NCBI GenBank assembly: GCA_964487795.1
Contig: CAZASI010000002.1
Span: 180,349-244,348, forward strand
Direction of reading: 5' to 3'
Length of the DNA stretch: 64,000 nucleotides
Origin: an uncultured Gammaproteobacteria bacterium
GTDB lineage: Bacteria > Patescibacteriota > Patescibacteriia > Patescibacteriales > Patescibacteriaceae
Below the pieces are notes generated by a model that saw only the letters and a program-made list of their open reading frames with translations, did no database searches and had not been told where the DNA came from. Positions within the stretch are counted from its first letter, which is position 1. Each line of letters opens with the position of its first letter. Made by a program: the position numbers and the translations under genes. Positions 1 to 64,000 of this stretch are shown piece after piece.

Positions 1-528
1 GTTATCGGACTACTTGGCTTATATATTATGGTTCATTTGCCAGGTCAAGAGTATCGACTGGAGCGTTTTAAATGTTTTATTGATACGGGGCAAGATAGTC
101 GAGGTTCATGTTATCAAATAAACCAATCTCTCATAGCTATTGGATCCGGAGGAATTACCGGTCGAGGACTTGGTGAAAGCCGGCAAAAGTTTTTATATTT
201 GCCCGAAGTACAGAACGATTTTATTTTCGCAGTTATTGCTGAAGAAACTGGACTCATAGGTGCGGGTGCAATTATTATTTTATTTGCCTTCTTGGCTTTT
301 CGCTCTTGGGCAATTGCCAAAGGCGCGCCCGATGGGTTTGGACGAAACTTTTGCGTCGGTATCTCAGTTTGGCTTGTTGTGCAGGCAATTTTAAATATTG
401 GCGGTATTACCAATTTCTTACCGATGACCGGGGTGCCCTTGCCGCTCATTAGTTATGGCGGAACTGCAGTTATTGCATCAATGGCCGGCTTAGGAGTCGT
501 CGCCAATGTTAGTCGTTATACATCATAA
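1..528 (+). CDS. SEDS family protein (FtsW/RodA/SpoVE), C-terminal part; 5' end lies outside the window
   Basis: Frame 1 is open from base 1. SEDS motifs seen: QINQSLIAIGSGGITGRGLG, LPEVQNDFIFAVIAEETG, PMTGVPLPLISYGGTA. Confidence 0.85.
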   Translation, partial: VIGLLGLYIMVHLPGQEYRLERFKCFIDTGQDSRGSCYQINQSLIAIGSGGITGRGLGESRQKFLYLPEVQNDFIFAVIAEETGLIGAGAIIILFAFLAFRSWAIAKGAPDGFGRNFCVGISVWLVVQAILNIGGITNFLPMTGVPLPLISYGGTAVIASMAGLGVVANVSRYTS

Positions 529-529
529 T

Positions 530-892
530 ATGAAAAAACTTTTTCTATTGTTTTCCTGTGTTATAGTTCTTAGTGCTTGTGGCACAGTTAAAACAAATCA
601 AAATATACAGTTAGCTGAAGCGAGTATTCCGCCGGGTAAGTTTTATTTTAAATCAACCACTTGCCTGCATTGTAAAACTGTCGATACCTATATTACGGAA
701 AATAACATTCAGCAAAAAGTTTTCTTTGTAACGCGTGAAATAAACAATGACTCAAGCGCCGTTGCTATTCTCAAAACCATTGGCAAGAAATGTCTATTGA
801 GCGATGCTGAATTAGGAGTTCCATTATTCTGGGACGGCACAAATTGTTATATAGGTGATAAGGAAGTTATTGAATATTTTAAAACCTTATAA
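530..892 (+). CDS. Lipoprotein with a glutaredoxin/thioredoxin-like CxxC motif
   Basis: MKKLFLLFSCVIVLSAC lipobox-type signal. CLHC motif followed by a glutaredoxin-like C-terminus (GVPLFWDG..YIGDKEVIEYF). The ATG at 530 is preferred over the upstream start in the ORF track. Confidence 0.6.
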   Translation: MKKLFLLFSCVIVLSACGTVKTNQNIQLAEASIPPGKFYFKSTTCLHCKTVDTYITENNIQQKVFFVTREINNDSSAVAILKTIGKKCLLSDAELGVPLFWDGTNCYIGDKEVIEYFKTL

Positions 893-894
893 GT

Positions 895-2385
895 ATGAAA
901 CAAGAAAACCCGCATATACGTTTACGTGTCGCACCCTCACCAACAGGATTTTTGCATCTTGGTACTTTGCGCAGCGCCTTGTTTGGCTATCTCTTAGCAA
1001 AACACTGGGGTGGTTCGTTTATTTTGCGTATTGAAGATACGGACCAAAAAAGGGAAGTGCCAGGCGCTGTTGAGAGTCTTATAAACGTATTTGACCGACT
1101 GGGCATTTGTTTTGATGAAAGTCCCGAGAAGAATGGAGATTATGGACCATATGTTCAAAGCCAACGTCTTCCATTATATAAAAAATATACTGAAGACTTG
1201 GTAGAGAAAGGCGAGGCATATTATTGTTTTGCCACACCCGAAGAACTTGAGGCATTACGCCAGGAACAAACAGCTCAAAAAATCGCACCGCGCTATGACC
1301 GACGTTTTAGAGATTACCCCTTGGAAGAATCAAGGAAACGCATTGCGGCGGGGGAGGCATATGTTGTTAGGCATAAAATGCCTTTAGACGGCACAGTGAC
1401 TGTTAAGGATGAATTACGCGGCGAAATTAGTTTTAATGCGTCGGATCTTGATGATTATGTTTTACTAAAGTCAGACGGATTTCCCACCTATCATCTATGC
1501 TCGGTGATTGACGATCACGAAATGAAAATCAGTCATGTTACACGAGGAGAGGAGTGGATCCCGTCTTTGCCTAAAAATGTTTTATTATATAAATCATTTG
1601 GCTGGGATGCACCTAAATTTATACACATGCCACTTATTTTAAATAAGTCGGGCGGAAAATTAAGCAAACGCCAAGGTGACGTGTTTGTTGAACAATACCT
1701 TGAGCAAGGATATCTTAAAGAAGCATTGATTAATTTTTGCGTGCTGCTTGGTTGGCACCCTAAAGATAATCAAGAATTCTTCAGCATGGAGGAACTTGAA
1801 AAAGTTTTTGATATTGATGGTATTGGCATAAGTCCGGCCATTTTTGATCAAGAGAAACTTGATTTTATAAATTCATATTATATAAAACAAACACCGCTCC
1901 AGCACTTGCTTGAATTGGCCCGTCCGCATATGAGAGATTTAATGAGCTCCGCAACTGACGAGAAAAGTTCTGACGCGTTTATTATGAAAATTCTCGCGCT
2001 TGAACAACCTCGCATCAAGGTCCTTTCGGAACTCAAGGAGTCTACTCAGTTCTTTTTTAAAGATCAACTTGAGTATGACGCCGAACTTCTTGTTTGGAAA
2101 AAATGTGACCTTAAAGAAACACTAGCTAACCTACGGTTACTAAAAGAAAGATTAGAATTAATTGCAGAAGAGGAGTGGAGTCAGGAATTGCTTGAAACAA
2201 CAATTGTTTCATGGCTCAAATCCTCGGAATTTCCTTTAGGCAATTATCTGTGGCCAATGCGTGTTGCTCTGAGCGGTCAAAAAGCTAGTCCTGGTCCCTT
2301 TGAAATTGCTGCAATTCTTGGAAAAACTGAAAGCTTAGCGAAAATTGAGCGAGCGACTATCCTTTTGTCTAAAAATGTGCTATAA
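895..2385 (+). CDS. gltX: Glutamate--tRNA ligase
   Basis: Class I signature RVAPSPTGFLHLGTLRSALF (HIGH-like) and KLSKRQG (KMSKS-like). Length of 496 aa is typical. Confidence 0.95.
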   Translation: MKQENPHIRLRVAPSPTGFLHLGTLRSALFGYLLAKHWGGSFILRIEDTDQKREVPGAVESLINVFDRLGICFDESPEKNGDYGPYVQSQRLPLYKKYTEDLVEKGEAYYCFATPEELEALRQEQTAQKIAPRYDRRFRDYPLEESRKRIAAGEAYVVRHKMPLDGTVTVKDELRGEISFNASDLDDYVLLKSDGFPTYHLCSVIDDHEMKISHVTRGEEWIPSLPKNVLLYKSFGWDAPKFIHMPLILNKSGGKLSKRQGDVFVEQYLEQGYLKEALINFCVLLGWHPKDNQEFFSMEELEKVFDIDGIGISPAIFDQEKLDFINSYYIKQTPLQHLLELARPHMRDLMSSATDEKSSDAFIMKILALEQPRIKVLSELKESTQFFFKDQLEYDAELLVWKKCDLKETLANLRLLKERLELIAEEEWSQELLETTIVSWLKSSEFPLGNYLWPMRVALSGQKASPGPFEIAAILGKTESLAKIERATILLSKNVL

Positions 2386-2403
2386 TATAAGTGAAATTTA
2401 AAC

Positions 2404-3645
2404 ATGTTTCGAAACGCAAAAATAAAAACCATTTTTATCACTCTTACACTGGCGGCTGCTTCGGCCGCTCTTGTGGTTTCTATCCAAATTGCGCAAGCGG
2501 CCACAACTCCGAATATTAGTTCGGATATTCAGGATTTAAACAATACAATTGAACAGAAGAAAAAACAGTTAAACGATTTAAAAGCTAAACAGGAAGCTTA
2601 TCGTAAGGCCCTGGAGGAAAAACAAAACGAAAAAGCCAGTTTACAAAATCAGATTGCTATTGTAAGTAGCCGCATGTCTGAGGCTGAGCTTAAGCTTGAT
2701 CAAGTTCAGGTCGATATTGAAACTACGAATCTTGAAATACAAAAGATCGGTTTGGAAATAGCAGAAAATGATCAATCAATCGCACAGAATAAAAGTCGCC
2801 TAACCACCGCCATTAAATTATTAAGTCAAGAAGGACATAAATCGCAACTTGAGATTTTGTTACTTAATAACTACCTGACTGAGTACATGAATCAACTGCA
2901 ATACCTTCAGGATATTAACGGAAAGATTTCAGAAGGCTTGAATGATTTAAAGGTAGCAAAACTTGGGTTAGATGAAAGTAAAACTAAACTTGAAGTCAAC
3001 AAAGAAAAATTGCGCGACTTGCGTCAGGATCTTGAACAAAATAAAGTACAACTTGCTTCCGAACGTGACACTAAGAATTATATTCTTGATGAAACAAAAT
3101 CTTCTGAAGCTGAGTACCAACGCCTACTAGCTTCTGCTCGACGCGAGCAACAATCCGCATCAGCTGATATCGTTTCTTTAGAGAAGAGCATGCGTGATAA
3201 AATCAATAAACAAGGTGGAGATAAAGTCGCTTTGAAATATGATGGATTTATTTGGCCCGTACCAAAAAACACCATTACCGCATTTTTCCGAGATCCATCA
3301 TATCCGTTCCGATATATTTTTGAACATGCCGCTGTCGATATCCGCGCCAGTCAATCAACGCCAATCCGAGCAGCCGCTTCCGGTTATATCGGTCGCGCCA
3401 AAAACGGTGGAATGGGTTACAGCTACATTATGATTGTTCATGCTGACGGTTTGGCTACGGTCTACGGACACGTTTCAAAAATTTATGTGAAAGAAGATGA
3501 ATATGTAAGTCAGGGACAAATTATTGGTTTGTCAGGAGCAATGCCCGGAACCCCAGGTGCAGGCCCACTTACCACAGGCCCTCATTTGCACTTTGAAGTG
3601 CGTCTTAATGGAATTCCCGTTAATCCGGTAGAATACTTGCCCTAA
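2404..3645 (+). CDS. M23 family metallopeptidase with N-terminal signal anchor and long coiled coil (EnvC-like architecture)
   Basis: C-terminal LytM motifs HAAVDI...GHVSKIYVKEDEYVSQGQIIG...GPHLHFEVRLNGIPVNP. The N-terminal ~250 aa are heptad-like and Q/E/K rich. Confidence 0.9.
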   Translation: MFRNAKIKTIFITLTLAAASAALVVSIQIAQAATTPNISSDIQDLNNTIEQKKKQLNDLKAKQEAYRKALEEKQNEKASLQNQIAIVSSRMSEAELKLDQVQVDIETTNLEIQKIGLEIAENDQSIAQNKSRLTTAIKLLSQEGHKSQLEILLLNNYLTEYMNQLQYLQDINGKISEGLNDLKVAKLGLDESKTKLEVNKEKLRDLRQDLEQNKVQLASERDTKNYILDETKSSEAEYQRLLASARREQQSASADIVSLEKSMRDKINKQGGDKVALKYDGFIWPVPKNTITAFFRDPSYPFRYIFEHAAVDIRASQSTPIRAAASGYIGRAKNGGMGYSYIMIVHADGLATVYGHVSKIYVKEDEYVSQGQIIGLSGAMPGTPGAGPLTTGPHLHFEVRLNGIPVNPVEYLP

Positions 3646-3662
3646 CCACTAGAATAGGCCCC

Positions 3663-5390
3663 ATGCAAAGCCTTTTAACCCATATTTCACCTGAATACAC
3701 TTTGTTTTTTGAACTGAGTGTTGTTATTAGTATTGGAGTAATTGTGGCGATTGTCATGCGCCTTTTGCGACAGCCGCTTATTGTGAGCCACATCATCACC
3801 GGACTTATCGTTGGTCCTTTTATTTTAAATTTTATTCAATCTTTTGAAATTTTTAATTTGTTTAGCGAAATCGGTATTGCAATATTATTGTTCACTGTCG
3901 GTCTTAGTCTCACGCCCCATGTTATAAAAGATTTTGGTAAAATTGCTTTGGTGACAGGAATCTCTCAAGTGTTATTTACTGCAATCCTTGGTTTTTTTAT
4001 TTGTTTGGCCTTCGGTTGGCCGGTCAATGTTGCAATATATGTTGGAATCGCTTTGGCTTTTTCCAGCACCATTATTATTTTAAAACTTTTGTCGGATAAA
4101 GGTGAGCTCGAATCATTGCATGGAAAAATATCGATTGGATTTTTGTTAGTGCAAGATCTTATCGCATTAATCCTGTTATTTACAATTCCAATTGTTTCAT
4201 CGCCCGACGCTTCATGGATCAGTATCGGCCAAATGTTTCTAAAAGGAATTATTTTAAGTTTAATGGTGTGGACCATCGCTCATAAAATACTAAAACCGCT
4301 CAATTCGTTTCTTTCAAGTTCGCAAGAGCTTTTGTTTTTATTTTCAATTAGTTGGGGATTTATCGTCGCTGCTTTGTTTAAAATTTCTGGTTTTTCAATT
4401 GAAACCGGTGCGCTTATTGCCGGCGTATCATTAGCGGCAATGCCTTCGCGCTATGAAATAAGTGCGCGTCTTTCAACCTTACGAGATTTTTTTATTGTAG
4501 TCTTTTTCATTTTACTCGGCGCTCAAATGGTCCTTACGGGCTTGTGGGACGTTGTCCCTATGGCGATTACCTTGTCGTTATTTGTCTTAATCGGAAATCC
4601 CATCATTCTTATGGTTATTATGGGTTTATATGGTTACCGGAAACGAACATCATTTAAAACTGGCTTAACTGTAGCGCAAATCAGTGAGTTCTCTTTGATT
4701 CTTGTTGCACTTGGAATGAAACTCGGACACGTTGATTCACGTGTTTTGTCTGCAGTTACTCTAATCGGCTTGATTACAATCTTTTGCTCCAGTTACATGA
4801 TCATGTATTCCGATAAGTTATATAATTTGCTTGAACCATTGCTTTCAATTTTTGAAAAAAATTCACCAACTGAAAAAGCATTTAAACAAAAACGCTATCC
4901 AATTATCCTGTTCGGCTGTAATCGTATAGGGCATGACTTCATTGACGCATTTAAAAATGGGCGAAAAAAATTCCTCGTTATTGATTATAGCCCGGAAACA
5001 GTTGCTCAATTGACACGCATGAAGATTCCAACAGAGTTCGGTGATGCAGGCGATATTAATCTATTAGAAACACATGACTTAACAAGCCTAAGTCTTGGGG
5101 TTTCGACAATTCCACATCTTGAAACAAACCTACTGATCACTAAAGAGATCAGAAAATGCAACACAAAGGCTACTTTAATGGTTGTGGCACACAGCATCAA
5201 AGACGCACTGACACTGTATAAAGCCGGTGTTGATTATGTTATCCTGCCACATTTCTTAGGTGGTCGCTATGCAACAGATATATTAGTTAAGCATGGTTCA
5301 AAAAGAAATAAATTCAGCGCTCTTAGAAATAAACATCTAAGCTATCTTCACAATAAGGTTAAATTAGGACACGATCATCCGTCGTTTTAA
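3663..5390 (+). CDS. CPA2-type cation:proton antiporter with C-terminal TrkA-N/RCK-like domain (Kef-like)
   Basis: About 12 predicted TM segments, then a Rossmann-like IILFGCNRIGHDF...LVIDYSPE segment. Confidence 0.85.
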   Translation: MQSLLTHISPEYTLFFELSVVISIGVIVAIVMRLLRQPLIVSHIITGLIVGPFILNFIQSFEIFNLFSEIGIAILLFTVGLSLTPHVIKDFGKIALVTGISQVLFTAILGFFICLAFGWPVNVAIYVGIALAFSSTIIILKLLSDKGELESLHGKISIGFLLVQDLIALILLFTIPIVSSPDASWISIGQMFLKGIILSLMVWTIAHKILKPLNSFLSSSQELLFLFSISWGFIVAALFKISGFSIETGALIAGVSLAAMPSRYEISARLSTLRDFFIVVFFILLGAQMVLTGLWDVVPMAITLSLFVLIGNPIILMVIMGLYGYRKRTSFKTGLTVAQISEFSLILVALGMKLGHVDSRVLSAVTLIGLITIFCSSYMIMYSDKLYNLLEPLLSIFEKNSPTEKAFKQKRYPIILFGCNRIGHDFIDAFKNGRKKFLVIDYSPETVAQLTRMKIPTEFGDAGDINLLETHDLTSLSLGVSTIPHLETNLLITKEIRKCNTKATLMVVAHSIKDALTLYKAGVDYVILPHFLGGRYATDILVKHGSKRNKFSALRNKHLSYLHNKVKLGHDHPSF

Positions 5391-6070
5391 CGCAGGGAAG
5401 TAAATAAAACTGCTTTGCGACCGGAAGGTTGCTCGGTAGGAGAGTAGTCATTAACAGCCTCAAAGAAATTTTGATATCCGTATCGATTGTTTTTTCCTCC
5501 TTGTATACCCGGATCTTGAACGATAAACTCCTGTTTTTTATCATCATATCCAGAAATCACAACAACGTGATAGTCTATATCCGTTCCTTTGTAAGGGGAA
5601 TTAAGTAAAAGTCTTACGTCAACCGGAGCAATCACGGGTCTATTTTCAGCAATTTCTTTCTTGATGTCATTAAGTAGGGGATTTAGAGATACGGTTCCTT
5701 GCCAAGAAAGCTCAGCCAAGTTAACTATTTCTGCGATTCTTTCCATTGACTCATCTTTGCTTACACCAAAGCTTTTTTCTTTAACTGCTAATATTTTTAA
5801 TATTTGATTTTCGGCTTGTGTTGGAGTAATTTTATTACCGTTGTAAAAATTGTCAGTTATAACTATACTTGTTTCTTCACAAGCATTAAGCCAGGGCTCT
5901 TGCCAATTTTCTTGAGGCGCCTGCGAACTAAAAGGCATAGTGAGGCTTTTAGATCCTGGTGTTTGATCTTTTGTTGGGCTAATTGTTTTGTATAGCACAA
6001 AGAAACAAAATCCAGCAATTGCCGTTAGAACCAAGTAGAGTAGATATTTAATATAATGTTTTTTATGCAT
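5387..6070 (-). CDS. Peptidase C39-like domain protein (N-terminal membrane anchor)
   Basis: FSSQAPQENWQEPWLNACEETS (catalytic Cys context) and DYHVVVISGYD...FIVQDPG. Paralog of 6144-6950. Confidence 0.65.
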   Translation of the reverse strand: MHKKHYIKYLLYLVLTAIAGFCFFVLYKTISPTKDQTPGSKSLTMPFSSQAPQENWQEPWLNACEETSIVITDNFYNGNKITPTQAENQILKILAVKEKSFGVSKDESMERIAEIVNLAELSWQGTVSLNPLLNDIKKEIAENRPVIAPVDVRLLLNSPYKGTDIDYHVVVISGYDDKKQEFIVQDPGIQGGKNNRYGYQNFFEAVNDYSPTEQPSGRKAVLFTSLR

Positions 6071-6143
6071 AAAATAGCTTTATAGTATAATTTCTGCTAC
6101 CGTTACTATACTATAACGCGTCTAACTCATTAAAGATACAGTT

Positions 6144-6950
6144 ATGAAAAATAATGGATTTAAAATAGGTTTACTTGTGCTTGCTGTAGCCGCAGTTGGC
6201 TACACTGTTTTTGCCACAATGAACACCAAGGAAGCTCCTGAGACTGAGGAGACAAATCAAACATCATTACCGGAATCAGAGAATAAAGCAGAAGTAGTAA
6301 ACAAAGTAAAAGAAGCGAATGAGGAAAAAGAAGTAGTAAAGCCTATAGTTAGTGCTCCAAAGAAAGAGGCTTTGATTGACAATAAGGTTCCTTTCACATC
6401 TCAAGCACCGACAGGAAACTGGGATGATGAACGTCAACAAGATGGTTGCGAGGAAGCTTCGGCGCTGATGGCCGTATACTGGGCACAAGGCAAAAGCCTT
6501 TCGAGCTCCATTGCATTAGAGAAGATCTTAGGTGCATCTGATTATGCCCTGGAGAAACATGGAGAATTCAGAGACATTTCTGCTGAAGATACCGTACAAT
6601 GGATTTTCAAAGAATATTTTAAATACGACAAAGTCTCGGTTAAGAAGGATGTTTCAATACAGGATATTATTACTGAACTCGAGAAGGGGAATATAATAGT
6701 AATTCCCGCTAATGGTCAAAAATTAGATAACCCATATTTTTCACCTCCCGGACCAGAACGTCATATGTTAGTTGTTCGTGGTTATGACAGAGCAAAAAAG
6801 CAATTTATTACCAATGATCCGGGTACGAAAAGGGGAGCAGCCTTTCGTTACAACGAGACAGTGCTATATAATGCGATACTATCATACGAAACAGGGCATC
6901 ATGAGCCGGTCACACGAACTGAGAAAGATATTATTGTTGTCAGTAAATAA
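6144..6950 (+). CDS. Peptidase C39-like domain protein (N-terminal membrane anchor), paralog of 5387-6070
   Basis: FTSQAPTGNWDDERQQDGCEEAS and HMLVVRGYD...FITNDPG, the same motif order as the divergent neighbour. Confidence 0.65.
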   Translation: MKNNGFKIGLLVLAVAAVGYTVFATMNTKEAPETEETNQTSLPESENKAEVVNKVKEANEEKEVVKPIVSAPKKEALIDNKVPFTSQAPTGNWDDERQQDGCEEASALMAVYWAQGKSLSSSIALEKILGASDYALEKHGEFRDISAEDTVQWIFKEYFKYDKVSVKKDVSIQDIITELEKGNIIVIPANGQKLDNPYFSPPGPERHMLVVRGYDRAKKQFITNDPGTKRGAAFRYNETVLYNAILSYETGHHEPVTRTEKDIIVVSK

Positions 6951-6971
6951 AAAATAGGCACATTTCTGCGC

Positions 6972-7166
6972 CTATAAATCATATACTTCTCCGTCAGTCA
7001 AAATAATTTTTCTGTCCTTACCTTTTTTCATTATTGGAGTATCATCATTTTTACCTGCCCAATTATGGAAAGTCCAGCCTTCTTTAGCGAGCTTTTCTCT
7101 GCTTATACGAGTGGCTTCAGACTGATTATTATGAGTTTCGGGGTTGACCATTATTGATCTTACCAT
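6972..7166 (-). CDS. Small hypothetical protein (64 aa)
   Basis: ORF only. A hairpin at 6954-6975 with a T-run on the minus strand overlaps its stop codon. Confidence 0.35.
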   Translation of the reverse strand: MVRSIMVNPETHNNQSEATRISREKLAKEGWTFHNWAGKNDDTPIMKKGKDRKIILTDGEVYDL

Positions 7167-7235
7167 TATATTTTATTTTTGTTTGAAAATAACTTTTCTA
7201 TAATATAACATATCATTATAATTTTGTCAATATAC

Positions 7236-7263
7236 AAAAATGAGCCCGCAAAGGCTCATTTTT
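7236..7263. terminator. Bidirectional intrinsic terminator
   Basis: AAAAA-TGAGCC-cgcaaa-GGCTCA-TTTTT. Lies downstream of the minus-strand gene 7284-7493. Confidence 0.6.
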
Positions 7264-7283
7264 AATTGAAAAATTAAGCTTGG

Positions 7284-7493
7284 TTATTTATTTTTCTTCA
7301 CTTCCTTAGCTGTCAAAGAAGCTAAATCAGAAATATCATCTTTTAATTCAACAAGAAGCTTTAAAATATCTTTGAACTTTCTTTTTATTTTAGGATCGGC
7401 TGTTTTAAGCAGGGGAGCGAGCTTAGAGGCTGCGGCGCCGAGCACTGTTAAAAGTCCAATTACTTTGATTATGTTGCCGAGTTTTTTAGCCAT
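7284..7493 (-). CDS. Small membrane-anchored protein (69 aa, possibly YtxH-like)
   Basis: N-terminal hydrophobic IKVIGLLTVLGAAASKLAPLL followed by a charged helix. A terminator lies downstream. Confidence 0.45.
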   Translation of the reverse strand: MAKKLGNIIKVIGLLTVLGAAASKLAPLLKTADPKIKRKFKDILKLLVELKDDISDLASLTAKEVKKNK

Positions 7494-7514
7494 AGTGGTT
7501 GTTTAATAATTAAC

Positions 7515-7544
7515 ACTGACAGTATAGCATATTCTATGATATAA
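7515..7544 (+). promoter_or_regulatory. Sigma-70-like promoter for the DUF305 gene
   Basis: CTGACA (7515-7520), 18 nt, TATAAT (7539-7544). Confidence 0.45.
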
Positions 7545-7576
7545 TATGAGAAAGAAATTAATTCAAATAAAAACAT

Positions 7577-8104
7577 ATGGTTAAAACAAAAAGGGTAGCG
7601 GCAAAAAAATCCGTTAAGCCCGTTTCAAGTGTCGCTGTAAGCAAAACAGCTCCTAAAAATGAGAAGTGCGATTCAGTGTGTTGGCTGTGCTGGCTATTCA
7701 AGCTTATGATTGCAATGTTTGCTGTTATGATCGTATTTTGGCTTGGATTTTGCTTTGGTGCACTTAGTGCACAAACTCCCATTAAAAAATTTCAGCCGAA
7801 GATGTCTACTCAAGGTCCGGGCTCTAAATTTTGCTCTGAAAAGTCAGTTGATTCAATGGACACTATGATGGATAAGATGACTCAATCACTTGATGGAAAA
7901 ACGGGGGATGAGTTTGATAAAGAATTCCTTTTGCAAATGATGCTACATCATGAAGGCGCGGTTGAGATGGCAAAACAAGTTCTAGCGCAGTCAAGCAGAG
8001 AAGACCTAAAAGCTTTTGCACAAGCGATTATTGATTCCCAGAATAAGGAGATTGATCAGATGAAGGCCTGGCAAACTAATTGGTTTATGCCAGCAAATAA
8101 CTAA
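7577..8104 (+). CDS. DUF305 domain protein with N-terminal TM segment
   Basis: DKEFLLQMMLHHEGAVEMAKQVL...AFAQAIIDSQNKEIDQMKAW is the typical DUF305 four-helix motif. Confidence 0.75.
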   Translation: MVKTKRVAAKKSVKPVSSVAVSKTAPKNEKCDSVCWLCWLFKLMIAMFAVMIVFWLGFCFGALSAQTPIKKFQPKMSTQGPGSKFCSEKSVDSMDTMMDKMTQSLDGKTGDEFDKEFLLQMMLHHEGAVEMAKQVLAQSSREDLKAFAQAIIDSQNKEIDQMKAWQTNWFMPANN

Positions 8105-8121
8105 AGTATCGTTCAGAAGTT

Positions 8122-8148
8122 AAAAACCGCCCATCCGGGCGGTTTTTT
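8122..8148 (+). terminator. Intrinsic terminator
   Basis: CCGCCC-atcc-GGGCGG (8127-8142) followed by T6. Confidence 0.8.
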
Positions 8149-8245
8149 AATAGTTCATTGCTATTATTGACAATATTTAAAAAAAGTATTATTATAAACT
8201 ATTAATTAATTTTATACATTTTAGTTCTTTTAAAGGAGAATAACA

Positions 8246-8845
8246 TTGTTTAAAGCAATTAGATACATCTGGGGCTTCTACTTTAGCAAAGATCACTGGC
8301 CCAAAACTAAAAGTGACTTCAAGGATGCGAGAGAACCATTGTTGGTGGCGCTCTTGGCCGTAGTAATATGGTACATCTTTGTCTGGGGGACAATCAAAGT
8401 TCAACCGGAAAATACTGAAATTGTATCGTTAATGGTCGGTGCGGTGATGGTTTTCTCAGCAATCATGCCTATAGTTACTATTAACCGAGTCGCAGCACAA
8501 TTCGATGGGATTGTGACGACTTCCTTTCAATGGAAAGCAAAGAAAGAGGGGGATGATGGAGAATCGTATTTTATGAATTTTTTGGCAAATTACACACCCC
8601 GTATTGATTTAAGGACTCATTTATTTCTTGTAATTACATCGATGTCGGCGATATTTTCATCAATGATACCGCCCTATGAACAATTTTACACTGGAGCATT
8701 TTTTGTTTTTATTATCACCTTGTTCCATTACTATTGTTTAGTAGTCGCTATTAAATTGGATAACCCAAACTTAAAAGCATTAGGTGTGCCGGAGAAATGG
8801 ATTAATAGATTGAAGGAATTAGGCTTTAAGGTCAATGATGTTTAA
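8246..8845 (+). CDS. Hypothetical integral membrane protein
   Basis: TTG start 7 nt after AAAGGAGA. About 5 hydrophobic segments. No recognisable motif. Confidence 0.6.
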   Translation: MFKAIRYIWGFYFSKDHWPKTKSDFKDAREPLLVALLAVVIWYIFVWGTIKVQPENTEIVSLMVGAVMVFSAIMPIVTINRVAAQFDGIVTTSFQWKAKKEGDDGESYFMNFLANYTPRIDLRTHLFLVITSMSAIFSSMIPPYEQFYTGAFFVFIITLFHYYCLVVAIKLDNPNLKALGVPEKWINRLKELGFKVNDV

Positions 8846-8850
8846 ACAAT

Positions 8851-8881
8851 AAAAAAAGCCGAGTAGCAATACTCGGTTTTT
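8851..8881. terminator. Bidirectional intrinsic terminator
   Basis: A7-CCGAGTA-gcaa-TACTCGG-T5. Confidence 0.8.
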
Positions 8882-8887
8882 GAATAG

Positions 8888-9028
8888 AAAAAACCTGTCA
8901 CATGGTCGTGGCATATCCTAAGTAGGGGATAAGCTTCGGAGTGTGCGACAGGTCTAAACAACACCTGGTAATTTTCCCTAAAACATTATAGGAGGAATTC
9001 ATATAATCTTTAGTTTTGTTGACCAGGT
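8888..9028 (-). ncRNA. Candidate ~141-nt sRNA: two long hairpins, anti-SD (CCUCC) apical loop, U6 terminator
   Basis: Predicted +1 at A9028, 7 nt after the -10 box. Hairpin 1 spans 9028-8963 (ACCUGGU/ACCAGGU, CUAAA/UUUAG, AUUAUA/UAUAAU, loop UGAAUUCCUCC). Hairpin 2 spans 8953-8893 and is followed by U6 (8893-8888). No ORF. Confidence 0.5.
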
Positions 9029-9034
9029 AAAAGA

Positions 9035-9063
9035 ATAATACAACAACACCTTAAATGTGTCAA
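9035..9063 (-). promoter_or_regulatory. Sigma-70-like promoter of the sRNA candidate
   Basis: Minus strand: TTGACA (9063-9058), 17 nt, TATTAT (9040-9035). Confidence 0.5.
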
Positions 9064-9177
9064 CGTATCAGGGGAGAGTTTAAAAGCCTGTATTTTCAAG
9101 ATTACACCACGTCGCACAATGTAACTTATACGACATACCATATAAAGCAAAACCTCCTGTTTAATACAACAAGAGGC

Positions 9178-9828
9178 TTAGGCTGTGTTTTTCTTTTGAT
9201 CTTCTCTGTATAAGGTACATAATCCTGCTACTCCGCACCATAATGCTAATTTATAGACTCCAAGTGAGTCTGTATTATGAAAAGCAATTTGATGCCATAT
9301 TTGATGAGGTTTACGGTTATCACGCTCATAAGTCGAGTCTTGATGGTAAAATTCATTTACACTGTGCGGTCCTATATCAACTCCGTTGTTCAAATAGGCT
9401 ATAAAGTAGCCTTGAGAGATCATCTGGAATTGGTATCCCCTATCAAATTTCAATTTTTTATCATGTTGAATTTTATTTAACGCTTCAAATAAAACTCGTG
9501 ATAATTGATGGTCAATCCTGCTCGGTTGATTTTTTAAGAATTGACTGAGCTTCTCATTAAACATATTAGCACCACAAAGAAGGAGTTGGTCCTTTGGAGA
9601 TTTGTCAAAATCCCAGAATATTGAATTAATGACGCGTAATATATCAGAAACAGGGTAATTACGCGGATTAATAATTAAACGTAAGCACTCCCCCTCTACT
9701 TTACTTGGAAAAATTGAGAAGATTTTATGATGATAATCTTCAAAATATTTTTTATTTACAAGAAAAATTATTTCTTTTCTTTTAAAATCCCAAAGAAAGT
9801 CATACGCTATATCCAATTTAGGTTCCAT
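9178..9828 (-). CDS. Hypothetical protein (216 aa), orphan
   Basis: ATG at 9828 is preceded by GGGGGAGAG and overlaps the stop of the upstream ORF (ATGGAACCTAA), which suggests translational coupling. No motif recognised. Confidence 0.6.
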   Translation of the reverse strand: MEPKLDIAYDFLWDFKRKEIIFLVNKKYFEDYHHKIFSIFPSKVEGECLRLIINPRNYPVSDILRVINSIFWDFDKSPKDQLLLCGANMFNEKLSQFLKNQPSRIDHQLSRVLFEALNKIQHDKKLKFDRGYQFQMISQGYFIAYLNNGVDIGPHSVNEFYHQDSTYERDNRKPHQIWHQIAFHNTDSLGVYKLALWCGVAGLCTLYREDQKKNTA

Positions 9829-10147
9829 TGCTCTCCCCCGGTTTCCATTTATTATATGTTTCGCCGTTATCAAATGATATGAGAAATTTACATTCTTTGC
9901 CGAATTCCCCCTTATTAAGAGTTATTCCTAAAAGCTCTGGAATTTCAATTACTGGCAATTCACGTCCTTCAAACATTATATGGTGAAGCTGTGAATTAAA
10001 GGGGCCAAAGTTCCCATTGTCTAGTTGAAAAGAGATTTCACTATTTAAGGGAGTTGAAAATGGATATACAAAATACCGTGGTTTTCTTGATGCTTGTTTT
10101 TTGGTTACCTCAAGAATTTCTTCTTCTGGTTCATCTGTTAATTTCAT
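9818..10147 (-). CDS. Hypothetical protein (109 aa), orphan
   Basis: ATG lies 10 nt after AAGGAG (10163-10158). Has its own promoter upstream. Confidence 0.6.
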   Translation of the reverse strand: MKLTDEPEEEILEVTKKQASRKPRYFVYPFSTPLNSEISFQLDNGNFGPFNSQLHHIMFEGRELPVIEIPELLGITLNKGEFGKECKFLISFDNGETYNKWKPGESNGT

Positions 10148-10188
10148 TGTAAAAGTACTCCTTACTTCTTTAGTTATTAATTGAGCAT

Positions 10189-10217
10189 AATATAACGTAT
10201 CGAGCAGTATGTGTCAA
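10189..10217 (-). promoter_or_regulatory. Sigma-70-like promoter of the 9818-10147 / 9178-9828 operon
   Basis: Minus strand: TTGACA (10217-10212), 17 nt, TATATT (10194-10189). Its extended -35 TTGACACAT is identical to that of the sRNA promoter. Confidence 0.5.
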
Positions 10218-10218
10218 T

Positions 10219-11085
10219 TTAGGCCGCCATTGGGTAGTTATAAGTTTCTAATTGATTTATAGACTCTAGGTTCTTTAAATATTCAGGGTTATCAGAATGA
10301 GTTCGTAGTTCATCAACTTGCGAAACTAGTTGCTCAATAATACGATTAAAGATTAGGGACTCCCCTTCTGTTTTATTAGTTAAGTCTGAGCAATCAATAG
10401 AATTAATTGCATTGTCTAAGTCAGCTACAGAAAACCGTAAAAATAATTTTGGTACGTTAGTTAGTTGTTTTTTAATAATTTTGCCATTATCCATTCCAAA
10501 GCCATACTTAATTTTTTGACCCCCTCTTTCAGCCATTTTTATCGCCCATTGCTTTTTTTCTTCGAGCGCTGTATCTCGTTCATCATTATTGTATATATCT
10601 TCATGTAGATCATCAAAAGCGCAAATCACCGCGCCGGTTTTTTTATTAACAATAATGTTATCAACACCGCGATAGTCATCATAGGTACTTGCTCGGGCAA
10701 TAATATAATCGTCACCAATAAATTTAGACATAATATATGTTGATATCATTTCAGCTAATTCACTCTTACTTTGAGATCGTTTATCTTTAAATTCTGCCCG
10801 CATTGCATCACTAACCTCTTCTTCGCTTTGCAAAGAATATTTATTCATAATCCAAAGTCCTTCTTTATGACGAATCCATTCCTTGTCTTTTAATAAATCA
10901 TCTTTATTGGCATTGTGTCCCTTCATGCTTACACAGCAGTCGTCAGACAAGAGCTTAGTGCCAAGTTCTTGATTTGTTTTTTGGGAAACTCTCTGCAACG
11001 CGACACTTAACTCTTTTTTAAAGCGTTCAGTTTTCTGAGTAATTGATTCATTTTTGCTAAAACTTATATTCTCTTTCATAGGCAC
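10219..11085 (-). CDS. Hypothetical protein (286-288 aa), orphan; probably leaderless, starting at ATG 11079
   Basis: Long ORF with no recognisable motif. The -10 box TATACT ends 6 nt before ATG 11079. GTG 11085 is the alternative start. Confidence 0.65.
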   Translation of the reverse strand: MPMKENISFSKNESITQKTERFKKELSVALQRVSQKTNQELGTKLLSDDCCVSMKGHNANKDDLLKDKEWIRHKEGLWIMNKYSLQSEEEVSDAMRAEFKDKRSQSKSELAEMISTYIMSKFIGDDYIIARASTYDDYRGVDNIIVNKKTGAVICAFDDLHEDIYNNDERDTALEEKKQWAIKMAERGGQKIKYGFGMDNGKIIKKQLTNVPKLFLRFSVADLDNAINSIDCSDLTNKTEGESLIFNRIIEQLVSQVDELRTHSDNPEYLKNLESINQLETYNYPMAA

Positions 11086-11115
11086 AGTATAGCAACAAAA
11101 AATGCCTATTTACAA
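11086..11115 (-). promoter_or_regulatory. Candidate promoter for 10219-11085
   Basis: Minus strand: TTGTAA (11115-11110), 18 nt, TATACT (11091-11086). Back-to-back with the plus-strand promoter at 11118. Confidence 0.4.
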
Positions 11116-11117
11116 GT

Positions 11118-11146
11118 TTGACTTTTGATTTTTATCATAGTATTAT
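11118..11146 (+). promoter_or_regulatory. Sigma-70-like promoter for the acidic micro-ORF / dedA leader
   Basis: TTGACT (11118-11123), 17 nt, TATTAT (11141-11146). Confidence 0.5.
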
Positions 11147-11212
11147 TTGGATACGGCCATAGGCCCGCCGCAAAAAGCATCGCTTTTGACGGCCTATTAA
11201 TAAGCATATGCT

Positions 11213-11362
11213 ATGTTGGACGAACTCAACGTCAACAGTCTTATGAGCCTTGAGGGCGACGAAGACATGGACGAAGAGGAAGAAAACGGCGACGACTCCT
11301 TGGAAGAAGATGAAGAAGGAGAAGACGACGGCGAAGAGAGTGGCGATGAGGCCGCTGTCTAA
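11213..11362 (+). CDS. Hyper-acidic 49-aa micro-ORF (25 D/E, no K/R/H); coding status uncertain
   Basis: Translation: MLDELNVNSLMSLEGDEDMDEEEENGDDSLEEDEEGEDDGEESGDEAAV. Lies between a promoter and a hairpin. No SD. GC-rich codons (GAC, GGC) are atypical for the window. Confidence 0.3.
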   Translation: MLDELNVNSLMSLEGDEDMDEEEENGDDSLEEDEEGEDDGEESGDEAAV

Positions 11363-11385
11363 GCACATTTTTCCCGACACTACTA

Positions 11386-11409
11386 ATAGCGGCCTTTCGG
11401 GGCCGCTAT
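11386..11409 (+). terminator. GC-rich hairpin (possible attenuator or weak terminator) 17 nt upstream of dedA
   Basis: ATAGCGGCC-tttcgg-GGCCGCTAT. The downstream U-run is interrupted (uacauuauuuuc). Confidence 0.4.
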
Positions 11410-11425
11410 TACATTATTTTCTATT

Positions 11426-12052
11426 ATGATTGACCCAATTAGTATTGTTCAAGCCGCAGGATATACCGGGCTCACCGCAATTATTTTCGCGGAATCAGGA
11501 CTCCTCATAGGATTTTTTCTGCCTGGCGACAGTGTTTTGTTTGCGGCAGGGTTTCTCGCTTCACAAGGCGTATTAAATATTTATATCCTCTTACCGCTAT
11601 TATTTTTAGCGGCTGTGATTGGTGACAACGTTGGTTATACTTTTGGTTTTCGTCTCGGACCAAAAATTTTTAAACGAGAAGACTCTTTATTTTTTCAAAA
11701 AGAAAATTTAGTTAAAGCGCAAGCATTTTTTGAGCGTCATGGAGGTAAAACTATAATCATCGCTCGTTTTATTCCTGTGGTGCGCACCTTTGCACCAATT
11801 CTTGCTGGAGTGGGTAAAATGAAATATAAAACCTTTCTTATTTATAATCTAGTCGGAGCGGTACTGTGGGCTGTCGGCTTATTACTGCTTGGCTTTTTTC
11901 TCGGCTCTTGGATTCCAGGAATTGACAGATACTTACTGCCCATTATTCTTTTAATTGTTATTGTTTCTGTAGCACCAAATATTATTCATATCTTACGAAA
12001 TCGTGAGAGCCGTGAAAAAGTATTAAAATTATTATTCAGAAAAAGAAGCTAA
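11426..12052 (+). CDS. DedA family (VTT domain) membrane protein
   Basis: ESGLLIGFFLPGDSVLFAAG...GDNVGYTFG...HGGKTIIIARFIPVVRTFAPILAG are typical DedA motifs. Confidence 0.85.
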   Translation: MIDPISIVQAAGYTGLTAIIFAESGLLIGFFLPGDSVLFAAGFLASQGVLNIYILLPLLFLAAVIGDNVGYTFGFRLGPKIFKREDSLFFQKENLVKAQAFFERHGGKTIIIARFIPVVRTFAPILAGVGKMKYKTFLIYNLVGAVLWAVGLLLLGFFLGSWIPGIDRYLLPIILLIVIVSVAPNIIHILRNRESREKVLKLLFRKRS

Positions 12053-12916
12053 GCAAGTATTATAGTTTTGCGCTTCAGTATTATACAATTCAATATTTTT
12101 TTTAAGCAATTGTACGAGAGTGTTATATTGTTCAACTCGCACATTGTATTCATTGACCATTTGATTATACTCCTCTCCCCTCTTTGGCTCATAACGATCT
12201 ATAGCTTGTGCGCGACTCGACAAGTCCGCTTCTTTTACGTTTAGTGAAGCTTTACTCGTTTCAATTTCAGCACCCAAGGTCGCATTTATCTCGGGACAAG
12301 CTGTTTCTGATGTTCCAAATTCTTGCACGGCCAACCACGTCATCTTACCTTGGAAATTTCCTTGGCGTGCCGCTACGCCAATCTCGCGATAACCTTCACG
12401 TAGAATATTTTCGCGGTGCCCCGGGCTGTCCATCCATCCCTTAACAAGAGCAGCATCGCTTCCAAAGTTTCCTAAAGCAAGATTTTCTCCAACAATAACA
12501 TAGCGATAACCGGCATCATCAGCTAAATCAGCTGGTCCTCTTCCGTCGGGAGATTCATGTTCAAAATATTGCTTGTCAAACATATCATCAAGTTTTGCTT
12601 CGGCGGCTTTGTTTAATAGACTTGATTCACTCAAGGCTACCGCATTATGCGCAAGTCTTTCCTTATTAGTGAGGCTTATAATGCCTTTAAGCGTCAATTC
12701 TCCCTTAGAGTCACCAGTATCAATTTTAAGCGGTGTAGAGGTGAATACTTGGTCTTTTAAGGCGATAGCGTCACGGCGTAGCGATCCAATCCCGGGATCA
12801 TTTTGAATCAAAGTTCGACCCTGATCGGTCAAACCCATGATATCACTGCGAAATAAGCCGAATGTAACGGCCATAGCAGCTGTAATTAAAAGCGCAACTA
12901 ACAATTTAAAACGCAT
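12032..12916 (-). CDS. CAP/SCP (YkwD-like) domain secreted protein with C-terminal coiled region
   Basis: N-terminal signal anchor. CAP motifs FEHESPDG...GENLA...GWMDSPGHRENIL. Confidence 0.75.
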   Translation of the reverse strand: MRFKLLVALLITAAMAVTFGLFRSDIMGLTDQGRTLIQNDPGIGSLRRDAIALKDQVFTSTPLKIDTGDSKGELTLKGIISLTNKERLAHNAVALSESSLLNKAAEAKLDDMFDKQYFEHESPDGRGPADLADDAGYRYVIVGENLALGNFGSDAALVKGWMDSPGHRENILREGYREIGVAARQGNFQGKMTWLAVQEFGTSETACPEINATLGAEIETSKASLNVKEADLSSRAQAIDRYEPKRGEEYNQMVNEYNVRVEQYNTLVQLLKKNIELYNTEAQNYNTCLASFSE

Positions 12917-12965
12917 AGTGGTAAAATATAGCTAATTGTATCACGTATTACTATTAAACGACCAT

Positions 12966-13448
12966 ATGAACAATAAACGACTTTTATATATCTTAATCAT
13001 TCTTGTGGTAGTCGGTGTAGGACTTTTGGCTTATTATCGTTGGCAACCTGCTGCTACTGAGTATAACGCGGTGTCGGAAAACAATGTTACGGAAAATAAC
13101 ACGGTCATAGAAGAAGTTAAGCAAAACTCCAATATCACTCTTAATTCACCGAAGGCCAATGACAGTCTTGGACAAAACTTTAAGGTCACGGGAGAAGCTA
13201 GAGGAACTTGGTATTTTGAAGCATCATTTCCAGTTGTGTTACTTGACGTGAATCGTAATGAATTAACTACGGTCATAGCAACGGCTGAAGGAGAATGGAT
13301 GACTGAAAACTTTGTCCCCTTCTCTGCTATGATAGATTTAAAAACAAAGTATTTAGGTAAAGCATTCTTAGTATTAAAGAAAGACAATCCTTCGGGTGAA
13401 GCGAAGTATGATGATCAAATAGAAATTCCAATAACAATTACGAATTAA
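12966..13448 (+). CDS. Gmad2-like immunoglobulin-fold secreted protein
   Basis: N-terminal TM segment. FKVTGEARGTWYFEASFPVVLLD...EWMTENFVPFSA resembles the Gmad2 domain. Confidence 0.6.
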   Translation: MNNKRLLYILIILVVVGVGLLAYYRWQPAATEYNAVSENNVTENNTVIEEVKQNSNITLNSPKANDSLGQNFKVTGEARGTWYFEASFPVVLLDVNRNELTTVIATAEGEWMTENFVPFSAMIDLKTKYLGKAFLVLKKDNPSGEAKYDDQIEIPITITN

Positions 13449-13477
13449 AAAAGCGGGCCTACGGGTCCGCTTTCTTT
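13447..13477. terminator. Bidirectional intrinsic terminator
   Basis: A6-GCGGGCC-tacg-GGGTCCGC-TTTCTTT, between convergent genes. Confidence 0.7.
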
Positions 13478-13490
13478 ATAGAAGGAAAAT

Positions 13491-14003
13491 TCACAGGTAA
13501 CAATAAGTAAACTCAGTGCCGTTATATGCAAGCTCCACCCTTTTACCACTTTGTAATGCAATGCTTCTTTGGGTGTTCTTTTCAATGGCAAATAAACCTT
13601 CGCTAAGTTTTCTTCTTGAATCATTAGCGATTAATATGTTTATGAGTTTTTTGTCTTGTGTGTCAATAATTTTGTCTTCTTCTAAACTAAGTTTAACCAA
13701 TCCAAACTGGCAGCCTTGATTTTGCTCTGCGGGATTAATTAGTTTTGGGCTGCAATTGTGCGGCGGAAATGGTTTAAAATTGAGTGTATATACAGCGATC
13801 TTGAGCTTTTTTTCTAATAAGGTTTTAGTAGGTTGAATTCGTACATATTTTGATTCACCAACGAATTTTAATGGGATGCTTACTGCTCCCACGGGAATTC
13901 GTGTGCCGATATTATCTAATGGAATACCAGGTTCGGCTGTACATTTTCCATTGATAAAAATATGCAAGGTTGTTCCTTTAATTTGAACCTCAGACATTGT
14001 CAA
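13491..14003 (-). CDS. Hypothetical protein (170 aa)
   Basis: TTG start 7 nt after GAAGGAGA. No motif recognised. Confidence 0.55.
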   Translation of the reverse strand: MTMSEVQIKGTTLHIFINGKCTAEPGIPLDNIGTRIPVGAVSIPLKFVGESKYVRIQPTKTLLEKKLKIAVYTLNFKPFPPHNCSPKLINPAEQNQGCQFGLVKLSLEEDKIIDTQDKKLINILIANDSRRKLSEGLFAIEKNTQRSIALQSGKRVELAYNGTEFTYCYL

Positions 14004-14039
14004 TAACGTTTCTCCTTCTATTTATTAAATTTAATGAAC

Positions 14040-14067
14040 AAAAAAAATACTCGCTTGAGTATTTTTT
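14040..14067. terminator. Bidirectional intrinsic terminator
   Basis: A8-ATACTC-gctt-GAGTAT-T5. Confidence 0.7.
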
Positions 14068-14097
14068 ACAATACAACTTGAGTCTCAGCTTGTCAAG

Positions 14098-14238
14098 TTA
14101 ACTGATAGTGAAACCCATAAAATATACAGGTGAATTGAAAGCCAATATAATCTTGATAATCAGCAAAAATACGCCGATTGAGAGCAGCGAGTATAAGAAG
14201 ACACCAAATGCAAAAAGTAATTTAAAGGCTGTTTCCAT
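14098..14238 (-). CDS. Possible 46-aa hydrophobic micro-protein just downstream of the ftsQ-like gene
   Basis: The ATG lies 4 nt after the ftsQ-like stop. Translation: METAFKLLFAFGVFLYSLLSIGVFLLIIKIILAFNSPVYFMGFTIS. Ends before the terminator at 14040-14067. No SD. Confidence 0.3.
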   Translation of the reverse strand: METAFKLLFAFGVFLYSLLSIGVFLLIIKIILAFNSPVYFMGFTIS

Positions 14239-14242
14239 ATGC

Positions 14243-15112
14243 TTATTTATAGTATAGCTTATCTCCGAACCGTAAATCAATATAGCTGAGTTTTTCAAAG
14301 CGTGAACGCAGTTCGCTTTGCAATAAAGTATCAAGGCGCATTAGTTGAGGCTCTACCGCTTCACTAGTATTAAAGTATATCATCGGGCCCTTGTTGCTAG
14401 CAAGAATAAGCGTACGAGCTTCATTTGACACCGCCAGTTCTTTTACGCTAATCCAAGAAAAACGAGTCGAAAAATTACTAAATATTTGCGACGCTGTACT
14501 GATGACAGAGGGCTCAATATCAACTTTCTGACCATTGATTTTCGGCAATCCATTGTTTCGAATAATAGGCACTCCAAGCTCTTGAGCGCTGCCCGGATTG
14601 ATAATTTCAGCACCTGCATCAAGCAGATAATATTGTTCCGCTTCAAGCCATACGGCCGCTGCCTGCTTCTCTTGCAATTCAACTATTAAAGTTGACGGTA
14701 ATTTCTTTACTAGTGTGACATTTTGTATTGGGTAAGATTCGAGTACTTTTGCCTTAAAATCCTCCGAGCTAAAAACTAGTAGTCTATTCTGCTGGAGAAC
14801 AAAAATACGCTTTTCCTCAGTTTGAGCATAGATCATCGTTTCAATCTCGCTTGCGGAGCTAAGTTGTGATCCTCTGACTTCAACATATTTTACAGTAAAG
14901 ACTGAAGAAAAAAAGAGCAGCCAAACAAGTGCGACGCATACAAGAAGAATTGCAAAAATCCAAAACCAGCCGCGAGCCGGAATTTTTGCCAAAAGATTCT
15001 TTATTCCAAAAATTCCAATCTTATCACTGCGACGAGATGCAAAATAGGGATTACCGCGTCGTTTTATGTTTGTCGGGGCATTGTAGCTACGATGACGAAC
15101 TGGTAATGACAT
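14243..15112 (-). CDS. ftsQ: FtsQ/DivIB-like cell division protein (POTRA domain)
   Basis: Basic N-terminus, one TM segment, then VKYVEVRGSQ...(POTRA-like)...LRFGDKLYYK. ATG 15112 was chosen because longer starts overlap serS. Confidence 0.7.
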   Translation of the reverse strand: MSLPVRHRSYNAPTNIKRRGNPYFASRRSDKIGIFGIKNLLAKIPARGWFWIFAILLVCVALVWLLFFSSVFTVKYVEVRGSQLSSASEIETMIYAQTEEKRIFVLQQNRLLVFSSEDFKAKVLESYPIQNVTLVKKLPSTLIVELQEKQAAAVWLEAEQYYLLDAGAEIINPGSAQELGVPIIRNNGLPKINGQKVDIEPSVISTASQIFSNFSTRFSWISVKELAVSNEARTLILASNKGPMIYFNTSEAVEPQLMRLDTLLQSELRSRFEKLSYIDLRFGDKLYYK

Positions 15113-15122
15113 GAACGTGTGT

Positions 15123-16388
15123 TTAAGAACCAATTTTTTTAAACGGCAAATAAGGCCGCAAGGCTTTTGGAACTTCAATAGTTCCTTTTTTTGTCTGAAA
15201 ATTTTCAAGCAAAGCGATTAAGACCCTCACTCCCGGATGTGCCGTACCATTAAGGGTGTGGACAAGTTCTTTTTTACCATGCTCGTCAAAATATTTTATA
15301 TGCAGAGACCTTGATTGATAGTCGGTACAATTCGATACTGATGTAATTTCGGCCCAATCACCTTTTTGATTATGTTTATTTGGTTTGCCCGGTAACCACG
15401 CCTCAAGGTCAAAGGTGCGATACGCTGGTGTTCCCAAATCGGCAGTGCAATGATCAATAACTCGAAAAGGCAGTTGCAATCCTTTCATGATTTGTTTTTG
15501 AATACCGAGCAGTTCATGATGAATCTTTTCTGATTGCTCAGGTCTGCAATACACGAACATTTCAAGCTTTTCGAACTGATGAACTCTGAATATACCTTTT
15601 GAAAATTTTGATGCTGCGCCCGCTTCTGTTCTAAAACAATGTGACAAGGCTACGTATTTTTTTGGACCTTTGCTTAAATCAAGAACTTCATCCGCATGAA
15701 AGCCTCCTAAAGGAATTTCCGCCGTCCCAATTAAATTAAGATCCTCTCCCTCAATTCGATAAATTTGACTTGATTCGCCACGCGGATTAAAACCTAGGCC
15801 TTCGACGATTGAAGTTTTAGCAAGATCAGGAGTAATCATCGGCGTGTAACCATGCTTGGCTGCAATATCGAGAGCATAACGATTTAAAGCTTGGCTCAGA
15901 AAAACCAATTCATTTTTTAAAAAATAAAATTTTGCCCCGGCAATTTTGGTACCTCGGTCAAAATCAATTAGGTCGTGCATTTCAGCAAGCTCAACATGAT
16001 CTTTAGGTTCAAACTTAAAATTTGGAATTTTTCCAATCTGTTCAAAAACTGGATTATCATCTTCATTGGCACTCACTACTACTTCAGGATGACTTAAATT
16101 AGGTACTGCCAATAACAATTCTTTAATCGCTTCCTCAAGTACTCGCTGCTCTTCTTCAAGACCCGCAATTTCCTCTCCTACTTTTTTCATTGCAGCAATT
16201 TCTTCCGGTCCGGGCTTTGATTTTGAGCTCTTATTACGAGTGGCTCTTAATTCCTGTACTTGCGCTTCTTGCTTTCGCCATGTTTCATCCAACGACAAAA
16301 GACGGTCAATATCAACCTTGGCGAGTCTGTCGCGGGTGTTATTTGCTACGAGATCCTTGTTCTCTCGTATGAAGGCAATATCCAACAT
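15123..16388 (-). CDS. serS: Serine--tRNA ligase
   Basis: N-terminal coiled-coil arm. Class II motifs FRVHQFEKLEMF, GTAEIPL, TLNGTA. Length 421 aa. Confidence 0.95.
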   Translation of the reverse strand: MLDIAFIRENKDLVANNTRDRLAKVDIDRLLSLDETWRKQEAQVQELRATRNKSSKSKPGPEEIAAMKKVGEEIAGLEEEQRVLEEAIKELLLAVPNLSHPEVVVSANEDDNPVFEQIGKIPNFKFEPKDHVELAEMHDLIDFDRGTKIAGAKFYFLKNELVFLSQALNRYALDIAAKHGYTPMITPDLAKTSIVEGLGFNPRGESSQIYRIEGEDLNLIGTAEIPLGGFHADEVLDLSKGPKKYVALSHCFRTEAGAASKFSKGIFRVHQFEKLEMFVYCRPEQSEKIHHELLGIQKQIMKGLQLPFRVIDHCTADLGTPAYRTFDLEAWLPGKPNKHNQKGDWAEITSVSNCTDYQSRSLHIKYFDEHGKKELVHTLNGTAHPGVRVLIALLENFQTKKGTIEVPKALRPYLPFKKIGS

Positions 16389-16410
16389 AATGGTTTTAGT
16401 TTATAGGTCT

Positions 16411-16439
16411 ATTATAGCTATAATACAGCGTTTTGACAA
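16411..16439 (-). promoter_or_regulatory. Sigma-70-like promoter for serS
   Basis: Minus strand: TTGTCA (16439-16434), 17 nt, TATAAT (16416-16411). Confidence 0.5.
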
Positions 16440-16441
16440 TT

Positions 16442-16464
16442 AAAAAACCCGACCAAGAGGCCGG
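16442..16464 (-). terminator. Intrinsic terminator after greA
   Basis: Minus strand: CCGGCC-ucuu-GGUCGG hairpin (one mismatch) followed by U6. Confidence 0.6.
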
Positions 16465-16478
16465 ATTTTAATTGTACT

Positions 16479-16937
16479 TTAAGCTATCTTGAGAATTTTA
16501 TATTTGTTCTCACCCTTAGGAGTATGGACGATCACTGTATCACCTATTTTCTTATCAAGGAATGCAAGACCCAAGGGAGATTCATTTGAAACCTTACCGG
16601 TCATCGGATCAGCTTCATTAAAACTTACGATAATAAATTCTTTCTCTTGACCAGCGCAATCAACTGTAATTTTTGAACCCATGCCAATTTGTCCCCTGCC
16701 ATGTCCTTTCACTACTGTTAAATTTTTCAAAAGCGCAGTAATCTCCGCGACTCTGCCTTCGTTAAAGGCTTGCGCTTCTTTGGCGTCAGAATATTCGGCG
16801 TTTTCGCTTAAGTCGCCAAGCTCTTTGGCTTTCTCAATACGATCGGCAATTTCGCGCCGTTTTGTTGTTGTAAGCTGATGAAGTTCTTCTTCAAGCTTGT
16901 GAAAACCCTCTTCTGAAATAATCTGCTGTTCTCCCAT
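16479..16937 (-). CDS. greA: Transcription elongation factor GreA
   Basis: EEGFHKLEEEL...RREIADRIEKAKELGDLSENAEYSDAKEAQ...(C-terminal FKBP-like domain). Start taken at MGEQQ. Confidence 0.9.
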   Translation of the reverse strand: MGEQQIISEEGFHKLEEELHQLTTTKRREIADRIEKAKELGDLSENAEYSDAKEAQAFNEGRVAEITALLKNLTVVKGHGRGQIGMGSKITVDCAGQEKEFIIVSFNEADPMTGKVSNESPLGLAFLDKKIGDTVIVHTPKGENKYKILKIA

Positions 16938-16985
16938 AGAGTTTAATAAATAATAATACAAAGAACTATACAATAAAGAATCAAA

Positions 16986-18482
16986 TTAAGCAAGTCCCCC
17001 ACTTTCAGGCTTTGATAAAACCATTAACATTGCCAAATAGCCAAAGCCAAGCGGATGATTTAAATACGGTGTAAAAAAGTTCAAGGCAATGAGTGCCACT
17101 AAACTTGCTATGGCAGGTAAAGCTGTATGCGGTCTTGTTCGAATCAGCCGAAAGGTACTTTTAACAATTAAATATAAAAGCCACAAGTAGGCGCCAAGTC
17201 CAAGCAAGCCAAGCTTCATCCACAAATCAAGCCAACCCCATTCGAAGGCATGAGTTGTATATAAACCACTAGCATCATTTTGTCTGACGCGCGGATCACT
17301 TGAAATATAACTTAAACTTTTACCAAGCCCTTGTCCAAAAATTGGTTGTTCAAGAATTGCATTTTTCATGACTGGCAACAATGACCAACGCGAGGCTGCA
17401 CCAGCTTCAAACTCCGTAGCCCTATCAGTCAAAATAGAGGTGCTTAAATCACTCGTTGGACGCGGGAAAGGGAAACGTACTGCAATTATGAGCAGTATGG
17501 CACTTAGAAGGGCCACAGAAGCCCCGTAGAGGGCTATCGCTCCAATATGCTTCATATTGGGCCGGAAATAGATAAACGCTAAGCTAAGGCCGAAGAAAAG
17601 CCCAAGAGCAGTGCCAACCCAAAAGCTTCGAGATAAGCTAATAAGAATAACACAGAAGAAAAATGAGCTGGCAATCAAGTTTTTAAAAAGTGGTGTTGTT
17701 AAATGCCATTTTTGTTCTGCGGCTTTTTTTACAAAAAACCCAATTGAGATAAAGAAGGCCGGAATAACAAATACCTGTGATTGTAAAAATACTCGAGTGA
17801 ATTTGTTTGGCAGACGCGTAATTTCTCCAAGCAGAGTGCTGCGAGTCCACATATACAAATGATCAAGTAAAGGCATTTCATGCGAAAAAATAAAAAGCAT
17901 GCCGAAGCTTTTTATCGCAATCCAAAATCCAGCTGCAGCGAGTGAGACAAGTAACCAACGTCGTTTTTCAGAAGAAGCACAGAGTGTAAAAAATGGCACT
18001 ATAAATATAAGATATGCCCAGCGTTTGCCTTCATCAATAATAAATGACATTTCGTTACCGCGCAGATATCCTATTAAGGCTGCCACTGCAATTGAAATTA
18101 ATAAAAGACCAAGTGGTTTTAAATAAGGAAAAATTTTAATCGAATACGGCAATCGTTTACTTTTGTAGATACCAATAAGTTCTTTACTTATCCAAACGAC
18201 CATGACCGCTGTCCACAGTCCAATGCGTAACGAAATTCGATTGGGTTCCTCGGCAATTGAGAACAAATAGCCTTGAGATCCGATCAACAATTCAATGATA
18301 ATAATTAAAAAGCCGTAAAATAAATCTTTAACGCTCATGACAATTGCCAGGATGATAATCGCCGCGGCAATCACATAACCCAGAGGGTGATACAAGTATG
18401 AAAAAAACGAAAAGAGTTCGCACAAGGCGAGAATGATAACTATGCCAATAATATCTTTTTGATTCTGTGTGAGTGTTGTCAT
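16986..18482 (-). CDS. O-antigen ligase/polymerase-like (Wzy_C) integral membrane protein
   Basis: About 12 TM segments with a large extracytoplasmic loop carrying THAFEWGWLD-type residues, the usual Wzy_C topology. Confidence 0.7.
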   Translation of the reverse strand: MTTLTQNQKDIIGIVIILALCELFSFFSYLYHPLGYVIAAAIIILAIVMSVKDLFYGFLIIIIELLIGSQGYLFSIAEEPNRISLRIGLWTAVMVVWISKELIGIYKSKRLPYSIKIFPYLKPLGLLLISIAVAALIGYLRGNEMSFIIDEGKRWAYLIFIVPFFTLCASSEKRRWLLVSLAAAGFWIAIKSFGMLFIFSHEMPLLDHLYMWTRSTLLGEITRLPNKFTRVFLQSQVFVIPAFFISIGFFVKKAAEQKWHLTTPLFKNLIASSFFFCVILISLSRSFWVGTALGLFFGLSLAFIYFRPNMKHIGAIALYGASVALLSAILLIIAVRFPFPRPTSDLSTSILTDRATEFEAGAASRWSLLPVMKNAILEQPIFGQGLGKSLSYISSDPRVRQNDASGLYTTHAFEWGWLDLWMKLGLLGLGAYLWLLYLIVKSTFRLIRTRPHTALPAIASLVALIALNFFTPYLNHPLGFGYLAMLMVLSKPESGGLA

Positions 18483-18483
18483 A

Positions 18484-18924
18484 TTATTCTATACGGTCAT
18501 AAATTATCAGGCCCAATTTCTCAGCTGTTCCGGCGTTTAATTCAAGAACTTGATCAACATTGCCAACTGAAGGATAGGGTGTGTACGGCTCTTTCTGTTC
18601 GGCTTGCAAATTGGCTGATATTCCAATCAGCTCTCCCCTATTAATCCAAATAATGTCCAAGGGAAAATTCATTTCTCTCATAACAAATGTTTTTGGAGAT
18701 GAATTGAAAAAGTTAAACATCATACCGCAGTTATCACACATTGAGCTTCGTCGACTTAATCCATTGTACCAATCTCGTTCTTGTTCGACAAATTCTACTT
18801 GAATCGTATTCCCTCGGATCATCACGGAACCAAATCGACCATTATTGTATACAGAAGCGCGTAGTGGCCAACCGATACATGATATCAGTAGCATCAACAC
18901 AACAAAAAGAGAGATTCGATACAT
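18484..18924 (-). CDS. DUF192 domain protein
   Basis: FVMREMNFPLDIIWINRGELIGI...VLELNAGTAEKLGL matches the DUF192 pattern. Confidence 0.7.
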   Translation of the reverse strand: MYRISLFVVLMLLISCIGWPLRASVYNNGRFGSVMIRGNTIQVEFVEQERDWYNGLSRRSSMCDNCGMMFNFFNSSPKTFVMREMNFPLDIIWINRGELIGISANLQAEQKEPYTPYPSVGNVDQVLELNAGTAEKLGLIIYDRIE

Positions 18925-19620
18925 TTAAATAAGTTTATGTTTTGTTTTGATGGTCATTACTGCCGCTTTATATTTTTTAACAGACGCTAAAAACGGTAAT
19001 AACTTATAAGTCACTTTGGGAAGCCAGTTACTCATATGGCCCTTCCCTAACAATGTTTTATATAAGGGCTCGTCAATCCAGATTCCTTTTTTACCGGACT
19101 CAAGCATTGTTAACCATAGATCCCAATCTTGTAAACGTTTAAGAGTTGGATCAAAGCCGGGAAAATCCGCACGACGAATTAATGAGCTCGTGTGAATATA
19201 GGGCATCTTTTTTAGTCTTGTTTCGTCATAAGGAAACAGTTTAAAAAGTTTGGCTCCATAATAAAATGATGAAAATACAAAACTTTTGTCAGGATTGATT
19301 TCGAGCGTCTGTTTCATCTTGGCTAGCATTTGGGGATTCATAACAACATCAGCATCGCAAAAAATTACAAAGTCGCCTGTTGATTTTGCAAAACCGAAAT
19401 TACGCGTCGGGTTTGATCCTTCATTTTGCTTACTAAAGAAATGAACTGCTTGAGACGGATGCTTGGCTATAAACTGATCAACAACTTCGTGTACATTATC
19501 ATTTGAACCATCATCAACAATAATCAATTCTAAGTCACGCTCGGTTTGTAATGCGATGCTTTCAAGACAAAAGGATATTTTATCGGCTTGATTATGCACT
19601 GGGATGATTATTGAAATCAT
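18925..19620 (-). CDS. Glycosyltransferase family 2
   Basis: ISIIIPVHNQ...ELIIVDDGSND...FCDADV (DxD) are GT-A motifs. Confidence 0.85.
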   Translation of the reverse strand: MISIIIPVHNQADKISFCLESIALQTERDLELIIVDDGSNDNVHEVVDQFIAKHPSQAVHFFSKQNEGSNPTRNFGFAKSTGDFVIFCDADVVMNPQMLAKMKQTLEINPDKSFVFSSFYYGAKLFKLFPYDETRLKKMPYIHTSSLIRRADFPGFDPTLKRLQDWDLWLTMLESGKKGIWIDEPLYKTLLGKGHMSNWLPKVTYKLLPFLASVKKYKAAVMTIKTKHKLI

Positions 19621-20702
19621 TTTGTTTCTTTAAGTATCGAATAAAATTCTTTCACTCGTTTATCCCAAGTGCACTGAGTACTGACCCACTCCCTCGCTTG
19701 TCTTCCCAGGGTTTCAGTAAGAGCCCTGTCAGTAGCCAATAGTTCTATTGTTTGCGCAATTTCATCAATATTTTCTTCATCTACAACAAGTCCGTTTTTC
19801 ATGTGCTTGACTGCATCAGGTACGCCGCCGCTTTTGCCGGCAATTACGGGTTTGCCAAACATGTTGGCTTCAAGATATACAATTCCAAAGCCTTCATAGT
19901 CTCCGGAAATATTTCGCGCCGTCATAATAAAAGCGTCGCTTAAACTAAACCAGGCCCATTTCTGTTCATCACTGACCTTATGAAGAAAAATTACCTGAGC
20001 TCGCAAACCAAGCACTTCTACTGCTTTTTGCAAAGCATCAGTTTCCGGTCCATCGCCAATAATTACATAGCGTAAAAATGGTTGCTTGTCTTTTAAGGCG
20101 GCCATAGCAGAAATTACCGCGTCAAATCCTTTACGTTTTACTAAACGTCCAACACTTAATAAGACAAAACAATGTTCCAATCCGTAATTTTCTCTAAGTC
20201 CATGTGCTAAGCCGGGTCTAAAGCTTGGTAAAACAGTATCGATAGCCGGATTTACTACATGGATTTTATCAGTTTGATTAATAAAAGCTTGCACCAAAGA
20301 AGCTGTATAACTATTGGCACAAATAATTTTTGAAGCACGCTGCAGAATTTTCTTTGCTAAAAACTTTTTCCAAAATACTTGAGTCGCCAAAGAAAAATCC
20401 AAGCCATGCAAAACTACAGCATAACGAAAATTTGCAACATGAGACACGAGCCACATAGCAGTGCCAATTGGCAGTACTTCTCCTGCGATAAGCCAGTCCG
20501 GTTTTATATTTTTTACAACTCGTCGAATTCTAAAACACGCCGGTAGCCACGAAAATATTGGCAATCGTTTATTAACAAGTTCTCTCTGTCTGTTATCAAC
20601 CACACTAAACTCATCCGGCCAATATTCGGTGAGTTTGGCATAATAGTTTTCTGCGCCGCCAATCGCCGGCGGATATTCTAAAGCAAATAAAATGGTTTTC
20701 AT
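19617..20702 (-). CDS. Glycosyltransferase family 4 (GT-B)
   Basis: C-terminal EGFGIVYLEANMFGKPVIAGKSGG (E-x7-E type motif). Confidence 0.85.
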   Translation of the reverse strand: MKTILFALEYPPAIGGAENYYAKLTEYWPDEFSVVDNRQRELVNKRLPIFSWLPACFRIRRVVKNIKPDWLIAGEVLPIGTAMWLVSHVANFRYAVVLHGLDFSLATQVFWKKFLAKKILQRASKIICANSYTASLVQAFINQTDKIHVVNPAIDTVLPSFRPGLAHGLRENYGLEHCFVLLSVGRLVKRKGFDAVISAMAALKDKQPFLRYVIIGDGPETDALQKAVEVLGLRAQVIFLHKVSDEQKWAWFSLSDAFIMTARNISGDYEGFGIVYLEANMFGKPVIAGKSGGVPDAVKHMKNGLVVDEENIDEIAQTIELLATDRALTETLGRQAREWVSTQCTWDKRVKEFYSILKETK

Positions 20703-22141
20703 ACGCTTTTGTGAAATACGCGCAAGGCTGATTTAATCTCTTCTTTACTAAACACTCCAAAAATATACAAGGCAACACCGTAGGAGGCAGCTGATATAAG
20801 AATGGTGACTATTGGATTAAGATATTCCTTAAGAATATAGGTTAATATACCCATCACTGTCGCTGCGGCGAGGACTTGTACAATCATGAGTAGGAGGGTT
20901 TTAATACGAAGTTTTGTAATGCTTGGTACGACTATAACGCCTAATACCAGCATAACAATACTTGAAATAACTGTCGTGATACAAGCGCCTAACACTCCGT
21001 AACGCGGAATAAGAATAATATTAATTGCAGCGCTTAAAAACGCCGTGATGGTCATATTAACGGTATTACGTTTTTGACGGTCGCAGGCGTTAAGTAGTGA
21101 TCCAATCGGGAAACCAACAAACATAAACGGCACGGCCAACATTGAGACCCGAAGTAACATTGCTGACTCGCCAAAATCATTTTTAAATAATAATACTATT
21201 TGATCGGCCAAAATAATTGCTCCGACGCTTAACGGGATTGAGATAAGTAAACAATATTTAATTCCCTGTTCGAGGGCGACGGATAATTTTTCACGTGCGT
21301 TATGCCAGTATGAACTAAGTGTCGGATACAAAGATGCTACGAATGCCAATGGTAAAAACTGAAGAGCAATAATAATTTTAAATGGTACTTGATATAATCC
21401 AACGGCTCTATCCCCTGCTAATTTAAATAGTAAGACCGAGTCAAAGTACGTATAAAAACGCTGCACAACGACAAACATACCAAAAGGCAAAGTTAGTTTT
21501 ACCAAACTTCGAATCAAGACGGGATCCCAACGCGGCCAGGGTCCAATCTTCCAAACATTGCGAACTGTAAACATCGCGTAGAAAAAGTTAAACGCGCTCG
21601 CTAAAGCCAAGGTACTCATAAGCCAGGCAATACCCCAATCTTCTTTTAAGATAAACAAACTGAGAACTAAAACAATAAGCTGGAACAAGACTGAAGAAAT
21701 GCTTTCATATTTAAGATTATGAAAACCTCGTGCAACCGCAAAGAACGCATTGGTAAAACCGTCAAAGAGCATTGTAATACACGAAATATAAATAAGCTGC
21801 TTGACAATCGGTTCGTAATCCCAGAGTGTTGACCAAAGCACTAATGCGCCAATCGTAATCAATGCCAAGGGCAATTTGAGCGCCATCACATTTGCTAAAA
21901 TAGATTTAGCTTTTTCCGGGGCTTTAGAAACTTCGCGGGTAATAACATTTCCAATACCAAAATCAATAAAGATTCCAAAAATAGAAGTTACGGAAATCGC
22001 AAAATAATATAAACCCAAATCAGCCGCACCTAAGTAGCGGGCGTACAGAGTAAAGTAGCTTAAAGAGATGATTTTTTGCAAAACCAAAGCCAGTGTAAAA
22101 TATGAAGTATTGCGGGCCAGTTGAGACATATAATCACGCAT
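20699..22141 (-). CDS. Wzx-like oligosaccharide flippase (MOP superfamily)
   Basis: About 14 TM segments. The N-terminal NTSYFTLALVLQKIISLSYFTLYARYLG pattern is typical of polysaccharide biosynthesis (Polysacc_synt) proteins. Confidence 0.8.
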   Translation of the reverse strand: MRDYMSQLARNTSYFTLALVLQKIISLSYFTLYARYLGAADLGLYYFAISVTSIFGIFIDFGIGNVITREVSKAPEKAKSILANVMALKLPLALITIGALVLWSTLWDYEPIVKQLIYISCITMLFDGFTNAFFAVARGFHNLKYESISSVLFQLIVLVLSLFILKEDWGIAWLMSTLALASAFNFFYAMFTVRNVWKIGPWPRWDPVLIRSLVKLTLPFGMFVVVQRFYTYFDSVLLFKLAGDRAVGLYQVPFKIIIALQFLPLAFVASLYPTLSSYWHNAREKLSVALEQGIKYCLLISIPLSVGAIILADQIVLLFKNDFGESAMLLRVSMLAVPFMFVGFPIGSLLNACDRQKRNTVNMTITAFLSAAINIILIPRYGVLGACITTVISSIVMLVLGVIVVPSITKLRIKTLLLMIVQVLAAATVMGILTYILKEYLNPIVTILISAASYGVALYIFGVFSKEEIKSALRVFHKSV

Positions 22142-22171
22142 ATCCTAACATTTTTCGCCTAAATTCGCAAT

Positions 22172-22200
22172 AAAAAAACAGCCCCGAATAAACGGGACTG
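22172..22200 (-). terminator. Intrinsic terminator after rpsI
   Basis: Minus strand: CAGUCCCG-uuuauu-CGGGGCUG followed by U7. Confidence 0.6.
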
Positions 22201-22215
22201 TTTTGGAAATATAAT

Positions 22216-22671
22216 TTAACGTTTGCTCCACTGTGGGGCGCGACGAGCGCGTTTCAAACCAGGTTTCTTTCTTTCTTTGGCGCGTGAGTCACGAGTCAAT
22301 AAGCGCTGTGCTTTTAAGACTGGGCGTAATTCTTTATCAAGTTCAAGTAAGGTGCGGGCAATACCGTGACGAACTGCTTCAGCTTGTCCTTGCTTACCGC
22401 CGCCTTTAACACGTACTGTTACATCAAAAATGCCTTCCATGGCAACACTTTTAAAAGCTTCAACAACAACCATTTGCATTAACGGAGTGCGGAAGTATTC
22501 AACCATTGGCATATTGTTCACAGTGATAATGCCTTTGCCGCCTTTAAACAAGCGAACGCGAGCAGCGGCTGTCTTACGTTTGCCGGTTGCTTCAATATAC
22601 ACGCGTGAACTTGCTGGCGCGGCTTCTTTAACGGTTTTCTTTACTGGCTTTGCGGTTTTAGTTTCAGTCAT
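22216..22671 (-). CDS. rpsI: 30S ribosomal protein S9 (with ~20-aa N-terminal extension)
   Basis: ATGKRKTAAARVRL...GGGKQGQAEAVRHGIARTLL...RDSRAKERKKPGLKRARRAPQWSKR. Confidence 0.95.
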   Translation of the reverse strand: MTETKTAKPVKKTVKEAAPASSRVYIEATGKRKTAAARVRLFKGGKGIITVNNMPMVEYFRTPLMQMVVVEAFKSVAMEGIFDVTVRVKGGGKQGQAEAVRHGIARTLLELDKELRPVLKAQRLLTRDSRAKERKKPGLKRARRAPQWSKR

Positions 22672-22675
22672 ATGC

Positions 22676-23041
22676 TTATTTGATAATCAAACGCTTCATC
22701 ATAGCAGTACGCAAACGGTTGTCTGGCAACATTTCTTTAACTGCTCGACGCAATACTTCATCAGGACGAGCTGCAAAGATGTCAGACATTTTCTTGGTTT
22801 TTAAACCACCAGGATATCCGGAATAATGATGATACACTTTCTGATCCATTTTCTTACCACTAAAAGTTACTTTGCTTACATTAAGTACTTCAACAATATC
22901 TCCTTCGTCCTTATGCGGCTGGAAAGTCGCTTTGTGCTTTCCGCGAAGCAAGGTTGAAACTTTAACAGCCAAACGACCCAGGGCAATACCTGTTGCGTCT
23001 ATACTTAGTCTATTTCTCATTAATGGAGTGGCTTTTGTCAT
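22676..23041 (-). CDS. rplM: 50S ribosomal protein L13
   Basis: IDATGIALGRLAVKVSTLLRGKHK...HHYSGYPGG...MLPDNRL. ATG 23041 avoids overlap with rplQ. Confidence 0.95.
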   Translation of the reverse strand: MTKATPLMRNRLSIDATGIALGRLAVKVSTLLRGKHKATFQPHKDEGDIVEVLNVSKVTFSGKKMDQKVYHHYSGYPGGLKTKKMSDIFAARPDEVLRRAVKEMLPDNRLRTAMMKRLIIK

Positions 23042-23045
23042 ATGT

Positions 23046-23396
23046 TTATACAAGTTCAATCTGGACCATGACAGCGCCATCGCCTTGTCTATTGGTCAAT
23101 TTAACAATACGGGTGTAGCCGCCTTTGCGATCTTTATATCGTGCACCCAATACATCCATGGCTTTCTTAACGGCCAATGGTTGAGGTAAAGTGCTGATCA
23201 ATTGGCGACGAGCGCTTAAATTCCCCTCTTTTGAAACCGTAATCAAGCGTTCAACTAAAGAGCGCACCGTTTTTGCTTTAGCTTGAGTAGTTTTAACTTT
23301 TTCATACATTAAAACACTAGCCGCAAGATTGCGAAGCATGAGCTCGCGCGGAGCTTTCTTTCTGTCTAAAATTTTTCCTGTATTACGGTGACGCAT
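23046..23396 (-). CDS. rplQ: 50S ribosomal protein L17
   Basis: MRHRNTGKILDRKKAPRELMLRNLA...KTTQAKAKTVRSLVERLIT...GGYTRIVKL. Confidence 0.95.
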   Translation of the reverse strand: MRHRNTGKILDRKKAPRELMLRNLAASVLMYEKVKTTQAKAKTVRSLVERLITVSKEGNLSARRQLISTLPQPLAVKKAMDVLGARYKDRKGGYTRIVKLTNRQGDGAVMVQIELV

Positions 23397-23402
23397 ATCT
23401 GG

Positions 23403-24209
23403 TTATTTTTTCTTTGACTTAGGCTTCTCTTCATCCTCAACAACAACTTCTTCCTCAGCAGCTGCCTCAATGACTTCAGGAGCTTCTTCTTTAACCTCTT
23501 CTTCAATGACAGTACCGGCAGCAATATCTTTCAAACCTGAGAATTGATCAATTAAAATTTGGTTGGCACTAGTAAAAGCGTCTTCAACTGAAATTGTTCC
23601 GTCGGTCAATACATCCAAAACCATTTTCTCCCAGTTAACCATTTTACCGACACGAACGTTTTGAATTTCCAAAGCGACGTGTAAGACTGGTGAAAAAATA
23701 GCATCGATTTCAATATAACCAAGTTCTTTCTTGCCTTCTTCGCGAGTTTCAATAGTTTCATAACCCATACCGCGACGAACAAAAATTTCAATGGTCAATT
23801 TACCGCTCATATCTGTGATATGGGCAATAACTGACTTCGGATTAACAATTTCAACTCCAGCTTGCTTTTCAATATCAGCTGCAGTTACAGCCTTTTCTCC
23901 AAAGGCAGATAGCGTTAAACGGGCTTCAGTAACATCTTCATCAAGTTTAAAACGCACTTTTTTCAAATTTAGCATGATTTCCAAAACATCTTCTTTGATG
24001 TTTGGTAATGCCATAAATTCATGGCTGGCGCCTTCAATCTTAGCTCCGATAACAGCAGTTCCCGGCAACGAAGCGAGCAGAACGCGACGCAAAGCGTTAC
24101 CGATTGTTGTGCCGTAACCAGGTGCTAACGGCTCAATAATAATTTGAGCGCGGTTCACTTCCTCGGAAGCGACGATGGAAACTTTTTTTGGCAATGCTAT
24201 TTTTTGCAT
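23403..24209 (-). CDS. rpoA: DNA-directed RNA polymerase alpha subunit, N-terminal domain only, with an acidic tail (no alpha-CTD)
   Basis: IEPLAPGYGTTIGNALRRVLLASLPG (alpha-NTD). The protein ends ...EEEVKEEAPEVIEAAAEEEVVVEDEEKPKSKKK at about 268 aa. rplQ follows 7 nt later. Confidence 0.9.
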   Translation of the reverse strand: MQKIALPKKVSIVASEEVNRAQIIIEPLAPGYGTTIGNALRRVLLASLPGTAVIGAKIEGASHEFMALPNIKEDVLEIMLNLKKVRFKLDEDVTEARLTLSAFGEKAVTAADIEKQAGVEIVNPKSVIAHITDMSGKLTIEIFVRRGMGYETIETREEGKKELGYIEIDAIFSPVLHVALEIQNVRVGKMVNWEKMVLDVLTDGTISVEDAFTSANQILIDQFSGLKDIAAGTVIEEEVKEEAPEVIEAAAEEEVVVEDEEKPKSKKK

Positions 24210-24248
24210 ATGGCTTATGTGCGTGCCCAAAGGGCGTTTAAAAGCAAA

Positions 24249-24773
24249 TTAACGTGAGTAAAATTCAACAATCAACTGACTGGCAACCGACTGATCCAAA
24301 TCATCTTTTTTCGGTTCATGCAGTACTTTACCGGACATTTCAGCTGCGTCAAAGGTAATCCAACTCGGTAATGTCGCCTTTTTCAAGCGTTCAGCCAAAT
24401 CATGATATGGTTTCTTGTCTTTCTTGTTTTTTCTGACAGCAATAACATCATTGGCTTTGACTTGGTATGAAGGAATGTTTACCTTGCTGCCGTTAACTGT
24501 AAAGTGCGCATGGCTGACCATTTGGCGTGATTGCTTGCGAGTAATGGCCAAACCAAAGCGAAATACAACGTTATCAAGACGCATTTCTAACAAACGGAGC
24601 AAGTTTTCTCCGGCGTCCCCGCCCTTTTTCTGACCCTTCAAGAAAGTCAATTTAAATTGCTTTTCGCGAAGACCATACATCTCCTTGGCCTTTTGCTTTT
24701 CACGCAATTGAAGACCGTAGGTGCTTTGTTTCTTGGGGCGAGCTGATCCGCCTGGTTTTGCTAGTGGTGACAT
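24249..24773 (-). CDS. rpsD: 30S ribosomal protein S4 (N-terminally short, 174 aa)
   Basis: YGLQLREKQKAKEMYGLREKQF...RLDNVVFRFGLAITRKQSRQMVSHAHFTVNG (S4 domain). Confidence 0.9.
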   Translation of the reverse strand: MSPLAKPGGSARPKKQSTYGLQLREKQKAKEMYGLREKQFKLTFLKGQKKGGDAGENLLRLLEMRLDNVVFRFGLAITRKQSRQMVSHAHFTVNGSKVNIPSYQVKANDVIAVRKNKKDKKPYHDLAERLKKATLPSWITFDAAEMSGKVLHEPKKDDLDQSVASQLIVEFYSR

Positions 24774-24792
24774 AATATTATTATCTGTGGTC

Positions 24793-25341
24793 TTAAACGC
24801 GACGCGGTTTGCGAGCGCGGCAACCGTTATGCGGTAAAGGAGTTATATCTTTAATATAAGTAATATTCAAGCCGTTGGCATTCAAGGCACGAACCGCTGA
24901 CTCACGACCGGTGCCAACACCTTTAACAAAAACTTTAACTTCAGACAATCCGTATTCTTCCTTAGCTTTTTCAACAGCAATACGAGTAATGATTTGAGCG
25001 GCATACGGAGTTGCCTTTTTCGGACCCTTAAATCCGGCTAAACCGGCATTGGCCCAAGACAACACGTTACCGTCATTGTCGGTCAAAGTAATAACCGTAT
25101 TGTTGTAAGTTGAACGTACAAAAGCTTTACCGGCCGTAACGCGCTTCTTTTCACCTTTCTTCTTGCGCTTACCTTTAATCGGAGTGCGGCTGGCTTTTTG
25201 CTTTTCTAATTTCTTTTTAATTTCATCAGGCAATTCTTCCGGTTTGCCAGCATCATCACCTTTGCGTTCAGCAACAGCCTCTTCCGGTACTTCTACCGCA
25301 GTTGTTTCTTCTGTTTCAGTTGTCTTGGTTTCTTCAGTCAT
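24793..25341 (-). CDS. rpsK: 30S ribosomal protein S11 (with ~55-aa charged N-terminal extension)
   Basis: GKAFVRSTYNNTVITLTD..GNVLSWANAG..GFKGPKKATPYAAQ...PHNGCRARKPRRV. Confidence 0.95.
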   Translation of the reverse strand: MTEETKTTETEETTAVEVPEEAVAERKGDDAGKPEELPDEIKKKLEKQKASRTPIKGKRKKKGEKKRVTAGKAFVRSTYNNTVITLTDNDGNVLSWANAGLAGFKGPKKATPYAAQIITRIAVEKAKEEYGLSEVKVFVKGVGTGRESAVRALNANGLNITYIKDITPLPHNGCRARKPRRV

Positions 25342-25354
25342 AGGTGTTACTTAA

Positions 25355-25747
25355 TTAAGTCTTTTGAGCAGACATCTTCTTACCTGAAGTTGCTGTGCGA
25401 CGAACATTACCGCGAACTGTGCGGTTGTTTGTTTTTGTGCGCTGTCCGCGAACTGGTAGATGTTTGGCATGGCGAGAACCGCGGTAGGCGCCGATATCTT
25501 TCAAGCGCTTAACGTTAGCAGAAACTTCGCGACGCAAATCGCCTTCAACTTTCATATCCTTTTCAATCAAAGCACGCAAGCGATTAACGTCTTCTTCCTT
25601 TAAATCCTTCACTCGGATACTGCCGTTGACCTTGGCCTTGTCTAAAATGTTGTTCGCAGTGATACGTCCAATACCAAAAATATACGTTAAAGCTATTTCA
25701 ACGCGTTTTTCATTCGGGATAACTACACCGGCGATACGTACGGCCAT
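25355..25747 (-). CDS. rpsM: 30S ribosomal protein S13
   Basis: [27 protein letters not shown]...[22 protein letters not shown]. Confidence 0.95.
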
Positions 25748-25770
25748 ACAATAAATAATAGTTTAAAAAA

Positions 25771-25884
25771 TTAACCTTGGCGCTGCTTATGTTTAGGAGT
25801 CTTGCACAAAACCATCACTCGTCCTTTACGACGAATTGTTTTACAGTCTTTGCAGATTTTCTTTACGGAAGCGCGTACTTTCAT
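25771..25884 (-). CDS. rpmJ: 50S ribosomal protein L36 (37 aa; below the ORF-track size cutoff)
   Basis: My own minus-strand translation: [37 protein letters not shown]. Confidence 0.9.
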
Positions 25885-25892
25885 GTGATAGA

Positions 25893-26117
25893 TTACAGTC
25901 TGTAAGTAATACGACCCTTACTTAGATCATACGGACTCATTTCAACCTTAACGCGGTCGCCGGGAGCAATGCGAATTTTAAACATCCGCATTTTACCGGA
26001 TAAGTGAGCCAAGATCTCATGGCCGTTTTCAAGTTTTACTCTAAAAGTGGCGGCAGGCATAAGTTCAAGAACTTCGCCTTCCATCTCTATAAAGTCTTTT
26101 GAATTGTTCTCAGTCAT
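25893..26117 (-). CDS. infA: Translation initiation factor IF-1
   Basis: [64 protein letters not shown]. Confidence 0.95.
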
Positions 26118-26124
26118 TTAAACA

Positions 26125-26156
26125 ATAAAAATTTTGGTAAATCCAATCTACCAAAA
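26125..26156 (-). promoter_or_regulatory. Terminator-like hairpin plus U-run inside the infA leader (possible attenuator)
   Basis: Minus strand: UUUUGGUA-9 nt-UACCAAAA (26156-26132) then UUUUUAUUG. The hairpin ends 14 nt before the infA ATG and lies downstream of the promoter at 26217-26245. Confidence 0.5.
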
Positions 26157-26216
26157 TCTTCCCTTAGTAAATATAGGAGAAATTTAATGATTTCAACATT
26201 TTTTACGTGTAAAGCT

Positions 26217-26245
26217 ATTATAGAGGTAATCTAATTTAGTGTCAA
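26217..26245 (-). promoter_or_regulatory. Consensus sigma-70 promoter upstream of infA
   Basis: Minus strand: TTGACA (26245-26240), 17 nt, TATAAT (26222-26217). Confidence 0.6.
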
Positions 26246-26295
26246 GCATTTCGACTGGGTAGCTTTCAATATAATAATTTACTTAATATTAGCCA

Positions 26296-28086
26296 TTATT
26301 TAAGAATAGCCTTAATGCGTCTAATTCCGGCTGATGAGCTCTCTTCTTTGCTTATCTCAAAAGTTCCTAATTCTCGAGTATTTTCAACATGAGGACCACC
26401 GCAGATTTCCTTACTAAAATAGTTTGGCTCCTCGCCAACAAAATACACCTTCACCATCTGTTCATACTTAGAATCAAAGATTCCCGTCGCCCCAATCTCA
26501 CGAGCTTTTTCGAGCTCCATTTCCTCATAATGAACAGGAAGCTCCGCTTGAATCGCATCGTTCACAATATCCTCTACCTTCTTAATTTGTTCATCAGTCA
26601 TTTTCTCAGGATGCGGAAAATCTAAACGAAGACGTTCTCCGGTGATATTACTGCCTTTTTGGTAGATATGTTCTCCCAACACCTTTTTTAAAGCTGCAAG
26701 CAGTAAGTGAGTTGCTGTGTGTAACTTTGTAGTTTCTACGCTGTGATCAGCCAGTCCCCCTTTGAATTTACCTGCTGAGGCAGTTCGAGACAAAGCTTGA
26801 TGCTTTTCCAACTCTTCATAAAAACCTTTTTCATCAACTTGAACATCTTTTTCTTTAGCGAGTTCAATAGTCATTTCAATCGGGAAACCATAGCTTTGGT
26901 ACAAATCAAAGGCCTCAATTCCGCTGATTGTGTCCCCTAACTTAACAAACTCTTTCTCGCCCTTTTCTAAAGTGGTTTGAAATTTCGCTTCTTCTTTATT
27001 TAACTGATCAATTATAAAAGCTTTATTATTTTTAAGTTCCGGATATACTCCTGAATAATGTGAAATGTATATCTCTGAAATTAAATGTGTCCACTCTGTT
27101 GAAGAAATTCCGAGTTGACGTCCGAAACGAATGGCGCGGCGAATTAAACGACGAACAATATAACCCTGGTCAGTATTGGCAGGTCCAATCCCTTTTTCGT
27201 CACCCATGATAAAAGTCGCTGCCTTTAAGTGATCCGCAATAATTTCAAAGGGCCGCGAAACATCGGAATACTTTTTGCCTGACAATTCTTCAATCTTTAG
27301 AATCGCGTCATTAAATAGATCGGTTTCAAAAATATTTGGTTTGTCTTGAGTAACCATACAAAGTCTTTCAAGTCCTCCACCAAAGTCAACGTTCTTATTA
27401 TTCAGTTCCTTCCAACCATTTTCAGTTTTCTGGTATTGCATAAATACTGAATTGCCGATTTCAATATATTTTCCGCAATCACAGTTAATATGACATTCTG
27501 CTCCGAATTTTGTGTCATGCACTTTACCGGTATCATAAAACGTTTCAGAGTCCGGCCCGCCTAATTCTCCAATTGCATCGCCTCTCTGCCACCAGTTTTT
27601 TTCAATATATTCGAAGATCCGGTTCTCGTCATGAACGCCGTATTTATTAAAAATTTGTTTTACAATTTCTATGGACTCAGTATCTTTAGGAATCTGACCG
27701 TCCTTTGAGCCAGCATAAACACTTTGATATAAACGTTTTGGATCAAGCTTTAACTCATCGATCAAAAACTCATACCACCAGTTTAATTGTTCTGATTTCC
27801 AATAATCGCCCAAAGACCAGTTGCCGAGCATTTCAAAAAAGGTGTTATGACGATTATCACCAACTTCATCAATATCTTCAGTACGAAAAGATTTTTGGCT
27901 GTTCACGAGTTTATCACCGGCCGGATGCTTTGCTCCCAATAAATAAGGAACCAAAGGAAACATTCCAGAGTTTACAAATAACAGGGTTGAGTCATTTTCC
28001 GGTAGCAAAGAAGCACTCGGGATACGTACATGTCCCCTCTCTTCGAAAAATGTTAGATATTTTTTCCTAATTTCTGTTGACTTCAT
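26296..28086 (-). CDS. alaS: Alanine--tRNA ligase, short form (catalytic, tRNA-recognition and editing domains; no C-Ala domain)
   Basis: MKSTEIRKKYLTFFEERGH..IPSASL...FFEMLGNWS; editing motifs HTATHLL and CGGPHV. Ends at 596 aa. Confidence 0.95.
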   Translation of the reverse strand: MKSTEIRKKYLTFFEERGHVRIPSASLLPENDSTLLFVNSGMFPLVPYLLGAKHPAGDKLVNSQKSFRTEDIDEVGDNRHNTFFEMLGNWSLGDYWKSEQLNWWYEFLIDELKLDPKRLYQSVYAGSKDGQIPKDTESIEIVKQIFNKYGVHDENRIFEYIEKNWWQRGDAIGELGGPDSETFYDTGKVHDTKFGAECHINCDCGKYIEIGNSVFMQYQKTENGWKELNNKNVDFGGGLERLCMVTQDKPNIFETDLFNDAILKIEELSGKKYSDVSRPFEIIADHLKAATFIMGDEKGIGPANTDQGYIVRRLIRRAIRFGRQLGISSTEWTHLISEIYISHYSGVYPELKNNKAFIIDQLNKEEAKFQTTLEKGEKEFVKLGDTISGIEAFDLYQSYGFPIEMTIELAKEKDVQVDEKGFYEELEKHQALSRTASAGKFKGGLADHSVETTKLHTATHLLLAALKKVLGEHIYQKGSNITGERLRLDFPHPEKMTDEQIKKVEDIVNDAIQAELPVHYEEMELEKAREIGATGIFDSKYEQMVKVYFVGEEPNYFSKEICGGPHVENTRELGTFEISKEESSSAGIRRIKAILK

Positions 28087-28091
28087 ATATA

Positions 28092-28123
28092 TTGACTTTA
28101 TCGGTTTTTGCAGATATTATCAA
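28092..28123. promoter_or_regulatory. Overlapping divergent promoters: plus-strand (small ORF) and minus-strand (alaS, near-leaderless)
   Basis: Plus strand: TTGACT (28092-97), 17 nt, TATTAT (28115-20). Minus strand: TTGATA (28123-18), 17 nt, TAAAGT (28100-28095), whose end lies 8 nt before the alaS ATG. Confidence 0.4.
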
Positions 28124-28169
28124 GCCAGTTCAAATTTGAGTAGCTATTTTAAAATATAATAATAAGCCA

Positions 28170-28364
28170 ATGCAATTTAGCTTTATCGATACCCAAGAAA
28201 TATTTAAAAAAGATTCAGCTCCAAACTCATTACTAAAAAGTAAGATGGGAAATGACGTGTTTAGTCAAGATACTGGCCTTCGAGTGCATGTTAATCCAAA
28301 ACTTGGCAGCGCCGAGGAAATAGAGAAACATAAGCCTCAGGGCTTAGAAGATTCTCCTTTTTAG
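28170..28364 (+). CDS. Small hydrophilic hypothetical protein (64 aa); coding status uncertain
   Basis: ORF downstream of the plus-strand promoter. No SD. Internal hairpin TAAGCC-tcag-GGCTTA at 28331-28346. Confidence 0.3.
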   Translation: MQFSFIDTQEIFKKDSAPNSLLKSKMGNDVFSQDTGLRVHVNPKLGSAEEIEKHKPQGLEDSPF

Positions 28365-28379
28365 GCAAATCAGCACATA

Positions 28380-28408
28380 TTGACATTCTTATGTGTTAGC
28401 GATAGTAT
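28380..28408 (+). promoter_or_regulatory. Sigma-70-like promoter of the large structured RNA
   Basis: TTGACA (28380-85), 17 nt, TAGTAT (28403-08). Confidence 0.6.
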
Positions 28409-28414
28409 CAAAAT

Positions 28415-28803
28415 AAGTTCTTATAAGTAGGCAAATATAGATTCCTAGATAGAAGTGACTCTAACGGAGGCTCGTTTAGGATAAATCACGCGTGTCTATA
28501 TTATACGCTTAAGTTGACCATCTAATCTTTTGCATCCAACGGGCCTAACCACATGGTTTATCCTGGCAAATAGCTAAGGTGTATTCATCCTCAACTTTGA
28601 ATAGTCGCGCTTTCGTAAGAACTTGCTTGAACAGGAGCGCTTATCGGTTGATAAGGACTGTTCTTTTCGGGAGAGCGTTAGGGTGTAAATTCCTTAGCGC
28701 CTCCTAATTTAATTAGTTATTTGAAAAAATTGTTTCACCACTCATCCTTCCGCTTGGAGGATTGAGCTCGGAAAACCCTGAGCCAAGATGTTCAGGGTTT
28801 TTT
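28415..28803 (+). ncRNA. Unclassified ~390-nt structured RNA (own promoter and terminator)
   Basis: No ORF of 60 aa or more. Nested long-range helices: 28466-71/28699-704, 28573-79/28692-98, 28478-85/28557-64. Local hairpins: 28490-508, 28640-55, 28617-22/28660-65, 28741-66. Ends in a strong intrinsic terminator. Confidence 0.55.
28772..28803 (+). terminator. Intrinsic terminator of the structured RNA
   Basis: AACCCTGA-8 nt-TTCAGGGTT followed by a T-run (28798-28803). Confidence 0.8.
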
Positions 28804-28809
28804 GCTACC

Positions 28810-28838
28810 TTGACATTAAATGCAAAAATCGATACATT
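28810..28838 (+). promoter_or_regulatory. Sigma-70-like promoter for 28877-29227
   Basis: TTGACA (28810-15), 17 nt, TACATT (28833-38). Shares TTGACATT and a CGATA element with the promoter at 28380. Confidence 0.45.
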
Positions 28839-28876
28839 CAATAATAAACTTTCGTACATTAAAAGGAGACTATAAC

Positions 28877-29227
28877 ATGGTTTGGATAAAAAATATTACC
28901 CCGAAACCCTTTCTCGAACTTTCGAATTTCTCAGGAACTTACGTAACCGTAGAAATATTCAAAAACGGCGACAAACATGAGACACGATTAATTTCAGGCC
29001 AACTAAGTAGCTTTGATGAGAGCAACAAAGAAAATCCAACGTTACTATTTATATCACGTTCAGGCGCATCATTCGTATTGCACGCTAATATGTATGACGG
29101 ACGGGAAAACAAAGAATACTGGTTCTTAAATAGGATGTCAGCTCCTCCGGGACTTGATGATTTTGAAGAAGGCGTTCTTATATACTCCGTAGAGCAGCTT
29201 ATTGCTACTGCCACTCATACTGAATGA
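28877..29227 (+). CDS. Hypothetical protein (116 aa), orphan
   Basis: ATG lies 8 nt after AAGGAG (28863-68). No motif recognised. TGA stop. Confidence 0.6.
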   Translation: MVWIKNITPKPFLELSNFSGTYVTVEIFKNGDKHETRLISGQLSSFDESNKENPTLLFISRSGASFVLHANMYDGRENKEYWFLNRMSAPPGLDDFEEGVLIYSVEQLIATATHTE

Positions 29228-29240
29228 TTCACTGAAATAG

Positions 29241-30389
29241 TTATTTTATATTATTTCTAATCTCTTCCATTAGTCTCAAATAAAACTCAAGGTTATTAAG
29301 AGTAGCGAGCCGTTTACCCAGCGGCTCGTTTATTTTAAACAGATAGTTTAGATATGAACGCGACAGACTTCGTAATTCCGAAATCTTTGAATCTGCACTA
29401 ACAACTTTTTTGTCATTAACAAATTTTGCATTTGTTATTGTCAGAGTATCGTAAAAAGATTTAGTGGCTTTAGTTTTTGAATTTAATAATTTTTTTATTT
29501 GACTGGAGGTTTTTTTATTCCAAGAAAATAATCTACCGTGTCTTCCCTCTCGTGTTGGAATAACACAATCAAACATATCAACGCCGCGCTTTACCGCCTC
29601 AATAATATTTTCAGGATATCCTACGCCCATAAGATAGCGCGGTTTATCTTTAGGCAAGGCCTCTACTGTGTAATCAAGCACTGTATACATTTCAACCTCA
29701 GTCTCCCCTACTGCCAACCCACCGATATTATATCCATCAAAGTTTAGCGCAGATAATTCCGCGGCGCTTTTAAGACGTAAATCTTTTTCAGTACCGCCTT
29801 GTACCACCGCAAACACTAAAGGTTTTTTACCTTTTAATTTTTTGTAATATTGTTTAGTACGTTTTGCCCAAGCGCTCGTCATATCAACTGATTGTTCAAG
29901 ATATTTTCGTTTAGCGGGCAGAGCAACACATTCATCCAACACAACTGCGATATCAACTCCTAAATCGGTTTGAATCTGTAATGATCTCTCCGGCGTCAAA
30001 TAATGTTTGGAGCCGTCAACATATGAAGAAAATCCAACACCTTTTTCCGTTAACTCTACCAAGCTTTTCCCACTCTTTGTTTTAGCAGCTCCTAAAGAAA
30101 AAACTTGAAAGCCGCCGGAGTCTGTTAAAATCGCGCCTTGCCAATTCATAAACTTATGAAGTCCACCCCATTTTTTTATAAACTTCTCACCGGGACGGAG
30201 CATCAAATGATAGGTATTTGATAAAAGTATTGGCGAGCCGAGTTGACGAACATCATCAGTTGAAGCGAACTTAATTGTGCCTTGTGTCGCCACCGGCATA
30301 AAAAACGGAGTTTCTAAAACGCCGTGCCCGGTTTTTAGCCGGCCGCGACGCGCTTTAGTTTTTTTACTATTTCTTAAAACTTTAAACAT
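29241..30389 (-). CDS. tgt: tRNA-guanine transglycosylase (queuine tRNA-ribosyltransferase)
   Basis: GVLETPFFMPVATQGT...LTDSGGFQV...GLAVGE...and the C-terminal Zn-site region. Length 382 aa. Confidence 0.95.
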   Translation of the reverse strand: MFKVLRNSKKTKARRGRLKTGHGVLETPFFMPVATQGTIKFASTDDVRQLGSPILLSNTYHLMLRPGEKFIKKWGGLHKFMNWQGAILTDSGGFQVFSLGAAKTKSGKSLVELTEKGVGFSSYVDGSKHYLTPERSLQIQTDLGVDIAVVLDECVALPAKRKYLEQSVDMTSAWAKRTKQYYKKLKGKKPLVFAVVQGGTEKDLRLKSAAELSALNFDGYNIGGLAVGETEVEMYTVLDYTVEALPKDKPRYLMGVGYPENIIEAVKRGVDMFDCVIPTREGRHGRLFSWNKKTSSQIKKLLNSKTKATKSFYDTLTITNAKFVNDKKVVSADSKISELRSLSRSYLNYLFKINEPLGKRLATLNNLEFYLRLMEEIRNNIK

Positions 30390-30420
30390 AATTATTTATA
30401 ACCCGTAGCCCGGCGAAGGG

Positions 30421-32328
30421 TTACTGGATAATACCAGTTGTATCAGCGATATCATCTTTTTCCAATTTTGTAGTCTGAGCTTTTAAGATTTGCGAAACCG
30501 CGTAGGCTGTTTGATTATCATTGCCTTCAAGTGTGGTTCCGGAAACCAAGACCAACAATTTATTACGATCGCTAGCTCGTGGTTTAAGACTAATACTGAA
30601 CTGAGCTTGAACGCTTGCAGCAGACAAAGGTAATCGACCAATCATCCAGCTCACTTCATTTGTGTCTTGATTATATTCAAGTGTTCCTGCGTCAGCTTGA
30701 TCTTTGCCATCCCACTCAAGATAATCCGGTAATTTTGTTGTTACTTTTAAGCCGGCTAATTCATGTAAAGAGTTCGTAATTTTCCAATATACTTTAAAGG
30801 TTGTTGTTTGTCCGGCTTGCGGAGGAAGCGGACCCGTACCTACTGCAATATTATCTTCATCAAAGTAACGAACGGATTCATCAAGCAACACATCCGAATT
30901 TAACTTAATAGTGAGTTGATTAGATCGATTATTTTCATTATCACTTGAGAGTTCTTCTGCTTTTCCGCCAATGGCAAACTGTGCATAGCTTTTAATCTCA
31001 AAGCTGCGAATCAGACTTGATTCGTTAACAGCACGAACGGGAATAGTAAATTCGATACTGCCTTCTTGGTTTTTTGATAATGCTTTTAATTCCGGCACTT
31101 CATCTTTAGTCCAAACAATTGTTCGGCCCGTGACCTTGCCGTTATTGGCATCAACTAATTTCCTCCAATCAAGCGCTTCGCCGTCAAGTACTGCCATGAC
31201 AATAACGTCATTCATTGGCTGCTCACCTTTATTCACATACGAGATTGAATAATTGATTGTTTCTCCAAAATCAATCCCTTGATCAGATGCCTCGCCATTC
31301 GCGGCCAGCGTAAGGTTTAAAGAATTTTTAACAATCTCAATATCAAATGACCGTTCTTCGAAAACATACTCTTTGCCGCTCGCTTCATCTTTATAAGCAA
31401 AACTGATCTTGAGAGTTTCTTTATCATTTTTTTTATCGGTAAATTTGAACTTGAACGCTGCGCTCTTTTTTTCATCCTTTAATTCAGAAACAGTAAATGT
31501 TCCGGGTTCAGTCATTTCTATTCCCGCGCCATAATCTGTTTTTGGGAATTCAAGATTATCTATGACTGGAAACCGAACAACGAAGTTTTGAATAAATGTT
31601 TTTTCCAATGGCTTGTACGCAACTAACAGCTCGGTATCTTGCCCTACCAATATACTTGTCGGAGCGCTCGCCTCTATTTCAAAGCCAGAACTTTTCAATA
31701 CAATGTCGTGACTGGCTGATTTTTTAAATTCGCTTGTAAGCCCAGCCGGACGATATGATAAATCGGCAAACACTATATTCGAAGCGCCAACAGGAGCAAT
31801 CATTCGCCCGCTTACTGTGACTTTGCCACTAGCGAATTGACGCAAATCTGACAATTGCCATCTGTTGTTATCCTCGCTTGCTGCCGGCTCACTTGATTCA
31901 AAAATAAAATTTTCGGGATATGTTAATTGCAGTGTCAATCCTTCCAGGGCTTGAGACTCCTGATTTTTATAATCTATCGTATACTCAAAGGTTTCGTTGG
32001 CACTTAAATTATCAGGCGCGCTTATATTGATATCAACGACATTCATATCAGCTCCTCTTTGAACAAACCAATAATAAGCGCCCGCACCGAGAGCCCCTAC
32101 AATTATCAAATAAAAAGCTATAATACCCATCCAGGTAAAGAAACCTCGTTTTGGTTTGATCATAACCTCTTTGACATTAACACGTTTGCCGTTTTCATCT
32201 TCAAAAATTTCTGAGAGACTTTCATCAATCGTGGCCTTACTGACAGATCCGTTTAAATAACGATCAAAAGATTTGTCGCTATTTTGCGGAATTGGACTCG
32301 ATGTAAAATTTTTGTTTTTTTTGGGCAT
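30421..32328 (-). CDS. Large membrane-anchored surface protein with DUF11/CARDB-like beta-sandwich repeats
   Basis: N-terminal TM segment (FFTWMGIIAFYLIIVGALGAGAYYWF). Repeated patterns such as FEYTIDYKNQESQALEGLTLQLTYPENF and INYSISYVNKGEQPMNDVIVMAVLDG. Confidence 0.6.
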   Translation of the reverse strand: MPKKNKNFTSSPIPQNSDKSFDRYLNGSVSKATIDESLSEIFEDENGKRVNVKEVMIKPKRGFFTWMGIIAFYLIIVGALGAGAYYWFVQRGADMNVVDINISAPDNLSANETFEYTIDYKNQESQALEGLTLQLTYPENFIFESSEPAASEDNNRWQLSDLRQFASGKVTVSGRMIAPVGASNIVFADLSYRPAGLTSEFKKSASHDIVLKSSGFEIEASAPTSILVGQDTELLVAYKPLEKTFIQNFVVRFPVIDNLEFPKTDYGAGIEMTEPGTFTVSELKDEKKSAAFKFKFTDKKNDKETLKISFAYKDEASGKEYVFEERSFDIEIVKNSLNLTLAANGEASDQGIDFGETINYSISYVNKGEQPMNDVIVMAVLDGEALDWRKLVDANNGKVTGRTIVWTKDEVPELKALSKNQEGSIEFTIPVRAVNESSLIRSFEIKSYAQFAIGGKAEELSSDNENNRSNQLTIKLNSDVLLDESVRYFDEDNIAVGTGPLPPQAGQTTTFKVYWKITNSLHELAGLKVTTKLPDYLEWDGKDQADAGTLEYNQDTNEVSWMIGRLPLSAASVQAQFSISLKPRASDRNKLLVLVSGTTLEGNDNQTAYAVSQILKAQTTKLEKDDIADTTGIIQ

Positions 32329-32329
32329 A

Positions 32330-34624
32330 TTATGGCTTATAAAATAGAACTGAACTAAAGAAATCTTTATCTAATGCTTGGGTGATCTCGGCGCCATTCT
32401 GATTGATTAAGAGATTACTCGGATAATTCCACAAATTCTTCCAACCATTGGCGATTCTCAGTTTTGAAACAAGGGTTGTATTAAGATCCCCCGGCTGCTT
32501 TTGAACCAAAAAATTATAATGATAACTCTCTTGATTTTTGAAATTCATCATTACCCTATCTGTCCAACTTAAGTCCTTCTTTTCTGCAAATCCAAAGGGC
32601 AATTCATATATAAATTCAAGCTCTTCGGTCTCTCCCGGATCAACCATCGACCAATTGGCAAATACCGTTTTGCCGTTTTCTGTATATATTTTTGTGTTTG
32701 AAGCGGCATCAGTTACTGCTTCGTTTTCAGCTTTTAAATCAGGATCTTGATCCCACGCCGCATCAGGTGTTTCAAAATAGGAAGCGTCGGGTTGTCTGAA
32801 TCCTTTTGCGGAAATAAGTCGAGCTCCTTCCGGGACATACACGCGAATCCAAGCAACATTTCGTACACCAACAAACGCTTGATTTTTTTCGCCGCTATGC
32901 GCTCGTTCAAGCTTTAGAGTATCAATTATTCGACCATCAGGCAAGATTTGAGAATCATGCGTTATAGTTTTTTGTATGACTCTGTCTGTTTTTTGTCCGC
33001 CAATATTTGTTGAACTAACCATCAGATAGTCACCACTAGTTTTTTTAATGCCGCCATCCCAACCAAATTCTTCAACCGAAGCTTGTAATTCACGGTCATT
33101 GAGGTATACGAGAATTTGTTTCTCCTCAAAACTCTTTTCTAATAATCCAATCAAAGCAAAAGTTTTTTCAGCGTTCATATTCTTTGGTAAGTCCTCCATC
33201 AGTTTTGAAATTAAATCACCTATAATCTTTTTTGGTTCCACGGTAACCTGAGGTTTTTGCTCAGAAAAAGTTTGGGTGACTTCCCAAAAATTTTTCGCGT
33301 CAATCACAACACCATAATCTTTGGTCATATCAACAGGACCGTGTATCTCAAGTAATCGTTCGACAACTGTTGGCGTTAGACTAATAACGCCGTCGACCGT
33401 CGGACCGTCGCTTTTTTCATAAAACCACTGGATCTTTTTGGCACTGCTCGGCCAATCAGGCCACCAGTTTGAATCCCAAAAATGCCACAATGGATTTAAG
33501 AGCCATAACGGTTTTGGTGCAACAATAAATTCACTCATTCCCGCTTCAGTGTCGTAGGTTCCGCCTTTGGGAACGCTTAGTTTCTTAATTTCTCCTCGGC
33601 TAAAATCAACCAATGCATAACTGCCCATAAACCCGCCCGGTCCTCGTTGTTCTGAATTATTTTGAAAGACAAGCAGATAACGTTTATCAATTTGTTCTCC
33701 TAAAAAGATTGAGGCTTGTTTAGATAGTTTTGCTGCTTCAGACAAACTCGGAGCCATAAGTTCGGCTTGTTTACGCAATCGTATAAACTGTTCACGATAT
33801 TGTTCCGGCAAAGTATCCGCATTAATTGCTTTGAGCTCTTTAGCTAAGGCATCTGCGTCTTCGGCCGCAGGAGCGGTAAGAGCACCAAAACGATCAAGAA
33901 AAGAAAGAATATTTGAGTTGGCAACCGGAGTAATTGCGGAAGCCAAGTCAGCGCCCAAACGCGCTGAAAGACGACCGGCTGCTAAGATATGTCTGCTCTC
34001 CCCTGCCAATCGAAATGTTGAATCCGGAACTAAACCAACAAGATCGAGCAGCGTTTTATTTATCTCCGATAAATCATTTTGTGCTTGCAAAAAATTCTCA
34101 GTCGCTTGATTAAAAGCAAGTTGCGCTTCATTATAATTTTGCTTTTCTATAAAAGACTTACCCGAGAACAAACTGGCAAAAGCTTCAGAACTTTTTTCTG
34201 TTACTGAATTTTTAATGGCGTCAAGATGAGTAAAGACCGAGTACACAACAAAGGGCGCAGCTAGTAAGCAAAGCAACAGAACAAAATTAAGTAACTTAAA
34301 ATACGTTGAATGCGGACGCAGACTCGGCTTGGCGATAGCTTTGATTTCTCGCTCAATCCCCTTGTCTACTCTCTCTTGTGTTTTTGACCAATACTGTTTG
34401 AAGGAAATTGTATTTTTTGTGCGGATGATTAACAACCCGAGTTGTAGAACCAAACCAAAAAGTATTTGGACAAAACGATATATGCTATAGCCAAACGCCT
34501 TAATAATACGCAGTGCCGTAAGATCTTCCCAGGCTGAAAAACCCCGACGAATCGGTTTTTGTTTTGGACGCAAGTCAATCACGGCTGGCGTGTGGTGTTT
34601 AGGTTGTCTCCAATACTCGTTCAT
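32330..34624 (-). CDS. DUF4012 domain membrane-anchored protein
   Basis: FQNNSEQRGPGGFMGSYALVDF is the signature DUF4012 motif. N-terminal TM segments. Paralog at 50182-52101. Confidence 0.75.
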   Translation of the reverse strand: MNEYWRQPKHHTPAVIDLRPKQKPIRRGFSAWEDLTALRIIKAFGYSIYRFVQILFGLVLQLGLLIIRTKNTISFKQYWSKTQERVDKGIEREIKAIAKPSLRPHSTYFKLLNFVLLLCLLAAPFVVYSVFTHLDAIKNSVTEKSSEAFASLFSGKSFIEKQNYNEAQLAFNQATENFLQAQNDLSEINKTLLDLVGLVPDSTFRLAGESRHILAAGRLSARLGADLASAITPVANSNILSFLDRFGALTAPAAEDADALAKELKAINADTLPEQYREQFIRLRKQAELMAPSLSEAAKLSKQASIFLGEQIDKRYLLVFQNNSEQRGPGGFMGSYALVDFSRGEIKKLSVPKGGTYDTEAGMSEFIVAPKPLWLLNPLWHFWDSNWWPDWPSSAKKIQWFYEKSDGPTVDGVISLTPTVVERLLEIHGPVDMTKDYGVVIDAKNFWEVTQTFSEQKPQVTVEPKKIIGDLISKLMEDLPKNMNAEKTFALIGLLEKSFEEKQILVYLNDRELQASVEEFGWDGGIKKTSGDYLMVSSTNIGGQKTDRVIQKTITHDSQILPDGRIIDTLKLERAHSGEKNQAFVGVRNVAWIRVYVPEGARLISAKGFRQPDASYFETPDAAWDQDPDLKAENEAVTDAASNTKIYTENGKTVFANWSMVDPGETEELEFIYELPFGFAEKKDLSWTDRVMMNFKNQESYHYNFLVQKQPGDLNTTLVSKLRIANGWKNLWNYPSNLLINQNGAEITQALDKDFFSSVLFYKP

Positions 34625-35762
34625 AGATTTGTGTTGTTAAACGAGCGCATTCCCACCAGTCATAGAGTTTAACGCGTTCATAACCCTTTTGGATCAGCTG
34701 CTGACGCAAATCATCATTATCTAGAAAAAAATCAATGGTTCCTTCTAATTCAACTTCGTTAACTGGATTAATATACAAGGCGGCGTCCCCCAACACTTCC
34801 GGTAAACATGTGGCACTCGAGCTGATGACCGGGCAACCGCGCGACATCGCTTCAAGCGGAGGCAAGCCGAAGCCTTCATAGCGTGACGGAAAAACATAAG
34901 CTGCGGCATGCTTGAACAAAACTTCTAATTCTCGATCAGGAACATAACCCGGAAAAATTACAGCTTCTGACGCATTATCTTTAGCAAACTTTTTTAAACG
35001 AGCATAAAAATAATCTTCCTTACCAACTAAGACAAGTTTTAAGTCGGATCGCTTTCGATGAAGTTTATTAAAAACTTTAATTAAAAATTCAAGATTTTTA
35101 TGCGGGTAGGCGTTTCCAACATACAATAAATATGGTTCTAAAATACAATAATCAGATAAAATCTCATCGGGATTTAGTTTGGCGGCGAATAAGGTGTCAT
35201 GTCCACCTGATAAATTAGCCACGCCTTCATATGTTACTTCTATCTTTGAAGGATTAACCTTGAACTGATTGATTATATCGTCCTTGGTATATTTAGAAAT
35301 TGCAATAATTTTTTTTGCCCGCCACACGGCCAGTTTGATGCCAATGCGATAACCCATATTTTTTATCCAATACAAAATCGGCCCAAGCGTCGTCGCCCTC
35401 ATTGTTGGAAAGCGAGTTAAAATTAAATCATGGATCGTAACAACAAACTTTGTCGGGCAGAAAACCGGAACGTTAAAATGCGGAAAATGCATCAGATCAA
35501 GCTTTTCACGAAAAATAATAAACGGCATTTTTAATTGCTCTGCCAAGCTATACCAACGAACGTCCGCTAATACTTTTTTGTGCCGTGGATGATCGGAGTG
35601 AAATTCATCAAAATTATCCTTACTTAAAAAAATTATATATTCGTTCTCACGATCTATTTTTAAAACATTATCAACCACTTCTTGAGTATAACGACCCAGG
35701 CCCTTGCCTAAAGGACCGTAAAAACGAGCGTCAATTCCTATTCGAAAACGCTTTTTTTCCAT
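34599..35762 (-). CDS. Glycosyltransferase family 4
   Basis: FRIGIDARF...EGFGLPPLEAMSRGCPVISS. ATG 35762 was chosen (MEKKRF). Confidence 0.85.
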   Translation of the reverse strand: MEKKRFRIGIDARFYGPLGKGLGRYTQEVVDNVLKIDRENEYIIFLSKDNFDEFHSDHPRHKKVLADVRWYSLAEQLKMPFIIFREKLDLMHFPHFNVPVFCPTKFVVTIHDLILTRFPTMRATTLGPILYWIKNMGYRIGIKLAVWRAKKIIAISKYTKDDIINQFKVNPSKIEVTYEGVANLSGGHDTLFAAKLNPDEILSDYCILEPYLLYVGNAYPHKNLEFLIKVFNKLHRKRSDLKLVLVGKEDYFYARLKKFAKDNASEAVIFPGYVPDRELEVLFKHAAAYVFPSRYEGFGLPPLEAMSRGCPVISSSATCLPEVLGDAALYINPVNEVELEGTIDFFLDNDDLRQQLIQKGYERVKLYDWWECARLTTQIYERVLETT

Positions 35763-35790
35763 GAATACATTATAGCATGAAGCCAAACTT

Positions 35791-35818
35791 AAAAGCCGCC
35801 GTATATATACGAGCGGCC
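35791..35818 (-). terminator. Intrinsic terminator after 35851-36318
   Basis: Minus strand: GCCGC..uauaua..GCGGC hairpin followed by UUUU. Confidence 0.5.
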
Positions 35819-35850
35819 TTTGAGTTAGATTCTTATCTTGTAAGGTACTT

Positions 35851-36318
35851 TTATTCTTCTTTTTGTTCTTCAGGTTTTTTTGCAAAAAGAAAAAGAATTA
35901 GATTAATAATTGCGAGACCGATCATGAGCCAAATAATCACCTTGTTAATAGTATGAAATGAGTTTGCTCCGCTTGAACCAATCACTTCATATAATGATAT
36001 ATTATTCATGTATGGCAAGACTCCGAAATTCAAATACAGAGCCATTATGCAGGCAAAGAGTGCATTAAATATAATGGCTGCACTTTTTTCTCTTACTATT
36101 AAGCAATCAACGGAGGAGCAAAAAATAAATGCAACACAGCTGCCAATAATAGCCCAGTGAAAGAACAAGCCATTTGAAGTCAAATTGCCAAACGAATTAT
36201 ATGCAAAAGCATAAAAATCAATAAGCATTAATACTGCGATGATTGAATATATGATAACTCGCCCATGTCCATAACGCGAATTATTGAAACTATCGGCTTG
36301 TGCCTGATCAAATGTCAT
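35851..36318 (-). CDS. Hypothetical integral membrane protein (155 aa)
   Basis: Four hydrophobic segments. No motif recognised. Confidence 0.5.
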   Translation of the reverse strand: MTFDQAQADSFNNSRYGHGRVIIYSIIAVLMLIDFYAFAYNSFGNLTSNGLFFHWAIIGSCVAFIFCSSVDCLIVREKSAAIIFNALFACIMALYLNFGVLPYMNNISLYEVIGSSGANSFHTINKVIIWLMIGLAIINLILFLFAKKPEEQKEE

Positions 36319-36390
36319 GCGACTACCCTCCTCTTATTTTATGATTATTTTTAAAGAAACATATTTTATTACAAACACTTTAAAATCAAA

Positions 36391-38109
36391 CTACTGCTTT
36401 GTCAAGGATTCGAGTTTATATAAGTTAAATCTATCTGTAATCGGTTTGATTAATGAAAGTGAAAGACCGGCACGAGCAAGGGAGCCGTTATTAAGATAAT
36501 CTAAATCTTCTTGTTTAAAAGAAAAATTATAGTAGTATACCGGAACACGTCTCGCCAAGTTCGCATACTCGGCAATCATATTTGGGTCGTCAAATAATCC
36601 TATAACAACTTTTCGTTCAGGAAATAATAACTTGTCGTGATAACGTGTGATGATTATAGAATTATCTTCTGTTAAAGAAAGTAATGTGCTTAATTCAGTT
36701 TTTGCTACTGCTTGTTTTTCTATTGAGACTGCCAAGCCTTCTGAAGGTTCATTCCAAACATACTGGACAGAAATAATAACAATCATTGCTAAGGCAACAA
36801 AACGAATTGCCCAGGCGTGTTTTGTATTCTTAATCCATTGAGTAGCTGTAATCAACGCTAAGCTAGCTAGGGGCAGGGCTCCAAAATAAATCGGCAACCA
36901 ATAACGTGTATAGGAATTTCCAATGGTAAAACTGTTCGGATCCGGATTATCAAAGAATGTCCAACTGCCATAATACAAAATAAGTAATACGGAAGCGCTC
37001 ATCCAGCCAATTAAAAATATCCACTTTTCTTTAGAGTATTTTTTAAAAAAAGTTATGAGTACGAGTAAACCTGCAGCAGCTGACCAGAATAACCACGGAA
37101 ACATATTCGTGATATAGGCATTAAAGAGCTTGTAACTTTGCTCCGGCTTATATCCAAAATGAAAAATAGTGGCTTTAATTTTTGCAACTATTGGTCGCAG
37201 TTCGTTAAACTTCCCGGCGATTCCCGTATTGGCTAACTCTGCTCCGCCTTGCTGCAGTGAAAACAATGAATTATTTAACTCAGGGTAACCGCTTGAAAAA
37301 AATGACCCGTAAAGTGCACCGTTCCAGTAAAGCATTGGAAGGAAAATAATAAAGACGCCATAGGCAAAAAAGAAAAGCCTCACCAAACCGATCTTACGAA
37401 TATTGCAAAGCCAAGCGAAAACCATTAATGGCCCTACCCACAGTAATTCAGAACTGCGGGCTGCAATTGCCAAACCGATAAACAAGCCGGAACACAATGA
37501 GAAAATTAATGCGAAACCATTTTTCTTAAAATAACCTTTTTCCTCTTGATTTCTTTCACTCATTCTCGAAGCAAAATATAATCCGGCAATAAAGGCCGCT
37601 AAGAATAAAACATTATGAAACATACTGCGCGCAGAATAGTATGTAAAAATTGGAAAAGCTGCGGCGAGTATTGTAGCAATCAAGGCATTGTCTTTGCCAA
37701 AGATTCTTTTGACAAATAGATAAAAGAAAATAAGACCAAAGATTCCGATAATCGGGGTTAGATAAGGCAGAATACCGACACCGAATATTTTCGCGAGCTT
37801 ACCGTAGAGAATTGGCAATCCAAGAAAACTAACCGGTTTTATCAAGCCATAGTCAGAGCGAAAACTGCGCGGATGAATAATGTCTTTAGCAATCAAATTG
37901 TACTTTTCAAAAAATGCCAAATTATCAGTCTCGGCATACAATTTAGCTACCGTATAATTTGCGGTTTCATCCGGAGACATCCATTTTGTAAAATCTTTAG
38001 TTTGACTAAGATAATTAAAGCTGGACGAAAATAAAAAATAGCCGATACAAAGCGGAATAATAAATAGCCAGGGCCAGTTCTGTTGCAGTCGTTCTTTTAT
38101 GAGTTTCAT
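36391..38109 (-). CDS. GT-C fold glycosyltransferase (ArnT/PMT-like, family 39/83-like)
   Basis: Polytopic N-terminus with an early DE-containing loop (WMSPDETANYTVAK) and a C-terminal soluble domain, the architecture of lipid-linked-sugar transferases. Confidence 0.75.
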   Translation of the reverse strand: MKLIKERLQQNWPWLFIIPLCIGYFLFSSSFNYLSQTKDFTKWMSPDETANYTVAKLYAETDNLAFFEKYNLIAKDIIHPRSFRSDYGLIKPVSFLGLPILYGKLAKIFGVGILPYLTPIIGIFGLIFFYLFVKRIFGKDNALIATILAAAFPIFTYYSARSMFHNVLFLAAFIAGLYFASRMSERNQEEKGYFKKNGFALIFSLCSGLFIGLAIAARSSELLWVGPLMVFAWLCNIRKIGLVRLFFFAYGVFIIFLPMLYWNGALYGSFFSSGYPELNNSLFSLQQGGAELANTGIAGKFNELRPIVAKIKATIFHFGYKPEQSYKLFNAYITNMFPWLFWSAAAGLLVLITFFKKYSKEKWIFLIGWMSASVLLILYYGSWTFFDNPDPNSFTIGNSYTRYWLPIYFGALPLASLALITATQWIKNTKHAWAIRFVALAMIVIISVQYVWNEPSEGLAVSIEKQAVAKTELSTLLSLTEDNSIIITRYHDKLLFPERKVVIGLFDDPNMIAEYANLARRVPVYYYNFSFKQEDLDYLNNGSLARAGLSLSLIKPITDRFNLYKLESLTKQ

Positions 38110-38147
38110 AGCTTAATGGTAGCAGTACTTCTAAACTTTTTGCAAAT

Positions 38148-38178
38148 AAAAAAAGGGATGCTGTAATCCCCTTTTTTT
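38148..38178. terminator. Bidirectional intrinsic terminator
   Basis: A7-GGGAT-gctgta-ATCCC-c-T7. Confidence 0.7.
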
Positions 38179-38198
38179 ACTTAAAAAATGTACGGTTT

Positions 38199-38960
38199 TT
38201 ATATAGCGAGAAGATTAGCATGTTTAACTCTATGCAGATGTTTATAGTATGCCAACCCTAAACCAAAATACTTTGCCATATTTGCTAATTCCATTGTTTC
38301 AAGAGGCTGAAATAGTTTTTGCACGCTATTAAAGTAATTATTAATAACAACTTTAAAAGCATTGCGATCATTTTCAGCTTCCTTAAACTTACGGTCCCAT
38401 ATTGCAGCATTCATTAAAACATCAGATGAATACTGAATACCCCAGTCAGACAAATTACTGAGAATGTTCTTAATTTCCTGGCTAAGACTAAATGTCTCCG
38501 GACGCTCAGGTTCAATTTTAATAAGATTTGTTAAGCCGGAACCAAAGGTACCACCAAAAAAATGTTTATTCCATGCAATAACCAGATTATTAAGTTTCTC
38601 GGGAAGCAGATGAACATTTTTCATCCAGGTTAGCTTTGCTTCAAGATCTTCAGCAAAGCATAGCATACCGTTATCTCTGTAATATTCCATCAAGTAAAGA
38701 TAGTGAGCATGAGATACACAGCGCATATATTCCGGCGAATCATAACCTGAGTATCTGTTAGTACGATTTAAAGGAATAGCGTCGTTAGTAACATAATCAT
38801 GAACGTACTTCCGTGCAAAAATAAACTCCTCTGCTTTATCAAAACGAGATTCGGAAATCATTCGCAAAAAGTATAGTGATTGCGAAATATCAATTGAATA
38901 GAAATATCCCCACCATCCGGGGCAACCACGAAATGCCAAATAACAAAAAATTGTCTTCAT
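38199..38960 (-). CDS. Hypothetical protein (253 aa), aromatic-rich, orphan
   Basis: ATG lies 9 nt after GGAG. Monocistronic: terminator downstream and a divergent gene upstream. Confidence 0.55.
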   Translation of the reverse strand: MKTIFCYLAFRGCPGWWGYFYSIDISQSLYFLRMISESRFDKAEEFIFARKYVHDYVTNDAIPLNRTNRYSGYDSPEYMRCVSHAHYLYLMEYYRDNGMLCFAEDLEAKLTWMKNVHLLPEKLNNLVIAWNKHFFGGTFGSGLTNLIKIEPERPETFSLSQEIKNILSNLSDWGIQYSSDVLMNAAIWDRKFKEAENDRNAFKVVINNYFNSVQKLFQPLETMELANMAKYFGLGLAYYKHLHRVKHANLLAI

Positions 38961-39051
38961 TTTTCCTAGCTCCATTATATTTAATTTTTTATGAACCATT
39001 TATTTTCTCTTTTTATACAACAAATACAAGCCACGGTCAATAGACATCATA

Positions 39052-39080
39052 TAGACGTCAAGACCAACTCTTAGTATTAT
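39052..39080 (+). promoter_or_regulatory. Candidate promoter giving a leaderless transcript for 39088-40980
   Basis: TAGACG (39052-57), 17 nt, TATTAT (39075-80). The ATG starts 7 nt after the -10 box. Confidence 0.4.
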
Positions 39081-39087
39081 TAAGTCT

Positions 39088-40980
39088 ATGGACAAATATC
39101 AAGGCATTCTAACAAAACTACTGATAACAGCGCCGATCTTGGTCGCCTGCTTTGGTTCTTTAATGTATATTTTCTTTGGACTGACAGATCTAAGCATTTG
39201 GCTTGTCATTATTCTGACCTTACTAGGGGTCGCCTATTTTCTCCGTACTAATAATACACGCGATGAAACTTCAGCATTATCTTCAAGAATCTCGATTTCT
39301 GAATGGCGTTTATTTGCCTTATTTATCTGCGTCTTTTTTGTTTCGATATACTTTCTCTACAGCGGCATAAGCGAGCGAGCTATTTTAACACCGTGGCAAG
39401 TCGTCAGCAAATGGTACTTTGTTTCATTTACTCTTGGAACAATACTATTATCGTATTTAGTTACGATATCATCACGCCTTACAAAATATGCGCTCATCAT
39501 ACAAGCATTTTTACTGTATGGTGTTGCAGCGGTCGTCTACGGTATCGGTTATGGTTTTGATCCTTTTATTCACGAAGCTGCAATTAAAGCGATTGAACAA
39601 CTCGGTCAAATTAAACCGTTAACACCGTATTATCTCGGTCATTACAGTTTAATTCTTGTTTTGAAAACAATGAGTGGCCTCGGTATTCACTTTTGGTCAA
39701 AGTTTCTTATTCCCGCAATGGCCGCAATTCTTTTTCCTCTTCTTATAACACGTTGGCTGTCGCATCACCACGGCGTTGAAAAAAATTGGATGGCACCAGC
39801 ATTGTTTCTTTTTATGCTGCCCGCATCGCTTTTTATTGCTGGCACGCCGCAAAGCCTTGCCTATATATTTTTAATGATTGTTATTTTCTGGCCGACACCA
39901 AAGCCTAATCTGCAAGACAAATTAATAATTATTTTAGCGGCCCTCGCTGCTTTAGTAACTCAACCGATCGCCGGCATTGCCGCGTGTTTAGTTGTAGCCT
40001 ACGACTTGACCAAGAATCTTCGTCAGGCAAAAAAATTGTACTCACTCATTATACTAGCGTTTATCTTTGCCGTACCCGCTGCCCTATATCTTGTGAGTCG
40101 CTTTGACGCGACGACGGTGTCATCATTTGTTTTACCACAACTTACATGGCTCATGGATTTTTGGCCCCAAAATCTAATCAAAGGCTCAATCGGTCTTAAT
40201 TTCAGTTACCTGTTTGGCGGCCTACAGGGCCTTATAATAGCGTTTCTCTGCCTCGCTGGCGCTTATATAGCACTTCGTAGTAAATCCAGTGAATTAAAGC
40301 AAAGATACTTATGGCCAGGCTTGGCGCTTTTTCTTGCAAGTATTCTTGCTAGTTCTATCAACTTCCATTTTTTAATCGATTATGAACGCTCTGATTACCC
40401 CCAGCGAATATTAATAAGCGCTTTAATAATTTGTCTACCACTTGTTATTATCGCTCTTGAGCGTTTTACTCGTTATCTTAATCTTGCGCCTCACATAGTT
40501 TCGATTTCAATTCTTCTTGCGTTTAGCGGCGCGATTACGGCAAACCTCTATCTTAGTTATCCGCGCTTTGACGATTTTGAAAATAGTCACAGTTATGCGA
40601 CGTCACGAGCAGATATCTTAGCGACTCACTGGATAGATAAAGACGCGAAAGGAAAAACGTACGCGGTTCTCTCAAACCAACAAGTTAGTGCCGCCGCCTT
40701 GCGAGAATTCGGCTTTGCACATTATCTGAAAAATAATGTATTCTACTATCCGATCCCAACCGGCGCGCCACTCTACGGATATTTTTTAAGTATGGTCGAT
40801 ACTCCGAAATCTTCCACTATTGCAGAAGCAATGGAACTTGCAGGAGTTGATCGATTGTATCTTGTCTTAAATAATTATTGGTGGCGCTTTAAAGATCTTG
40901 CTCCTGAAATAGAAAAAATCGCCGATGAAACTCATGACATCGGCGACGGTCAACTTAAAGTGTATAGATTTACTAAATAA
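39088..40980 (+). CDS. Large polytopic membrane protein with C-terminal soluble domain (possible GT-C-like or polymerase-like)
   Basis: About 14 TM segments followed by a ~150-aa hydrophilic C-terminus. Located inside the glycosylation cluster. No firm motif. Confidence 0.65.
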   Translation: MDKYQGILTKLLITAPILVACFGSLMYIFFGLTDLSIWLVIILTLLGVAYFLRTNNTRDETSALSSRISISEWRLFALFICVFFVSIYFLYSGISERAILTPWQVVSKWYFVSFTLGTILLSYLVTISSRLTKYALIIQAFLLYGVAAVVYGIGYGFDPFIHEAAIKAIEQLGQIKPLTPYYLGHYSLILVLKTMSGLGIHFWSKFLIPAMAAILFPLLITRWLSHHHGVEKNWMAPALFLFMLPASLFIAGTPQSLAYIFLMIVIFWPTPKPNLQDKLIIILAALAALVTQPIAGIAACLVVAYDLTKNLRQAKKLYSLIILAFIFAVPAALYLVSRFDATTVSSFVLPQLTWLMDFWPQNLIKGSIGLNFSYLFGGLQGLIIAFLCLAGAYIALRSKSSELKQRYLWPGLALFLASILASSINFHFLIDYERSDYPQRILISALIICLPLVIIALERFTRYLNLAPHIVSISILLAFSGAITANLYLSYPRFDDFENSHSYATSRADILATHWIDKDAKGKTYAVLSNQQVSAAALREFGFAHYLKNNVFYYPIPTGAPLYGYFLSMVDTPKSSTIAEAMELAGVDRLYLVLNNYWWRFKDLAPEIEKIADETHDIGDGQLKVYRFTK

Positions 40981-42043
40981 TTTCTTTACTGACTTTTTCC
41001 CAGTACTCTTTTGTTGTCGGAATAGCTAAGCGCGCTCTCCCTTCTGCGCTTAGCTTTTTTAATTCCTCGGGGTTCGTTAGCACCCAAAGCATTAAATCTT
41101 GCAAGTCTTCTACTCTCGGTTCAAAAAGTAATTGCGGAACGCCAATACTTTCTTTAACTCCTCCGGTGTTGGAACCAATAACCGGAGTTTCGGCGCGGGC
41201 AGCTTCCAATGCAACTGTCGGTAAATTTTCATAACAAATCGAGGGAATAACCGCACAACTCGCTTTTGCCAAATATGTGTAAGGATTTTCAAATCCTCCC
41301 AAAAAAGTAATTCTCGAATCACGATATTGTCTTTTTAATTTTTCCAAGATCGTACCATCACCGCCAATTACCAGACTGCAGGGCAGTGATATTTTTCGAA
41401 AAGCCTTAAGTAACATTTCAACTCCTTTATGTTCTTCTACTTGACCTAAATACAAGAAAGTAAAAAGCTCTGATGCTGTTGTTTTAACAACCGTTTTTTC
41501 CAAAGGGTTCTTTAAAAGAATACACTTATTATGTTTAAAAAAGCCACGTTCAGAATACAAAGTCTTAAGCCACTCTGAGGGAAAAATAACCAAGGCATCT
41601 TTTGGAAAGAAGAGTTTAACAATGAACTGGTAAATCTTGGCAATAAAAGTATCAATGCTCTTTTCTGCACCATACATCATTAATCCGGACGGATGAAGTA
41701 ACTGTATATCATGCATGGTATGAATCTTCTTTGCATTTCCTAAGGCTCGAAAAGCCAACAAGCCGAAGCCGGTTAGATTATGTGTCCAAATAATATCAAA
41801 GTTTCCGCGTTTAATTTTTCTTCGTAAACGACTAAACGATGCCAAATCTAAAAAAGAGCTGCTGTGATATATAAAACGACGCCACTTAGGCAAGGATGCC
41901 AAACGCGCATAATTTTGGTTAGCTTCAATAACGGTGATTTCATGGCCCACTTCGTTTAAGTATGCTATTAATGCCTGAATGGTGCGCTCTGCGCCACCAC
42001 GGATATGCGCACTAAAACGATTGTTGATAAAACAAATTTTCAT
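40973..42043 (-). CDS. Glycosyltransferase family 4
   Basis: MKICFINNRF...GGAERT...ENLPTVALEAARAETPVIGSNTGG. Confidence 0.85.
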   Translation of the reverse strand: MKICFINNRFSAHIRGGAERTIQALIAYLNEVGHEITVIEANQNYARLASLPKWRRFIYHSSSFLDLASFSRLRRKIKRGNFDIIWTHNLTGFGLLAFRALGNAKKIHTMHDIQLLHPSGLMMYGAEKSIDTFIAKIYQFIVKLFFPKDALVIFPSEWLKTLYSERGFFKHNKCILLKNPLEKTVVKTTASELFTFLYLGQVEEHKGVEMLLKAFRKISLPCSLVIGGDGTILEKLKRQYRDSRITFLGGFENPYTYLAKASCAVIPSICYENLPTVALEAARAETPVIGSNTGGVKESIGVPQLLFEPRVEDLQDLMLWVLTNPEELKKLSAEGRARLAIPTTKEYWEKVSKEII

Positions 42044-43191
42044 AATTTTTTTTCTTTGGGCGGAGTATACGCAATACGAAGATATGCAGCCTCAAGTCGT
42101 TCCCCTACTTTTTCCCAACTGTATCGCTCATCAATCCATTCACGAGCTTCTCGTCCCATACGCTCAGCCAAGTTTGGCGATTCAATAAGCAAAGCAAGTT
42201 TCACGGCCAGATCTTCAGCGTCACCAGGTTTAATCAAAAAACCGTGTTGCTGGTTTCGGAATACGTTTCGAACGCCGGGCAAATTTGAAGCCACCACCGG
42301 AGTTGCGGACGACATTGCTTCTAAAAGCACTAAGCCGAACGCTTCACTCTTATTTATTGAAGGTAAAACTGAAACCCGCGCTTTTCTATACCACTCTGCC
42401 AAATCTTCATCCGTAGCATCATTGATAATCTTAACATTGTTTTCAATCTGTAAGGCTTTTGCATCTTCAGCATACTTTTTCTCCATATCACCTTTACCCA
42501 CTAAAACTAACTGAGTTTTCGGATATTGCGAAAATACTTTCGCCGATGCTTTGAGCAACTCACTTACTCCTTTGAAATAATGAGCAGCATCCAAACCACC
42601 GACAAATAAAATAATGGGCTCACGGGGAAATGTTCCTGCAAAAAAATGACTTGTATCCACTCCAAACGGAATTTCTATAAATGAAGATTCATGATTCACA
42701 TAATAATCTGCCAAGGCCGACTGCTTAAGATAATCAAGAGAAGCACAGCTGATTGTTGACGCCAGGCGAACAATAATTGGTAAGAAAAAAAATTGATATA
42801 ATTTAAAAATCAATCCTTTAATACCAGCCGCTACGGTATCCATATGATAATGCAATATCAGCTTGGCTTTAGGTAAAAAAAGAGTGCTTAGCACAATAAT
42901 GTCCGCGCTTCCATAAAACGGATAATGAAGATGCACGATGTCAAATGATCGCAAGCGCCAAAGTAGTTGCGGTAGAACAGCGGCGTTACCGATTGTTAGC
43001 AAAGGTCGCAAGCGCTGCACAGTAGTATTCTCACCAATCATTTCGCTACCCGCTTTTAAGCCCTTATAGGCCGGCGTAAATACCACGCTTTCATGTCCTC
43101 GACGCCCAATTTGCAAAGCTGCGTGATACACGCTATTGCCCATGCCCCCTTTATACGGAGGAAAGGTCGAGATGACATGAGCGATTCTCAT
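42040..43191 (-). CDS. Glycosyltransferase family 4
   Basis: MRIAHVISTFPPYKGGMGN...EAFGLVLLEAMSSATPVVASNLPG. Confidence 0.85.
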   Translation of the reverse strand: MRIAHVISTFPPYKGGMGNSVYHAALQIGRRGHESVVFTPAYKGLKAGSEMIGENTTVQRLRPLLTIGNAAVLPQLLWRLRSFDIVHLHYPFYGSADIIVLSTLFLPKAKLILHYHMDTVAAGIKGLIFKLYQFFFLPIIVRLASTISCASLDYLKQSALADYYVNHESSFIEIPFGVDTSHFFAGTFPREPIILFVGGLDAAHYFKGVSELLKASAKVFSQYPKTQLVLVGKGDMEKKYAEDAKALQIENNVKIINDATDEDLAEWYRKARVSVLPSINKSEAFGLVLLEAMSSATPVVASNLPGVRNVFRNQQHGFLIKPGDAEDLAVKLALLIESPNLAERMGREAREWIDERYSWEKVGERLEAAYLRIAYTPPKEKKL

Positions 43192-43192
43192 A

Positions 43193-43603
43193 TTATCTGG
43201 CGCGAAGCCATAAATATTTATGCCAGAGAAACGCTATCACAAAAACACATGCCGCTTGAACAATATCGCTGATTTGGACTCCGCCATCTAAAAAGGCCGC
43301 TATAAACAGAATTGTCAAAGGCAAAGCATAAACTATAAATTCAGCTTTCATTTTATCGCCGAATGACAAAGTCAAAGTACGCACACTGAGCCCGGTCCCC
43401 TCACCCGCTCTTTTTTCGGCTTGTGTCATGCGAAGTTTTATTGCCAGCGCTCCGAGAAAAAAAGCGATTGGCCAGGCTGAGCGCAAAAAAGTAGCAAAAC
43501 TTGAAAAACGATCACCCTGGATGAAAAAAATAATACAAGAACCAACCAGCAACACAAAAAATGCTATATATAAAAAATTTAGGAGTAGATCCTTTGCACT
43601 CAT
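43193..43603 (-). CDS. Small integral membrane protein (136 aa)
   Basis: Four hydrophobic segments. Sits between GT genes. Confidence 0.5.
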   Translation of the reverse strand: MSAKDLLLNFLYIAFFVLLVGSCIIFFIQGDRFSSFATFLRSAWPIAFFLGALAIKLRMTQAEKRAGEGTGLSVRTLTLSFGDKMKAEFIVYALPLTILFIAAFLDGGVQISDIVQAACVFVIAFLWHKYLWLRAR

Positions 43604-43609
43604 ATACTA

Positions 43610-43945
43610 TTATTCTCTGTGTTTCTTAGACAACAATGCAATACTCCTGGTCAAAGAAGTAATTTCTCTGCTCATTTTATCAATGGTCAAACGTAAACGG
43701 AATATCCAATAAAATAATAAAGCGACTGCGACATAAAACAACAATTGAATACCGGTACTAGAAAAACCAAGTTTAGCTACAAAGGCATCAATAGAATGTA
43801 TAAACACAATCAACAGGCCGGCTAAAAACCAAAAGCCTGTCCAAAAAATAACTTGAGTTTTAGAAATTTGATCTTTATAAAATTGCCAAGCAAGCCTGAT
43901 TATAAAAAATAGTACTACGGCCAAGCCGATGGATTCTTGCAGCAT
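43610..43945 (-). CDS. DUF2304-like small membrane protein (111 aa)
   Basis: Three TM segments plus a C-terminal amphipathic helix (ITSLTRSIALLSKK). Immediately downstream of a GT2 gene, as is usual for DUF2304. Confidence 0.55.
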   Translation of the reverse strand: MLQESIGLAVVLFFIIRLAWQFYKDQISKTQVIFWTGFWFLAGLLIVFIHSIDAFVAKLGFSSTGIQLLFYVAVALLFYWIFRLRLTIDKMSREITSLTRSIALLSKKHRE

Positions 43946-43949
43946 ATTA

Positions 43950-44627
43950 TTAATGATTCATTTTTGAAATAAACATATCACGCAAAATCTTAAACCCTCC
44001 GCCTAATCTCTGACCGAAGTCAGGATAGAGTACGGTTATAGGAACTTCAATAATGCGCAGTCCTGAGCGATGAGAGAGTATTAAAATTTCTGAACAATGA
44101 GCCATTGCATCCTGTTTCCATTTTATTTCTTCGGCAGCACGTCGACTTAATGCCCGAAAACCGCTTTGCGGATCACTCGTCTTGATCTTAAAAATTAAAC
44201 GATTAACCAAACGAGCCAAGGGCATAATAACTTTTTCTTTCATATACGGCATGACGGTAGTATTATCGATGAAGCGAGAACCAAAAACTACATCTGCGCG
44301 ACCTTCACGAATCGGTTCAAGCACTCCTGCTATATCCTCCACTCTGAATTGTCCATCAGCGTCAAAGTGCACGATAATATCAGCGCCTTGTTCAAGCGCA
44401 TAATCAGTACCGGTTTTAAGCGCTGCGCCTTGACCGCGATTAACAGGATGACGCAAGATATCAACCGGAAGATCTTTGCTTAATTGATAAGTCTCATCAT
44501 CCGAGCCGTCTTCAACAATAACAATCCTATCAACTTTATCTTGTAGCTCTTCTACAACACGCGGCAGAGCGAATTCACTGTGGCGAGAAGCTTCGTTCCA
44601 AGCCGGAATAATGCAGTATACCTTCAT
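43950..44627 (-). CDS. GT2 polyprenyl-phosphate glycosyltransferase (DPM1/ArnC-like)
   Basis: VYCIIPAWNE...IVIVEDGSDD...VHFDADGQ (DxD)...FGSRF. Confidence 0.85.
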   Translation of the reverse strand: MKVYCIIPAWNEASRHSEFALPRVVEELQDKVDRIVIVEDGSDDETYQLSKDLPVDILRHPVNRGQGAALKTGTDYALEQGADIIVHFDADGQFRVEDIAGVLEPIREGRADVVFGSRFIDNTTVMPYMKEKVIMPLARLVNRLIFKIKTSDPQSGFRALSRRAAEEIKWKQDAMAHCSEILILSHRSGLRIIEVPITVLYPDFGQRLGGGFKILRDMFISKMNH

Positions 44628-44629
44628 AA

Positions 44630-45667
44630 TTAAACACCGTATGAACCGATTCGGTTAATACCTTTAATGCCTTTATTGGCGCGTAAGTCTGCAATAGTTT
44701 TTTCAAGTCCTGATTCAAGGCTAACCAAAGGCATCCAACCAAGTTGATCGCGAGCCTTGCTCGTATCAGGTAATTTAAGCGGAGTCATAAATAACATCGG
44801 TTCGACATACACGACTTTTGATTTTGAATCGAGCATAGTGATTATCTTATTCGCCAAATCAGTAACGCTTACATCTTGATCTGACCCGACATTAATGGGA
44901 CCAAACAAATCCGATTGCATAAACTTGAAAATTGCATCAAGACAATCACTGATATAACAAAATGAAGAGGAGAAATTTCCATCTCCATAGATAACCAAAT
45001 CTTTGTTATCGAGCGCATTGCTGATAAAGTCCGGCAGCATATGACCCTGATCCAATGGCATGCGCGGACCGTAAGCGCGGAAAAGACGGATAATCTTAGC
45101 GTCAATCTTATAAACATCTTTGTATGTCTTAACCATACTCTCGGCAAAGCGTTTGCCTTCATCATACGAACAACGATCAGACAACATATCAACCGTACCG
45201 ACATTTTCCTCACTCACTAAACGATTACTCGAATCACGAGAACCATATACCACAGAAGAAGAAAACTGCATAAACTTTGCTTCATACTTTACTGCCAAAT
45301 CTAACGCATTCTTCACCGCATATGAGTTAGCGAGTAAATTTGATATTCTGTTTTTTTCAAAATGAATCGGCGCAGTAGGACAAGCAAGATTATATATCTC
45401 CTGCAAGCCTTGAAATTCTATTTTAAATGCTTGCAGCTCAGCAAAGGATTCCAAATCAATCGGCTCACTCATATCATGTTTAATAAAATGAAAATCCGGA
45501 TGCGCCAAAAGACGATCAATATTATTCTCATCACCCGAGGAGAAGTTATCGATACAGATTACTTTAGCGTTTTGAATAAGTTCTTCGCACATATGCGATC
45601 CAAGAAAACCGGCACCTCCAATTACCAACACGTTCTTTTTATCAAAAATTGCTCGTTTCATAGACAC
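44630..45667 (-). CDS. NAD-dependent SDR epimerase/dehydratase, UDP-glucuronate decarboxylase (UXS)-like
   Basis: VLVIGGAGFLGSHMCEEL (GxxGxxG), SYDEGKRFAE (YxxxK), 345 aa. Confidence 0.85.
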   Translation of the reverse strand: MSMKRAIFDKKNVLVIGGAGFLGSHMCEELIQNAKVICIDNFSSGDENNIDRLLAHPDFHFIKHDMSEPIDLESFAELQAFKIEFQGLQEIYNLACPTAPIHFEKNRISNLLANSYAVKNALDLAVKYEAKFMQFSSSVVYGSRDSSNRLVSEENVGTVDMLSDRCSYDEGKRFAESMVKTYKDVYKIDAKIIRLFRAYGPRMPLDQGHMLPDFISNALDNKDLVIYGDGNFSSSFCYISDCLDAIFKFMQSDLFGPINVGSDQDVSVTDLANKIITMLDSKSKVVYVEPMLFMTPLKLPDTSKARDQLGWMPLVSLESGLEKTIADLRANKGIKGINRIGSYGV

Positions 45668-45672
45668 GTTAG

Positions 45673-47901
45673 TTATTTAGTAAGAAACACTGAACCGCGG
45701 ACGCCGCCGCTATTTTGCGACTCATAAGCGTAAAATGAAGTTAGAAGCGAACCACTACGGTCAAAAACTCTGACATGCGGTCCTGCTCCAAGCCCCGGCA
45801 TACTAATGATATCGGTAAAACCGTCACGATTCAAATCTGAGGCAATAATTCGTGTATTTCCCTTAAAATTATCATTATACGGCTGGAAACGGAAACGTTG
45901 ATTTCCCCGGAAATCATATACTGCCACATATGAGGCTCCGGAGCGCGGGCTGAGAATTATTTCCGCTGCACGTTGTCGGGGGTTCCCATCCATGTCAGCT
46001 AAAGCCAGGTTTAATCCTCCTAAATAGTTCTTTGGAGCCGCCATAAAACTATTTAATAATTTTCCTGTGTTAGAAAATATTTTAACCTGAGGAGCGAAAT
46101 CCTTTGAAGGCACAACTACAATTTCTTGTCCGCCGCCTTCGATAATATCAGCTACAGCAATTTGAACGCCGGATTGAAAATTCTTCGGGAAAGCGTTAAA
46201 CGATCGAATTAATTTTCCATTCGCTTTATATATTTTAATAATAGATTCCATACCTGATGCAGGCGTAACAATAATCTCATCTTTTCCGTCGCCGTCAATA
46301 TCAGCTCCCGCTACAGTTGCTCCGCCTCTAAAACTTGCGGGCAATGCCAAAAAATGACCAAGCATCGCTCCTTTGTCATTAAAGATTCGAATATCAGCTT
46401 CACGACCCGAGGCAGGGGCGGTTATAATTTCTTCCGTACCGTCACCGTTTACATCAGCCCGAGTTACATTCACGCCGCCGTTAAATTCTATAGGATAAGC
46501 AAGAAAAGTTTTTTCGACATATCCGTTAAGGTCTGAAATTGTTACCCAGGGTTCAGTGTTTGAATCACTGACAAATGCAAAACGGGCACGACGAGTTTTA
46601 AGTTGCAGCGCGGCTTTTAGAACCGCTTGCGCAACATTCAAGCGTCCGCTACCTAATTGATTTACATAATCAGGGTTAAGAGCATTAATATTATCAGAAC
46701 TCGATAAGACAATATTTAATGCTTGATCGGGAGATAAACTCGGATTAGTTCCCTGGACCAGGGCAATCGCTCCGCTCACAAGAGGTACAGCCATCGAAGT
46801 ACCGGACCAATAGCCATCATAGTATTGATTGAAAAATTTTCCGGCCGAAGATTTATCTGGCGCATAAACGGTAGTGCTGTAAAAACCAATTCCCGGTGCC
46901 GCGATATCAATACAGTTGCTTCCATATCCCGAGAAAGCTGTTTTCTGGTCAAGGCCGTCAGTTGCCGCCACTCCAAGCACTAATTTCTTCCCAGCCGCAT
47001 CTCGGTAACAGGCGGGATAAATCGGGCGTCGATTTAAATCAATACCACTTGAGTTTTGCTGATCATTACCTGCCGGTGCTACAACAATAACTCCAGCGGC
47101 ACGAGCTTTAATAATTGATTTCTCCAAGGATTTACTCAAACCAAAGGTGGTAAAACTTAAATTGATTATATTCGCACCCTTAGCTGTTGCATAATCAACC
47201 GCCTTAACCACAGAAGCAATATCACCGTTACCTTTGTCATCAAGTGCCTTAAGAACCATAACATTACTTTTCCAGGTAACTCCGCTAATACCCTGACCGT
47301 TATTTCCAGCAGCCGCGGCAATGCCTGCAATGATTGTGCCATGAAGTACACCATTCTCAGTAAAACCGGCTTTAAATTTAGGGGAAGGGTCCGCTGTATT
47401 GTTTACAAAATCCCATCCGTTAATATCATCTACTAAACCATTTCTATCATCATCTTTTTTATTTCCGGCAATCTCTTGGCGATTGGTCCAAAGAACCGGA
47501 ACAATATCAGGATGAGTTATTTGCACTCCGGAATCAACAATCGCTATCGTAATTGTTGGGCTCGAACTATTAATATCCCATGCCTCGGGAGCGCTAATTC
47601 TTTTAAGATACCATTGGTTAGTATATGACTGATCGGATGGAATAGCCGACGCGCTAACAATATAATTTAATTCGGCATATTCAACAGTCTGCAATTTTTC
47701 ATATTGCTTGATCGCGTTTAAAGGACTTATATTTTTCTTTAATTTAATCAATCGAGGACCTAATTCATTTTTGTACTTTACAATAATCGAATCATTTCTG
47801 AATTCAGGAATAATTTCTTTTTCAAGAGCAAAAACAGGCAACGCCATTTCAAATGGGCTTAAAAATATAATTAATAATAATATAAAACAAAATTTTTTCA
47901 T
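45673..47901 (-). CDS. Secreted subtilisin-like S8 peptidase fused to C-terminal FG-GAP/VCBS repeats
   Basis: Signal peptide. Catalytic triad contexts VAIVDSGV, HGTIIAGIAAA, GTSMAVPLVSGA. C-terminal repeats such as DVNGDGTEEIITAP, DIDGDGKDEIIVTP and DLNRDGFTDIISMP. Confidence 0.85.
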   Translation of the reverse strand: MKKFCFILLLIIFLSPFEMALPVFALEKEIIPEFRNDSIIVKYKNELGPRLIKLKKNISPLNAIKQYEKLQTVEYAELNYIVSASAIPSDQSYTNQWYLKRISAPEAWDINSSSPTITIAIVDSGVQITHPDIVPVLWTNRQEIAGNKKDDDRNGLVDDINGWDFVNNTADPSPKFKAGFTENGVLHGTIIAGIAAAAGNNGQGISGVTWKSNVMVLKALDDKGNGDIASVVKAVDYATAKGANIINLSFTTFGLSKSLEKSIIKARAAGVIVVAPAGNDQQNSSGIDLNRRPIYPACYRDAAGKKLVLGVAATDGLDQKTAFSGYGSNCIDIAAPGIGFYSTTVYAPDKSSAGKFFNQYYDGYWSGTSMAVPLVSGAIALVQGTNPSLSPDQALNIVLSSSDNINALNPDYVNQLGSGRLNVAQAVLKAALQLKTRRARFAFVSDSNTEPWVTISDLNGYVEKTFLAYPIEFNGGVNVTRADVNGDGTEEIITAPASGREADIRIFNDKGAMLGHFLALPASFRGGATVAGADIDGDGKDEIIVTPASGMESIIKIYKANGKLIRSFNAFPKNFQSGVQIAVADIIEGGGQEIVVVPSKDFAPQVKIFSNTGKLLNSFMAAPKNYLGGLNLALADMDGNPRQRAAEIILSPRSGASYVAVYDFRGNQRFRFQPYNDNFKGNTRIIASDLNRDGFTDIISMPGLGAGPHVRVFDRSGSLLTSFYAYESQNSGGVRGSVFLTK

Positions 47902-49167
47902 CTAGGTAATATTTTCAAAAAGATCCAGCATCTGTCGCGCCCAAATAGCTGAATTAAATTGTTTAACTCGCGTCTCGCCGTTACTTACTAAAGACGAGCG
48001 CAACTGCTTGTCAGTCAGTAGTTTAAACATTTTATCAGCCATATCTTTCGGGTCTGTCGGATCGAAGAGTAGAGCGGCGTCCCCCGCAATTTCCGGAATA
48101 GAGGCGGCATTAGACGCAACGATTGGCGTTTGAGTAGCCATAGCCTGTAAAAGCGGTATACCAAATCCTTCATAGTTTGAAGGAAAAATAAACGCATCGG
48201 CACGACTGTAGATATGAGGCAAGTCTTGTTCTGCGACCCAGCCGGTTGTCTTGATCTCATTTTCTAATCTGAAACCATGAATTGAATATTTGATATCATC
48301 AAAGCCAAAACTGGCGTCACCGATCAAATATAGTTTATGGGGCAATTCGGGATGTTGAGTTTTTAAAAAGTACATCGCCTCAACCAAAGCTGCGATATTT
48401 TTCTTTTTTTCTAAACGACCAACATAAAATAAATATGGTTCACGCAGCCCGTACTTTGCCAATACTTCGACACCTCGCGGATCATTTTGCAAGGGACGAT
48501 ATAATTCATCGTTATAGCTATTATGTATAACGCAAATATTCTTACCATCGTTACCATACACTTCTATTAATTCCTTCTTAGTAAAAGCCGATATGGCAAT
48601 AATCGCCCGAGCTTTACGCAAAGCAAAAGATGTTGACCAATCGAGGTAATCAAAGCTATTGGCTCCATACTTGCCCGCGCTTATCACTCTTACTAGTGCA
48701 TTAATTACTCCTTGACGACGTTGTTTTTCAGCACCAATCTGAGTGCGTTCATACAATGCGCCCTCACGTCTAAAACCAATGTCATGAATAGTAACAACAG
48801 ATTTTCGCGGATGAAAGATTGGCAGTGCATGCGCCGGCACAAAAAGTAAGTCCGGAGCGTTAAAAAGCATTTCTAAAGAAAGTCGTCCCTGAGACCAAAA
48901 AAACTTCCAGGGCCATTTTAAAACTTTTGCTTTAAAATTGTTATGAGGACTCTTTAAAATCTGAAAACCATTTTTAAATTTCACTGACGTACTTTCTTCG
49001 CTATCGCGCAAATCCACCAATCCTCCGGTCAAAGGAGTATCGGTATATAAAATATATTCGTTGTGATCATCCAATTTTGCCAAAGCTCTGATTGCATAAT
49101 ACGAATACCATTCGGTTCCGCTCTTATGAGCTCGATTGGCGCGACTGGCGTCTATGCCGATAATCAT
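47902..49167 (-). CDS. Glycosyltransferase family 4
   Basis: MIIGIDASR...EGFGIPLLQAMATQTPIVASNAASIPE. Confidence 0.85.
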   Translation of the reverse strand: MIIGIDASRANRAHKSGTEWYSYYAIRALAKLDDHNEYILYTDTPLTGGLVDLRDSEESTSVKFKNGFQILKSPHNNFKAKVLKWPWKFFWSQGRLSLEMLFNAPDLLFVPAHALPIFHPRKSVVTIHDIGFRREGALYERTQIGAEKQRRQGVINALVRVISAGKYGANSFDYLDWSTSFALRKARAIIAISAFTKKELIEVYGNDGKNICVIHNSYNDELYRPLQNDPRGVEVLAKYGLREPYLFYVGRLEKKKNIAALVEAMYFLKTQHPELPHKLYLIGDASFGFDDIKYSIHGFRLENEIKTTGWVAEQDLPHIYSRADAFIFPSNYEGFGIPLLQAMATQTPIVASNAASIPEIAGDAALLFDPTDPKDMADKMFKLLTDKQLRSSLVSNGETRVKQFNSAIWARQMLDLFENIT

Positions 49168-49172
49168 GAAAT

Positions 49173-50180
49173 TTACTTAGTTGCGAAGATACTTCTCTTA
49201 TACGAATCAAGATTTTCCAAAGCAATACCTGTTCCCTTTGCAACGCAGAGTAACGCATCATCCGCCACATACGCCGGAACATCAGTCGTTCTATACAGGA
49301 GCTGATCAAGGTTGCGCAACAGAGACGATCCACCTGACAAAACCATTCCTTTATCCATAATGTCAGAAGATAACTCTGGCGGTGTATCTCGTAAAACATT
49401 TTTAGCAGCCGCAATAATTGCTTCAAGTTCGTTTTGAATTGCTTCGGTAACATCGTCTGATGAGACAATAATATTTCTTGGTAGACCGGTGATAATATCT
49501 CGACCGCGAATTTCCATTGTGAGTTTATCTTCAAGATACAAAGCTGAGCCAATACCAATTTTAATTTCTTCAGCGGTACGTTCGCCAATAACTAAGTTGT
49601 ATTTGCGACGAATATAATCAATAATCGATGAATCAAATTTTGTACCTCCAACTCGAACTGATGTTGAAGTAACAACTCCTCCCAATGAGATTACTGCCAT
49701 TTCCGCAGTACCTCCTCCAATATCAACAATCATATGTCCTGATGGTGAACCAATGGGAATATCAGCACCAATGGCCGCGGCAATCGGTTCTTTAATAATG
49801 TAGGCGGCTTTAGCACCCGCGGCAATCGTCGCGTCAATAACCGCGCGACGTTCAGTTGAGGTGATTCCTGCCGGAACCGCAACCATAACTTCCGGACGAA
49901 ACAAACGGACTCCGGCTAACGCTTTATTGATAAAATAACGAAGCATTGCTTCGGTAGTATGATAGTCAGCAATAACTCCGTCTTTCAAAGGTTTAATCGC
50001 AACAATATTACCCGGCGTTCTGCCGAGCATGTCTTTGGCCTCATTTCCTACGGCCAAAATCTTTTTGTCGCTCATTGAGATAGCAACGACCGACGGCTCA
50101 TTAATAACAATCCCGCGACGCGGGACATGTACGAGAGTATAGGTCGTTCCTAGGTCAATGCCTATTCGTTTGATAAACAT
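49173..50180 (-). CDS. mreB: Rod shape-determining protein MreB
   Basis: IGIDLGTTYTLV...PSGHMIVDIGGGTAE...VLSGGSSLLRNLD. The ATG lies 1 nt after the stop of the DUF4012 gene. Confidence 0.95.
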   Translation of the reverse strand: MFIKRIGIDLGTTYTLVHVPRRGIVINEPSVVAISMSDKKILAVGNEAKDMLGRTPGNIVAIKPLKDGVIADYHTTEAMLRYFINKALAGVRLFRPEVMVAVPAGITSTERRAVIDATIAAGAKAAYIIKEPIAAAIGADIPIGSPSGHMIVDIGGGTAEMAVISLGGVVTSTSVRVGGTKFDSSIIDYIRRKYNLVIGERTAEEIKIGIGSALYLEDKLTMEIRGRDIITGLPRNIIVSSDDVTEAIQNELEAIIAAAKNVLRDTPPELSSDIMDKGMVLSGGSSLLRNLDQLLYRTTDVPAYVADDALLCVAKGTGIALENLDSYKRSIFATK

Positions 50181-50181
50181 A

Positions 50182-52101
50182 CTAAAAATTAACAAAATAG
50201 CTTCGATCTATGAGCAAATCCCCGTCCGCCTTTAAACTACGGTGATTCGGGGCTTCTGAATAAAAGTTCGCTGGACTATAGGATTTTATCTCATTTATGA
50301 AGTTTAGGTCAACAGACAGTCGGCTCACTTGTTTACCCGGTTGTTTTTGAATCGTAAGACGATAATTACTATATTTTTTAAGATTTTGAACTATTGAATC
50401 CGGCAGTTCATATTCAAAGGTCATTGTGCCAATTTGACTTGGTTCTACTGAGATAAAAGCTCCAAACCACGTCTTGCCAAACTCTTCTCCGATATCAACC
50501 TTGCCCTGGCTAAAGCCTTCGGCTTTCAGAAGACGACTTCCGCCGGGAACATACACTCGAGTATAACTTCTATAGCGACTTGTTTTCCAATCAAATTGTC
50601 CGTTGTTGGAATAGCGCAAAGTTAACACAGCTTTAAATCCGCTTTCGGTTTCTTTTAACTGATACTGGATTTGACGATCCATGACAGCATCGGTTTTTAA
50701 CGCCGCCAAGTTAGCGTCAACCACCATAAGATAGTCTCCCCAATCTTGACGAACTTGTCCTCCCCAGCCATTTTCTACAATTAATTTTTGCAAAGACTGA
50801 TCGTTTGAATAGAGTAATATATTTTTTCGCGCAACATTATTCGAAACAAGTCTAATCATTTCCGGCCATTTTCCCAATGGCGTATCTAATAATTTTTGTT
50901 TTATAAGCTTCGCAATATCACCGATTACTTCTTTACGTTGCCATTCCGGCGTTCCCAACTGAATATATGATCTTTCAACTTTGTATTGCAAAAGATCTAC
51001 AAAATTTTCCGGAGTGTAGGTATCTTTAGCTATTGTCACTGGCCCGGTAAATTTCATCAAATCCGTAATCAATTCCGGAGTAATCGCAATCACGCCGTCA
51101 AAATCAGAAATTGGATCAGGTTTAACTTGCAGGGCATTTTCTTTTTTATAAAAATCTGAAACGGTTTGCGCCGTTGTCGGGAAATCCGGTGACCAGTTGG
51201 CATCTCTCATAAACCATTTTGAAACACCCAGATATTTTTTTAAAGGTTCAGGCGGCGTTACTGAAAACTTATCTTGAATCGGAATATCAAGATGATAAAT
51301 ATCGTGCGTTTCAAAACGTTCAAAATCTCCGTCTTTAGTTTGGATGATTCCATAGGTACCGATAAATCCTCCGGTTGGACGAAGTTCATCGCTGTTTTGC
51401 AAAAGAAGTAAAAAACGCGCAGTCTCAGGGTAACCGAGCAAAGGTGGCAAAAGCTGGGTTAAAGGAGAGGCGTCCTGAATTGTTTCCTGTCCTTCAGAAA
51501 TCTTTTCTTTTAATTCTTCCAAGCGAACACTTAAGGGACCAAACCAGGTAAAAGAGTTGATGCTTTTTAAATTGTCCAAACTTTCGTTTAAATTAGAATC
51601 TACAGAATTTAGTGTTGAACTTGAATTATAAATCGCCGCTAAAATTCTACGACGTTCTTCGGCCGGCAACTGAGAAAAAGTTACATTACTGTTTGCCTTG
51701 ATTACATCACCTAAATCAAAGGCATACGCGGTCGCATTTTCCATAGCTTCGGCCAATGATTGTCCGGCTTGTACTAAATGCTCTGCATCACTCTTATAAT
51801 TTTTCGCTAGCTTGATGTATCCTATCGGGCCGAGTCTAATTGCCTTTGTTTCATTTGAAGCAAACTTAAAATGTCCGACTGCGGTTACAGCTGATTCATG
51901 AGCGCTTTTAAAATCAGACGCTTGAGCCTCTGTTAAAGATTTTTCTAAATTATTCTTTCCTGCTTGAATATTTGAATAGACAGCCGCAACATTCTTTATA
52001 TTAAAGCCAACTAACATCAAAATAACGCCTAGGATCAACGCCCCGGCGATAAATAAGCTCCACAAGCACCTTGTAATAATTTTCATGGCCATAGTTGACA
52101 A
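50182..52101 (-). CDS. DUF4012 domain membrane-anchored protein (paralog of 32330-34624)
   Basis: LLLQNSDELRPTGGFIGTYGIIQ signature. N-terminal TM segment. Confidence 0.75.
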   Translation of the reverse strand: MSTMAMKIITRCLWSLFIAGALILGVILMLVGFNIKNVAAVYSNIQAGKNNLEKSLTEAQASDFKSAHESAVTAVGHFKFASNETKAIRLGPIGYIKLAKNYKSDAEHLVQAGQSLAEAMENATAYAFDLGDVIKANSNVTFSQLPAEERRRILAAIYNSSSTLNSVDSNLNESLDNLKSINSFTWFGPLSVRLEELKEKISEGQETIQDASPLTQLLPPLLGYPETARFLLLLQNSDELRPTGGFIGTYGIIQTKDGDFERFETHDIYHLDIPIQDKFSVTPPEPLKKYLGVSKWFMRDANWSPDFPTTAQTVSDFYKKENALQVKPDPISDFDGVIAITPELITDLMKFTGPVTIAKDTYTPENFVDLLQYKVERSYIQLGTPEWQRKEVIGDIAKLIKQKLLDTPLGKWPEMIRLVSNNVARKNILLYSNDQSLQKLIVENGWGGQVRQDWGDYLMVVDANLAALKTDAVMDRQIQYQLKETESGFKAVLTLRYSNNGQFDWKTSRYRSYTRVYVPGGSRLLKAEGFSQGKVDIGEEFGKTWFGAFISVEPSQIGTMTFEYELPDSIVQNLKKYSNYRLTIQKQPGKQVSRLSVDLNFINEIKSYSPANFYSEAPNHRSLKADGDLLIDRSYFVNF

Positions 52102-52131
52102 TTTCTTTATTATTGTAGCATATTTGTATGC

Positions 52132-53388
52132 TTATTCGCTGCGCAGCGCTTCAATCGGATCAAGTTTGGCTGCCGCGCGAGCCGGCGTAACGCCGAAAAT
52201 AATACCGAAAAATGCACTAAAAGACAAGGCGACAACAAATGCTTTAAGTGGCACGGCAAATGTCCACGAAAGACCCATGGTTTTCGCTATCACGCTGATA
52301 AGAAATGAAAATCCGGTTCCGAGCACACATCCGATAACACCGCCAACAACAGTTAGTAGTATTGATTCAATTAAAAATTGCCGCAAAATGTTTGACGAAC
52401 TTGCGCCGACTGCTTTTCGTAAACCAATTTCCATAGTTCTCTCGGTTACAGCGACATACATAACATTCATAATTCCAACTCCCCCGACAACCAAAGAAAT
52501 AATAACGATTGCCAAAAGCAAAAAAGTAATCGCACTAGTTACAGTATTTAAAATATCCATAGCTTCAGCCATTGATGTCACATTAAAATCTTCGCGTAGC
52601 GGATCGGTAATTTCATGTCTACGTCTTAGCGTATCACTTACTTCTTCGACGGTTGCTTCCGGTGAACTCGGATCTTTCATCTTTGAAATAAAGTAAGAAA
52701 TGTGATCAATGCCCATGACTTTTTTTTGCAAAGTCGTGACCGGCATATAGACGTAATCATCAAAATTAATAAACATTACGCTTCCTCGTTCAGCCATAAC
52801 TCCAATAACGGTAAAGGCGTTTCTACGCAAACGGATCGTTTTACCTACTGCGTCAGAGTCGCCAAACAGTTTTTCTTTAATACCTGATCCGAGCACCACT
52901 ACAGACGCCAGCGAGCGCTCTTCAGCTTCTGTATAAAAACGTCCTTCTTTTAAAGTTGATTTATCAATATCAAGGTATGTGCTGCTTAAACCGTAAATAA
53001 AGGCGTTACGTAATTCATTGCCGTAAGAAATTGCTTCCTGACTTAATACCGCACCATAACTTGTTTGAATGTTTGGTAAGCGATTTACAGCTTCCATATC
53101 ATCAAGCGTCAGGGTTGTAACCTGTACGCCGCCGACCATTGCCGTGCTTGATTTGCTATCAGACGCAGTCCCTGTTTGACTATTAGGCACTTTGATTTCG
53201 GTGTTGATAGTATCGGTACCAAAAGTTTCCAGTTGGCCGAATAATAAGCCTTTAATTCCCTCACCCGCAGAAAAAACAATGATAACGGTCATAATACCGA
53301 TAATCAAACCAAGCAAGGTTAAACCCGTGCGCATTTTATTGGCGCGCATGAGTTTAAGAGAATTGGTGATGGAATTAAAAATTGTCAT
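52132..53388 (-). CDS. ABC transporter permease, MacB/FtsX family
   Basis: MacB_PCD-like periplasmic domain between TM1 and TM2. C-terminal FtsX motif RTMEIGLRKAVGAS...PARAAAKLDPIEALRSE. Confidence 0.85.
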   Translation of the reverse strand: MTIFNSITNSLKLMRANKMRTGLTLLGLIIGIMTVIIVFSAGEGIKGLLFGQLETFGTDTINTEIKVPNSQTGTASDSKSSTAMVGGVQVTTLTLDDMEAVNRLPNIQTSYGAVLSQEAISYGNELRNAFIYGLSSTYLDIDKSTLKEGRFYTEAEERSLASVVVLGSGIKEKLFGDSDAVGKTIRLRRNAFTVIGVMAERGSVMFINFDDYVYMPVTTLQKKVMGIDHISYFISKMKDPSSPEATVEEVSDTLRRRHEITDPLREDFNVTSMAEAMDILNTVTSAITFLLLAIVIISLVVGGVGIMNVMYVAVTERTMEIGLRKAVGASSSNILRQFLIESILLTVVGGVIGCVLGTGFSFLISVIAKTMGLSWTFAVPLKAFVVALSFSAFFGIIFGVTPARAAAKLDPIEALRSE

Positions 53389-53389
53389 A

Positions 53390-54646
53390 TTATTCGTATC
53401 GCAAAGCTTCAATCGGATCTAACTTACTGGCTTTAGCAGCCGGGTATAAACCAAAAATTAAACCAACGGCAATTGAAACTGAAACTGCGACGATAATTGC
53501 CGTAAAGGAAAAACCAAAAGGCCAGTCATATCCCAATTGTTGCGCAATCAACGCAATAATAACCGCAATAATTTCACCGACGATTATACCGATAATTCCT
53601 CCGGAGAGTGTAATCGTTGCAGCTTCAGTTAAAAACTGCGCCATAATATCAAAGCGTCTAGCCCCAACCGCTTGGCGCAAACCTATTTCTCGCGTTCGTT
53701 CAACAACACGGATCAACATAATATTCATAATCCCGATACCGCCAACTAAAAGTGAAAGTGCGGCCATGGCAGCAAGAAAAAAACTAAGTCCGCCGGTTAC
53801 TGCAGTAAGCGTATCAATGGCGTCGCGAGAATTTTGAATCGTAAAGTCGTCGCTTTTGCCGCTTGAATCTTTAATCTCGTGACGTTCGCGCAAGGTTCTT
53901 GCAACATCTTCCATTGTTTGATCAATATTCTCTCCATAATCAACTTTCACGCGTAAAAACCCAAGATGATTCACTCCTAATATAAGTTTTTGTAGTGAGG
54001 TGATTGGTAGAATAATTTGATCATCATAATTTTGAAATGCAACTGTCCCCCGCTCTTGCATTACTCCGATGACGGTTAACGCGGTATTTTTTAAACGAAC
54101 AGTTTGACCGATTGGATCATTTTGACCAAATAATTCGTTTTTAACCGTCGAACCCAAAACCACAACTCGCGCCGTCGCATCAACTTCATCGCTACTAAAA
54201 AATCTACCTGATTCAAGTTCACCACCTTCGACTTCAATATAATCAGCACTTGTTCCGAAAAATGTCGTATCGTAACTTTGACTTCGCCAACTGGCTGCGC
54301 CTGCTCCTTGACTGACAGGCTCAATCGCAACAGCGTGCGGAACATTATTCTTTTGACCTAAGGCAATAGCATCGTCTAAAGTCAAAGTTGTAATCGTAAC
54401 GCCAAACACCGCAGCCGGCGGACCATTATCTTCAGACTTGCCCGGCAAAACACCAACTAAATTTGATCCAAAACTTTCAAATTGCGACAAAATCAAAGAT
54501 TGAGCCCCTGAACCAATCGCCATGATAATAATAACTGCCGCGACACCGATAATAATACCGAGCATGGTTAAAAAACTACGACGACGTGCCGCATTAAGAG
54601 CGCGAAAAGCTCCCGAAATAAGGTTGTAATAATAATCTTTTCTCAT
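53390..54646 (-). CDS. ABC transporter permease, MacB/FtsX family (paralog of 52132-53388)
   Basis: RTREIGLRQAVGAR...PAAKASKLDPIEALRYE. Same architecture as its neighbour. Confidence 0.85.
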   Translation of the reverse strand: MRKDYYYNLISGAFRALNAARRRSFLTMLGIIIGVAAVIIIMAIGSGAQSLILSQFESFGSNLVGVLPGKSEDNGPPAAVFGVTITTLTLDDAIALGQKNNVPHAVAIEPVSQGAGAASWRSQSYDTTFFGTSADYIEVEGGELESGRFFSSDEVDATARVVVLGSTVKNELFGQNDPIGQTVRLKNTALTVIGVMQERGTVAFQNYDDQIILPITSLQKLILGVNHLGFLRVKVDYGENIDQTMEDVARTLRERHEIKDSSGKSDDFTIQNSRDAIDTLTAVTGGLSFFLAAMAALSLLVGGIGIMNIMLIRVVERTREIGLRQAVGARRFDIMAQFLTEAATITLSGGIIGIIVGEIIAVIIALIAQQLGYDWPFGFSFTAIIVAVSVSIAVGLIFGLYPAAKASKLDPIEALRYE

Positions 54647-54648
54647 TG

Positions 54649-55365
54649 CTATTTCAGCAAAGCGTCTTCTGTAGCAAAACGTCGATGCGCTACGGGTTTA
54701 TCGGAAACAATCATTCCGTCTTTCATACTGATGATTCGTTTGGCATGCTCTGAGGTATAGGTTTCGTGAGTAACAAGAATAACAGTGTGCCCTTCATCAT
54801 TAAGGCGTTGCAAAATTCCCATAACTTGAACTCCTGATTTTGAATCAAGGTTACCAGTCGGTTCATCAGCAAAAATAACTGAAGGGTTATTAATTAACGC
54901 CCGAGCAATCGCCACACGTTGTTTTTCGCCACCGGAAATTTGATTTGTAAAATAATGAAGTCTATGTCCAAGTCCAACTTGTCCTAAAACTTTTTCAGCT
55001 AACTTACTCGGATTTTCTACTAAATCAGAAGAGTAGAGCAGGGGCATTTTTACATTTTCAAGAACACTCGTACGCGGCAATAAATTAAAAGACTGAAAAA
55101 CAAAACCAATTTTTTTATTTCTAAAAGCCGCCAACTCATCGTCAGACATTGAACCGACTTCACGACCGTCAAATTCATAGGAACCGCTTGTCGCACGATC
55201 TAAAAATCCAAGAATATGCATGAGCGTTGATTTGCCTGAACCTGAAGGGCCCATGATTGAGACAAATTCTCCGGACTCTATAGTAAAGGAAAGGCCGTGC
55301 AATACTGATGTCACGACCTCCTCATTTATATAATCTTTCTTTAAATCTTGTATGCGAATTAACAT
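54649..55365 (-). CDS. ABC transporter ATP-binding protein (MacB/LolD-type)
   Basis: Walker [10 protein letters not shown], signature [15 protein letters not shown], Walker [13 protein letters not shown]. Confidence 0.95.
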
Positions 55366-57155
55366 TATTTTTTATTCGGATCTTTGATAAAGGTTACAAC
55401 TTTGTTTCCTTCGTTAACGCCGCTTAGCACTTCAACCATACCGTCATCTCCGCTCAGGCCAATCTGAATTTCAGCTTCACGAACAACTTCATTTTCTAAA
55501 ATACGCACGATTGTTTTTCCTTCTTTCTCGACTATAGCTCTGGCTGGCATGATAAGAATATTCTCTCGCTTATTAGTCATAATTACAGCGCTTGCAGTCA
55601 TGCCCGGTTTCACCGCTGATTGCCCAGTCGGATCAAAACTGATCTTCACTTTATAATAAGTTACACCTTGAATAATCGTAGCGGCCGGTTCAATAAAATA
55701 AACCTTGCCATTAAATTTAATATCTGGTCCTAACGCATCAAGTGTGATTTCCGCTGAATCGTTTAATTTTAATTTAGCAATATCGGTTTCAGAAATATCA
55801 ACTTCAATTTGATAATTGTTTTCAGTTAAAACTGAAACAAGAGCTTTGCTTGGTGTTACCTGCTCCCCTATTTCATAATTAATTTTGGTAATAACTCCTT
55901 TAATTGGCGACTTTAACGAATTGTCAGCAATTTGATTTCGCACCGCCTCCAGATTGGCGCTTGCTTGTCCGATTTGTGCACGAGCGACATTGGCAGCCGA
56001 CGACGCATTGTCAACGCGAGATTGTGCTAAACCGATTTGCTGATCCTTATTAGTCTTTGCTGTATTTACGGCGTTGCGCGCTGTTATCAAAGCGTTATTA
56101 TAGTTTACTTGAGCTTGATTCAAACTTTGCTGAGCTGACAAGACATTAGTATCGTAAGACAGGCGTGCGTCATCATACGCTTGTTTAGAACTTTGTATTG
56201 TATTAATTGCGGTAGAAATCGTAGTAGTTTGTCCGTCAATAGTTGCTTTAGCGCCGTCCAATTCAGCTTGAGTATAATTTGAATTTGAAATTGAACTTTC
56301 TAATGCGCTAAAAGTTAAGTTAAGTGTTTCAAACGTTTTACTCAAAACTGATTGAGAAGCAGCATACGATGCAACAATATTTTCGTAGCTATGATTGTTT
56401 TTTGAATTCGTAGCCTTACTTGAAGCCTGAGTCAATAAATCTCTAGCTTGCGGATATGCGGCGTTTAAAGCGGCTAAAGTGCCGGAGTTCTTAATACTGA
56501 ATGTTGGTTTTAAATCTTCATCAGTCTTAATTCTATTAATCGCATCGAGCGCCGTAGTTGCATTTGCAATTTTATTTTCAAGTGTCTGCTGCAGCGATTC
56601 ATATTTATTATCTATCCCGCGCTGATATGTTGTAATTGTCGAAGCGAGCGAAGCTTGTGCCGTTGCTATTGCTTGTTCATAAGTGGTTACAGTTGAGCTT
56701 CCCTTATCTTCAAGGTCAGTTTTTGTTTTTTCAGCTTGACGCAAAGTTTCAGTTAAACTTGCGACTGTCTTATCATATTCTCTCTTGGCTGACTCATACG
56801 ACGCAGTGGCCTGCTGTGCTGATGCTTGAGACACATTTAAACTGGCTTGAGCTTCTGTTTCTTTTATAGCTAGGCCGCTCAAATCAATTTGCGCCAATAC
56901 TTGGTCCGGAACAACCTGATCGCCCACCTTAATATTGAGCTTGGCCAATTGTCCTGAACTCATGAAATTTAATTCAATTTCTTTTGCCGGAGTAATAGTA
57001 CCTGTTTCGCTTACACTCTGGATCAGCGTTCCGCGTTGTACGTCAGCAGTGGTGTATTCGATATTACTCTTTCCTTTGCTTGAAAAATATCCTGCCGCCC
57101 CTAGGACCAACACGATACCAACAGCAATTAATATATTGCGTTTTTTAGTAGTCAT
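55365..57155 (-). CDS. HlyD/MacA-family periplasmic adaptor with an unusually long coiled-coil hairpin
   Basis: Signal anchor MTTKKRNILIAVGIVLVLG, lipoyl/barrel motifs at both ends (GTITPAKEIELNF...; SPIKGVITKINYEIGEQV), and ~330 aa of A/S/T/Q-rich coiled coil between them. Alternative starts at 57185 and 57236. Confidence 0.8.
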   Translation of the reverse strand: MTTKKRNILIAVGIVLVLGAAGYFSSKGKSNIEYTTADVQRGTLIQSVSETGTITPAKEIELNFMSSGQLAKLNIKVGDQVVPDQVLAQIDLSGLAIKETEAQASLNVSQASAQQATASYESAKREYDKTVASLTETLRQAEKTKTDLEDKGSSTVTTYEQAIATAQASLASTITTYQRGIDNKYESLQQTLENKIANATTALDAINRIKTDEDLKPTFSIKNSGTLAALNAAYPQARDLLTQASSKATNSKNNHSYENIVASYAASQSVLSKTFETLNLTFSALESSISNSNYTQAELDGAKATIDGQTTTISTAINTIQSSKQAYDDARLSYDTNVLSAQQSLNQAQVNYNNALITARNAVNTAKTNKDQQIGLAQSRVDNASSAANVARAQIGQASANLEAVRNQIADNSLKSPIKGVITKINYEIGEQVTPSKALVSVLTENNYQIEVDISETDIAKLKLNDSAEITLDALGPDIKFNGKVYFIEPAATIIQGVTYYKVKISFDPTGQSAVKPGMTASAVIMTNKRENILIMPARAIVEKEGKTIVRILENEVVREAEIQIGLSGDDGMVEVLSGVNEGNKVVTFIKDPNKK

Positions 57156-57255
57156 AATAATTTTTATAGTTTTAGTATAGCTCATTTTGGCTAAAAAGTC
57201 CAATGTTTTAATTAAAAAAGAGTTGCCCGAGGACAACCCTTAAAATCACTTAAAA

Positions 57256-57522
57256 TTAAGAAACGTGCATAGTCGAAGTTTTTTTCAGCTTAAATTGCTT
57301 GGCAATATCCGGATTTTGCACTGTAAACTTAAGGCGCAAAATTGACCAAGCTATCAAGGCCAAGAAACCGACTATAAAAAAAATGAACCCAACAATACTT
57401 TGTTCATTGGCAACTATAGGATTTATCTCGTGCATCGAGCTAAGTACCAAGCCAGCTCCAACAATTATAAAGGCCAGACACACAATCATTAAAATCCACA
57501 GCATGTTCTCTATATTCTTCAT
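57256..57522 (-). CDS. Small membrane protein (88 aa)
   Basis: ATG lies 8 nt after TAGGAG. Two TM segments. Confidence 0.5.
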   Translation of the reverse strand: MKNIENMLWILMIVCLAFIIVGAGLVLSSMHEINPIVANEQSIVGFIFFIVGFLALIAWSILRLKFTVQNPDIAKQFKLKKTSTMHVS

Positions 57523-57598
57523 TAAAAGAGCTCCTATTAATTTAAGTTAGCAACAAAATTTTTTATAATTTAACACATTATACTAATAAAGTCAAGAG

Positions 57599-58576
57599 CT
57601 AAAAACCAAGACGTTGCACTTCTTCCTCAAGCTCAATTTGAAACTGATCTTTTACCTTTTCTTTGACTGTAGCAATTATGACAGCTACATCTTCAGAACT
57701 GGCATTATTTGCATTTACTATAAAATTGGCGTGCTGTTCACTGATTTTTGCTCCGCCATTTGATAGTCCTTTTAAACCAAGACTTTGCACAAGATAGCCT
57801 GCACCAATTTTTCCGCCTCTTACTTTATTGTCAGCAAGAGCTTGTTCATACAAATCTTTGTTTTGCTTTTCAACATCAGCAGCAAACAAATTTTTAAAAA
57901 TACAACCGGCGCTTGGTTCTTTAGGCTGTGAATTCTTTCGGTAATCACGATATTCATCCATTGCTTGTTTCATCGTGTTTATGTCCCCTGCCGACAAACT
58001 CAAGTGAATTTCCCAAATAATATAATGAGGTTCAAGTTTAAAACGACTTGTTCGATACGTAAAGGCACATTCTTCTTTCGCAAAAGAATGCCAAGAAAAA
58101 TTTTCAGCATCAAAAACAATAACTCGATCAACAACTTTATCAAAACTTCCGCCGTGCGCTCCGGCGTTGCCGCGAATTGCTCCGCCCACAGAACCCGGAA
58201 TTCCAATTGACCATTCAATTCCTGATAAGCCTTTATCAAAAGCAGCTTCAGCTAACTGCTTAACCTCAATACTTGTTCCGCACGCGCAAGTGAGTTCTGA
58301 AAATTCAAGAATTTGATTATGAGGTCTGACAACCAAACCTTTAACGCCGGCGTCGTTAATCAAAATATTACTGCCTCCCCCTAAAACAGTGATTGGTAAG
58401 CTTTGTTCTTTCGCCCAAGCAAAGGCCGCTTCAACTTCTTCTTTAGTTGTAAGCTCGGCAAAATACTCGGCGTTCCCCCCGATTTTAAAAGTAGACAAAT
58501 CTGCCAATGGATAATTCTGTTTTAGTTGTTCGCTAAACATCGTGTGTAAGTATTGCTTCTCCAATTCTAAAGACAT
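57599..58576 (-). CDS. murB: UDP-N-acetylenolpyruvoylglucosamine reductase
   Basis: LADLSTFKIGG...VLGGGSNIL...GIPGSVGGAIRGNAGAHG...SAGCIFKN. Confidence 0.9.
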   Translation of the reverse strand: MSLELEKQYLHTMFSEQLKQNYPLADLSTFKIGGNAEYFAELTTKEEVEAAFAWAKEQSLPITVLGGGSNILINDAGVKGLVVRPHNQILEFSELTCACGTSIEVKQLAEAAFDKGLSGIEWSIGIPGSVGGAIRGNAGAHGGSFDKVVDRVIVFDAENFSWHSFAKEECAFTYRTSRFKLEPHYIIWEIHLSLSAGDINTMKQAMDEYRDYRKNSQPKEPSAGCIFKNLFAADVEKQNKDLYEQALADNKVRGGKIGAGYLVQSLGLKGLSNGGAKISEQHANFIVNANNASSEDVAVIIATVKEKVKDQFQIELEEEVQRLGF

Positions 58577-59945
58577 CTCCGGCGCCCATTAATATAATCA
58601 CATCGTTATCTCCTATACTGTCTTTGAGATATGATTCAACTTCTTCAAAGCCGGGTATATATCGTAACTCTTTTTTGTCTCCCTGAAAAGCCTTAATCTT
58701 TTCAACTAATACCGCACTATCAATAACACCCGCTTGCTCCCTGGCTGAGGAATAAATATCTAATATAATTACTTCGTCGGCATTTTTAAAACTATGAGCA
58801 AAATCATCAAGCAACGCAGCTGTGCGGCTAAAGGTATGAGGATGAAATACAACGCGAATTTTTTTCTTCGGCCATTTTTCTTTTGCTGCAGTTAAAGTAG
58901 CTTTAATTTCAGTGGGATGATGTGCATAATCATCAATAATAATCGCACCCTTATATTCTCCCATCTTTTGCATGCGTCTTGAAGTTCCGGTAAATTCTCC
59001 GACTGCTTTACGAATCAAATGTAAATCGCCATTTAATTCAATTGCGGCAATAATAACTGCGGCGGCATTATGAACATTATGTTCGCCATTTAACAAAATA
59101 GAAAATTCTCCGACATCAGAAATACCGTCTTCGTCTCTTAATTGAAGTTTAAAAAATTGTTTTTGTCCGTCCCATGCAATATCGGAAATTATATAATCGC
59201 TGTCTTTGTTTTTTCCATAGCTAATTATTCTGCCCTTGCAATATGCCGGGGCAATTTTTTTAATTGTCTTATCGTCATAATTTGTTATCAATGTCCCGGA
59301 TTTTGGTAGTTTAAAAATAAATTCTACAAACGCTTGTTCGTACGCCGCTAAGTCAGGAAAGAAATCCGGATGATCATAATCAATGTTATTTAAAAGAATC
59401 ATTTTCGGATTAAAATATTTCAGTTTATTTTGGTATTCATCAGCTTCGATAACTAAGGTATTTGATTTCCCGACCAGACCTGCGCCGTTAAATTGCGGAA
59501 CACCTGAGCCAACCATAACATTCGGCTCTAGGCCGCATTCTTTTAAAACAAAGCCGAGCCAGGCGCTCGTTGTTGTTTTTCCGTGCGAACCGCAGACTGC
59601 CACTCCAAATCTATCATTAAAAATTGCGGCCAAGGCTTCAACAAAAGTTACGGTTTTTATTTTACTCTCCAAGGCGGTTTTGACTTCAATACAATTCTCG
59701 ATTGTAAAAGCAGAAGTATGAATAATTAAATCAAAATTATCTGTGATATGTTCCGCGGCATAATCTTCGTGAATATGAATTCCGGCATTGTTCAAAGCAG
59801 TGGCGGCTTGATCAGTCAGGTATGAACCTTTAATATCACTGCCACTGACTTCAAATCCTTCGTGCGCCAAAAACTCAGCTAACATGGTCATTCCCACTCC
59901 TTTTATGCCGATCATGTATATATTTTTAACTTTAGATAAATCCAT
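58533..59945 (-). CDS. murC: UDP-N-acetylmuramate--L-alanine ligase
   Basis: IYMIGIKGVGMTMLAEFL...VCGSHGKTTTSAW...DDYAHHPTEI. Confidence 0.95.
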   Translation of the reverse strand: MDLSKVKNIYMIGIKGVGMTMLAEFLAHEGFEVSGSDIKGSYLTDQAATALNNAGIHIHEDYAAEHITDNFDLIIHTSAFTIENCIEVKTALESKIKTVTFVEALAAIFNDRFGVAVCGSHGKTTTSAWLGFVLKECGLEPNVMVGSGVPQFNGAGLVGKSNTLVIEADEYQNKLKYFNPKMILLNNIDYDHPDFFPDLAAYEQAFVEFIFKLPKSGTLITNYDDKTIKKIAPAYCKGRIISYGKNKDSDYIISDIAWDGQKQFFKLQLRDEDGISDVGEFSILLNGEHNVHNAAAVIIAAIELNGDLHLIRKAVGEFTGTSRRMQKMGEYKGAIIIDDYAHHPTEIKATLTAAKEKWPKKKIRVVFHPHTFSRTAALLDDFAHSFKNADEVIILDIYSSAREQAGVIDSAVLVEKIKAFQGDKKELRYIPGFEEVESYLKDSIGDNDVIILMGAGDVFRIGEAILTHDV

Positions 59946-59947
59946 AC

Positions 59948-61012
59948 TTACAACATTTTTTCTATAACTTGATACATCGCTTCATTCGCATCTTGTTTCA
60001 TCGCTTCTTTAATATTTTGAGATAATGCTTCGCGCTTTGCTTGATTAGAAATCAAATCTCGAAGAGCTGAAACAAACGTTTCATTATTCAATGATTTTTG
60101 ATCAAGCACAATCGCCGCTTTATGTTCGGAAAAATAATTTGCATTATCTTCTTGATGCGAATCAGGAATAGGAATAATAATTGTAGCCTTTCCTAAATAT
60201 GATAATTCTGAAAGCGTACCAAGCCCAGCTCGTGTCACAACAATGTCAGCGTTAGCCATAGCTTTAGCCATATGAAAACTATCAAGTAAATCATACGATT
60301 GATAACCCGGCAGATCTTCGCGCAATACCGAACGTGTATCATGTTTACCGGTAATATGAACGATATCAACAAACTCAAGTAGTTGTTTAAGATTATTACT
60401 AATTAAATCGTTGATCGATTGAGAGCCTGTGCCGCCGCCTAAAACCAAAAGACATGGCTTAGTATGCATTTCGGCGCGAGCAGCTTTAATTTGCTGTCTC
60501 ATCGGGTTGCCAATCCATCGCGCTTTCTGACCATAATCATTTACGCTCTTTTCAAAGACAGTAGTAATCACCGTAGCAAAGGGCGCCATTAATTTATTAG
60601 CGAGCCCCGGTCTAAAATCTTGTTGATGAATAAGAATTGGAATATCTAATAAACGTGCCACCCAAATTAAAGGTACGCTGACAAAACCTCCGGCGCTCAT
60701 CACGATACGAGGTTTTAAAGAATGCAGTAGCGCCAATGATTGAAAAAAACCAATCATAATATTTATCCAATCCAAAAAATTTTGTACTGAAAAATATCTT
60801 CGCAATTTGCCGGCGGCGATTGCATGATATGTAAAAGGATATCCGCTCGTCAGTCGTTGTTCAATTCCCGAGTCTGTCCCAACCCAATGAAACGCATATC
60901 TTCCCTTTTGTCCTAAGTCCATTTCTTCCGCAACTGCAATCAAAGGCGTAACTGATCCGCCCGTGCCACCGCCGCTTAAAATAATATTATTTTTTTGTTC
61001 GCTTGGATTCAT
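59948..61012 (-). CDS. murG: Undecaprenyl-PP-MurNAc-pentapeptide UDP-GlcNAc transferase
   Basis: ILSGGGTGGSVTPLIAVA...VLGGGTGSQSIN...VVTRAGLGTLSELSYLGKATIIIP. Confidence 0.9.
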   Translation of the reverse strand: MNPSEQKNNIILSGGGTGGSVTPLIAVAEEMDLGQKGRYAFHWVGTDSGIEQRLTSGYPFTYHAIAAGKLRRYFSVQNFLDWINIMIGFFQSLALLHSLKPRIVMSAGGFVSVPLIWVARLLDIPILIHQQDFRPGLANKLMAPFATVITTVFEKSVNDYGQKARWIGNPMRQQIKAARAEMHTKPCLLVLGGGTGSQSINDLISNNLKQLLEFVDIVHITGKHDTRSVLREDLPGYQSYDLLDSFHMAKAMANADIVVTRAGLGTLSELSYLGKATIIIPIPDSHQEDNANYFSEHKAAIVLDQKSLNNETFVSALRDLISNQAKREALSQNIKEAMKQDANEAMYQVIEKML

Positions 61013-62156
61013 AATATGTTTTCAAAAATATCTCATACTGCGCTCGATGTACCGGACTGGCCGCCTTTGTCAGATCTTCAAGTCGCACCCAACGAAATCC
61101 TTTGTGCTCTACCGGATTAGTTCGCACTCCGTTACGAGGACCATTGTAGCGTAGAATACAAAAACTTTGACGTTGACCCTTGTACCCTTTATTCGTGTAG
61201 TGCTTAGGCCATTCATACTGATACATATTCGGATATACTGACACAAGCTCAAGATCTGTCAAACCTGTTTCTTCCTGAACTTCACGTCTCACGGCTTCTT
61301 CGAGACTTTCTCTTTTTTCAACTCCGCCTTGCGGAAGTCCCCAATATGTTCGATGTCCTGCGGCATTTAAAAGTAATACTTCGTTATCAGAGTTAACAAT
61401 TAACGCAACAACATTAGGTCTATATTTAAATCGTCTAAACTGCCAACCGATAATCGCCAAAGGAAATTGAACAACAGCGTTCCAAATTCTTTTAATTCGC
61501 CACGGTTGCTTCATTAAACGCCAGAGCCATTCAAAGCCTAAGTTTTGAAAAATTTTAGGAGCTCGTTTTATTTTTCCGGTTAAAAAGTCGAAACTTCCAC
61601 CAACGCCCATGGCAATGGCAATCGACGAAACATCGCGCAATAAACGACGTCGTATAAAGATATCCTGCTCGGGAGCACCGAACGCGACAAAGACTATATC
61701 AGGACGAAATGCTCTCAGGGGCTTAACATCATAGTGAATATCCTTCTTGTCCATTGAAAAGACAAAAGTCTTTAAGTAGGGATAACGCTTTTTAATAGCA
61801 TTAATAATATCAGAATCACTGGACAGGCCGTATCGCCAATTCACCACCGCAACGCGCAAATGTTTTTGATCGGCAATTTTTAAAAGGTATTGAACGAGAT
61901 TGGCGCCGCTATATCTATGAATATTTACTCCATTAATCCACGCGGCAAATTTCAAACCAATGCCGTCAGGGATTGAAAGATCTGCTTTTAAAAGCACTGA
62001 AAAAAAGTCCTGGTCTTGCTGCGCCAGGAGTAAAAATTCGGGATTGGGGGTTACAATATGAGCATGACGACGAAATAAGAGCCGTCTGATTGCTCGTTCA
62101 CGTTCAGAAGCTTTGAGAACTGAAATTGGCACCCCGAGTAGCACTGTCTTGTCCAT
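60987..62156 (-). CDS. WecG/TagA/CpsF (GT26) glycosyltransferase fused to a C-terminal NUDIX hydrolase domain
   Basis: N-terminus: VLLGVPIS...IVTPNPEFLL...PDGIGL...AFGAPEQD (GT26). C-terminus: WGLPQGGVEKRESLEEAVRREVQEETGL (Nudix box). Confidence 0.85.
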   Translation of the reverse strand: MDKTVLLGVPISVLKASERERAIRRLLFRRHAHIVTPNPEFLLLAQQDQDFFSVLLKADLSIPDGIGLKFAAWINGVNIHRYSGANLVQYLLKIADQKHLRVAVVNWRYGLSSDSDIINAIKKRYPYLKTFVFSMDKKDIHYDVKPLRAFRPDIVFVAFGAPEQDIFIRRRLLRDVSSIAIAMGVGGSFDFLTGKIKRAPKIFQNLGFEWLWRLMKQPWRIKRIWNAVVQFPLAIIGWQFRRFKYRPNVVALIVNSDNEVLLLNAAGHRTYWGLPQGGVEKRESLEEAVRREVQEETGLTDLELVSVYPNMYQYEWPKHYTNKGYKGQRQSFCILRYNGPRNGVRTNPVEHKGFRWVRLEDLTKAASPVHRAQYEIFLKTYYESKRTKK

Positions 62157-62219
62157 ACAGTTTTTACAGGGTAAAATTAGAAATATTAGTCATTTTTATT
62201 ATACGTGACAAAGTAAGGA

Positions 62220-62248
62220 TTGACAATAAATATTAGCAGTCATATAAT
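62220..62248 (+). promoter_or_regulatory. Perfect consensus sigma-70 promoter of clpB
   Basis: TTGACA (62220-25), 17 nt, TATAAT (62243-48). Confidence 0.7.
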
Positions 62249-62259
62249 ACGAGTGCTAA
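62233..62259 (+). promoter_or_regulatory. CIRCE-like inverted repeat (HrcA operator) overlapping the -10 box
   Basis: TTAGCAGTC-N9-GAGTGCTAA versus the consensus TTAGCACTC-N9-GAGTGCTAA (one mismatch). Confidence 0.7.
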
Positions 62260-62267
62260 GTTATAGA

Positions 62268-62287
62268 TCCCCCGCCTTCGCGGAGGA
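62268..62287 (+). promoter_or_regulatory. 5'-UTR hairpin sequestering the clpB Shine-Dalgarno sequence (RNA-thermometer candidate)
   Basis: UCCCCCGC-cuuc-GCGGAGGA. GGAGGA (62282-87) forms the 3' arm. There is one C.A mismatch. Confidence 0.4.
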
Positions 62288-62300
62288 TGACACAAAAATT

Positions 62301-64000
62301 ATGTTAGACAAATTTACACATAAATCTCAAGAAGCAATTATTAATGCTCAAGTTATCGCCCAAGAATACGGCCAACAATATATCAGTGGCCTCCATATGC
62401 TCCTGGCTTTGCTTGAACAAAGCGAAGGCATGGTTAAACCAATTTTGGAAAATTTTGAAGTTGATACCGAAGCCTTGCGAGAACTTGCCGAATCAGAAAT
62501 TGAAAAACTGCCGAAAATTGAAGTCCAAGCCTCAGTCGGCATGGTACAAGGCACAACCGAAATGGCTATGATTGTTGAACGAGCTGTTAAGGAAGCCGGC
62601 ATGATGGATGATGAATTTGTTTCAACTGAACATATTCTTCTCGCCATCCTTGAAACAAAATCTGATGCGCAACGGATTTTACTCTCTAAAAGTATCATTC
62701 GCAAGAAATTACTTGAGGCCATTAAATCAATTCGCGGCGATAAAAAAGTGGATAGCCAAGAACCGGAAACCCGTTTTCGCGTTATTGAAAAATATACTAC
62801 CAACTTAACGCAAATGGCACGCGACCATAAACTTGATCCTGTCATCGGACGCGATGACGAGATTAAACGCGTCATGCAAATTCTTTCACGACGTTTAAAA
62901 AACAATCCGGTCTTACTCGGAGAAGCCGGCACAGGTAAAACCGCAATTATCGAAGGTTTGGCGCAACGCATTATTTCCGGCGACGTTCCCGAAAGCCTTA
63001 AAAACAAAGAATTAATTTCTCTTGATCTTGGTTCACTTATTGCCGGTGCAAAATTCCGCGGTGAATTTGAAGATCGACTGAAAGCTTTAATTAAAGAAAT
63101 TGAATCAAACGACGGACGTATTATTCTCTTTATTGATGAATTGCATACCATTGTTGGTATGGGTTCCGCCGACGGCGCAGCTGACGCGGCTAATATGTTA
63201 AAACCGGCCTTATCGCGCGGCACACTACGCGCAATTGGTGCAACAACCACACGTGAATATCAAAAATACATTGAAAAAGATACAGCACTCGAACGTCGCT
63301 TTCAACCCGTGTATGTTTCAGAACCAACTGAAGAAGACGCTATTTCAATTTTACGCGGCGTTAAAGATAAGTATGAACTTCATCACGGCGTAAAGATTAG
63401 CGACTCTGCAGTTGTTGCCGCTGTTAAACTTTCCAATCGTTATATCAGCGACCGATTTTTGCCTGATAAAGCCATTGATTTGATGGATGAAGCCACTTCA
63501 GCGCTTCGCATGTCAATTGATTCTTCTCCTGAAGAGCTCGATATATTAAAAAAAGAAATTCGCACGCTTGAGCTGAATAAAGCCGGGCTGATTCGCGATA
63601 AACGCAATGACGCTAAGTTAAAGTTAGTAAGCAAAGAATTATCGGACTTAAAAGAAAAAGCAGCTCAACTTGAACTGCGTTGGAAAAACGAGAAAGACAG
63701 CATCGGTCGCATCAGGGCTCATAAAAATCAAATCGATTTACTGAAAGCAGAGGCTGAAACTATTCAGCGCCGCGGCGATGACCTGACTAAAGTCGCAGAA
63801 ATCAGATACGGACAAATCCCTGACTTGCTTAAAAAAATTAAGAAAGAAGAAAACGATTTGAATAAACTGAATTCAAACGGAGAAAAAATTCTTAAGGAAG
63901 AAATTGACGAGGAAGACATTGCTCGCGTAGTCGCGCGTTGGACGGGAATTCCGGTTGCCAAGATGCTTGAATCTGAAGTAAAAAAGTTGGCTCGCGCCGA
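62301..64000 (+). CDS. clpB: ClpB chaperone (AAA+ disaggregase), N-terminal ~566 aa; continues beyond the window
   Basis: My own translation: [17 protein letters not shown]..., Walker [11 protein letters not shown], Walker B ILFIDELH, long M-domain coiled coil, then ...ARWTGIPV. It has no stop in the window, so it is absent from the ORF track. Confidence 0.95.

Follow-up and report, generated by a model that had tools for sequence, protein, structure and literature searches.

What does the intergenic region beside the gene at 9178-9828 encode in the window, that is, in the whole 64,000-nt stretch of DNA analysed here, and if it is a small RNA, what would this RNA do? The host probably belongs to one sub-clade of Patescibacteria (candidate phyla radiation), bacteria with tiny genomes and few recognisable regulators, and the literature searched contained no description of a regulatory sRNA from this phylum. 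A preliminary description of the locus had proposed a 141-nt minus-strand sRNA with an anti-Shine-Dalgarno (anti-SD) apical loop. We consider the candidate a probably genuine gene for a small non-coding RNA, carried by uncultured bacteria of the candidate-phyla-radiation type, and plausibly a new sRNA family. With its promoter, seed and terminator anatomy, such a conserved candidate would offer an entry into post-transcriptional control in the phylum, and it provides a concrete sequence to seek in metatranscriptomes.

The features of the region are collected in Table 1; the promoter hexamers and their spacing, the +1 position, both hairpins, the 11-nt loop and the U6 run all lie where the preliminary description had placed them. 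The putative promoter scores 11/12 in a promoter scan, and transcription would begin at A9028, 6 nt past the -10 box, a 5' end that is deduced from promoter geometry. Hairpin 1 consists in the window of the helices ACCUGGU/ACCAGGU, CUAAAG/UUUUAG and AUUAUA/UAUAAU, and hairpin 2 has no T-run after its stem on the plus strand. The hairpin of the bidirectional terminator (8876-8859) is common to the RNA gene and a convergent plus-strand gene; the preliminary description was silent on this hairpin and on that at 9179-9150. The 141-nt RNA has a minimum free energy (MFE) of -43.5 kcal/mol; 200 dinucleotide-shuffled sequences reach -25.5 +/- 3.2, which puts the RNA at z = -5.66, and none of them equals it.

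Table 1. Coordinates of the predicted RNA gene and of neighbouring features in the window
Feature	Position	Strand	Remarks
Putative sigma-70-type promoter of RNA gene	9035-9063	-	TTGACA 9063-9058, 17-nt spacer, TATTAT 9040-9035
Predicted 141-nt non-coding RNA	8888-9028	-	Predicted +1 A9028 to end of U-run
Hairpin 1	8963-9028	-	Three-tier stem: basal, A-rich internal loop, middle, apical
11-nt apical loop UGAAUUCCUCC	8991-9001	-	Exposes CCUCC
Invariant 16-mer UUCCUCCUAUAAUGUU	8982-8997	-	3' half of loop, 3' arm of apical stem and GUU
Hairpin 2, predicted intrinsic terminator stem ACCUGUCGCA/UGUGACAGGU	8893-8953	-	Followed directly by U6, ending at 8888
Inner stem-loop UAUCC-CCUACUUA-GGAUA	8914-8931	-	Within hairpin 2; second C-rich stretch
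Second, bidirectional terminator (predicted)	8850-8881	.	A-run, CCGAGTA-TTGC-TACTCGG, T-run
Terminator-like hairpin of upstream gene	9179-9150		At the stop codon of that gene
KOPS-like motif AGGGGAGAG (CTCTCCCCT on minus strand)	9070-9078	+	Between dif and -35
dif-like Xer site ATGTCGTATAA-GTTACA-TTGTGCGACGT	9109-9136	-	Context, outside the RNA; searched core 9111-9134

Known RNA classes offer no match. The Rfam search that had been named as a check returned no family, either at the gathering score over the whole window or at E <= 10 over 8600-9400, and a tRNA/tmRNA scan of the window found zero. Likenesses to group II intron domain V, SRP, RNase P and 6S RNA were considered and dropped, with Rfam returning no match. 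A repeat or MITE was rejected as the element occurs unrepeated in the window, where the 16-mer is likewise unique (<=3 mismatches) save for two near-matches at chance level. An internal promoter, formed by the conserved TATAAT inside the 16-mer, was rejected as the main reading as a conserved -35 is absent.

Homologues of the RNA were found in four distinct lineages, represented by the window and the loci L004, L040 and L017, and in a partial fifth. Covariance-model matches reach 151.8 bits for L004, 120.6 bits for L040 and 25.7 bits (E 0.0055) for L017, L026, L042 and L043. The fifth lineage retains the -35 in L002, after which the contig ends, and the 3' half of the RNA in L050, whose contig tail carries the 3' arm of hairpin 2 and U6; like L041, L044 and L045, these contigs stop before or within the RNA and hold no complete copy. 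The distribution is narrow, with the covariance-model search finding the RNA absent from L005, L046-L049 and 25 other loci that carry the dif-like site described below.

In the four lineages the promoter is kept (-35 TTGAC[AT], -10 TAnnnT), and the length of its spacer is fixed at 17 nt while the spacer sequence varies. The homologous RNAs are 82%, 66% and 63% identical to that of the window, little more than in an ordinary intergenic region of the same genome pairs (73/61/59%, with a shuffled baseline of 50%); the 16-mer is identical in 4/4 distinct homologues. The C-rich loop of the preliminary description is present and, as predicted structures, is kept in at least four related lineages: CCUCC falls within the apical loop in 4/4 homologues, at RNA positions 34-38 (36-40 in L017, whose RNA as extracted starts 2 nt further upstream), and all four share the loop motif UUCCUCC. 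Full-length folds have z values of -5.66, -3.87, -4.39 and -2.74 across the four lineages, and hairpin 1 alone adopts the same three-tier layout in independent MFE folds of 4/4 homologues (z -2.1 to -2.9).

This layout is built from different sequences. The basal stem is ACCUGGU/ACCAGGU in the window, AUCUGG/CCAGGU in L004 and ACUUGGG/CCCAAGU in L040, where the changes are compensatory (C-G to U-A and U-A to G-C), and it is replaced entirely in L017 (CUCUC/GAGAG). The hairpin 2 stem is kept in the four lineages with G.U to A-U changes; its inner stem-loop is retained in L004, L040 and L050, with CCCUCCCCC instead in L017, and the adjoining pair shows one compensatory change (C-G to U-A). The position of the bidirectional terminator is kept in L004, L040, L017 and L050, with differing stem sequences. 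The preliminary description had pointed to homologues and covariation as a check; the homologues exist, but the formal covariation test is underpowered, with 3 double changes in 36 pairs from 3 sequences only and a score that 65/500 shuffles match. In the three alignable sequences, 88.5% of cells are paired, compared with 35-46% when partners are slid. L017 supports the hairpin structure at the helix level only: MAFFT/RNAalifold alignments that include it yield no consensus structure because its stems are rebuilt, and the covariance-model alignment misplaces its basal stem. The antisense strand folds equally well or better (in L017, -50.2 vs -36.4 kcal/mol), and therefore the choice of strand is set only by the promoter and T-run signals; choosing it by folding energy was dropped as uninformative.

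Could the region hold no functional RNA at all, being simply an intergenic region at a convergent terminus, with terminator hairpins, a fortuitous or vestigial promoter and sequence shared through recent common ancestry? The bulk identity near that of another intergenic region, the lack of statistical significance in the covariation and the equally good antisense folds would fit, as would the frequency of promoter-like sites in the AT-rich surroundings (39 found vs 25 expected in 7 kb). This reading is nevertheless unlikely, as neither the 16-mer nor the promoter hexamers change even where the identity of the more distant homologues drops to 63-66%, very different stem sequences yield the same three-tier hairpin, and the element is retained where the genes on both flanks, which vary between lineages, have been replaced.

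If the RNA is functional, the most likely mechanism, by analogy with characterised sRNAs, would be pairing through its C-rich loops. In the proposed model, the sigma-70-type promoter would start transcription at about A9028, the 5' three-tier hairpin would present the invariant UUCCUCC in its apical loop, and the Rho-independent terminator hairpin downstream would carry a second C-rich loop. These loops would pair with purine-rich, Shine-Dalgarno-like stretches of at least one mRNA elsewhere in the genome, and pairing would lower the translation or stability of the target. We would back and doubt in equal measure this specific idea of an independently transcribed sRNA of ~130-170 nt whose C-rich loops pair with SD-like mRNA stretches.

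An anti-SD repressor function would have the motif as its sole support. The best loop duplex among 147 translation-initiation regions of the window reaches -14.1 kcal/mol, which 64% of shuffled loops match, and neither the window nor any of the other loci retrieved (~420 kb in all) contains an extended complement to the 16-mer. Bare CCUCC matches generic SDs and gives no specificity. The statement that GGAGG SDs are used by many genes of the window proved overstated: GGAGG precedes a possible start codon in 4 of its 46 occurrences, and GGAG and AGGAG are the commoner SD cores (the count was made from the motif side; the starts in the ORF list proved unreliable).

The closest analogues are RsaE/RoxS of Firmicutes and kindred sRNAs with C-rich motifs; in RsaE/RoxS these motifs are duplicated, one copy lying in a hairpin loop, and are reported to occupy SD regions and prevent initiation (PMC6158497). 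The window RNA is like them in size (~100-150 nt), in having its own promoter and Rho-independent terminator (read here from sequence signals), in its two unpaired C-rich motifs, one of which lies in a hairpin loop, and in that an obvious dedicated chaperone is absent. In contrast to RsaE, it shows no sequence or structure homology to that family (Rfam without match at E <= 10) and its motif is CCUCC within the 16-mer, not the RsaE repeat; it also belongs to another phylum and has a narrow distribution. Because no Rfam family matches, the resemblance is a functional analogy only.

A real RNA might instead act on a protein, as a decoy or sponge for a ribosomal component or RNA-binding protein with affinity for 16S-like CCUCCU, or it might have another structural role. 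The invariant block holds all six nucleotides of CCUCCU, which we take to be the universal 16S 3'-end core, and its conservation continues in the paired 3' arm, something not usually seen in a pure seed; the failure to find a specific mRNA target points the same way. However, the variable gene neighbourhood suggests no protein partner, and the target screen covered 64 kb of genome, so that the missing target is weak evidence. We consider action on a protein rather improbable.

The dominant conserved feature of the intergenic region, missed in the preliminary description, is a dif-like Xer site (pattern GTCGYAYAA-GTTACA-TTRTRCGAC). Its core is a 9-6-9 palindrome within a 9(-13)-6-9(-13) layout, the arms being symmetric over up to 13/13 positions. 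The window, L002, L004 and L005 share the 24-nt core GTCGTATAAGTTACATTGTGCGAC without a change, and 25 further metagenome loci carry one copy each; across ~30 metagenomic loci the site is invariant, apart from a centre that reads GTTATA in L046-48 and GTTACA elsewhere. In 7/7 loci the GC skew changes sign here, being + on the left flank of the oriented site and - on its right, and in the window cumulative GC skew peaks at 8-10 kb, where the gene strand switches. Because the palindromic 9-6-9 core is invariant and lies at the switch of GC skew and gene orientation, the 9111-9134 site is read as dif-like, an Xer site located at the terminus of replication. Its inner arms (CGCATAA...TTATG) presumably match the E. 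coli dif core. An integrated element exploiting Xer (IMEX) was rejected, the window holding one copy of the site and no second within 3 mismatches.

dif sites are defined by two inverted arms and a central region of 6-8 bp (PMC1914069, PMC2958812). Those of difH/XerH, archaeal dif/XerA and difSL/XerS share with the window site the inverted arms and a 6-bp asymmetric centre, and single-recombinase dif sites are, like it, non-coding, placed at a GC-skew switch or replichore junction, and highly conserved across species with conserved flanks (PMC1914069, PMC2958812, PMC3325230). In contrast to the known systems, the window site is predicted from sequence, and no recombinase was found among 10 suitably sized window ORFs scanned; near the dif of L049, there is a called gene with an FtsK_SpoIIIE Pfam match. 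We found no dif described for this phylum in the literature searched. The site would imply a single-recombinase Xer system and, being defined by sequence, would show where the replication terminus lies when assemblies of these bacteria are fragmented.

The 9-nt motif between dif and the RNA is possibly an FtsK-orienting motif that points at dif. It lies downstream of the oriented dif in 18/30 unique loci and on the other strand in 0/30, and all 16 copies of GGGGAG in the window are on the leading strand (0 on the lagging), most of them not as an SD. Like FtsK KOPS and SpoIIIE SRS, the motif is G-rich, octamer-like, on the leading strand, directed toward dif and strongly strand-skewed, a likeness that comes from 64 kb of one genome and to which codon and coding-strand bias may contribute.

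Might the element then work together with dif and the terminus? In this reading, which we think quite unlikely, an auxiliary or insulating transcription unit, and not a trans regulator, would shield or modulate the Xer site or FtsK loading, and its hairpins would matter as terminators or DNA features. The dif core stands 71-72 bp upstream of the -35 in four lineages although the RNA itself has many indels, the RNA occurs only beside dif, with a linkage that persists while the other surroundings change, the KOPS-like motif lies between the two, and strong terminators bracket the site. Yet most dif-bearing lineages are without the RNA, and dif function hence does not depend on it; stems that are rebuilt with pairing kept point to constraint at the RNA level and not to a DNA-binding site; and nothing comparable was found among the Xer/dif literature searched. 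Less likely still is an RNA coupled to dif that modulates Xer/FtsK dimer resolution, or protects or insulates dif, in these small-genome bacteria; to our knowledge, no RNA partner is known for any Xer/dif system. We take the position of the RNA gene beside dif as location, not function.

A further possibility, which the preliminary description had set against its own proposal, is that the upstream 216-aa gene has its 3' UTR or terminator region here, without an internal start. The RNA lies on the same strand downstream of this gene, and read-through is possible, but in the window and in L002 the gene ends, at its stop codon, in a terminator-like hairpin of its own, and dif and the conserved promoter intervene; moreover, L004 and L040 have a different upstream gene but keep RNA and promoter, which makes a 3' UTR highly unlikely. 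A putative independent, non-coding and structured transcription unit is supported instead, because promoter hexamers and spacer length are conserved while the spacer sequence drifts, because the hairpin and U-run are conserved with the CCUCC loop inside the invariant 16-mer, and because the upstream gene changes, ends in a terminator-like hairpin in the window and is separated from the RNA by dif. A small protein or type I toxin gene is the least probable of all: the region had been described as free of ORFs, and although the window copy has a 34-aa ORF (9002-8898, its AUG start in the loop) and a 40-aa GTG ORF (8964-8842), neither is conserved, the AUG of the window copy has no SD ahead of it and the peptide is non-hydrophobic. 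The counterpart of the 34-aa ORF stops after 7 codons in L004 and is absent (0 codons) in L040 and absent in L017, that of the 40-aa ORF has 16 codons in L004 and 5 in L040, and no conserved ORF exists in the RNA, the longest sense ORFs differing in frame and length in each homologue.

The by-products of the analysis (the dif-like site, the candidate FtsK-orienting motif, a gene cassette and a protein family) may outweigh the RNA. An adjacent 'orphan operon' had been linked to the RNA through an identical extended -35, TTGACACAT. This sequence does occur exactly twice, both times in these promoters, but the suggested co-regulation is not significant (~0.76 occurrences expected by chance; P(>=2) = 0.18), and the CAT extension of the -35 is lost in L040, L017 and L002. 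The operon lies on the far side of dif from the RNA and adjoins dif also in lineages without the RNA (L005 and L046); operon and RNA are therefore not a unit. It is also orphan only in part, as its first gene leads to a large uncharacterised protein family, the 288-aa protein having 628 representative clusters at E <= 1e-3. A model of this protein has a pLDDT of 92.9 (a single-sequence AlphaFold model with pLDDT 37 was discarded), and fold searches with it gave no significant PDB or viral match, leaving a large family that folds confidently and is without a structural relative. The 216-aa and 199-aa flanking proteins have almost no relatives. A reading of the neighbours as a defence system was dropped, with no PADLOC, PHROG or NCBIfam matches, and a HamA Pfam match (E 0.004, below the cut-off) in 1/41 family members only was set aside as noise. 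Phage DNA similarity was not found and a viral-contig motif scan was empty. Next to dif, and abutting it, is a hypervariable gene cassette whose ends are conserved.

The minus-strand interval 9028-8888 is predicted to be an independent small non-coding RNA gene, which comparative evidence supports, short of proof. Promoter, predicted start, hairpins, loop and terminator all lie where the preliminary description had put them, and its account of the anatomy is accurate (see table); the 141-nt RNA has a minimum free energy of -43.5 kcal/mol, compared with -25.5 +/- 3.2 kcal/mol for dinucleotide shuffles (z -5.66). Its statement that there is no ORF does not hold literally, as a 34-aa ORF starts at an AUG in the loop and a 40-aa ORF at a GUG; neither is conserved in the homologues. 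The suggested Rfam comparison, run on the whole window at gathering thresholds and on 8600-9400 at E <= 10, returned no family for the RNA, which is filed, by analogy, as a C-rich-loop regulatory sRNA; such regulatory sRNAs are apparently undescribed in the phylum of its host. Identification as a tRNA or tmRNA (none found by ARAGORN), as a repeat (the element is single in the window) or as a phage-derived sequence (phage records and viral contigs show nothing similar) was rejected.

Features of the RNA gene, its surroundings and its homologues (homologue positions are those of the related locus)
Feature	Position	Strand	Details
RNA promoter	TTGACA 9063-9058, 17 nt, TATTAT 9040-9035	minus	from sequence; scan score 11/12
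Predicted +1 of RNA	A9028	minus	six nt past TATTAT; promoter geometry
Hairpin 1, three-tier	from 9028	minus	ACCUGGU/ACCAGGU; CUAAAG/UUUUAG with bulged G; AUUAUA/UAUAAU
Hairpin 1 apical loop	9001-8991	minus	11 nt, UGAAUUCCUCC
Linker, hairpin 1 to hairpin 2		minus	7-9 nt
Hairpin 2	8953-8893	minus	long, running into U6, which ends at 8888
Terminator-like hairpin	9179-9150		at stop codon of upstream gene; absent from preliminary description
Bidirectional terminator	8876-8859		absent from preliminary description
dif-like site	9109-9136, core 9134-9111	minus	GTCGTATAA-GTTACA-TTGTGCGAC, two inverted arms, asymmetric 6-bp centre; written out, ATGTCGTATAA-GTTACA-TTGTGCGACGT, palindromic, 9-6-9, up to 13-6-13
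Pyrimidine motif	9078-9070	minus	CTCTCCCCT, between dif and -35; plus-strand form AGGGGAGAG at 9070-9078
L004 homologue	7679-7541	minus	82% identity to window RNA; genome-wide nucleotide identity about 88%
L040 homologue	5480-5350	minus	66% identity to window RNA; DUF305 protein 82% identical
L017 homologue (= L026/L042/L043)	266-427	plus	63% identity to window RNA; DUF305 protein 60% identical

The two flanking proteins (216 aa and 199 aa) are almost without relatives, and VTT and DUF305 therefore served as syntenic anchors for finding homologues. The RNA has four distinct homologues, with the window copy as the reference, and a fifth lineage is represented by two contig ends from one sample, one (L002) carrying the dif-like site, the spacer and the -35, and the other (L050) the 3' half of the RNA. 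These two (L002, end, 8832; L050, end, 4614; SRR22387796) are contigs of one genome, both broken inside the RNA gene, and breaks at precisely this element suggest heterogeneity among strains or a fault in the assembly. A covariance model of the three closer sequences, run over 420 kb of related loci, matched in these lineages only. The RNA is absent from L005, L046-L049 and 25 metagenome loci, all distant relatives that retain a dif-like site, and is therefore restricted to a narrow clade.

Across the homologues, the promoter keeps its -35 (TTGAC[AT]), its -10 (TAnnnT) and the 17-nt length of its spacer, the sequence of which drifts. In every homologue CCUCC stands in the apical loop, equally far from the predicted 5' end; an invariant block of 16 nt (UUCCUCCUAUAAUGUU) takes in the loop's 3' half and the apical stem's 3' arm, and the terminator stem (ACCUGUCRCA/UGUGACAGGU) and U-run are conserved, with one G.U to A-U change. 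Hairpin 2 holds a second C-rich loop (UAUCC-CCNNNNNN-GGAUA, with CCCUCCCCC instead in L017). The three-tier hairpin 1 is recovered when each homologue is folded separately (z -2.1 to -2.9), with basal stems ACCUGGU/ACCAGGU, AUCUGG/CCAGGU, ACUUGGG/CCCAAGU or CUCUC/GAGAG and middle stems CUAAAG/UUUUAG, CUAAAUG/UGUUUAG, AAAUA/UGUUU or AAACU/AGUUU. In the three alignable sequences, pairing cells amount to 88.5%, against 35-46% in slid controls, and three pairs are changed on both sides, a result that 65 of 500 column shuffles match. With L017 included, sequence-based alignments yield no consensus structure, so that the support from this lineage is at the level of helices, not columns. In bulk, the RNA is 82/66/63% identical, barely above the 73/61/59% of an ordinary intergenic region compared between the same genomes (shuffled baseline 50%). 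Folding of the antisense strand is as good as that of the RNA strand, or better, and the strand assignment therefore depends on the promoter and T-run, which are found on the minus strand only.

RsaE/RoxS, C-rich-motif sRNAs of Firmicutes, bind Shine-Dalgarno (SD) regions through C-rich motifs present in duplicate, with one copy in a hairpin loop (PMC6158497), and by analogy anti-SD pairing by the loop of the RNA would be reasonable. When the loop was compared with the 147 translation-initiation regions of the 64-kb window, the best duplex reached -14.1 kcal/mol, which 64% of shuffled loops equal, and neither this window nor the fetched loci contain an extended complement to the 16-mer, barring the antisense strand of the gene itself. 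The GGAGG SDs had been said to serve many genes; only 4 of the 46 GGAGG in the window stand before a possible start codon, so that full GGAGG is seldom a real ribosome-binding site, and GGAG cores are usual. Repression by anti-SD pairing, the proposed mechanism, remains an analogy.

The strongest conservation of the intergenic region belongs to the dif-like block, not to the RNA. Just upstream of the RNA -35, a block of ~70 nt is 90% identical in L005, a relative with a genome identity to the window of only 65-70%. The dif-like site itself, of which the window has one copy, is invariant across about 30 loci; a degenerate probe found it in 25 further metagenome loci, single copy in each, and the symmetry of its arms reaches up to 13/13. 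The cumulative GC skew of the window peaks at 8-10 kb, gene orientation changes from + to - at the same place, and, with the site oriented by its centre, skew is positive on the left and negative on the right in 7/7 loci with enough flank. The features that define dif/Xer sites are those found here (PMC1914069, PMC2958812, PMC3325230), and the conservation across loci together with the position at the skew and orientation switch argues that 9111-9134 is a dif-like Xer site, predicted to mark the replication terminus; its arms, close to palindromic, suggest a system with one Xer recombinase. The window ORFs tested include no recombinase gene, and the literature searched gave no description of dif in this phylum. 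The same site occurs in more distant relatives, in L046-L048 (at about 5628-5651) with the centre variant GTTATA for GTTACA, and in L049, where a gene called about 1 kb from it matches the Pfam family FtsK_SpoIIIE. The RNA is also notable for its fixed position by this newly recognised site, with 71-72 bp between the dif core and the RNA -35 in all four lineages; this spacing is probably plain synteny, a functional link between the two being very unlikely.

The pyrimidine motif beside dif is found, in relaxed form, downstream of the oriented site in 18 of 30 unique loci, compared with 0 of 30 on the opposite strand. Its complement, GGGGAG, points toward dif on the leading strand 16 times in the window, against 0 for the lagging strand, mostly outside ribosome-binding sites, and shares this polarity with FtsK-orienting sequences. 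The G-rich motif is possibly a KOPS-like word that orients FtsK; codon bias may also lie behind the strand skew of GGGGAG.

The neighbouring operon (9178-11085, minus strand) adjoins dif in lineages without the RNA, and RNA and operon are therefore not a unit. The extended -35 noted in the preliminary description is indeed identical at both window promoters (TTGACACAT), but the hint of co-regulation drawn from it gains no support: two occurrences in the window compare with about 0.76 expected (P = 0.18), and the CAT extension is not conserved. The window and its close relative L004 have TTGACACAT at both promoters, and L002 and L040 have TTGACT followed by other sequence at both; the shared sequence is inseparable from common descent. 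The operon appears to behave like a cassette with conserved ends. One reaches from the internal promoter over the 5'UTR into the first codons (ATGAAA start; about 10217-10140), the other covers the final ~30 codons of the gene for the 216-aa protein, and both are about 90-95% identical between genomes (window, L002, L004, L040 and L005 compared); the interior shows 59% protein identity only, or is replaced (genes of 109 aa and 216 aa in the window, one of 206 aa in L004 and in L040). The first operon gene (10219-11085, minus strand) encodes a 288-aa protein which, far from being an orphan as first labelled, is one of a large family, uncharacterised so far, with 628 representative clusters at E <= 1e-3 and invariant residues E112, D136, D137, D142, D158 and K177. 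Its alignment-based AlphaFold model is confident (pLDDT 92.9, pTM 0.90), and neither Pfam, the PDB (sequence or fold) nor viral predicted structures gave a significant match, restriction-endonuclease-fold proteins being sub-threshold hints only.

The window is a bacterial chromosome segment of 39% GC with housekeeping genes including MreB, MurB, MurG, RpoA and FtsQ, and zero tRNAs or Rfam families in its 64 kb. The VTT/DedA gene nearby leads to relatives that are all metagenome-assembled genomes (MAGs), the nearest labelled 'Gammaproteobacteria' and the next Paceibacterota, Minisyncoccia and Saccharibacteria. We infer a host from the candidate phyla radiation (Patescibacteria); the 'uncultured Gammaproteobacteria' labels of the closest public MAG records (L004, L005, L009) are probably wrong, because gene content and the more distant relatives indicate Patescibacteria. 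The slot between DUF305 and the RNA is variable: in the window it holds the gene for the 199-aa membrane-like protein (8246-8845, plus strand), whose sole match in 5.8 billion proteins is itself; L004 and L017 lack the slot, and that of L040 contains a gene of 210 aa. A short, extremely acidic ORF (containing EGDEDMDEEEENGDDSLEEDEEGEDDGEESGDE; 11213-11362, plus strand) lies immediately upstream of VTT/DedA, and in relatives a small gene is called where it sits (L004, about 9825-10004).

Follow-up and report, generated by a model that had tools for sequence, protein, structure and literature searches.

Structured bacterial 5' leaders are promoter-proximal RNAs located upstream of a coding sequence. 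The RNA analysed here resembles them in related genomes, where a hairpin module lies at a fixed distance of about 40 nt from the start codon of a small gene, ORF64. It departs from riboswitch leaders in showing neither a ligand-type aptamer nor an expression platform coupled to the ORF, and in being dispensable in several relatives; it departs from usual leaders in its size, a core of ~310 nt being very large for a gene of 64 codons. Terminated riboswitch transcripts acting in trans offer another parallel, in that an ORF-less, terminated version of the present leader could also act in trans; unlike leader-derived sRNAs, however, the ORF-less copy appears to have arisen in the DNA, with a second promoter, and not by premature termination. 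The RNAs OLE, ROOL, GOLLD, HEARO and raiA likewise span several hundred nucleotides, with many helices, covariation and no assigned function, and are often co-transcribed with unrelated small genes, as seems to be the case here. They occur in many genera, whereas the present RNA is found in five near-relatives, has no Rfam match, consists for one third of an mRNA-leader element, and gains or loses domains between strains. Finally, its first nucleotides (AGUUCUU) are held in a stem in every structured variant, down to the minimal hairpin of the relative L094, which is reminiscent of ompA-type 5' stabilisers and of hok-type closure. In contrast to both, the loop of the stem is expanded by a structured domain of ~190 nt and, unlike hok, ORF64 is hydrophilic and not a type I toxin, with no antisense RNA evident. 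Patescibacteria have tiny genomes and, to our knowledge, almost no characterised regulatory RNAs.

In the window, that is, the whole 64-kb stretch of DNA analysed, the sequence-only reading had proposed an orphan, independently transcribed and highly structured RNA of ~390 nt outside known families. The transcription signals are indeed where it had placed them (Table 1): the promoter P2 also occurs in L099, and the terminator (TTCAGGGTTTTTTG) is kept in all relatives. As claimed, no ORF of at least 60 aa lies within 28415-28803, and no reading frame is conserved across the five homologues. The degree of structure was likewise correctly judged, the + strand folding with z = -3.97 against shuffled sequences (0 of 100 equally good) and the - strand with z = -1.9; the numerous G-U pairs of the five-sequence structure are valid on the + strand only. 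No significant Rfam match was found for the interval: searches of it and of the related loci at E <= 10 returned terminator-driven noise only. There were zero gathering-level matches across the 64-kb window and 10 related loci, and the same sequences gave no match to the covariance models of OLE, ROOL, GOLLD, HEARO, raiA, 6S or SRP. The RNA thus stands outside known families and is not RNase P RNA, tmRNA, SRP RNA or 6S RNA. Sequence comparison indicates that the interval is a conserved, structured, non-coding RNA built of two modules, and that this predicted RNA family is new and very narrowly distributed. Its helix H1 would bury the 5' end and the terminator hairpins the 3' end, yielding a stable RNA.

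Table 1. Predicted features of the ORF64-RNA locus and its neighbour ORF116, in window coordinates.
Feature	Position	Strand	Description
P1, presumed ancestral promoter of ORF64 and its leader	28092-28120	+	TTGACT-17-TATTAT; kept in L083, L085, L086, L087, L094, L096, L099, L100
Truncated ORF64 leader	28127-28169	+	Unstructured; compared with the leaders of L083, L094, L087
ORF64	28170-28364	+	Small acidic protein; no Shine-Dalgarno; conserved C-terminus [ED]D[SY]P[FI]
P2 promoter	28380-28408	+	TTGACA-17-TAGTAT; diverged direct copy of P1; heads the ORF-less RNA
Whole predicted RNA	28415-28803	+	~389 nt; inferred start through terminator T-run
H1, 5' strand	28416-28424	+	AGUUCUUAU; extreme 5' end of the transcript; partner 28615-23
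Variable region	28428-28489	+	49-65% identity, rate about that of synonymous sites; mostly deleted in L099
5' core domain	28490-28614	+	Inserted in the H1 loop; hairpin 28490-94/28504-08, AAGUUG/CAACUU helix, long arm
3' module (here allele A)	28615-28726	+	H1 3' strand, H6, H7, GACUG/UAGUU, H8, AU-rich tail
H8, two-part hairpin	28669-28705	+	28669-83/28692-705; GGGAG-A-GCGUUAGGG / CCUUAGCGC-CUCCU, bulged A on the 5' side
Trailing bulged hairpin	28741-28766	+	Usual 3'-UTR hairpin of the ORF64 transcription unit
Intrinsic terminator	28772-28803	+	Perfect 10-bp stem 28772-81/28792-801, then T-run
ORF116 promoter region	28809-28843		Inverted paralogue (35 nt, complementarity 80%) of the P1 module 28090-28124
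ORF116	28877-29227	+	Strong Shine-Dalgarno; present only in the window, L083, L085, L086

Besides the window, four further distinct versions of the RNA were found in close relatives (AlaRS ~90-95% identical; Falkowbacteria-like CPR), giving a set of five full-length homologues, all closely related (the window, L083, L085, L086 and L099). On these five sequences 92.5% of the cells of the structure are paired, and double-sided changes occur at 11 pairs, against 6.3 +/- 1.5 in shuffled alignments (0 of 500 reach 11) and only 1-2 pairs in slid controls; with eight sequences, pairing extends over 87% of the cells, and 12 pairs are changed on both sides where shuffles give 6.7. The covariation statistics are weak because there are only five full-length sequences, all closely related, and both H1 and the AAGUUG/CAACUU helix are invariant among the homologues. 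H1 (28416-24/28615-23) is paired in all five (100% of cells); in L094 a 3-nt loop caps this stem, L096 possesses an analogous closing stem, and in the present sub-clade the loop holds the extra domain (28425-28614). Within this domain AAGUUG (28511-16) pairs with CAACUU (28592-97) and encloses the long arm (28518-23/28577-82, 28527-32/28566-73 and 28541-45/28555-59). These two, H1 and 28511-16/28592-97, are the true long-range helices as predicted by comparison. The 3' module is composed of H6 (28625-28/28635-38, loop GAACAG), H7 (28640-45/28650-55), the GACUG/UAGUU pairing (28656-60/28714-18) and H8, which, including its 5' bulge, folds alone in seven of seven sequence variants and displays compensatory changes.

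The nested architecture first proposed is therefore largely replaced, as three of its four long-range or competing helices fail in comparison. GGAGGC/GCCUCC is mismatched in L083 and L085 and has lost its 5' strand in L099; neither AGGAUAAA/UUUAUCCU nor AAGAAC/GUUCUU is kept in relatives, and the GGAGGC and AGGAUAAA strands both fall in the variable region. GCUAAGG/CCUUAGC is partly retained, although the local hairpin H8, with which it competes, has better support. The local hairpins fared better: RNAalifold recovers those at 28490-508, which is kept in relatives, and at 28640-55, which has three compensatory pairs there. The bulged hairpin at 28741-66 recurs 3' of the RNA in L085 and L099 and 3' of ORF64 in L094 and L100.

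The main result concerns the relation of this RNA to ORF64. Homologues of ORF64, which evolve at pN/pS 0.21-0.67, occur in L083, L086, L094, L095, L087, L099 and L100, and the ORF has no family match in Pfam or PHROGs; judged on its conservation pattern, it is a real gene. Its protein, being acidic, is unlikely to bind RNA. In L083 and L086 the same RNA constitutes the 5' leader of ORF64, so the claim that it is an orphan fails. A covariance model of the 3' module (R2), which scores 28616-28726 of the window at 128.7 bits by construction, also matches the ORF64 leaders of more distant relatives, its top three matches among the 55 kb searched lying directly upstream of ORF64 in L087 (27.3 bits, E 1.1e-4), L096 (26.0 bits, E 2.3e-4) and L094 (21.4 bits, E 3.7e-3). 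In the sister genomes the module precedes the ORF64 start codon, itself devoid of a Shine-Dalgarno, by ~40 nt and is therefore a conserved element of the ORF64 mRNA leader. In five relatives (L083, L086, L087, L094, L096) the module lies between a P1-type promoter and the ORF64 start, the order being promoter, leader RNA, ORF64, 3' hairpin if present, and terminator.

This arrangement is altered in the other three genomes. The window and L099 contain two direct promoter copies, P2 aligning as a diverged copy of P1, and the module lies downstream of ORF64, behind the second promoter; in L085 the RNA is present and ORF64 is absent altogether. Here the RNA is thus a homologue of the leader that is no longer a leader. 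In the window, the first unit (P1, 28092-28364) has kept ORF64 behind a leader cut down to its AGUUC start and AU-rich tail (UAGCUAUUUUAAAA...), and the second (P2, 28380-28803) comprises the entire leader with the 3' hairpin and terminator but no ORF. Located downstream of ORF64, the window RNA cannot gate the translation of ORF64 as a leader would. Promoter, RNA and terminator persist in all three genomes in which the RNA does not precede ORF64 (window, L099, L085). Conversely, ORF64 occurs without a structured leader in L095, in L100 and in the P1 units of the window and L099; the leader is therefore not needed for ORF64 expression. The proposal of independent transcription is not supported, the RNA being the ORF64 leader in L083 and L086. 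Since the window has no terminator between ORF64 and P2, two sources would supply the RNA there, P2 itself and read-through from P1, and ORF64 and the RNA probably share a transcript in the window as well.

The 3' module exists as two divergent alleles, A and B, which are ~58% identical with the helices kept, H6, H7 and H8 being preserved between them by compensatory changes (for instance, CUUAUC/GAUAAG in H7 is replaced by AUAGCC/GGCAGU). The distribution of the alleles does not track the host phylogeny. Within allele A the 3' module is 94-99% identical and the four-fold sites of AlaRS are 45-72% identical; between L083 and L086 it is 99% identical, next to an ORF64 with pS = 0.21. The 5' core is 71-88% identical where synonymous sites are near saturation, and between the window and L083 its identity is 66%, about the pace of synonymous sites. 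Identity along the locus is a mosaic, and near-identical strains differ by the deletion or swapping of parts of the RNA; in the window, for example, the H5 hairpin is deleted. Such mosaic recombination might make the locus look more conserved than it is.

Only five genomes were found to contain the full RNA, in single copy and within one narrow clade. At the same locus it is absent from relatives with AlaRS 72-86% identical (L094, L095, L100, L087-L093), and the 5' core is absent from those at 81-86%, a model of this core (R1) matching the five genomes only. No homology of the window 5' core to the interior of the L096 leader or to the second RNA of L094 was detectable. An AlaRS-anchored scan of 185k species genomes yielded at least 80 loci, the best being 59% identical among the matches listed, and neither nhmmer nor the models R1 and R2 found the RNA in these loci. 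Scanning metagenomes with the conserved promoter pattern recovered an L087-type contig only; a pattern scan of viral contigs and BLAST searches of phages and plasmids gave no match. An importance on the scale of a housekeeping RNA is hard to reconcile with this distribution and with the deletion and swapping of parts.

Our best guess, to which we assign a probability of roughly 55%, is that the RNA is an ORF-less copy of the ORF64 leader with a factor-binding regulatory or stabilising role tied to ORF64. The promoter-proximal position seen in five relatives is tentatively read as ancestral, and the arrangement in the window would stem from a tandem duplication followed by reciprocal deletions. 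A factor governing ORF64 expression would bind the 3' module, and especially the bulged-A hairpin H8. The ORF-less copy would not behave like a classic cis leader but act in trans, for instance as a decoy that captures this factor or as an independent RNA. If this scheme is correct, the locus offers a clear natural example of an mRNA leader turning into a stand-alone structured RNA gene, by expansion of the loop of a 5' hairpin, presence of the promoter in two copies and loss of the ORF from the RNA-bearing unit. If transcribed and functional, the RNA would add a previously undescribed structured family to the Patescibacteria, its practical weight being limited by its narrow distribution (five genomes). 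Alleles A and B, both compensated, amount to a natural mutagenesis experiment on the helices of the 3' module.

A first rival, in line with the sequence-only reading, is an autonomous large ncRNA that acts in trans, perhaps as a catalyst or as a scaffold for proteins, and is linked to ORF64 by co-transcription only. The separate promoter and terminator found in both the window and L099, the presence of the RNA by itself in L085, the conservation of the 5' core despite near-saturated synonymous sites, and the size and multi-helical structure of an RNA without Rfam match all speak for it. We nevertheless consider it doubtful, because comparison shows the 3' third to be the leader element of ORF64, the 5' core is missing from relatives with AlaRS 81-86% identical, individual genomes have lost large segments (L099 the variable region, the window H5) and the RNA occurs as one copy in one narrow clade. 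A new class of large modular ncRNA, in which A and B would be "specificity" alleles, equivalent in structure but divergent in sequence and swapped by recombination between strains of a CPR lineage, appears improbable; such a pattern would be expected less of an ordinary leader than of an RNA caught in a recognition arms race, such as a decoy, immunity or addiction RNA with the SSB-tail-like small protein ORF64 as its partner. We are similarly sceptical of a non-functional relic, i.e. a duplicated leader left after deletion of ORF64 in a recombination-prone island, its hairpins persisting by descent. This would agree with the variable gene content of the AlaRS-TGT interval, the neutral evolution of the variable region, leader lengths spanning ~45 to ~330 nt and the mosaic identity; yet compensatory changes have preserved H6, H7 and H8 in alleles that differ at ~42% of positions, L083 and L086 share 99% identity in the 3' module beside an ORF64 with pS 0.21, and three ORF-less configurations still have an intact promoter, RNA and terminator. 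As the ORF116 promoter region is an inverted paralogue of the P1 module, inverted repeats flank the ORF64-RNA unit (28090-28124 and 28809-28843), which raises the idea of a cassette moved or flipped by a recombinase with the RNA as cargo. The repeat is the longest of the region (28 of 35 positions complementary), the promoter module exists in three copies and the order of ORF64 and RNA varies among genomes. Such a cassette is very unlikely, however: there is no recombinase gene nearby, ORF64 and the RNA are on the same strand relative to AlaRS in all relatives with no inverted form seen, no copies were found elsewhere, and the repeats are similar because both are promoter modules.

Control of ORF116 by a riboswitch or attenuator acting through the terminator would suit the classic layout of structured RNA, terminator and gene, and the co-occurrence of RNA and ORF116 in four of five genomes. 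It is most improbable, given that in L083 and L086 an entire gene, ORF64, lies between RNA and terminator, that in L099 the terminator meets the convergent TGT with no ORF116 in between, and that ORF116 has its own conserved promoter and the RNA no Rfam riboswitch match. A small protein, such as the product of a 42-aa GTG ORF (28579-28707), has next to no chance of accounting for the conservation. All three allele-A genomes have an open frame reading ...STLNS..AFVRTCL.RSAYRLIRTVL.., which is uninformative because their DNA is 94-99% identical there; in allele B a 2-nt indel shifts the frame to an early stop, there is no conserved start codon or Shine-Dalgarno, and the changes are compensatory in helices, not synonymous. 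Hardly more credible is a highly divergent housekeeping RNA (RNase P RNA, tmRNA, SRP or 6S), for which the size is suitable. The CR-V consensus of RNase P RNA is ACAGAA..GGCUUA, and ACAGGAGCGCUUAUC at 28631-45 resembles it. The candidate GCUUAUC strand is, however, the 5' arm of the local hairpin H7, which covaries in allele B, whereas P4 is invariant. Of the two conserved P4 strands (GAGGAAAGUCC and ACAGAA..GGCUUA), the 5' one has, at up to 3 mismatches, a single match within the RNA, in the H8 loop and at chance level; the P4 5' strand is thus absent. So is the P1 pairing of 5' and 3' ends, the 5' end pairing internally with 28615-23, ~110 nt before the end of the core. The models RF00010 and RF00011 gave no match at gathering level in the window and none at E <= 10 in 28100-29000 on either strand, although CPR forms can score very low; tmRNA, SRP and 6S models were equally without match at E <= 10. 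Divergent CPR RNase P RNAs, which are hard to detect and known to fall under Rfam cut-offs (PMC8172020), share with this RNA the length, the CPR host, scores below gathering thresholds and a short CR-V resemblance, but they differ in clade-wide presence, the present RNA being missing at the locus in L094, L095, L100 and L087-L093. Its role as an mRNA leader in sister genomes and the loss of whole domains between strains likewise argue against any housekeeping RNA.

Other known classes were examined and set aside. ARAGORN found neither a tRNA nor a tmRNA gene in the window, and 28100-29000 contains no match to the tmRNA clan. A tmRNA reading from "AAUAGUCGCG...UAA" was dropped, the element being a covarying, deletable hairpin; AAUAGU(C/A)GCG... 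resembles the resume region of a tmRNA tag, but it is followed by the covarying hairpin H5, which the window lacks, and the frames vary between genomes. For RNase P, a GGAAAGUCC-like string at 7067-7075 was considered; it falls within a small ORF of the minus strand, in a gap that has no RNase P match either. A minus-strand T-box leader for AlaRS was abandoned: there is no T-box match, the G-U pairs fit the + strand only, the - strand folds less well and AlaRS appears leaderless. In type III toxin-antitoxin systems the antitoxin RNA is made of tandem repeats of ~34-45 nt, followed by a terminator and then an endoribonuclease gene; 28050-28900 contains no tandem repeats, and ORF116 matches neither ToxN nor another family.

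As for the surroundings, the AlaRS-TGT interval is a variable island whose gene content differs by lineage. ORF116, with a promoter of its own, accompanies the RNA except in L099, where the terminator is directly followed by the convergent TGT. A motif seen by eye had suggested an Sm-like RNA-binding partner, an idea that found no support: ORF116 has no Pfam or PDB sequence match, its AlphaFold model has a pLDDT of 60, and Foldseek returned only non-significant, generic beta-barrels. On the other side of the locus, P1 overlaps, face to face, a promoter-like site of AlaRS on the minus strand (TTGATA-17-TAAAGT, 28123-28095).

The RNA studied here (28415-28803, + strand, about 389 nt) represents a real, previously undescribed family of structured RNAs. 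It lies within the largest ORF-poor gap of the densely packed 64 kb, between the alanyl-tRNA synthetase gene AlaRS (596 aa, minus strand, start codon 28086) and the small gene ORF116 (28877-29227), which is followed by TGT; the window AlaRS is 75% identical to proteins named Candidatus Falkowbacteria by NCBI, and the host is a member of the Patescibacteria (CPR). The sequence-only reading had proposed an orphan, independently transcribed RNA that fits no known family. Its promoter (P2, TTGACA-17-TAGTAT at 28380-28408) and its terminator (a perfect 10-bp stem with a T-run, 28772-28803) were both found, the RNA interval contains no ORF of at least 60 aa, and the + strand folds well under shuffled controls (z = -3.97; minus strand, z = -1.9). 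The whole 64-kb window yielded no Rfam family at gathering score and no tRNA or tmRNA gene, and at E <= 10 the RNA interval returned terminator-driven matches only.

The distribution of this RNA is very narrow. Only three homologues of ORF116 were found among 5.8 billion proteins, and the contigs that carry them (L083, L085 and L086, among the related loci L083-L100) have the RNA at the same place as the window, as does L099, reached via the AlaRS cluster; two Logan contigs carry the window genome again in identical form. In total, the full RNA is known from five distinct sequences (overall identity 66-89%), the AlaRS of the RNA-bearing relatives being about 89-95% identical to that of the window. 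It is absent at this locus in L087-L096 and L100 (AlaRS 72-86% identical) and was not found, among the matches listed, at 80 AlaRS loci of other CPR and bacteria; scanning JGI metagenomes for the conserved promoter, scanning viral contigs, and BLAST against phage and plasmid sequences gave no further RNA.

The five full sequences were folded with RNAalifold and the helices mapped to window coordinates. In the consensus structure 92.5% of cells are paired, and 11 pairs show double-sided changes, against 6.3 +/- 1.5 in shuffles (0/500 reach 11) and 1-2 in slid controls; the frequent G-U pairs establish + as the RNA strand. No reading frame is common to the five sequences, and allele B of the 3' module (28615-28726) shifts the sole recurrent frame. 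The local hairpins first drawn by eye proved correct; the three long-range helices did not. GGAGGC/GCCUCC has mismatches in L083 and L085 and has lost its 5' strand by deletion in L099, neither the long-range helix AGGAUAAA/UUUAUCCU nor the AAGAAC/GUUCUU pairing is kept in relatives, and GCUAAGG/CCUUAGC competes with helix H8, which is backed by compensation in allele B. The original observation was largely correct and the architecture proposed for it largely wrong.

Structural elements of the RNA in window coordinates, and ORF64 leader classes by locus
Feature	Position	Strand	Basis or loci
H1	28416-24 / 28615-23	+	RNAalifold, n=5
Hairpin	28490-94 / 28504-08	+	RNAalifold, n=5
Helix AAGUUG/CAACUU, enclosing a long three-segment arm	28511-16 / 28592-97	+	RNAalifold, n=5
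H5, variable hairpin	deleted in window		RNAalifold, n=5
H6 (3' module)	28625-28 / 28635-38	+	RNAalifold, n=5
H7 (3' module)	28640-45 / 28650-55	+	RNAalifold, n=5
GACUG/UAGUU (3' module)	28656-60 / 28714-18	+	RNAalifold, n=5
H8, two-part hairpin with bulged A (3' module)	28669-83 / 28692-705	+	RNAalifold, n=5
ORF64 leader, ~45-55 nt, unstructured			L095, L100, first units of window and L099
ORF64 leader, ~110-125 nt			L094, L087
ORF64 leader, ~250 nt			L096
ORF64 leader, ~330 nt			L083, L086

The RNA is not an orphan. In L083 and L086 it begins at the same promoter, at a distance of 30-40 nt from the start of AlaRS, and is followed by a 64-codon ORF and the same terminator, with no terminator between RNA and ORF; this ORF is homologous to ORF64 (28170-28364), which in the window lies upstream of the RNA, so that in these two relatives the RNA is the leader of an ORF64 homologue. 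Across the wider clade (L094, L095, L087, L100, L099), the gene conserved in divergent orientation to AlaRS is ORF64, which is under purifying selection (pN/pS 0.21-0.67) and has only about 8 clusters in 5.8 billion proteins and no family annotation. A covariance model (R2) that draws only on the 3' modules of the five full-length RNAs was used to search 55 kb of relatives, and its three best matches all lie directly upstream of ORF64 (E-values 1.1e-4 in L087, 2.3e-4 in L096 and 3.7e-3 in L094). Across the resulting eight sequences, in an alignment fitted to the model, the module reaches 87% pairing and has 12 double-sided pairs versus 6.7 in shuffles, and H8 with its 5' bulge folds alone in 7/7 sequence variants. 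The leader of L094 starts with an H1 stem whose loop is just 3 nt long (AGUUCUU-GAU-AAGAAC), and in L096 an analogous stem encloses a different interior, about 165 nt in length; the ~190-nt loop domain is matched by the covariance model R1 in the five genomes only. These stems and the R2 matches indicate that the window RNA consists of the ORF64 leader element and a 5'-terminal stem that has gained a ~190-nt domain in its loop.

P2 (28378-28412) aligns as a diverged direct copy of the ORF64 promoter P1 (28090-28124). The P1 unit retains the AGUUC start and AU-rich tail of the leader together with ORF64, while the P2 unit retains the complete leader, directly followed by the 3' hairpin and terminator that come after ORF64 in L094 and L100; L083 and L086 have the ORF64 stop immediately next to the terminator. 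Judging from these sequence arrangements, the window layout, which L099 shares, would be explained by tandem duplication and subsequent reciprocal deletions; L085 has lost ORF64 entirely. As there is no terminator between ORF64 and P2, read-through from P1 would also place ORF64 and the RNA on one transcript.

The RNA is best read as a structured mRNA leader turned stand-alone RNA gene, and we consider it somewhat probable (roughly 0.55) that this leader-derived RNA has a regulatory or stabilising role in the ORF64 unit. Such a molecule would be stable and end-protected, its first nucleotides sequestered by H1 and its 3' end shielded by two hairpins, and the conserved 3' module would be a putative recognition element tied to ORF64 expression. 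Since three genomes retain the RNA with promoter and terminator intact where a leader role is impossible, a further role in trans is probable, be it as a decoy or scaffold or by some activity of the RNA itself. A fully autonomous non-coding RNA, for which the same three genomes might be cited, is unlikely beside the leader organization of L083 and L086. That the RNA is a relic appears more doubtful still. Its 28428-28489 segment does evolve roughly neutrally and is mostly deleted in L099; the 5' core (28490-28614) is under moderate constraint, and the 3' module occurs as allele A (window, L083, L086; identity 94-99%) and allele B (L085, L099; 92%), which share about 58% identity and both preserve H6, H7 and H8. 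L085 and L086 carry different alleles yet agree at 85% of AlaRS four-fold sites, and the window and L086 share allele A at 95% identity yet are near saturation at these sites (45%); the allele distribution is thus at odds with the AlaRS tree, and the RNA locus is clearly mosaic. Within allele A, the module nevertheless shows much stronger conservation than do synonymous sites in the neighbouring ORF64 (pS 0.21, L083 vs L086), which argues for constraint beyond a recent recombination tract alone. Minor rivals take up the remaining probability.

Several known classes were rejected. Rfam can miss the RNase P RNAs of CPR (PMC8172020); here, no match was obtained at E <= 10, the P4 5' strand is absent, the CR-V-like GCUUAUC is an arm of a covarying hairpin, the 5' end is paired internally, and neither doubling as an mRNA leader nor domain loss between strains is expected of an essential ribozyme. 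A tmRNA lacks support in that the tRNA-like domain is absent and what resembles a resume region is a covarying hairpin, one that has been deleted from the window. A type III antitoxin would have tandem repeats, of which there are none; an ORF116 attenuator is contradicted by L083, L086 and L099; and a minus-strand T-box for AlaRS conflicts with G-U pairs that suit the + strand only and with an AlaRS that looks leaderless. ORF116 itself has no Pfam, PHROGs or PDB match, its AlphaFold2 model, rich in beta structure, has low confidence (pLDDT 60) and gave no significant Foldseek match, and an Sm-like motif spotted by eye was without support. The other large gap of the window (6951-7576) holds two small minus-strand ORFs and a chance GGAAAGUCC string, despite which an RNase P signal is absent.

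The ORF64 protein, with homologues in L083, L086, L087, L094, L095, L099 and L100, is small, acidic and fast-evolving, and its gene lacks a Shine-Dalgarno sequence. The C-terminal motif conserved among the homologues, [ED]D[SY]P[FI], is reminiscent of the SSB C-terminal tail, DDDIPF. When 1.84 billion representatives were searched with a profile, only about six small-protein clusters were recovered, together with repeated weak matches inside three giant proteins (2321-4303 aa). In the ORF64 5' UTR, UAGCUAUUU (28141-28149) is a perfect 9-nt complement of AAAUAGCUA (28568-28576) in the long arm of the RNA, a segment also able to base-pair with UAGUUAUUU (28714-28722) in the tail of the RNA itself; this complementarity, kept only partly in L099 and L085, is a lead for a possible cis or trans interaction, not a finding. 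In L094 (~3255-3510, minus strand), a second promoter drives a different RNA, about 250 nt long and free of ORFs, that starts with AGUUCUUUGG, closes with CCAAGAAC and has its own terminator; this RNA has no Rfam match and no detectable homology to the window 5' core. Structured RNAs closed by H1 seem to arise repeatedly at this locus.

The AlaRS-TGT interval is a variable island in the window and L083-L100, with identity along the locus mosaic between strains: it contains ORF116 in the window clade, is empty in L099, and elsewhere encodes SNase, His_Phos_1 with SNase, or an unknown 244-aa protein. An imperfect 35-nt inverted repeat (28090-28124 / 28809-28843, 28/35 complementary) flanks the entire ORF64-RNA unit; the bidirectional promoter module shared by AlaRS and ORF64 has an inverted paralogue in the ORF116 promoter and a third, direct copy in P2 (28378-28412). 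The repeat-bounded segment was not seen in inverted form in the relatives. On the minus strand, TTGATA-17-TAAAGT (28086-28123 region) stops 8 nt ahead of the AlaRS ATG, and the window AlaRS seems to be leaderless. This promoter-like site and the plus-strand P1 overlap face-to-face, which may explain why this 40-nt block is highly conserved across the clade.
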